In this document: in pieces, positions 1-64,000 of the stretch
Position numbering within the stretch: the first letter of the stretch is position 1
Layout: each line of letters starts with the position of its first letter
Assembly: GCA_033442325.1 (NCBI GenBank)
Contig: JAWQFM010000015.1
Span: 566,318 to 630,317, forward strand
Length of the DNA stretch: 64,000 bases
Direction: 5' to 3'
Origin: Salpingoeca rosetta
Lineage: Eukaryota > Protista > Choanoflagellata
Position numbers and translations under genes: made by a program
Notes under the pieces: generated by a model
Databases searched by the model: none
What the model saw: only the letters and a program-made list of their open reading frames with translations
What the model was told of the DNA's origin: nothing

Positions 1-1
1 G

Positions 2-1054
2 CAAACGTTCCTGGCAGAGACGATGGCTGAGGAGCGGCAGTGCATGGGCCGCACGGCTCGGCAGGGTGAGCCGGGCAGCTACTCGATGGTGCTGCGCCGT
101 GAGCAGCTGGAGAAGTTTGATGTGGACTTTGAAGCGCTCGACAAGCAGGAGAGCAGTCACGAGCTGCGCAAGTATCTTCACGAGAGGCGCGATGATGCGT
201 TTGGGAAGCAGTTCAAGCAGTCGTACGAGATTGCGCGGGCTGTGAAGAAGGAGCACGAGGAATCGATGGCATTCCTTGAGGAACTGAGTGGCGAGCGCAA
301 GGCTGAAGTGGTGAAGGCGCTTGAGAAATGGAACTACACGCGCGAGGTGGCGTCCAAGGTCACGCGCACATTCTACGCGCTCGATTGCACTTGCTCCATG
401 AGCACCAGCTTGAAGAAGACCACGCAAGTCATTGGCACCGTCTTTGAGCGCACCGAGAAGATTCTTGACGACGCCGGCTTGCTTGGCAACAGCGATGTCG
501 CCATGCAGCTGGCGGCATACCGCAACTACAACGTGGATGCGGACCAGCTGCAGCAGGTGTCGGGCTGGGAGCAGAACCCGCTTGCACTGCGGCAGTTCCT
601 GTTTGGCCTGAAGGTGAATGGTGGCTGGGGCAACGAAGCCATTGAGGTTGCGCTTCACCGCGCCAACACGGAGAAGGACGTGTCGCAGGTGATTTTGATT
701 GGCGACGCACCAGCCAACTCCCCAGATGAGGTGGCATCCAAGCGAAACAGCAAAGGTGAGCGTTACTGGTCCAAGTTTCCCGAGTTTGCCAAATCCACGA
801 CCGCTGAGACCGAGCTGCAGAAGCTGAAAGAGAAAGGCATCCCGGTTCATGCCTTCTACATTCAACCGCGCGCAAAGGACTTCTTTGAGCACGCCGCTCA
901 GGTGACTGGTGGGCGCTGCGAGTTCCTGGACATTGATGATGCGTCTGGGGCTGATCAGCTCACGAACCTTGTCTCCGAAGAGCTGCTGCGGCGCGCGGGC
1001 GGCGAACAAGGCAACCAACTCGTTGACACCTACCGAGCCACTTTCTGCAAGTGA
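2..1054 (+). CDS. VWA (von Willebrand factor A) domain protein, 3' part; frame is open to the window edge
   Basis: MIDAS-like DCTCSMS, followed by YRNY, GGWGNEAIEVAL and VILIGDAP motifs typical of vWA domains. No stop between position 2 and the ATG at 23, so the true start may lie upstream. Stop TGA at 1052-1054. Confidence 0.8.
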   Translation, partial: QTFLAETMAEERQCMGRTARQGEPGSYSMVLRREQLEKFDVDFEALDKQESSHELRKYLHERRDDAFGKQFKQSYEIARAVKKEHEESMAFLEELSGERKAEVVKALEKWNYTREVASKVTRTFYALDCTCSMSTSLKKTTQVIGTVFERTEKILDDAGLLGNSDVAMQLAAYRNYNVDADQLQQVSGWEQNPLALRQFLFGLKVNGGWGNEAIEVALHRANTEKDVSQVILIGDAPANSPDEVASKRNSKGERYWSKFPEFAKSTTAETELQKLKEKGIPVHAFYIQPRAKDFFEHAAQVTGGRCEFLDIDDASGADQLTNLVSEELLRRAGGEQGNQLVDTYRATFCK

Positions 1055-1451
1055 TCTGATTTGTGATGTGATATGTGTGTGTGTGTGTGAATGGACCTAA
1101 AGACTGACTCGTTGCGATATTGTTTTGTTTGGGTTGTCTGTGTGTGTTGTGCCTGCATGCTTTTGCGTTTGCCCTCTTTTCTGTTGTGAAACGAGTTGCT
1201 GTCTTCTGTTTCTACGTTTAAAGAGCATGTGTACGTTGAGTAAACATCAAGAACAACGAGCAAACAGAGACCCTTTTGTCGCTTGAGTGAAGGAATAGAT
1301 GCGGTGTGAGTGCCTGAGCGCCTGAGCGCTGAGCGACATCATCACGCAGAAGACGTGGGTCAGACAGCAATGGGTGCATGACCGGCCAGGTAAGACCTCA
1401 TTGCGACACCACAAATTCATCGCCGCCTCGTGTGTGTTTCGTGCAACAACG

Positions 1452-1765
1452 ATGATGCTCTTCGCTGACGGTCTCAAAGTGTGGCACGTCCAGGTGCGTT
1501 CACACTATCAAACCTTTGCCCCCCCCCCATCAATCCCCATCAACCCAGCCCAGGCACCATTCCCTCCCAGCTTCGCGCTCATCATGCTCTCTGACTTCAT
1601 GCTTTCCTTAAATGCCGTAGGCCGCTGGCCTGGCGTTCCTTGGCGGACTTGCGACCGTGATTGAGCGCCGTGCCGCCATGCGCGGCTGCAACCGCGAGCC
1701 CATGCCAGGTCAGTGGACCAGAAGGTAGTGTGTGTGTGTGCGTGTGCGTGTGCGTGTGCGTGTGC

Positions 1766-1797
<32 letters not shown>

Positions 1798-2474
1798 GTG
1801 CGTGTGCGTGTGCGTGTGCGTGTGCGTGTGCGTGTGCTCTGTGTATTTGTGTGCGTGTGTTCGGTGTGTGTGTGTGTGAATGTGTGCTTGCACAAACACA
1901 CTGCCTGCGCCAACGTTGAGCATGAATGGTGACAATCACATAGTCCCCTCGCACACTCACACGCACTTGCACACATTCACCCACTCTCTTCATGCAGCAT
2001 GGTTTGACCGGTTCCTTCGCATCGCTTTCCTTGGCATCCTGGTATGCATGCTCCCTCATTTTCTTGCGTGCGCCATGGGCGTGTTGTGCACACTGACTGA
2101 CACAACAAGCTCACCTTCCCCACCTCATTGTCCATCCCAACTTCGCTGGTGCAGGCCGCCCCGACGTGCTACACACTGGACACGACCATCATGCCGTTTC
2201 CCATCTGCATCCCTGCTCTCTTGGTGCGCTATGTCACACCATGCAACTTGCTGCAGCCACAAATGCTCCAGAGCATCACACCCACTCCCTTGCATCCACA
2301 CCCACACATCCCCGCTCGTTCACGCTCACTCACAAATTTCCCTCTTCACTCTCTCACTTTTGTTCCCATTGTTATCCCAGCTGTACATGATTCCCTACTC
2401 CGACCTCTGTGAGCAACACGGCGGCCGCACCACCCTCCGCGCGGTGAGAATGCATCCACGTGTTGCATGCCATG

Positions 2475-2545
<71 letters not shown>

Positions 2546-3778
2546 TGAGTGTGAGTGTGAGTGTGTGTGTGTGTGTGAGTGTGAGTGTGTGTGTGAGTGA
2601 GAGAGAGAGAGTGTGTGTGTGTGTGTCGTGTGTTTTGTAATGGTCGCCGTCCGCCACCCCCTGCCCCCCTCACGCGCACTCTTTGCCCCTCCTTCACTGG
2701 CTATCACCTGGACACAGCGCAAGTGGGCACTGTTCAAGTGGCTTCGCAAGCGCTTCCACGTGCAGCTCGTCAAGACAGCTGACCTGAACCCCGACCAATC
2801 GTACGCATGTGTTGAAAATGTTGGCGAGCGTGTTGTGGTTTTGTTTCCGTTCTCCCGCACCCCTCTTCCCTCCTGTCTCCGACTTGACCTGACTGTATGT
2901 CACTCACCCACTGACCACCACCACCATCACCTTTGCTGCACCCATCGCAGGTACATCTTTGGCCTCCACCCGCACTCTGTCCTTCCCTTTGGCGCCATGA
3001 TCGCCATTGGCGACGAGACCGAGGACTCGCAGTTCAAGGTGCGGCAGTTCTGGTGGCGACGATGGTGGTGGTGATCGTGGCACTGCTGGTGGCGGTGGTA
3101 TTGGTGTTGGTGGCGGCGGTGGTGGTGATTGTGGCGGTGAAGTGTAATGAACGGGGTGGATGGTGATGATGACAGCAGTGCGCGGGCGCTCACCGCTGCA
3201 GACCATTGGGTGGCATCGACTCGTCTCTCTTGTTGCACCTCCGCGCTTCATGTGGCGGCTTTGCCTCAATTCTCGCCAATGGTCACACTCCCGCCACCCT
3301 TTGCCACCCTTCCCACCCCTGCTCTGTTCTGTTCTGGTGTGAAGAAATTGTTCCCCGGCATTGACTTCCGCACGCTCGCCGCCACCTTCTGCTTCTACGT
3401 CCCCGTGTATCGTGACATCCTCCTCTGGGGTGGTGAGCAGAGATGCCATTGCTTGCACACTTCCTGTATGGCTCGACCTGCACCTGCTGCGCACTCCCTT
3501 CACCGATGCACTCGCGGTCAAAAGAACGGCCATATGCCAGCCCATCCCTCAACCACACCTCCCACCCCGTGTGCGTGCGTGCGCGCGTGTGTGTATGTTT
3601 GTGCTTGTGTGTGTTTGTGTGTGTTGGTGTGTATGTTGATGTGCATGTGCATGTGTTTGCGTTGTCGTTTGCTGCAGGTGTTGTTGACGCTGCGCGGTAC
3701 AGCGCCAAGCGCATCCTCAACATGGGCCTCTCCCTCGCCCTCGTCCCCGGCGGCGGTGCGTCACCTGCCGCTCGATAT

Positions 3779-3820
<42 letters not shown>

Positions 3821-4261
3821 TGTTATTGTGGTGTTTGCTCGGAAGGTGCCTGACGTGACATGGCCATCCCACCCCCAACCTGCACTACCTCACACTTCCT
3901 CACCCCACCCTGCCCACCTTTACATCACCCATCTCTCCCCCATGCTTCCACCTCACACGACCAACCTGCTCCACCCTCATTCATCCTCACCCATCCTCGT
4001 CCATCTTCACCCATCCTCATCCGCACCAGCAACGGAGGCACTGCACTGCCATCCGGAGAAGGACGTCGTGTACCTGAAGAACAGACGCGGGTTCATCAAG
4101 CTCGCGCTTGAGACAGGCAGCCACCTCGTCCCCGTCTTCTCGTTCGTACGTCGACGCACTTGCATGTAGCCATGTTGGGCTTGTTGTCGTTGCACTGCTT
4201 GCGCTGTTGCTGCTCTCACTGTTGTGTGTCAGTCATTCGCAAGTGCGCACTCATGGTTGTT

Positions 4262-4333
<72 letters not shown>

Positions 4334-5101
4334 ATCACATTGCAGAACGAGAACAACACATACGACCTGATCGGCATCGACAACCCCCTCATCGACAAGC
4401 TGAAGAACAAGTTCCAGGTCACACAAAACCAAAAACACATACACACACACCCTCCTGGGCCTTCAACCTCTTTTGTCCGTTGCCCCTATCTCCCCCATTC
4501 ATCCTTCGTTCCTTCCATCCTTCATTCCTTCCATCCTTCATTCCTTCCATCCATCCACCCCAGTATTTCCTCTCTGCTTCCTTCCTCCCCTCCCCCCTAC
4601 CCTAATCCTGCACTTCCCTTGCTGAGAAGACGCGATCGAGCCGGGCGCAGCTGCCACGCCACACCTTTGTGTGGCCGTGTGCTTCAAGGCCCCTCAATGA
4701 CGATTGCGACACGGCGAGCCACCCAGTGGCGGGGAAGAAGAACAACCCGCACTGTGCCCCGCTTTTTTTTTTTTTTGCGCGCGATGCCTCCCATCATCCA
4801 CCCCATGTGCTGTCGCTTCCATGTGATGCACGTGTGGTGGCTTTGATGGTGTCGTTTGGGCTTGGTGTACTCGGGGGCTCTTGGTGTCGGTGTTCACTTG
4901 CTTCGTCCAGTGATTCATGAGGCTGCTGAACCACTTTCCTAATGTTCCCTGGCATGCCCTCACGCCGATGCGTGCCCCCACAAACCCTACTCTTCACCAC
5001 CTCTTGCTTCTTTCCCTTTTCCTTCCCTTTCTTTTCTGCCTTCTTTCACTGCTCCTTGTTGTTTGAAGTGTGGAGCTCCCCTGTCTGAACTTGAGTGAAA
5101 C

Positions 5102-5157
<56 letters not shown>

Positions 5158-5596
5158 TATCTGCACTGCACATTCCTCACCCGCATCCCCCATCACACCA
5201 CCCCATCCCTCCCCCCTTTTCCCTCTGTACAGCGCGTGTTTGGCATCTCGCTGCCGCTGATCAAGAACGTGCTGCCGAAGGAGTGCCACATCACGACAGT
5301 TGTCGGCGCCCCGATCGCCGTCCCAAAGATCGAGGACCCCTCGAAGGAGCAGGTGCGGGACAGTTGGGCAAAAGGGGGTGGTTTGGTTGGTTGGTTGGTT
5401 GGCGTGATTGTGACGTGAGAGAGTGGCGTTGTGGTGCGAGTGCGTGCCAAGCCAATGGGCTCTGTTCCTTTGACTCATTTCATGCCTGGTTGCCATCGTG
5501 TCACAGGTCCAGCAATACCTGAACCAATACATCGAGGCGCTGCGCAAGGTGGGGTGTGCTTGCCGTGCTGTGAAATTCCTGCAACCACGCAACACG

Positions 5597-5652
<56 letters not shown>

Positions 5653-5856
5653 CACACACACACACACACACACACACATCACACACACACATCGCGCACG
5701 CAGACGCGCGCGCGCGCACACAACATGCACATGTACACTGCCCCTGAATCTCACGTAACCCTCCTTCACCCTCGTCACCGCCGTGTTCAGCTGTACAACG
5801 ACAACCGCGAGAAGTACAACATCCCCAAGACGAAACCGCCACTTGAGATCATCTGA
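1452..5856 (+). CDS. Diacylglycerol/monoacylglycerol O-acyltransferase (DGAT2/MOGAT family), about 14 exons
   Basis: GT-AG exons give RFHVQLVKTADLNPDQSYIFGLHPHSVLPFG (2718-3038), LALVPGGATEAL...KNRRGFIKLALETGSHLVPVFSFNEN (3678-4417), ITTVVGAPIAVPKIEDPSKEQVQQYLNQYIEAL (5233-5549) and a last exon LYNDNREKYNIPKTKPPLEII* (5791-5856). The start codon (1452) is less certain. Confidence 0.9.
4640..4776 (+). ncRNA. Candidate structured small RNA inside DGAT2 intron (unassigned)
   Basis: 5' GCCGGGCGCAG (4640-4650) pairs with 3' CTGTGCCCCGC (4752-4762), there are several internal hairpins, and a 14-T run follows immediately. Confidence 0.35.
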
Positions 5857-6351
5857 GCCAAACTGCCAACTCTCTGCCCCGCGTCCGCTATCCAAGACGC
5901 CATGATCATGTGTCCGCATGTGTCCGCGCACATGCATACTTACATACCCATACACTCACTGGTTGCATTGCCAGCGTTACGTGCCCCCTTTCACTGTGTG
6001 TTTTGTGGCGTGCCAAGTTGCTGTCATGTGCACCAGCCCATTGCCTCTTTACCGTGTCTTTGTGTGGCCTGCTGTTGCTGTTCCCTCCCCCTACCACCAC
6101 CACCACCACCACCCATTCTGCTGTCTCTTCTTGAGCTGCTGCATGTCTCTTCATGGATCCATTATTAGATTGTGAGGATATAACACAATGGCAGTCAACA
6201 TGTGTGCGTGTGTGCGTGTGTGCGCGTGTGTGCGTGCGTGTGTGCGCGCGTGTGTGTGTGTGAACCAAGGAACGAAGCAGAATCGATGTAACGGAGCGCA
6301 CAACGGAAAGCAATTGCGCCATCAAGAACATCACACGTCCCACTATCCCTC

Positions 6352-6436
<85 letters not shown>

Positions 6437-6478
6437 GGGCTATGTCTAGTTTGTTTCTCGCACGATCCGTGTCACGCT

Positions 6479-14019
<7,541 letters not shown>

Positions 14020-14874
14020 GGCTGGGTGGCGGTGACAGTGATGAATGAAGGTGATGTCAAGTGTATCTTCCTTCCCCTTTCTTGTTCCTCTTCCTTCGCA
14101 ACCACCACGCACATGCACACGCACACTCACACGCACACTCACACGCACACGCACACACGCGTTTGGGGTTTGAAATGGATGTATGAATGAGTTCGTGGTG
14201 TTTCAGGATCCACTTGCTGATACTGTCAATCAGCAAACAACCAAGCAAACAAGCAAACAAAAAGGCTGTGCTGTGCTGTGCTGTGCTGTGCTGTGCTGTG
14301 CTGTGCTGTTCTCGTGTGCACTGGCCAAGCACCACCCCTCTCTCTCTGTCTCGATCGCTGTTGTTGGAACGCTCGTTTTTGGCACCACACCAACCACCAC
14401 GCCTAAGTTCCCCAAAGAAAGGCGGACGCACACAACCTGCCAAAAATACACTCGCACACCCAACTTTACCTTTTCTCTGGCACAATTCCATGCACTTTTA
14501 CAGAATGTTTTAGGTTCGCTTTTTCTTGAAGCTCTTAGTCGCGAAGGCCAGAACGTTTTGGCAGTGCGAAGCTGCAAGCGCGTCCCACCCACTGCACACA
14601 ACAAAAGGGTGGGAAATCAAGCCACGGTGTTTGTTGGCCCAGAGCTCGCCAGCGTGTCCATGATTCACGCGAACTCCCCCTCCTTCAATTCCTTTCCTTG
14701 CTTCGCTTCATCAAACAGCAGCATCACGCGAGCACTGCATCTCACCCCTCCACCTTCCTCCTCTCGCCTCTCCTCGCCATCAACCGTCCGCCATCACGGC
14801 TCTGCGGCCGTCATCACCGCCACCTGAGTGTGGCTGGAGCTGGCAGCGTCACCCATCATGCTTCTCCACGACCA

Positions 14875-22675
<7,801 letters not shown>

Positions 22676-23503
22676 ACGCGTGTGACTCTTATTTCTCTGT
22701 TCTCTGAAGGTTTCCAACCTCTGCTTGTTCGTTGTTTGATTCACTGTTCTCGTTTGCTTGTTTGGTCAGTTGGTTGACATGAATGATGGTCTGCTTGTAT
22801 TAGTTGTCTGTTTGATTGAATGTTTGAATGACCGCGTTTGCACAATTACTCAAACCACACGTGCCCATGCTCGCGCGCACGCGCGTACATGAGTGCACGT
22901 TCACGTTATGGCGTATGCACACGCATTCCACTGTGATGTACCCTCCCCCTGCAACTGATCGACCTTCAGCAAGTCATATGCGACCCGTTAGTTCATTCTC
23001 TCTCGATTACTTGAGGCTCTTTCGCTAATGTTGTGGGAGCGTTGCCGTTGTCTTGCACCCTCAACACCTGTTTCTCGGCTGACGTTTATGCCTGTCAGGT
23101 ATGTTGTTTGCTTGCTTTCAGAGTGACAGAATATCCTTTAGTTGACCCTGTTTGCTTGCTCGTTCGGTTGATCCTTCGTTTTGCCTGATAAACAATCGTG
23201 AAATGATCTTCACCTCACCCTCGGCAGCCTTCACGTCAACATGTCACACTCATTGCAGCTTGAGTTCTGTATTGCTGTTGCGATGATCGTACATCATCAC
23301 AACGCCACAGCCACAGCAGTCCTCTTGAGCGTAACAGCCAATCAACAAGCAACCATCCATCCGCCTAGTTCCCACCAGTCCACCATTCACCACACGCCAC
23401 ACCCCACCACCACTCAATAGCAACACCACCACCACCACCACCACATGCCAACACCTCAACAGCAACACCAAACACACCCCACATCATCCACCACGACCGC
23501 GGC

Positions 23504-25358
23504 TCATTTCGCTTTCGTCAGCACAATGTCGTCGCCCTCCACATCTGCGCGGATGTGCGACTTTGGCGGGAATGTCCCGTCCAGCATCTTGACCGCCAGC
23601 GGGTTCATCACGTGCTGCTTGATGACGCGGTTGAGCGGACGCGCGCCATACGTCGGGTTGTATCCCGCGTCGCACAGCCACGTCCGCGCAGCCGGCGTCA
23701 GCTCGAGGTCAAGGTCCTTGTCCTCCAGCTGGTATTGCAGCTGTTCCATTGTGGGCGTGTGTGTTTGCGTGTGAGTGTGCGTGTTTGCGTGTGAGTGTGC
23801 GCGTGTGCGTGTGTGTTTGCGTATGCGTGCGTGTTTGCGTGTGAGAGTGCGTGTGTGTTTGCGTGTGAGTGCGTGTTTGCGTGACTTGGTGATGGATAAA
23901 GACGACTTGCAACATCGAAAACACTGCAGCTGAACCACATCATTTCATCCAGCAGCACGACACCGACTGAAAACACCACCACGCGTGTGCACACCTCCTT
24001 CACTCTGATATCGAGGATTGCGTCCATATCCTCACGGCTGAGGCGGTTGAACACAACCAGCTCATCTGCAGTGATGCGTGTTTGTTTGTTTTGATGAATG
24101 GAAGGGGGGAGGTGATTAGGAAGCTGCGGGTGAAATATCAAAGACGCGACAAGTGCAGCACAAGCCAGCAGAAACACGAGTCAAAATGCACACACACACA
24201 CACGCACACACGCACGCACACACGCACACACACGCAGCTTTCAATCATCTGTGCTAACACAACACAACACAGCAGCGAGCAGCGCACCGATTCTGTTGAC
24301 GAATTCCGGGGAAAAGTGCTCGCGAACCTGTGGCGATGATGGAGTCATGAGGTGAGGATCGCGGCCAAGACTCACCTTTCCATTCACACGCACACGCACA
24401 CGCACACGCACACGCACACGCACACGCACACACACACACACACGCAGCATTCACACACACACGCACACGCATACGCACACGCACACGCACACGCACACGC
24501 AGCATTCACACACTTGGCGTCTCACCCGCTTCGTGATGATGTCGTTGAACATTGCGTCACTGCTCTTGTCGGAGCCACCGGCGAGAATGTCCGCTCCAAT
24601 ATTGGACGTCATCACAATGATTGTGTTTGTAAAATCGACCTGATGTGGTGGATGGATTGGAGGAATGGATGGAGCAGAAACAAGGTGAGTAGAAACAAGG
24701 TAAATGGTGTGGAAGGGCCGCCGCAACAGAGGACACCGAATACACTCGCATACACAAACCAAAAACGCGTGAATCGGTGTTCACATGCATGTACATGTCA
24801 GCCAACACACACGCAGGTACACACACACACACACACACACACAAACAGCACAAGGTGCGTCACACGGGCAGCGATACCTTGTGTCCCTGGCTGTCTGTGA
24901 GGTGGCCGTCATCAAGGACTTGCAGCATCAAGTTGCTCACTTCCCGATGTGCCTTCTCAAACTCTGAACAGGGAAGTGAAGAGGTGCGATGGTGTTGCGC
25001 GGTGAGCAGAGGAAAGCAGTGTGTTTGCAACAACGCAAATCGTTTTGTATACATGCGTGTGCATGTGCATGCATTTGCATTTGCATTTGCATATGCTGAA
25101 TGCACTCTCTCATCACCTTCATTTCACCACCTCCCCTATCACAATCATCCCCTATCACAATCATCCACTATCACAATCATCCACGAGCACGAGCACGACC
25201 ACCATCACCACCTCTCTCTCACTCTCTCACCGTCGAGGAGAATGACGCTGTAAGGGCGGCGGCGAACGGCTTCTGTCAGCATCCCGCCCTCCTCATAGCC
25301 GACATACCCTAACCAATGATGATGATGATGCAACGCAGCACGGGGTGGTGTGAGTGAA

Positions 25359-25440
<82 letters not shown>

Positions 25441-26900
25441 GGGTGGGTGGGTGTGTGGGTGTGGATGCGAATGATGGGATGAAGGGAGACAGCACAGCGA
25501 TGAAATATTTCACACCATAGTCCTGAAAATGCTCCACTTGCAAGCGAGCATACGCGCACGCACACAGACAGACACACAAACACACACACAAACACACACA
25601 CTCACACATACACACATACACACACCACGCACCTGGCGGGGCGCCGATGAGACGGCTGACGGAGAACCGCTCCATGTACTCGCTCATGTCCTGCCCGACA
25701 CAAAGCAGCGACGTGGCGGTGCGAAGAGAGGGCGTGAAGGGATATAGCGCGGGGAAAGGTGTACAAGTGAGGTAATCACACACACACAGTCACAGTCACA
25801 CAGACACACAGACACACACAGACACACAGACACACACAGACACACACACACAGACACACACACACACACAGACACACACACACACAATACCAGCACCACG
25901 GTCATGGTGACGTACAATGCGGATCATCGCGGCCTCTGTGTCGAAGAGGGAGGCCGCCATGGCCTTACACAGCTCCGTCTTGCCAACACCTGTCGGCCCC
26001 AGGAACATGAACGAGGCGATGGGTCGGTTGCGACTGGCCAGGCCTGCACGGCTTAAGCGAACAGCGTTGCTGACGGCGGTCAGCGCGTGGTCCTGCCCAA
26101 TCACGCGCGCCTGGCATGGTGGCAAGCGTTGATGGTTGTGGTGGAGATGGTGGTTTGAACACGCGTGATGGTGATGATGGGAGTGAGTGAGGGTGGCAAG
26201 TTGGGCCACGGCAGAGCAAAGCAGAATTTTTATCAACGATGCGTTAGGGCAAGCCACGCACAACGGGGGATAATCAGCGAACCTCGTCAAGCGTTCACAG
26301 ATACATAATAGAATGACATGACACGATCACACGCCATGCTGGCATTGCGCGTACCCTAAGGTGGTCCTCGAGTTGCAGCAGCTTCTCCTTCTCCGATTGC
26401 ATCATGGTGCGGACTGGAATGCCGGTGATGCGTGACACAACCTATTTGGCATGTTGGTTGCAACATCGCAGGTGCAGTGTCAATCACACGTTGAACGTGG
26501 AAGCGTGTGTGCAGACACGCACACCGCACGTTGCAGTAGCGAAACGGGGTGTTTTCACACACAACGACGGCAGCACACGAACAGAAACTTCACGAGCAGC
26601 ATGGTGCTTGCAAGCACCGTCCATGCACGCATGATGCGCGCTCGCACCTCTGCAATGTCGCGCGAGGTGACGGCTTCGCCGAGGAGACGCGCAGCGTGCT
26701 CGTGGTTGAGCTGTGCCTCCTGTGCATGCATGCGACATGAGAAGAGTGGGTGGCATGCGGAAGTGGCATTGCAGCAGGGGAGATGGAAAGATGGAAGTAG
26801 CACCAGCAACCAAAAAAAAAATATTATGCGTGTGTGTCTTCGCGCTGTCCTCTGCAACTTTCCTCACACACACACACACACGCACGCACGCACGCACGCA

Positions 26901-26936
<36 letters not shown>

Positions 26937-29496
26937 AGCGTGACGATAGATCACAGCATCACCACCAGTCACCACAACATCATCAGAAGGCACAACATCA
27001 TCAGCAGGCACCACGTGACCACAGTCATACCTCTTCCTCGTGCGCCTCAACCTTCTTCTCCAGTTCTGGGATGTCGCCGTATTGGAGTTTGCTTGCAAGC
27101 TCGTAATCGCCGCGACGCATCGCATTCTGCAGGTCGATCCTGGTGGCGATCACAGTGATGGCGATGGTGCAGGGATAAGCCATGATGAGTTGAACAGAAG
27201 TGAGAGACGATGCCTTGAAGAGGCAAGGATTGAAAACACACGTACGCACACACACACACACACATACACACACACACAGACACACACACACACGCGCGCG
27301 CACACAGACACAACGAAAGCAGCCACAGAAAATCATACACACCTGAGTTTGTCGAGGCGTTCGCGGTCTTCATTGCGCTGTTCAATTTCCCGTCGCTCCT
27401 CCTGCCAGCGGCTGATGAAAAGGGACACAGCAGAAGTGGAAGAGGTGGTGGTGGTGGAAGGCGCGGTGGCAGAGATAAGGTCATGCATTGAGTAGTGCTG
27501 GAAACAACGAATACACCCCAGCGCGTACAACACACACACATTGCACACGCACACACACACGCACGCACACGCACACACGCACACACACACAAGCACACAC
27601 GAATCACACAGGTCGTTACACTTGCCCCTCCCTGTTTCCCCCTTTGCTGCCTTTCGATCGCTCCAGACCACACCGCTTCTCACGCGCGACTTACGCGGTG
27701 AGCTCGTCGACCTCCTTCTGCTTCTCCTTGAGCTGATTGTTCAAGAGTTCGCGCCGGCGCCGGGACCCTTCGTCCTTCTCCTTCTTCAGCGCTTCAAGCT
27801 CAATCTTGATGGTCAAAATGTCGTGGTCTGCATCCACACACATACGCATACACATTCACAGGACCATGTGCACAAGCATGTATGCACCATGCGTTCATGG
27901 AAGAAGCAAGCACCGACAACGATAGATGCCGTGAGTGGGAAGGTGTCACAACTTGGAACAGCAACATCGTGCAAGTGTGATGCCTTGCAGCGTAGTTGCA
28001 AAGCATCTTTTCACCAATGCAAGCTGCATGCATGCAATTTCGCACCGAGACTATCAATTGATTCTGGTTTGCTCTCCTGCTGCAGACGAAGACGTGATGC
28101 GGCCTCGTCCACAAGATCAACGGCCTGAGAGTGATGGCGGTGGTGAGTAGGAAGGCAGTGACTTGTCAGATCTCTCTCTTTCATACACACACGCACACAC
28201 ACGCACACACACGCACACACGCACGCACACACGCACGCACACTCGCACACACACACACGCACACACACACGCACGCACGTACCTTGTCTGGCAGGAAGCG
28301 GTCTGTGATGTATCTGTCGGACTGCGTTGCGGCGGCAACGAGCGCGCTGTCTGTGATCTTCACGCCGTGGTGCACCTCATACTTCTCCTTGAGCCCGCGC
28401 AGGATGGAGATGGTGTCCTGCACGCTAGGCTCCGCCACCTGGACAGGTTGAAACCTCCGGGCGAGGGCGGCGTCCTTCTCAATGTACTTGCGGTATTCCT
28501 CCATTGTTGTCGCGCCGAGCAGCTGCAGTTCTCCACGCGCAAGCGACGGCTTAAGGATGTTGCCTGAGGGGGAGTGGGGGCAGGGCAGGGCACTGGTTTG
28601 AGAGGAGGTACGCATATTTATGTGCGTGTGTTTATATGCGTGCGTGTGTGGGATGCTTATCTGCTCCCTTCTCCCTCCCTTCCTCCCTCCCTCCCTCATC
28701 CTCCTCATCCTCATCATGACCATCATGACCATCATCCCCACCCCCATACCCCGCTTCCTCCCTCTCCGCTCGGTGTCTGCTTACCTGCGTCCATGGCGCC
28801 GCCCATCTTCCCCATGTCCAGGATCAGGTGCATCTCGTCGATGAAGAGAATGTACTTGCCCGCGCCAGCCTTCACGTCGCTGATTACAGACTTGAGCCGC
28901 TGTTGCGACAACCGCGTGCATCATGGCAGTGGTGGTGGTGATGATGATGGTGGTGGTGGTAGTGGTGGTAGTGACAGTGGTGGCAATTGTGGTGGTGCAT
29001 GAGAGGAGTGGTGCGTGAGAGAAGGGCCGGCAGTGCTTCCAACGAACCACGCAGCTCAAGCGGCCCAGACAAGTTTCAAACACCCAAACAAGTTTCAAAC
29101 ACTTTCAAACGCTTTGTCCTCAGCTTCATTCACCCATTCCACGATGCTCACCACCAACCCACTGCATCTTCCACCACCACAACAAGCACGTGAGCACGGC
29201 ACATTACATTACAAGGCGTGGCCATACCTCTTCAAACTCGCCGCGGTACGCTGCGCCGGCAATGAGCGCCGTCAGATCAAGCGCAATGACCTCCTTGTCT
29301 TTCATGCTGTCGGGAACGTCGCCAGAGAGGATGCGCTGTGCCAGGCCCTCGGCGATGGCTGTCTTGCCAACACCGGCAGAGCCAACCAGACACGGGTTGG
29401 ACTTTGTGCGCCGCGACAGCACCTATGTCGCGTGCGTGTGTGCGTGCGTGCGTGTGTGAGGTGTGTGTGTGTGTGTGCGAGGTGTGTGTGTGTGAG

Positions 29497-29528
<32 letters not shown>

Positions 29529-30084
29529 TGTGTGTGTGTGTGATGTGTGTGTGTGTGTGAGGTGTTGTGAGGAACTTGTAGTTTGTGTGTGTGTGTGTGT
29601 GTGTTGCATCTGTGGCTCGTTTGTGCACACAGCGCAAGGTTCCCTTCAAATCACCAGCAGCAGAAACAAAGAAGAGTCACTGGCTCGCTTGCCGTGTCAT
29701 CTTGACTCCTCATGACGTGCACGTGCGATAAAATGTCAGTCATGCAATGACGGCATGTTGTGCACCTGAAGGCAGCGGCGAATCTCGTCGTCACGGCCGA
29801 TGACCGGGTCCAGCTTGCCGTCCTTTGCCATCTCACTCAAGTTCACAGAGTACTTCTTCAGCGACTCACCCTGTTTGTGTTGGAGCCAGCACAGGATAGC
29901 AGAAGACGCGTGAGCGTGAGCATAGCAACCAAAGGGATAGGAGCTCAACCCCACAACCTTGCAACACACCCTCTTGTCATACACCCTCTTGCGACACACG
30001 CCGACATCAAGAGACAGGCAAACGGGCAGGCAGGCAGGCAGGCAGGCAGACAGGCAGGCAGGCAGACAAACACACGCTCACTCA

Positions 30085-30115
<31 letters not shown>

Positions 30116-30517
30116 GCGCGCGCGCACACACCCTCAGACACACACACACAGATACACAGACAGCCACACACACACACACACACCCTCAGACACACACACA
30201 CACACACATACCCTCACACAGACACAATCATATTAACGGACCTCTGGTTGCGCGGCGGGGTTGACCCAGGTCTGGCCCGGTTGTGCGATGGCGAGGCGGC
30301 TGGCGGTATGAAAGGAAGACGAAGCAATGCGGGTGGCACCCAGTGTGAACCGCAGGTGGCCCAGGGAAGTGCGTGGCAGCAGGGATGTGGTGGCAGGCAT
30401 CTTCATCTTCTGCGTCACAGCTTGACGTCGTGCAGCGGCGCGTGTGAGCGTTCGCTGTATCGTCAAGACCGGCCAGCGCAGCGTGTGCTGCGGGCGAACC
30501 CGCGCAACAGCCAACAT
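23504..30517 (-). CDS. HSP78: Mitochondrial ClpB/Hsp78 AAA+ disaggregase (multi-exon)
   Basis: Arg-rich, acid-free presequence [15 protein letters not shown]... leads directly to [32 protein letters not shown], with no Clp N-domain. NBD1 Walker A GSAGVGKT and Walker B ILFIDEMH; coiled-coil M domain; NBD2 [35 protein letters not shown] and [10 protein letters not shown]. Stop at 23504. Confidence 0.95.
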
Positions 30518-30692
30518 CGTTCTTGGCGTGGTGTGTACTTGTGTGTGTGCTGTGTGCTGTGTGTGTGTGTGTGTGTGCTGGTTGCAGGTGAATGGATGAA
30601 TGTGTGGGGTGCGGCGAGTGCGTTGCGCAGTGGTGGTCGCTTGCTTGCTTGCTTGCGTTGTGGTGACAGTGGCCGCGAAATCCAGTGAAAGA

Positions 30693-30712
30693 CTTCCAGA
30701 ATCTTCTGGAAA
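30693..30712. promoter_or_regulatory. Heat-shock element, four contiguous inverted nGAAn units
   Basis: cTTCc aGAAt cTTCt gGAAa, about 175 bp upstream of the Hsp78 ATG and about 130 bp upstream of the Rubicon-like ATG. Confidence 0.85.
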
Positions 30713-30841
30713 CCGCGGTCATGCATACGTCACTCCAATTTATCGTGTCGTTTTGAAATCGCCCAACAAGCCAACCAACCGCGCGCACGTTTGCTATCGC
30801 ACGCGACCATCACCACAAGTGAAGCACAAGCAAGCGCGAGC

Positions 30842-37403
<6,562 letters not shown>

Positions 37404-37477
37404 TGCGCGCAGCTGTAGCGACAGACGGTTCTGACGAACGTGCACATGCCGCTGCTGTGACGAGCTATGCATCGGCG

Positions 37478-37540
<63 letters not shown>

Positions 37541-37959
37541 GGCACAGGCCTATCCACTGATGTTTATTTTTATGTGTGTGTGTGTGTAAATCAGTGTGTA
37601 CGTCGTCTGCGGTGGTGGTGCGAGTTGTCTGGTTACATGGACTGAGAAGACAGTTTTCGCTTGTGTACATACATACACCTTATTTGTGCGTGTGTGCGTG
37701 CGTTTGCACCACATCTGACCTCTTGAACTGTAATTGACTGTACGCTGTGCGTGATGGTGCATCTTGTGCTCCCCGCATTAAATTCATCGATTAAGCTCAA
37801 CCACAATGAGCATGAAGGTGGGAGGGGGGAGCTTGCGCAGGCAGAAAAGGGGCCCCGCACACGCACAGACATGCACACAAAAGTATGCATCACACAGACA
37901 CACAGACACAGACACACACACGCACAGACACACGCACACGCACACACACACACACGCAC

Positions 37960-38020
<61 letters not shown>

Positions 38021-38022
38021 CA

Positions 38023-40700
<2,678 letters not shown>

Positions 40701-42727
40701 CACTTGTTTCCCTTTCCACAATGAGTCGCTGATTCAGCACTTTTCTCGACGCAGTCAAAGAAAGGACTGTTGCCGCTCACATCACATCACCACCACAACA
40801 GCAGCAAAACACAACACGACATTCTGAAACGACGTTTTCCGTTGTTGCCGGCTCGGCTTGCTTGCTTGCTTGCGTGGGTTGCGTTGGCTCTTCTCTTTTC
40901 TTCTTGCCACACACACACAACCCCAGTTGACCTTCAGACGCACCCCCACCTTCGCCACTTCCTCCACCCCACTCCCCACCACAGGCCGTGGGGAGACTGC
41001 TATTTTGATTCGCCCTGCCTGGGCCAGGGCGTGTCGGTGCCACCGCCACTTCCACCAAAATTCGTGGGGCGTGGGACAAGATTTCCTGTCCGAAAATAAT
41101 CGAACATCTCCCTCTAGTTTTCCTTACCGTTAGGAAAACGAAAAGACACACCACACCACACACACCACACCACACACACCAGCCACACACACACGCACAC
41201 ACACACACACGCACACACACACCACTGCCCACCACCACGCAGAAGCACAAGCAAATAACGCGCAGATGCAACAACCACCAACCCCCGCCCGCTTCCCACC
41301 CCTTGCTTGGCTGCCTGACAAACCAACCACAGCAAGAAACGCAGGGACCAGGCAACGGCGAGACACAATGCAAAGGTCAGAGAGACGTATGCACGTTTGT
41401 GTTTGTGTGTGTGTGTGTGTGTCTTGTGTGTCTTGTGTCAGTCCTGCGCGTGTGCTTCCCAAGCTCAACGCCAAATTGGCTGTGCTTGGACAAGGTTGCA
41501 CCGTGTCTGACACCTCATATTGGAGTCACCACAACTAGGCGTAACAACTCACACACCATGACATACATGACATGGCCCACAAACACACAAACACACACAC
41601 ATATGACACAGGCACACGGGCCTGTTGCTTGGGACTCGTCTTCACACAGTCACAATCTGAATGGGACGAGCTTGCACGCCAGCATGTCCGCACGCTTCTG
41701 TCAGCTCCGCTCCTCTTCTCGTCAGCGCCAACCAGGCAAGTGTTTGCAACAGACACACACAAACGCACACACACACACACAGTCACAAACACGTTACGAT
41801 GTGTTAGCCACCACAAATAACACAACCACACACACACACAGCTGCTGCAAGCGCCAAGCAAGCAAGCAAGCACAGCTTCTTTCATCTTCTTTCTGCTCAC
41901 CCCCATATTCTTCTATTGCGTGTCAGGTGGACAAGCTTGTGCCTCACTCACATCCGGAGGTTTCAAACAAGTACTATCCACCTGCCCTCTGTCAGGGTTG
42001 TCGGCAGCCCTTTATCCCCTGTATCCCTCTCTGTCAGCTCCAGATGCATCGACCGCACCCTTGTTATGACGATCTCAATGCGCACCGTGACTAGCGCGTG
42101 CGCTGCCCCGCCACAACACATATACTCGACCTACGCCGACCATGAACACCCACAGCCACCAGGAGACACCCGAAGGTTCTGCTCTTCTTGTCATATCCAC
42201 CACCCAGGTAACCACCGTGACATACGTTTGACACACCACGAAATCTTGTCGACAACACACTCCCCGACACACACATACACACACACACACGCACACGCTC
42301 GCATGAATGCCGTGCTTACGCACGCAACAACTCAGCATCGCCTCGCTTGCGTGTTCATTTTTCTCGACCATCTCAAACCACTCACACCTCCCCGATCCCT
42401 TGTCTGCACGCACTTATACACGCACACGCTTTCGCCGCACCCGTGTCGACACATCCCTCCCCTCCCTCTCCCCAAGCCTTCTCCTCCTCGGTGCTCAAAC
42501 CCTGACAGCACGCGACACACCATCGCAGCATTCATTCCTGCGCCCTGCACACGCCACGCACGACGGAGAACCAAGACACACGCCGCTTCCACCGCGACCA
42601 CCGTCACCACCACTGTCACCAAGCGTCTCCATTTTTGTCTGCGCCACCACATCGTCAACAAGGGCTCTCCACCACGACGCGCCTTCTGCCAAGCATCCGC
42701 ACGACGACGACGACACCAGCAGCCAAG

Positions 42728-44833
42728 ATGGCGTTGACAACCCCGCGCCCTGTCACGGCATTCACGGGCCTCATCGCGCTTAGCGCCATGGTCTTTGCCA
42801 TCACCTTTGCCCTCGTCACCCCCGTCACCCCCGTCATGGGCGCCGCGTGCTCCAGCTACAACAACTCGTACGACTGCGACGTCAGCCCCGACCTGTGCGC
42901 GTGGAACTACCACTGCGATTCCTGCGACCAAATGCCGTGCGAGTGGGGCTACACGGAGGAATACTGCCCAGAGTGGTGCGTGTGGGACACGGAGATTGGC
43001 GCCTGCCACCCGCCTGGCGAGTTCCCCAAGTGCTCGCAGATCCAGTACTCCCAGCCCTCCTGTGAGGCTGCCAGCCCAGAGTGCGTCTGGGACAACGTCT
43101 ACAGCTTCTGCCTGCCCACCCTCATCTACTGCCGCTGGCTCGACGACTACACCAGCTGCACCAACGACCCCAAGTGCACCTTCTACGAGGGCGTCTGCTA
43201 CCCGAGCCACCGCGTGCCCACGTGCAAGGAGATTGGCAGCCTCGACTTCTGCATTGCCGCCGGCTGCGAGTGGGAGCCATCTTCGGGATGGTGCATCGAC
43301 CGGGAAAACGAGGACGACTGGTGCTTCAACATCGCCTGGAACGAGGTCATGTGCAACTTCTACCCAGAGTGCACGTGGGACGCGTCGAGCGGCTGTCTTC
43401 CCGGCAGCATTTGCGGCAACCAGAGCAAGATACTGCTGCCCTTCACCGTCTTCCCCTTCCAGTACAACGCCAGCTACGAGGACTCCATCCCCGTGCGGCG
43501 CGTGCGTCCGACGATTGGTGGCATCGGCCTCCCCGACGGCGTCTTCTTCGGCAACAACATCACGTACGAGTTCACCCGTGGCCTCGTCTTGGATGGTGGC
43601 TGCCTTGGCTGGGCTCCCAGCGCACCTCTCACCTTCACCGATGGCGGTAAGCAATGCGTTCTTGATGTGTGTGGGCGTGCTCGTGTGTTGTCTGTGGACA
43701 CGTCTGCAAAAGGCACTGCTTCAATCCACCAGTCTGCCGCTGTCTTCATGTCTCTCCTGCTGTTCTCACGTGTGGCTCCCCCCCCCTCTTCTTGTCTGTT
43801 TCCTGCCTTTGTGGCATGGTGGGTTTTCTTCCCAACACAGCGACCTTCTACATGAGGGTGCTCCACAAGGACTTTGAGTCAACCACCCCAGAAGGTGAGC
43901 AAGGGGGCAAGCGTTTGCCTGTGTGATTGTGTGGCTTTGTGAAGTGTGTGATGTGGTGTGATGTGACACAGCGTTTTGGGGCATTTGAATTTTGCCGCCG
44001 TTTTGCCATGTGGATGAAATGTTTTTGGATTTGGTGGTTGGGTGTTCTCTTCCTGGGTGCTGGATGCCACTTCCATTTGATCGTTTTGATCGTTTTGCCT
44101 GAGCACGTACACTCACTCGCCTTTGCTACCCCCTTGTTCCGCGATTGGTTTGCAGTGCTGTTTGACATTTCTTCCAACGACAACGCCATCGTCTTGTCCA
44201 AGGGGTGAGTTTGTGTGTGTGTGTGTATGTGTGTGTGTGTGTGTGTAAATCGCTTGCGACATGCGCATACAGAGCCAAATTGTCACTCACACATCCAGTT
44301 GCTTTGTGTATGTGTAATTTGTCTCGCCACGTGGTCAGGCCCGGCAACACGCTGCAGCTGTTTGCTAGGCAGAACGCCACAATCACCGCCGTTGGAGCTG
44401 TGGCTGACGTCCTCGCCAATGTGACGGAGATCAGCCTTGTGTAAGTCACCAAGTGTGGTGTGTGTGGTGTGTGTGTGTGTGTGTGCGTATGTGTAGATTC
44501 ATGTTTGTCATGCTGCAACACATGCGCATGCACGTTCATGGGTGCACATGTGCACATGTGAGTGTTTTTTTTCTGGGACTCAACTTCCACCTTTTGTGTT
44601 TTTCTTACCTTTGCTTTGAATACTGCCATTGTGACCATTTCTCTACAGCGTGTCCGAGGCCCACGTCATGGTGTACGTTGCCAGCTCCCTCGTCATTCAT
44701 GGCCCTTGGAACGGCGGCATGAACTACATGTCTGGCACGTTCCGTGTCGGTTGCAGCGCCACCAACGACAACGTCTGGCGCGGCGACCTCCAGCTCCTGG
44801 TCATCCAGGTGTGTGTGTGTGTGTGTGTTTGGC

Positions 44834-44875
<42 letters not shown>

Positions 44876-45601
44876 GCCATGCGTGTGTTTGGCCATGCGT
44901 GTGTGCCGTGACGCATGCGTTTCGTTTGTTATGCACGCCCCTTGAGGGCTTTCTGCCTCACCACCTTACCCCTTGATGACTCTTCCCCCCCCCCCTCTAA
45001 ACTACAAATGCACACTGCCATCGACCTCAACAGGGCGGCATCGCTCCCGCCGTGCAGAACATGACGCAGTACCTGCCACCAGATCCGCCAAAGGCCACCA
45101 CGACCGCCATCCCAACAGAAGAGGTCACCTTCTCCGGCTGGGCAAGCGGCAGTGGCAGCGGCAGCGGTAGCGGCAGCGGTGGCAGCGTGTAGGCGTGCGT
45201 GCACCCGCACCCGCGCTGGACTCGAGGATGTGCCTGCAGGCACGCAGGATGCATTGGCCACTTGTGTTTGCCTGCTTGCTTGTGTACTTGAGTCGTTGAT
45301 GTTCCTTAAGCTCTGTTCTTCGAGGGTCTTGGTGTCGATTTGGCTATGGTTGCAGTCGTTGTGTTTCTTCCGGTCGGTGATGTTGTGCACTCCTGCTCTC
45401 TTGTTTCCTTTCCTCTCGCACATGCACCTGCACGCGCGCCCGCACGCACACACACACACACGTGTTTTCCCCTCCCCTCCCTCTTGTTTTCAACACAGGC
45501 TCTCGATGTTGGCCAGTGAGCATTCACACCGCTATGTGCACGACCACAGTCGCGTGCTGTTGGTGACACTGTGTCTGGCGTGGGCTGTTGTTGTGCTGTG
45601 A
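42728..45601 (+). CDS. Cell-surface Cys-rich repeat protein with beta-rich (LamG/ConA-like?) domain, (Ser-Gly)6 tract and hydrophobic GPI-like C-terminus
   Basis: Signal peptide; six C-x6-9-C-x3-6-C-x-[WF]-x4-6-C repeats in exon 42728-43646; in-phase exons at about 43841, 44156, 44339, 44649 and 45034. Splicing 45189-45498 (gtaggc...caacacag) adds LSMLASEH...RVLLVTLCLAWAVVVL*. Without that splice there is a TAG at 45190-45192. Confidence 0.7.
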
Positions 45602-46296
45602 TTTAGTCTTGTCATCTCCCTCCCCCCCCCACCTCTTTGCTGTGCAAAGTACATTTTGTGGTCGTGTGGTCTTTCCGGTTTTTTGGATCCACAAGTGGAC
45701 TTCCCCTTGTGCCCACACCACGTGCCATGTGTCATGAGACACGTGCCATGTGTCGTGTGCCGTGTGCTTCTTCCGCTTGTGCTCCGTGACCCCCTCACCG
45801 CACTCTTACGTTAGTTCAGGCGCGTTCTTGTTCCTCTTCCCCCCCCCCCTTTGCAGCGTGCGTGCAAGCAGCGAGATGGTTTTGGTGACGTGTGGTCTTC
45901 GCGTTGCGTTGTCCTGTTGTTCTGGCGTGCTCTCGAGTGTTGCGTTGTGCCAACGCTGCCTCGTTTTGTTTTGTCACGCCACGCAACGGGCACACCAACA
46001 GTGCCCACCATCACCTCGCTTCCCCTGTTTTCCTCCTCCCCCTCTTTCCTTTCTATTCCGCGCTCCCCTCTTCATGTCTCGTCCGGTGAATTTGATGTCT
46101 GCTTCCGTTTTTGTCGTCGCACTACCTGCTGACCCATGTCTCCCTCTTCTCCCCCTCTCCCTCTCTCCTTATTCTTTTTCCCCTCTTTGCCCTTTGCTTT
46201 GACCTAGTTGATGCAATGAAAAAACTCGTAACCCGACAACAACCTTGGAAACGCACAAAGCATTCAGCACCGCCGTCACCACAACACACACACACA

Positions 46297-46328
<32 letters not shown>

Positions 46329-46338
46329 CGCACGCACG

Positions 46339-46405
<67 letters not shown>

Positions 46406-46897
46406 GCACAGTTGAAGTTGTCACTGGTTGGGGGAAGATGCGGGGGTTGGGCGGGGGCGAAACAAGCATGGGTGCTGTTTTCATCACCCACCACACGCGC
46501 TGATGTTTATGGCGAGAGACGCTGAGGGAAACAAACAAGCAAACACATGCACAAGACACACACACACACACACACACACACATACGCACGCACATACGCA
46601 CACACAGCAATGGTGTGACACTGACGGTTAATGAAATGGGACAATCATCCAAGATGCAACAACTGGCAACCAAACACACACACACACACAAGACACACAC
46701 ACACACACACAACACACACACATGCAAATACACGGTGTTCAGAGAGCGTACACGTTGTGGACAACGAACCAACGGCTCCAAGCGAAAGGCAACAAAACGC
46801 AAAGAAACGGGGCTGTGGAAAAACACAAAGGGCCGTCCCATAGGACGCAAGAACAACAAGAAGAAAAGTGACACGCCACACTCCACACAGGCTCAGT

Positions 46898-46932
<35 letters not shown>

Positions 46933-47048
46933 CAGCTGCATGATTGCAGTGCATTCAACTGCGGACAACGCAACGAATAACAGCAGCAGCAGCAAGGCAA
47001 CAGCAGTGGATGGAGTAGGAGTGACGACAAGAGGGGCGAGCATGGGCA

Positions 47049-47254
47049 TCATCGGTGGTTGGGGCTGACGGCCTCTTCCTCCAGATGTTTGAACTGGACG
47101 GTGAACGTCTGCTCCACCTCCCGCCACACACGCGGGTCAAACACAATGTATGTGCCGTGCTGCTGCGTTGCACTCGTCTGGTACTGGTACTTGTCGCTCT
47201 TCTTCAGCCACACCCGCTTCACCCGATGGAACCGCCAGCTCCGCCCAAACCTGC

Positions 47255-47286
<32 letters not shown>

Positions 47287-47296
47287 GGTGAGCACA

Positions 47297-47369
<73 letters not shown>

Positions 47370-47558
47370 ACATCACGCACAACACGCGGCACAGGGACGA
47401 GCGTGCGAGCACTGACAGGTGATTTGCGGCGGAGAGCTGGAGAATGTCGCCAGGAAGGTTGTAGAACATGTAGAACAGCGTCTCGTCAGGAAACCGGTTG
47501 ATCCCCTGGTGAAACAACGCGGTGCACATGGACGCGTGTACGCATGTGTGTGTGTGTG

Positions 47559-47608
<50 letters not shown>

Positions 47609-48586
47609 CAAGGTGAGGGCAAGACTTGGACTCCTCCTGCACGCATCACACCCGCTGCCGCAACAATGGAGTCACGCCATGTCATGTCTGACCTGGGAGA
47701 CGTGTGTGACGGGGAAGTCGCGGTAGCTCGACGGCAGACGGCCAAGCACGGGCGGCACTTGTTGCTGTTGTCCGCACACGAGGTACACGTCAAGCACATG
47801 CACACATACAACCAGGCGCACCCACAGACAGGCACAGGTTGTGAGCAAGCACAAGACAAGACGGGCCGTTGCAGAAAGCACGAGAGCAAGCGCAAACGGC
47901 ACGCGAAAGCGCGGAAAGGCGAGTACCCATCACAATCATCCTCCACATCACCACCATCACAATCAACGACCATCCACACATCCACATCACCACCATCACA
48001 TTCAACCGCCATACCGCGTTCCACGGGGTGAGCAAGTGGGGAAAGGCCTCGCCCTCGTGACGGCGGAGAATGGGTTCAGACGCGTCCAGTCCGCGATGCA
48101 GCCGCCGCAGCTTCGCGTCGTCCGTGTACACCATCTGCAGTAGCCCTTCAAGCCCGTACTCGTGCCCGGGTAGCAGCTCTGGAGTGTTGGGAGTGCGTGC
48201 GCGCGCGCGCGCGCGTGTGTGTGTGTGTTGAGTGAGCGAGAGGTAAGCGGGCAATGGCAATGCCATTTCCGTTGGACGACAGGTGGGAACAACGAGGAGG
48301 GACAATGCATCAAGACAGAAACACCACCAGCGCGTTCGCCTGAGGTGTCATACACTCACGTTTTGACGCCTCCTTCAGCGCCGTATGCTTTTCCAAACCA
48401 AGGTCCCACGCTGTCAGGTTGGGTCAAGCACGAGGCATGATACACAGTGAGAACCACGCTGCAATCGTAAAACAGAGCACAGCACAGCAGCAGAGCACAT
48501 CATAGGAAACCACCGCACACCACACAGGGGAGCAAATTACGAACTTGGAACGGTCTTGATGGTGGCTCCCTTTAGTATCGAGCCGC

Positions 48587-48666
<80 letters not shown>

Positions 48667-49666
48667 TGCTGCTGCTGTTGTTGTTGAGGCTGTGGTGGTG
48701 GCGCTTGTGATGACGGCGGCAATTGCGGCTGCTGCTGCTGTTGTGCAGGTCTCTGTTGCTGTTGTTGCTGTTGTTGCTGCTGTTGCTGCTGCTGCCTGGG
48801 GGCCTGGGAGGAGAGGGAGGGGAAGTCGTCTGCGTGTATGCTGTAGCCTGTTGGTGGCGGCGCCGGCACGCGACCCGCCGCTACGCCGTTGTACGACGCA
48901 CTCGACACGGGATGCGACGACGACGCTGCGCATAGCGGTGGTGGTGATGGCGGTGAGGGCAATGGAGGTGATTACAGCGATGGTGGTGGTGGAAAGCAGG
49001 AGGGTGGGGCAGCGAGGTGGTGAGGTGGGGTGGGGTTGGCATGAAGTTGGGACGAAGTGAGACTCAACCCCGTCAAAAGACAAAGAACCATGGCCCATCC
49101 ACACACAGACAGAGCACGTGGCCGAGGAGCAACAACAGCCGATGGTACACTGGCTGATACTTACGCATGCTCTGCTGCGGCGCTCTCTGCTGCTGTTGCT
49201 GCTGTTGCTGTTGCAACTGCGGTGGCGGTTGGCTGTGGGGCGGGTGCTGCTGGGCGACGGCAGACAGCTGCTGTTGCGAGCGCGGGGGCATGGTGGCGGA
49301 AAGGGCCGGAAACCCGGTGGGGTCAAGCATGCTGCCGTGGCCCTTCTGCCCACCGTACGCCTGGTGCAGCGCAGGATAGTTCTGGCGGCGGCAGCCGCGT
49401 TGGTGATGTGGGAAGTGGTGATGTAAGATTGTGGGCGTGGGATGGAGAACACCGGCTGTGAGTTTGGAGGGGGGGGATTCATGGTTGTGGTCGTGGTCGT
49501 CGTGGTGATGGGAATGGACTAGCCCATGCAGGGCACATACATTGCAAACAGGGTGCGAGAATACTTCCACAAGCGCACGACAGCCTCAGACAAAAACATA
49601 CACGCACAACCACGCACCTGCCCGTTCGACATCATCATGCCTCGTTCTGCGTACATGGGAAACCCT

Positions 49667-49699
<33 letters not shown>

Positions 49700-50856
49700 G
49701 GCGGCTGTTGTTGCATCATGCCCTGCTGCTGTTGCTGCTGCTGCATTGCACCGCCGGGTTTCCTGTACGCCGTGCCCGGTGCGGGTGCAGACATGGTGCG
49801 GAGACCGGGGCCAGGCTGCTGCCGCATGCCACCCTGCGGTCTGGTGTGCATGAAATTGGCGGGAGCAAGCAAAGGGGAGGGGGAGGGAGAGGGAGGAAGA
49901 AGAAGGACGAAGGGTAAAAAGGGAAGACGTGTGAATCGAGGAGTCAAGCCCAGAGATTGGCGTGCAGTCAAGTGTGCGCGTGGATGTGCAAGGCCAATGA
50001 AGTGTGTAGGTGTGTGCAGGTGTGTAGGTGTGTGTAGGTGTGTGCTCTGGTGTTGCAGCTTACGGCATTCGTCCGCCTTGCGCCATTCCGTTCATCATCA
50101 TCTGCACACGCACACAAAGATACACGCCCACAGGCACGTGTGAGAAAGCAAACATAAGCAGCAGCAAAGGAGACGGACATGTCTTGGTCCGTCAACGCAA
50201 CACCACCGCCAACACGTGCGTGCATATATGCATACATGTGAGTGTGTGCGCGTGTGCATGTGTGCGCGCGCGTGTGTGTATATGTGAGTACGAATGTGTG
50301 AATGTGTGTGTGTGTATGTGAGTACGAATGTGTGAATGTGTGTGTGTGTGTGCGTGTGCAAGCGCCAACCATGTTTGGAAGACCGCTCTGACGCGAGGGT
50401 GAGCCAGGCATCCGCGCAAGTCTGCACAAGCGTTTGAATGTTGGGGGTGGGGGGGAGAACGTGTGAGGTTGGAGAGCAGTCGCACGAATAGGGGATGGAC
50501 GGAAGGACGGATGCGCAACGAGCACAAGGCGAAAAGAAACACAGACGCAACTGCACACCCAAACAACGCAGCAGCAGCATGGAACGCAGCAGCGTCATCA
50601 ACACCATCATTGTCATCATCAACATCATCATCATCATCGTCCTCATACCCTGATGGCATTCCCATGGGTCTGCCGCCCTGCGAAAACGGGGGCAGCGGGC
50701 CAGAGACGGTTGCAGGCACGCTCGACGCTGCAGTCGACACCGATATGGTGGCGGTGGCGGCGGTGCGGACATGGGAAGATATTGGTGAGGACACCGTGAT
50801 GACAGGCAGTCAGACGGACAGGTCTTTGTTCGAACACACACGCAACACACGCACGC

Positions 50857-50887
<31 letters not shown>

Positions 50888-51676
50888 CACACGCACGCAA
50901 CACACACACACGCACACACGCAACACAACGCACACACACAACACATAAACAAGGCATCGCGTACAAGGCATGTGTCCTGGACCCATTCCTCCAACAAGCG
51001 ACGGCTGTCCATGTCGAACACACACACGCACACACGCACACACACACATATTTGGGTGAGCAGCGCCACATATATCCACATATATATGCAGCAGAGCACT
51101 TGAGTCAACGACACGTGCGATTACTGCGATACAAGACAACCAAAAACAAAACAAGCGTCGACAAGCCTCAACAAGCATGTGTGGTGCATGGAGGTGATAG
51201 TGGCAAGGGCAATCACGCACATCTCGCTCCATGCCAGGTGGTGGATAGAACGGCGCACCGTCGCCGTCCTTGTAGTAGCTCTGCACGCACACATGGACAC
51301 GCGCGCACATGGACACACGCACATACGAATGCGCGCACACACAAAACCGTATGAGCACACATGGACACATACGCAAAGACATGCATGTGCGCATCGAAGG
51401 AGCGCAAGGGATTGGGCGTGGTGAGGCGATGGCTGTGGTGTACAGCAGTACTATGACAAGAAATGGCAGCAGCCCTGAGATCAGCCAGCCAAGAGGGTTC
51501 ACAGTCTTCAAGACGGCGACAGTGGAGAGGAATCTCGCTCAAAACTCGACACGCACCATTCTGAAGACGTGGTGGCGTGCAGGGATGTTGAGTCGATGTG
51601 GATGGCGGAAGGGCGGATAGAAGGGACGCGCATTGCGAGACAGTCGCGTGGTATGCGAGGGAGCGCGGTTAGACAT
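47049..51676 (-). CDS. CNOT2: CCR4-NOT complex subunit NOT2 (multi-exon)
   Basis: NOT-box DETLFYMFYNLPGDILQLSAANHL..RSWRFHR..RVWL...GTYIVFDP..W; EYGLEGLL...LHRGLD...LLTPW; DFPAL-type motifs (LDPTGFPALS, YSIHADDFPSL); Q/M/G-rich N-terminus. Start at 51676 in a caccaccATG context, or alternatively the in-frame ATG at 51559. Confidence 0.88.
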
Positions 51677-52671
51677 GGTGGTGGGTTGGCGGTGATGAGC
51701 AGTGATGAGCAGTGAAAGGTGACTGGTGTGGGTGAAATAATAGCCAGACTGAGGGCGTGTGGGAAAAGACGACAATGCGAAACAGAGCAATGCGGAGGGG
51801 GTCAAGACGAACGCAAAGCGGCTGCAAAAGGGGATGGTAGTGGCCCAGTGTGAGATGAGAGGGTGTGGAAAGTGAGTGGACTTTACCCGAAGCGAAGTCC
51901 GTGTGTTTGTGCCAAAACCTTCTTCTCTTGTTCTCAGTACGCAACGACAGACGTTCTTGAACAGGTGTCAACAATCACAGGCGCCAAAAAGCCGACTGCC
52001 ATGTGAACAGTGGCAGAGACAGGAGAGCGTGGAGGCACGCGGCACAACAAAAACAACAACATGTGAGCAAGCAAGTGGACACGACATCAAAGAAGGGCGC
52101 GAACAATGAGCGTCTTGTCGAGTCAAAGCTTGCGTGTCTGTGTACATGCATGGGGTGTTGCTGCGCTTGGCCAAGGGACCAGCAACTTGAGCGCACGTAC
52201 ATGTGCGTGTACGTGAAGAACAACGGCCATCATATGTATCCATTAAGTCAACGGCACAGAACGGAGATGGAGTGCACAAACAACCACGACTCAATTGCCC
52301 CCCCCCCACACACACACACACGACGACAGAAGAGCAGTCCGTCTACTACTCGACGTCCTCCCTCTCAACATAGAGAGAGCGGCATGCCACCCCCAGGCAA
52401 CCGATCCATGTCTTTTGCAGTCCATCTCACCTCTTTCACCGCCAACTGACCACCTCCAACAAACGAACACCAACCAACCAATCCAGCACACCACACGACG
52501 CCGAACCAAGTCCCACAGCCTCCTCACCTCTTTCTCGTTTGTTTCGTCGCTCCACGGCAAAGCCTCAACCACCCGCGATGTAGACAATTTGTGAACGATT
52601 TCGGTAAACTTTCGCAAGAAGAAAGCAAACAACGGCCAAGAAGCAACAACGACGACAAGCTGAGAGGAAGG

Positions 52672-53131
52672 ATGGATGATGATGTGGTGTTGGACGCAGA
52701 CGCGTTGAACCTGCGGGAGGAGGAGAAGGAAGAAGGGAGCAACGATGACGGTGGAAGGCAACGTGGAGGCGATGGACAAGGGGAAGGTGGAGACCAACAC
52801 GGTGTTGGAGAGGCAGAACCGCGGCAGGATGGCAGTGGTGGTGGTGGTGAGGGTGAGGAAGGCGATGGCGAAGGTGAGGAGGAGCTGAAGGCTCCGCTGC
52901 GAGGGGTGATTGGAGCCGTGCGCGTGGAGGACTTGCCCGCACCGGCCGAGCACACCTTCAACACGTATCTGGTGGATGAAGCGCATCCACTCTACATCAA
53001 AGCCATGGATCACCTCCGCAAGGTTTGTGGGCAGAGCAGGTGATTGACAGATGGGAAGCGAGCGCCAACGTGCACGTGCATGTCACAAACTTGAAAAGGC
53101 TCACAGTGTTAGCTTTTGCCTCCTCTGTGTG

Positions 53132-53178
<47 letters not shown>

Positions 53179-53335
53179 TGCGCACTTTTGCGGTGAACTC
53201 TCGTTGATTGACAGGAGCCAGATGAGGATCGGCCGTATGATCACATGTACAAGTGCCGGGACGAGCTGAAGCAGCTCCAAGCGGCCATCAAGGTCAAAGG
53301 GGAAGAGCTCAGCGTCCAGCACGAACACCGACAAG

Positions 53336-53412
<77 letters not shown>

Positions 53413-55186
53413 CGTACGATCCATGTGGTGTCTGTTAGTTTGTGATTGTTGTGAAAACGCAAAGGCTCCACTCACGAATGCTTGATTGTGGTTGGTCAAC
53501 ACCATCACCCCTGCAGTGCTGAAGTGTTGCCTTGCGCGCCTCGACAACATCATCGGCAGCCTCTTCGTCGACACGGACGAGATATCAGAGGGGTGCAAGC
53601 TCCTTGAGCAGGTGGGCAGGCATGAGCAAGGGGTGCACAGGGTGTGGCCATCATTGCCATGCGACACTTGGTTGTCGCTGTCAAGTTCCTCGCAAAGCCG
53701 ACACACACACACACACATACACACACATACACACACAATAACACGCCCACACTACACGCATACACTGCACACTCACATGCACACACAATAACACACATAC
53801 ACACACTGCGCACTCACATACACACGCGACTCACGAATGCATTCACTCGTCCTTTGACGCCTGCATGCTGGTCATCGTCAGGCCATTGATGTGGGCGAGC
53901 CTGTGCCGACGATGCTGGGCACGTGCGTCCTGGATGGTATGAACCGGCTGGGTATTGTGTGGGCCGACAGAAAGGAGTTTTCCCGCGCACTCGACATGCT
54001 GCAGCGAGCAAAGGCGCTGTATGTGGCGCTCAAGGCGCAGGACGACGCGCCCTGGGGACGATGCGAGTACGTGAATGTCAATGACACACGCAAAGTGTTG
54101 ATGTGCGTGTATGTGAATGTGTGTGGGTGAGCGTGTGTGAGCATGTGTATGAGAGAGTGTGTGTGTGAGAGAGCGAGTGGGTGTATGTGAGTGTAAGTGT
54201 AAGTGTGTGTGTGTGGATGTGGATGTGAATGTGTGCGTATCGTCACCTCTGTCGTCGTCATCGTCATCGTCGTCATCGTCGTCGTCTGATCCACGTCATC
54301 TGTGCTGCTGCGCGGTGCAGGCTGCTCCCTGTGCAGGGCGATGAGGAGCGAATGGACGAATTGGAGAACACATACACACACTGCCTCTTCTACCTCGCCC
54401 AGTGCTACATGCAGCTCGACCAGCCGGGAAAGGTGCGATGGAACTTTGTCACGTGGTGTGGTGGGGTGGTGCGTGGATTGCTTGTTCTGCCCCCCCCCCG
54501 CCGCACTTTGCTGCGTGCGTGCATGATGAAATATACGTGCACCCCTGCTTCATTTAATGGCGCTCACTTGCTCACTTGCCCACTCCCCCCCCCTTCACAC
54601 ACGCATGCACATGTGCGCAGTCTGCGGAGTACTGCCAGCAGACACTCGCGCGACAATACGAGACGGGACAGTTCGACAAGCTGGTGTGTGTGTGTGTGTG
54701 TGCGTGTGTGTGTGCGTGTATGTGTTTGTTATGTTTGTTGTGTGTGCGGGTTTATGTGTGTTTGTATTTGTTGATGTTTGTTGATGTTTTGTTGGTGTCG
54801 TTGACGGTCTGCGCTGTCTGACGGCCCGTCAGTGCTAACCCTCTTCATTCGTGACTTACACCTTATCATCACCACCACCACCACCACCACCACAATCGTC
54901 GCCGCTGTCATCGTCATCAGGACTGGGCAACTAACGCTGCTGCGATTTCGCAATATTACCTCTCCGAGAACGCATTTAGCGATGCGCGCATGTATCTTGG
55001 TGGGTCACAGAACCTTGGATGGAGAGGGGAATACATGTGGAAGAGGGGAGCATTGAGTTGGACAGCTCCTCACAATGCAGCTGAACACGTACAAACACAC
55101 ACGTGTCCATGTTCATACAACATACTTGCATGCACATGCCACTGCTTTCTCACTTACCATACACCGCCGCCACCACCACAAATCAA

Positions 55187-55218
<32 letters not shown>

Positions 55219-57391
55219 GCGTGTGCGCAGGCGGTTGCGGATACGGAGGAGCGCGACGATGAGGACACGCAGCAGAAGAAGGCCGCAATTGCGCAGTGCT
55301 GGGTCAAGTACCACCTCACCCTTCTCAACGCCTCCTGGTCGGTGTGTGTGTATGTTTGTATGTTTGTATGTTTGTATGTGTATGTGTGTGTATGTTTGTA
55401 TGTGTGTGTGTGTGTGTCGATGCCCCTACCGTTGTATCGGTTTTGGCCCTTGGCCTCGCCAATGAGAAGCACCGTGATGTGCCACCTGCCATCGTGCCTC
55501 TCGCCCACTCTACATCAACTACTCACATGCACATGCATACGTACACGTACACGTACACGTGCATGTACACGTGTCAGGGAGCTTGTGCAAGGGAATGTGT
55601 CTGAGGAGGACGTGAAGTCGACGCTTGAACCAGCACTGCCCCTCCACGTCCCCAACATGCACACATACATCCACAGGGTGCGTTGGCTCTCGGTGACACA
55701 CAGTGTGTCTTTGTGTTTGTGCCTGTGTCTCTGCGGCTGTGTATGCTTTTGGTTGTGTATGTGTGTCTGTGTGTATGGCTGTGTATGTGCTTCTGTCTGT
55801 GTGACTGTGTGTCTGCTTGTTGACCTGTGTTAGATGCTTTGTTGCGCCTCACAACCATTCAACTACCCCATTTGCAAACATCACCCACATCAACACCACA
55901 ATCCTCCATTCACCCCGCCCCCCCCCCCCACACACACACACACGCAGACGCCAACGACACTGGCGCGGACCAGCGAAGATGCGCGGAAATATTTCTTGCA
56001 AGGTGACGCGAAGTTGGCATTGGTCGTGCACTGCGAGCTGGGTGATGATCCTGGGCGTGTATTGTGCCATGCTGTGTTGCAAGGAAGCTGGTGTTGATGC
56101 CGAAACTAGCTTGCGACTTACAGGCAAAAATGTTTCTCGTATCTCTACGTGTGTGCGCGTGTGCTCGGTTTCACACACGCACGCACAAACACATACGCAC
56201 ATTTCACCATTCAACACTCAATCCACAGGCCAGAAGTGGATCCAGGCGGCGCTGAAGTTCTTCACCCTCGATGAGCACGCGTCCGGACACGTCGCATGCG
56301 GTACGGATCAACCAGGGGCTGCTGCTGCTGCGAGATCGATTGTTTGCTGATCCTTTCTTCGCTTCTCACTCATTGACACACATGCATATCTCCTCTGCCC
56401 CACGACCCCTCCATCTCCCGCCTTAACTTTTTCCCTCTTCTTCAGTGCAAGACCACTCGCAGCTGTACCGCATGCTTGCGCAGTTTGAAGAGAATTCAGA
56501 CCACGCTGCGAAGATGCACAAGCGCCGCGTGGACATGCTTGAAAACACGCTCAATGAGCTCAACCCGCAGTACTACCTTGCTGTCTGCAAGCAACTTGCC
56601 TTTGAACTCGGTGCGTGCTTCCGATGATGAATCGTGATGGTGGTGGTTGCTGTGTGTGATGGTGGTGGTCGCTGTGTGTGATGGTGGTGGTTGCTGTGTG
56701 TGATGGTGGTGGTTGCTGTGTGTGATGGTGGTGGTCGCTGTGTGTGATGGTGGTGGTTGCTGTGTGTGATGGTGGTGGTTGCTGTGTGTGATGGTGGTGG
56801 TCGCTGTGTGTGATGGTGGTGGTTGCTGTGTGTGGTGATGGCAGCAACGAAAAAAGGTGGTGGGGGTGGTGGTGATCAATGTGGTGATATCGGAGTGCTG
56901 GTTTGCTGGCGTGTTCAGTGACTGCTGCGTGTACATGACACTTGTGTTGCGTTGTCCCGCCTACCCTCTCACCGGCTTCATTTTCCTTTGTTTGCCTGCA
57001 GGCAATGCGTGTCAAGACATGATGGATCTCAAGTTGGCCAAGTTCAACGCACAAACGCCAGACGTGAAGCTCATGGCAAAGATTACAAAACTGTACGCAA
57101 ATGTGTGTGCGTGTTTGGTTGCTTGTGTGTTGTGTGCGTATGTTGTGTGCGTGTGTTGCTTGTTTGTTACTTGTGTGCGTGTGTGCGTTGAACACCCCTC
57201 TCGTGGTTTCCATTGCGGGTATGACCTCATCATGCTGCAATCGCCACCACGACGACAGCGGCAGCAAGTCGATTATGTACTTCCAGCGCTTCATTGGTGA
57301 GTCAGACACCACCCAGTGCTGCCTTGCATCGCACCCTAAATTCCAGTGCACAAAGTTGTTCAACTCGTTCACCCGCTCGCACTTTCTCTCC

Positions 57392-57436
<45 letters not shown>

Positions 57437-58406
57437 TCACTCACTCACACACACACACACTCTCTCTCTCACACACACACACACTCTCACTCACTCACTC
57501 ACTCACTCACTCACTCACTCACTCACACCCATGCACACACATACACGCACACACACGTCGCCCATCCTCACCAGACCTGCATCGGGACCACAAGAAAGCG
57601 CTGCCTGAGACGTATGAGGACGGGGCTGCCAAAGGCGTCATGACTGCGCACTTCACCATCGCCCGCGTGTATGTTCACCTCTTCCCAATCGTACCCGTTT
57701 CACCAACCCTGCCACGTGCCTGCCTCGTTTGAACTGGGCCTGATTCCTTGCATGATGTGAACGTGCGCTCACTTACTTTGCGACATTTGCTGGCTTGCAT
57801 GTGTTCTTACTCCCATCGCCCCTTGCTGCCCTTCAGTTATTCGAAGCTGCTTGCACCAGACAAAGCGCAACGTGTCAAGAACCTGAAGGAGTGGTGAGCT
57901 GTTTCTTTGTCCAACTTGAGCAGGCACACTTGTTGCTTCACTCGCTCACACTAAAATACTTATTGCTTCACTCGCTCACACTAAAATACTTACTGTCTTA
58001 CTTACACACACACGCACTCTCTCTCTCTCTCTCACAATAACACATACACACACACAATAACACTCACTCACTCACTCTCTCACTCACTCACTCGCGTACA
58101 CGTGTGCTTCCCTGTTCAGTCTGCGCTACCACCAGTACATTGTCGACTATTGCGAGAACCACCCCGACTTTACTGAATTTGCCGTGCGTGTTGCGTGTGA
58201 TGGTGCTTGACTTGTGGTGCTTTGTCGCGTCTGTGGTGGTGGTTTGTGGTGTGCCCCTTCACACCGTTTCACACTCTCACACGCTTTCATGGTCACTCAC
58301 GCGCACACACGCACACGCACATGCACATCAAATCCACGAGCAGCGCGAACTGGAACTGTCCAAGGAAATGGTGCAGCTCTTGCCGGCGCAGATTCAGCGA
58401 ATCTGA
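52672..58406 (+). CDS. KIFBP: KIF-binding protein (KBP/KIAA1279), TPR-like, multi-exon
   Basis: LENTYTHCLFYLAQCY, SAEYCQQTLARQ, DWATNAAAISQYY, IAQCWVKY, VQDHSQLYRMLAQFEE..AAKMHKRRVDMLE..LNELNPQYYLAVCKQLAFELG and ELELSKEMVQLLP...RI*. Confidence 0.92.
56634..56833 (+). repeat. Intronic 22-bp minisatellite, about 9 copies
   Basis: Unit gtgatggtggtggt(t/c)gctgtgt. Confidence 0.9.
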
Positions 58407-58416
58407 CCACACACAC

Positions 58417-58530
<114 letters not shown>

Positions 58531-58663
58531 CGCGCACACACAGATATCGCGCATTTGTCTTCATTTGAGTGTGGGAACTGTGTTCAATATGTACCTACAG
58601 CCGAAGTGCAACTAGAAGTAGAACGAACAAACGACCAAGCAGACGTAGCAACAGAAAACTTGC

Positions 58664-58708
<45 letters not shown>

Positions 58709-58895
58709 GCACGCACGCACACACACACACGCACAAGCACGCACGTCTCCCATAACAGAGGGAGATTGGTTGAATTATCCGAAGCCAAAGCACGAATGCA
58801 TTCGTCTTAACAACACACACGCCCACGCACATGCACATGCACACGCACATGCACACGCACATGCACACGCACACGCACATGCACACGCACACGCT

Positions 58896-61800
58896 TCACT
58901 GGAACTTTTTCTTCAGGAGCGCCATGAGTTCTTTCACGTTGAGTTCACAGCCCTCAATGGACGTCAGCTCCGTGTTTCCGTTTTGCAGCATTGCATCAAG
59001 GTCGTCCCATGTTACCTGCGAGCGCTCATACAACCCGCGGTGCAATTGCGCAATAATCGTGTACACGCCAGCCTCGTACGATGTAAACTCAAATGTCATC
59101 TCCTTGAGGGGCCGTGACGCATTGTGAACCTCCACCAGCACGCCCTTTGACTTGAGCTTCTGCCCGCTGTACTGGTGCGTTCCAAAGCGGTTCTTTGCCA
59201 GGGCTTTCGCTGCTGCCTGAGCTGTGTGCTTGCGTCGCAGCTTCCCAAACAGCCGGCTGCCACCGCTACCACCAGCACCGCCAGTGCTGTTGCTGCTGCT
59301 TGCGTTGGTTGATGTGACAATGCCGCTTGCACCGCTACCGCCAACGGCAGTTGCGCCCTGCACAACGACACCAGCAGGCGTGCCCGCAACGCTCTTCACA
59401 GCGCCATCACTTCCAATCGCTGTTGCACTTGCACTTGTCGCTGTTCCCGTCGATGTTGACGCTGGCGATGCTGGTGACGATGCAGGTCCTCCCAGCAGCA
59501 CACCGCTTCCACCACGCGCGCTCGGCTGCACGTTGACAGACACGCCGCCATCACGGCGCTTGCTGCCTGGCCGCCCACGCTTGCTCTTCTTGCGATCGGC
59601 GAGAGCGCTGCCACCGCTGCCACCGCTGCCGACGCCAGTGCCGCTGCTGTCATCCCCAAACGCAACGCGGCACTGCTCAATGTACTCCTCGTAAAACGCA
59701 ACACGCTGCTCCACCCGCAGCTGCTTTGTCTCCGCCAGCACGCGCGACGCCTCCAGCTTGCTCTTCTCCTTTCGCCGAAACCGCCGCAGCAGCGCGTGTT
59801 CGCGAATGTCCTTGACAATGGCAGCGAGAATGGCGTTGTAGTCGTCATCGGGCGACACCAGACCCGCTGGGATGAGCTCCGCCTCAAGCGTCTCCCGCAC
59901 CTCCGCCTGCAACTCGCTCAGGCGCGCACCAATCTTGGACAGGGTGCTGCGGCGCGCCTGGTCCGTCAGTCGCGTGTTCTTCATCACGTTGAGCGTGAAC
60001 GCGCGGTGTGCCATCTCCTCCCGGGGCGAGATGGGGTCATACAGCACGGATTTCAGTGTCGTGCGGCCACGCACCATCCGCAGCAGGTCAATCACCTTCT
60101 TCTTCGTCTCCGCCATCATCTTTTGCAGCCGCGAGCCGTGCTCATCCTCAGACTGCTGCACAAACACCTTCAGTCGCACCACAACCGGCGTGTGCACGGC
60201 CGCCGCCTCAAACCCGAGCTCGTATGTCTTGGGCACGCGAATCGTGTCTGCAGCCAGTGGGCTCTCGCTCAACGCATGAGCGCCTTCAGTGTTGCCGACA
60301 CCAACACCACCATCGCCACCGCTGTTGCTACTGTGCCCATTGCTGGTGCTGGTGGTGCTGCTGCCGCCGCGACGAAGGGACGGGCGAAGCTTCGAGCGCA
60401 CAGACGCAATGCGACTGCCACCACGACTGCCGCTGTTGGCGTTGGCATTGGCATCACCGCCACCGCTGTTGCTGCTGTGTAGGACAAACGACGTGCGTTC
60501 GCTCAGGTCAGAGTGGAGTTTGCTGAGCGTGTCTTTGAGAAGCGTGTCTGTCGGGAACGCCTTGGTGCACGAGGACAGCACCATCTGGTGCAGGTTCAGC
60601 ATATCACCCGGTGACACGTACACGCACATCTCGCTCAGCGTGACAATGTCGCTGTACTCATCAACTCCGTAGTAGTCATCGAGACTGCGCACCTGGCAAA
60701 TGCGCCGCGTCACCTCAACAAGCTTGGGCGAGTGCTGCTTGCAGAAGCGAGTGAACGCACGGTGCACGTCCTCAGGCTTGTTGGCCGGCACTGGTGCCCC
60801 GTCAGCGAGAAGCGCATGCTCCAGGATGTCGCAACACGTGAGCAGATTGGTCGACTGCTCCTGTGTCAGCCGGAACTTGCGCTGGTGTGTGCCCTCGAGG
60901 TACTCCACCAGCACGCCTTTCGTCAGCAGCGGTGTCACATACGTGTGCACGAACAGGCGCCCAACGAACCGGATCAGGGTTCCGTGCGCCTGCTGCCCAA
61001 AATGCGCCTTCATAAAGTCGTGCGCCTCCCGAAGAAGGAAGCACAGGCTAAACGGAAGCCGCTTCCACCCGTGTATCAGGCATGACACAATCTCCTTCGC
61101 CAGCGTGTAGTATGCGGGCTCATCCTCCGCCTCCTCATCGCCGTCGCGCGCGCCGTGCATGCGTGTATCGTGGTCCTGCAGCACCATCAGATCCGCAGCA
61201 AGAGATGACATTGTCTCCATGTCACGAATGCCAATCTCGCCCAGCTGCGCACTCGTCAGCGCCAGCAGCCGCTCGCCATTGATGTCCTGCGAGAACATGA
61301 GCGGGGCAACGTGCGCACGCTTGCTCTTCTTCAGCCACGTCCCCACGTCGCCAACCGTCCACCCGCGCACATCCTCCGGCATCCCGTACAGCGCGTTGGC
61401 GTAGTTGCGGGCCATCGTCTGGGTACGTGGGCGCTGCATGCCACCACCACCACCACCGCCGCCACTGCTGCTGGTCGTACCAATGATGTCAGCGTCCTCA
61501 GCGCTCAGCAGCCACGCGCGAATGATGGGCGCAATGCCCGAAACGGCAAGGCCGTCCAGGGAGCGCATGAATCTCTGTGACACAAACGCCACACGCGGGT
61601 CCTTCAACACGGCATCGCACCACGCGTCAAAGTCACGGTGCTCAGAAAGCACATGCCAAAAGCTCTCGCTGAGCACATGTCTGTACACCTTCAGCAGCAA
61701 CGCTTCCTCACGAGCAGAGCTGCCGCGGTTGAAGCAGACGTCAAGCAGGTAGTGCAGGTACCCTGGCTTGTTGTCACGCAGCATGGCCTCCCAGTAGCGC

Positions 61801-64000
61801 GGCTGTGTCTGCAGCACATACAACAGGCCGCCGTACGCGTCAAGCACGGCTGAGGACTCCTGCTCCGTTGTTAGTTGGGGGGCATGACAGTGAGGGAGAT
61901 GGGGGGGGGCGATGTGTGGGGATGGAAAGGGTGAGGAGGTGCTGGCGACTGATGGTGATGGCACAGGCACGAGCGAACACGCGCACACACAAGCATGCGA
62001 GCACGCAAGCATGCACGTACACGAACCATGTTTGCTCGGGTGGCCTTTGCGGAGCGGGCGATGCTCTGGGATGCCGCAGCGGCCTGACCAAGGCCAGTCT
62101 GGTTCTTGATGATGGCAGCAATCATCTCATCCAGACGCTTCAGCTCCTCCTCAGCCTGTGGTGGTGGTGGTGGTGGTGGTGGTGGTGGTGGTGGTGGTGG
62201 TGGTGGTGGTGGTGGTGGTGAGTGTGGGCAAAAACACGCACTCAGCACCCGAAATGTCAGCACGAATCGACGCAAGCCATATCAGCGCGCAAACAAAAGG
62301 GATACCAGCACACAGCAAGCCCCCCCCCGCACAGTCAAGCTTCCACAAGGTACGACAACAGAAGGCAGTCAAACCTTTGCGAGGGAGTTGATCTTCACAA
62401 TAAGGTCGGACTTCAGCTTCTGCACTTCAACATCAAGCGCGCAGTCTTCGCTCGATTGCGTCAGGACATGAAGGAAACGCTTCACTGTGTTCACATCGGG
62501 CTGAAGACGGAGGTTGTTGTACAACTTGCGTGTCAGAAAACCACGCACGTGCCGTTGAATCATAATGACGGCGGTGGTCACTTCGTCCACGGCATAAGGG
62601 GCAAGGTTGAAGCCGTCATTGTGGATGGAGCGAGACTGAGAAGGTGACGCAGGGGAATCCACAGTGTCTCCGGGTGATAATTGCTGAAGCATAGATGACA
62701 GCTCTTCACCCGATACTTCAATGTATTCGGAACACGCAGCAGCCTTCGCCTCCTTCTCCGCAGCATACGTCTTCCGTGCACTGAACCCGCGGTACGCAGC
62801 CTGGATCCGTGTTGCGCTCGCCTCCTCAACAGCAGCCCGCTCAGCTGCCTCACGCGCAGCCTTCGCCTCCTTCTCCGCAGCATACGTCTTCCGTGCACTG
62901 AACCCGCGGTACGCAGCCTTGGATCCCGTGTTGCGCTCGCCTCCTCAACAGCAGCCCGCTCAGCTGCCTCACGCGAGGAGCCTTCGCCTCCTTCTCCGCA
63001 GCATACGTCTTCCGTGCACTGAACCCGCGGTACGCAGCCTGGATCCGTGTTGCGCTCGCCTCCTCAACAGCAGCCCGCTCAGCTGCCTCACACGTAGCCT
63101 TCGCCTCCTTCTCCGCAGCATACGTCTTCCGTGCACTGAACCCGCGGTACGCAGACCTGGATCCGTGTTGCGCTCGCCTCCTCAACAGCAGCCCGCTCAG
63201 CTGCCTCACGCGCAGCCTTCGCCTCCTTCTCCGCAGCATACGTCTTCCGTGCACTGAACCCGCGGCACGCAGCCTGGATCCGTGTTGCGCTCGCCTCCTC
63301 AACAGCAGCCCGCTCTGCTGCCTCACGTGCAGCCTTCGCCTCCTTCTCCGCAGCATACGTCTTCCGTGCACTGAACCCGCGGTACGCAGCCTGGATCCGT
63401 GTTGCGCTCGCCTCCTCAACAGCAGCCCGCTCAGCTGCCTCACGCGCAGCCTTCGCCTCCTTCTCCGCAGCACTACGTCTTCCGTGCACTGAACCCGCGG
63501 TACGCAGCCTGGATCCGTGTTGCGCTCGCCTCCTCAACAGCAGCCCGCTCAGCTGCCTCACGCGCAGCCTTCGCCTCCTTCTCCGCAGCATACGTCTTCC
63601 GTGCACTGAACCCGCGGTACGCAGCCTGGATCCGTGTTGCGCTCGCCTCCTCAACAGCAGCCCGCTCTGCTGCCTCACGTGCAGCCTTCGCCTCCTTCTC
63701 CGCAGCATACGTCTTCCGTGCACTGAACCCGCGGTACGCAGCCTGGATCCGTGTTGCGCTCGCCTCCTCAACAGCAGCCCGCTCAGCTGCGTCTTTTTGT
63801 GCGGTGTTGCTTGAATTGCTGTCACGTTTCGCCTTCAGCTGCTTCAGGAGCTTTCTGGCCTTGTACCCACGCCAGAGGGATTGCAGATAGATGACCGTGT
63901 CCTCGTTCTCCCAGAAAAAGTCCAGCATCCACTCAAAGTCTCGCTTCTGTAACCATCCTATTGATTCATGCCACAAAGATGTTGTCAGGACTTGCAGCAT
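58896..64000 (-). CDS. IQGAP-family protein (IQ array, RasGAP-related domain with SAM insertion, RasGAP_C, C-terminal domain); 5' end outside window, frameshifts in IQ array
   Basis: IQ motifs; RFLHVLTQSSEDC; YGGLLYVLQTQPRY; SSAREEALLLKVY; YNAILAAIVKDIR...FYEEYIEQC; YSGQKLKSKGVLVEV...LNVKELMALLKKKFQ*. Confidence 0.88.
62739..63790 (-). repeat. Coding tandem array of about 9 near-identical 117-bp units (39 aa, one IQ motif each)
   Basis: Unit AAERAAVEEASATRIQAAYRGFSARKTYAAEKEAKAARE; successive copies start at 62739 and 62856 (117 bp apart). Confidence 0.95.

Follow-up and report, generated by a model that had tools for sequence, protein, structure and literature searches.

A six-exon gene of Salpingoeca rosetta with four-cysteine repeats, a ConA-like domain and an in-frame Ser-Gly run, encoding a candidate secreted protein

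Analysis of a 64,000-nucleotide stretch of Salpingoeca rosetta DNA (the window) revealed a six-exon gene on the + strand, at positions 42728-45192, the exons of which are supported by homology or by reading frame. We consider it somewhat probable that this is a single-copy gene for a secreted, N-glycosylated modular protein, whose frame ends at a TAG codon and whose Ser-Gly (SG) run is lineage-specific. The product would consist of a signal peptide, six disulfide-rich four-Cys repeats, a ConA-like jelly roll, a Pro/Thr linker and a disordered FSGW-A-(SG)6 tail, and it would be a soluble or matrix-associated glycoprotein instead of a GPI-anchored one.

The gene model was assembled from searches run per exon or on database homologues. 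Exon 1 (42728-43646) starts with an ATG at 42728, ends in phase 1 at the donor GTAAGC (43647) and is alignable with the homologues P0001-P0004 across 275-292 residues; it encodes a signal-peptide-like segment (approximately 42728-42841), six four-Cys/aromatic repeats (42848-43414, residues 41-229) and the first strands of the jelly roll. The C-ending codon use that the initial annotation had attributed to this exon is evident, with a GC3 of 0.88 and a C3 of 0.63. Exon 2 (43841-43894), lying between the acceptor CACAG and the donor GTGAGC, contributes 18 codons, split codons included, to the jelly roll, and its length and position match the gap between exons 1 and 3 in the homologue alignment; it is the weakest internal exon by homology. 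The jelly roll continues in exon 3 (44156-44204; LFDISSNDNAIVLSK), which was aligned to the VVDFPSKNGHSLVV / VFDLSDEDSVVML segment of P0003 and P0008, and in exon 4 (44339-44440), where the PGNTLQLFAR segment, accompanied by two N-glycosylation sequons, aligns to a GPGN.L.IFGR segment conserved in all three full-length homologues. Its final strands are encoded by exon 5 (44649-44808), which includes FRVGCSATNDN, ends in phase 0 and bears a G..R.GCS.T.D motif conserved in P0002, P0003 and P0008. Exons 1-5 are therefore collinear with the full-length homologues, FRVGCS.T.D motif included. Lastly, exon 6 (45034-45192) encodes the Pro/Thr linker, FSGW, (SG)6 at 45145-45180 and GGSV, followed by the in-frame TAG at 45190-45192. 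Its beginning shares 46% identity with the C-terminal linker of P0008 over 26 residues (E 2e-5), and its codon usage gives a log-likelihood ratio (LLR) of +0.80 per codon. A search of the S. rosetta genome for paralogues of exon 1 was negative.

The N-terminal part of the protein largely agrees with what had been noticed at first reading. A hydrophobic segment at residues ~13-31 follows the ATG, in line with the proposed signal peptide, and such a segment is conserved in all homologues. The six Cys/Trp repeats are likewise present as six copies of the pattern C-x8-9-C-x3-6-C-x-[W/F]-x4-6-C, in which the third Cys (C57, C84, C119, C150, C180 and C215) is followed one residue on by Trp, or by Phe in repeat 4, and there are two extra Cys, C66 and C229. 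In the five-sequence alignment A3, 25 of the 27 Cys of exon 1 are invariant, and seven N-x-S/T sequons were read from the exon translations. Considered together, the hydrophobic N-terminus, the invariant Cys and the sequons suggest that the protein enters the secretory pathway.

Each four-Cys repeat is predicted to form a short helix and a beta-hairpin. Exon 1 matched no family in Pfam at E<=1, Glypican (PF01153) and PSI (PF01437) included, and Foldseek with the exon 1 model gave zero matches at E<=1e-3. Over 34-43 residues, single repeats can be superposed on the Semaphorin 2b and integrin beta6 PSI domains, as well as on the C-terminal domain of trypanosome VSG, but the Z scores for PSI and other small disulfide-rich modules are only 2.1-3.6, which is not significant and offers a lead only. 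A PSI identity of the repeats is not supported, with PF01437 unmatched and the best PSI superpositions at Z 2.1-2.2 and Foldseek E 4-9.

The beta-rich domain, described at first reading as LamG-like, has a ConA-like jelly-roll fold as modelled on the Microstomoeca homologue. The modelling was performed with AF2 on P0003:228-452, with the exons of this gene as alignment rows (pLDDT 62.7, pTM 0.62); confidence in the two AF2 models of this work is intermediate (pLDDT 55 and 63), and that of the beta domain is the homologue's and not this protein's. The conserved segments of the P0003 domain align with exons 1-5 of the gene. Searched against PDB with Foldseek, the P0003 model returned 385 matches at E<=1e-3. 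With VIA-align, it matched the carbohydrate-binding domain 5hon_B at Z 16.0 (rmsd 3.5, 182 residues) and L-type lectins, galectins and laminin/Gas6 LG domains at Z 12.6-14.3. Hence, across the ConA-like lectin/glucanase superfamily, which comprises LamG/Laminin_G_3, the L-type lectins ERGIC-53/VIP36/Emp47p, galectins and bacterial CBMs, the P0003 domain shares the jelly roll, a two-sheet fold of about 180-200 residues in that superfamily, at Z 12.6-16 over 140-182 residues. Sequence similarity to the superfamily stays below the Pfam thresholds: Laminin_G_3 was matched on P0002 only, at 18.5 bits where the cut-off is 27.6, no ConA-clan family was matched by Pfam on single exons, and the profiles A2 and A3, run against PDB sequences, yielded chance-level rows only. 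No sugar- or calcium-binding residue was assignable in this domain. Its most plausible ligand would be a carbohydrate or a matrix component.

At the head of the Foldseek list stood clostridial neurotoxin binding domains, through their lectin-like subdomain; these botulinum-toxin rows were discounted as a generic jelly roll of which only the fold is shared, and VIA-align places carbohydrate-binding modules and L-type lectins equal or higher. This likeness is no sign of toxicity.

Relatives of the protein are few. In an exhaustive HMMER search, every match was a choanoflagellate or an environmental sequence, at E 4e-30 to 3e-13, named in EukProt as Microstomoeca roanoka and Barroeca monosierra, plus two environmental forms. 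The homologous-protein search gave no match with exon 1, and P0004 and P0001 only with the family alignment; the protein-atlas feature search returned no usable match, and Pfam detected no Glypican domain on the homologues. Judging from sequence, these proteins would constitute a small choanoflagellate-only family, which joins an unclassified four-Cys repeat to a ConA-like fold. The C-termini of the family are variable and comprise a transmembrane helix, no anchor or an SG run: P0003 ends in a true transmembrane helix with a basic tail, and the spliced mRNA of P0008, which has no anchor, stops 8 codons past its own DGSGFPW motif. Given the transmembrane Microstomoeca homologue, membrane anchoring may be ancestral.

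The SG run is in frame, as had been proposed: exon 6 reads FSGW-A-(SG)6-GGSV at 45130-45189, and translation in another frame, on which the initial annotation would have given up its proposal, is countered by the phase-0 junction of exons 5 and 6 and by the similarity between exon 6 and P0008. The P/T stalk described before the run exists as a Pro/Thr linker but is short, at only ~20 residues, and the TEEV motif is present, but 45112, which had been given as its start, is a Pro codon and the Thr codon lies at 45115. The run is adjoined by aromatic residues and by two Glu, the only acidic residues nearby, both of them upstream. In this setting, the exposed (SG)6 would match the acceptor pattern of animal xylosyltransferases, making the run a candidate acceptor for xylosylation and chondroitin, or merely a flexible linker. 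With Serglycin (PF04360), an unbroken (SG)n adjoining aromatic and acidic residues is the common trait; Serglycin is a small granule protein and, unlike this protein, has no Cys repeats or lectin domain. A Serglycin assignment was rejected, as the match attained 20.9 bits, short of the cut-off of 30, and covered only profile positions 82-107, which are low-complexity SG.

According to one alternative, which we hold to be possible but doubtful, the run is a neutral or flexible linker born of AGY-GGN slippage and bears no GAG, with the Cys repeats and lectin-fold domain accounting for all of the protein's function. The run is indeed coded by an imperfect AGY-GGN hexanucleotide repeat and was found in none of the homologues, which have no more than one Ser-Gly (zero dipeptides in the P0003 tail, one SG apiece in P0008 and P0002), so that it appears specific to the S. 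rosetta lineage. The genome holds 13 (AGYGGN)5 loci, several of them within Q/H-rich, intracellular-looking proteins, where GAG addition is impossible, and a mirror-image control pattern is commoner still (160/176 hits), which indicates a genome rich in hexanucleotide repeats; the paucity of acidic residues around the run is also in keeping with a plain linker. Against this, the 12 repeat codons differ at three places, each time synonymously and at the third codon position, an outcome expected about 1 in 27 times by chance, which suggests that the peptide is maintained. Furthermore, at least three other proteins of extracellular type have SG runs next to a stalk or a membrane anchor, one of them with the same Cys repeats, and animal xylosyltransferases readily accept (SG)n.

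The end of the protein is where our reading departs from the initial annotation, which had placed a hydrophobic GPI-like C-terminus immediately after the SG run. Exon 6 reads into the TAG at 45190-45192, and the hydrophobic tail needs a putative splice, with an intron at 45189-45498 (donor GTAGGC, AG at 45497-45498) and a seventh exon at 45499-45601. The GT of this donor is placed exactly to remove the TAG, a strong acceptor with a pyrimidine tract and CACAG lies 310 nt downstream, and the splice, on paper, yields a 19-residue polar His-rich stretch, 14 hydrophobic residues and a TGA. The donor has G at +4, where confirmed donors have A in four of five cases and T in the fifth. The codon-usage LLR of the putative exon 7 is -0.215 per codon, compared with +0.26 to +0.81 for exons 1-6, at least +0.225 in every coding window tested and +0.09 for a control transmembrane tail, a figure to be read with its 33 codons and with the generally low scores of hydrophobic segments in mind; its C3 is 0.24 versus 0.42-0.64 in confirmed exons. 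The codon usage of the putative exon looks non-coding-like.

Moreover, the geometry of the tail, inspected by eye, appears non-canonical in both omega site and spacer. Omega-site candidates near the tail carry Glu/His or Leu at omega+1/+2, and the small-residue triplets within the SG run sit ~20 residues from the hydrophobic stretch; in GPI signals, a spacer of 5-10 residues is usual. Similar hydrophobic peptides are also encoded by the GT-rich DNA nearby: 45.2-46.2 kb contains three further hydrophobic stretches of at least 19 residues, of which two lie in other frames and the third, in this frame, falls within the putative intron. Across the window, 10 of 560 ORF ends on the + strand are as hydrophobic or more, mostly (TG)n-coded. 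No coding-like block was found on the + strand at 45190-47150. When the transmembrane helix and cytoplasmic tail of P0003 were searched by tblastn against 45-50 kb of the window, no counterpart emerged, which makes a hidden homologous transmembrane exon unlikely. Most likely, then, the reading frame stops at the TAG right behind the SG run, and a one-exon extension into the hydrophobic tail is a somewhat unlikely outcome. The glypican-like topology proposed at first reading is not upheld, its tail being a putative splice into non-coding-like sequence with a non-canonical omega site and spacer.

What the protein has in common with glypicans is that Ser-Gly sites near the C-terminus come after an extracellular region rich in Cys. 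The glypican-type SG site before the C-terminal end is matched at motif level only, by FSGW-A-(SG)6 at 45130-45180, and the hydrophobic C-terminal signal is matched only under the earlier gene model. Glypicans have a 14-Cys core, whereas this protein has a six-fold four-Cys repeat and an intervening ConA-like domain, and its GPI signal is putative and probably non-coding. The initial annotation, too, had held the likeness to be analogous only.

The production of chondroitin sulfate by S. rosetta has been reported, the core protein not being named, as has the presence of linker-enzyme genes; the bacterial chondroitinase EroS triggers mating in this species and has been proposed to act on its proteoglycans, the core proteins again unnamed (10.1101/139022; 10.1101/211789). 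Our searches recorded CHGN-family (chondroitin synthase type) sequences at two loci of the S. rosetta genome. Neither Xylo_C (PF12529) nor Branch (PF02485) turned up in a six-frame genome search, a result that is uninformative as the search proceeds exon by exon, the Xylo_C control matched 0 control genomes and the literature reports that the linker enzymes are there. On this background, the protein could be envisaged as a GPI-anchored chondroitin-sulfate core protein with its SG run just outside the membrane, a glypican analogue and an EroS substrate. Such a model draws on the in-frame (SG)6 with EE and aromatics nearby in a secretory protein, on the hypothetical splice described above and on the membrane-bound homologue, as well as on the reported chondroitin biology; nevertheless, we rate it very unlikely, in view of the codon usage and geometry of the tail, the anchorless P0008, the homologues devoid of an SG run and the fact that nothing ties this particular gene to EroS.

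Other genes in the genome also compete for such a role. At least three extracellular-type genes carry SG runs that are longer or more favourably flanked by acidic residues (L007, G000:C2:2427500-2429100; C34:642300-643900; C22:566100-567800), one of them clearly membrane-anchored. L007 has the same type of four-Cys repeat (BLASTP E 2e-4, Cys in register), followed by a stalk of Thr and then by (SG)6, which, unlike the run of the present gene, has Glu and Asp on both sides; seven 21-residue mucin-like repeats come after the SG run, then a clear C-terminal transmembrane helix, and the ConA-like domain is lacking. The gene at 42728-45192 is accordingly a core-protein candidate that is plausible though unremarkable, and it belongs on the list but not at the top of it.

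A list of candidate core proteins would make the question of the chondroitin carrier testable. That the secreted protein described here is a genuine choanoflagellate chondroitin sulfate proteoglycan, soluble or anchored, with cleavage of its chains by EroS or an endogenous lyase feeding mating or rosette responses, is in our judgement improbable; if true, the protein would rank with the first core proteins of proteoglycans to be identified in non-animal organisms.

The window DNA is eukaryotic, its GT-AG introns being rich in (TG)n, and the gene on its + strand is composed of six exons. Exon 1 (42728-43646) begins with the ATG at 42728 and ends in phase 1, exon 2 (43841-43894) fills the remaining 18-residue gap in the alignment of homologues, and exons 3 (44156-44204), 4 (44339-44440) and 5 (44649-44808, ending in phase 0) are all represented in that alignment, while exon 6 (45034-45192) has an in-frame TAG as its final three bases. 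The donors of introns 1-5 are GTAAGC, GTGAGC, GTGAGT, GTAAGT and GTGTGT, and every acceptor consists of a pyrimidine tract followed by AG. Analyses were performed exon by exon or on database homologues, and the genome assembly searched comprised 55.4 Mb in 68 contigs. When translated, exons 1, 3, 4 and 5 align collinearly and without overlap to full-length homologues, and the first segment of exon 6 shares 46% identity with the C-terminal linker of P0008, a homologue carrying a DGSGFPW motif. The Ser-Gly (SG) run lies 20 codons beyond this segment and within the same exon; hence the possibility that the SG exon is translated in another frame or skipped, named in the initial annotation as contrary to its reading, does not apply as regards the frame. 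The preference of exon 1 for C-ending codons was also borne out (GC3 0.88, C3 0.63). At the site of intron 1 (43640-43650), the open reading frame of homologue P0001 (a Logan contig, 329 aa) departs from the family alignment into intron-like sequence, which suggests that the position of this intron may be conserved in another choanoflagellate.

The domains described for the encoded protein proved largely real. A signal-peptide-like segment occupies residues 1-38, with an equivalent in all homologues, and is followed at residues 41-229 by the six expected repeats of the form C-x8-9-C-x3-6-C-x-[W/F]-x4-6-C, in which the aromatic residue after the third Cys is W or F, together with two extra Cys. 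In a five-sequence alignment, 25 of the 27 Cys of exon 1 are invariant. The AF2 model of this exon (pLDDT 55 overall, 70-88 in the middle repeats) predicts that each repeat forms a short helix and a hairpin. Pfam and structural searches with the repeats returned no significant match, and the sole leads came from individual repeats, which superposed with low Z on PSI domains and the VSG C-terminal domain. The same unclassified 4-Cys repeat, for which Pfam holds no model, makes up almost the whole of P0006 from Didymoeca costata (852 aa, more than 20 copies), and it is also found in L007, another gene of the window's own genome (G000). From the tail of exon 1 through exon 5 extends a beta domain, modelled on the Microstomoeca homologue with the exons of the studied gene as alignment rows (pLDDT 62.7, pTM 0.62). 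The modelled fold, a ConA-like jelly roll, drew 385 Foldseek matches at E<=1e-3, and VIA-align gave Z 16.0 to the carbohydrate-binding domain 5hon_B and Z 12.6-14.3 to L-type lectins, galectins and laminin/Gas6 LG domains. The proposed LamG/pentraxin-like character thus stands at the level of the fold and not by sequence, which falls below Pfam thresholds. Seven N-x-S/T sequons in the exons are consistent with a secretory glycoprotein. Every relative of the protein is a choanoflagellate sequence, in agreement with the presumed source, Salpingoeca rosetta; the family that the gene defines is small and restricted to this group.

The glypican-like topology, by which a hydrophobic GPI-type C-terminus would follow the SG run, was not supported. 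Exon 6 ends in ...PTEEVTFSGWA(SG)6GGSV and then TAG, and a hydrophobic tail requires splicing to a putative exon 7 (45499-45601) from a donor at 45189 (GTAGGC), the sole GT in the right phase, to an acceptor at 45497-98; the product would then gain a polar stretch of 19 residues, rich in His, followed by LLVTLCLAWAVVVL and a stop. Such a splice is unlikely, even though the donor would excise the TAG exactly, the acceptor appears strong and the Microstomoeca homologue is membrane-bound via a real transmembrane helix and basic tail. Under a codon model trained on three unrelated ORFs of G000, in which introns 1-5 represented non-coding DNA, the codon-usage LLR per codon was +0.26 to +0.81 for exons 1-6, +0.45 for the hydrophobic signal peptide and +0.09 for the held-out transmembrane tail of L007. 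The putative exon 7 scored -0.215 (-0.53 for its hydrophobic part alone), against at least +0.225 in all in-frame coding windows and a mean of 0.00 (sd 0.33) in stop-free non-coding windows. Non-coding DNA of the + strand is G+T-rich and its translations are often strings of Val, Leu, Cys and Trp; equally or more hydrophobic ends were found in 10 of 560 ORFs on the + strand of the window, mostly in (TG)n repeats, and 45.2-46.2 kb holds three further hydrophobic stretches of at least 19 residues (two in other frames, one in-frame inside the putative intron). Of the five introns, which lie within 43647-45033, numbers 3, 4 and 5 contain (TG)n/(GT)n microsatellites, as does the 3' flank (45189-46600); the coding strand there is G+T-rich, so that translations rich in these residues can look like hydrophobic tails or transmembrane segments.

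Homologue P0008 also argues for termination at the TAG. All four of its contigs (L002-L005), two spliced at a 5' intron (L002, L003) that the others retain, reach a TAA eight codons past DGSGFPW; P0008 is thus predicted to be secreted without an anchor, ending at a point that corresponds to the TAG of the studied gene. Judged by the general rules of GPI signals for omega-site and spacer geometry, inspection located omega triplets of small residues only within the SG run, about 20 residues ahead of the hydrophobic stretch, and omega+1/+2 are occupied by Glu/His or Leu at the candidate sites closer to the tail. No other coding-like block that could provide an alternative exon was found on the + strand after exon 6 up to 47150. 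Past this point, on the opposite strand and converging on the 3' end of the studied gene, the interval 47137-49482 encodes a NOT2/3/5-type C-terminal segment (...ETLFYMFYNLPGD...) with poly-Q tracts and looks like the 3' part of a CNOT2-like gene.

Animal glycosaminoglycan (GAG) acceptors preferentially contain SGxG repeats close to acidic and aromatic residues, and the SG run fits these preferences as a candidate attachment site. CHGN-family sequences are present at two loci in G000. Chondroitin production and genes of the linker and chondroitin pathways have been reported in S. rosetta, and EroS, the bacterial chondroitinase triggering its mating, has been proposed to act on its proteoglycans (10.1101/139022; 10.1101/211789). 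No core protein for this chondroitin was named in the literature searched. The specific claim for this run is lowered by its lack of conservation, as the Microstomoeca tail is without any Ser-Gly dipeptide and the Barroeca homologue and P0008 have a single one each. It is further lowered by the coding DNA, an imperfect AGY-GGN repeat whose pattern, (AGYGGN)5, recurs at 13 loci in G000, several of them in Q/H-rich, intracellular-looking proteins. All three differences among the 12 codons of the repeat are synonymous, which mildly favours selection on the SG peptide. Across the whole of G000, the mirror-image control of (AGYGGN)5 gave 160/176 matches versus 9/15 for the pattern itself, which shows this genome to be very rich in coding repeats of other hexanucleotides, probably ones rich in His or Asp/Gly.

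Stronger SG motifs, which also weaken the specific claim, occur in three other extracellular-type ORFs of G000. L007 (G000:C2:2427500-2429100, +) joins the shared 4-Cys repeats to a Thr stalk and NE-(SG)6-D, followed by a tandem array of seven mucin-like 21-residue repeats, all with TTTSG at their end, and by a clear C-terminal transmembrane helix; it looks a better membrane-proteoglycan candidate than the studied gene. In L017 (G000:C34:642300-643900, -), EGF-like Cys and a Thr-rich mucin stretch accompany a (GS)19 run, the most serglycin-like of those observed in G000, placed between DDLDQYAADNT and GDYTYGY and adjoined downstream by a LamG-type domain (Pfam Laminin_G_3, 20.9 bits, sub-threshold). 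L014 (G000:C22:566100-567800, -) is a Thr-rich, mucin-like open frame with SDSESVDDSDS-(SG)7-GGVFPF, in which an acidic cluster immediately precedes the run. The most fitting description of the studied protein is a secreted, possibly anchored, glycoprotein with Cys repeats, a lectin fold and a lineage-specific Ser-Gly tail. On its sequence, the protein deserves a place among the candidate core proteins of its genome, where it is neither the only nor the strongest one, with putative GAG attachment and a putative link to EroS.
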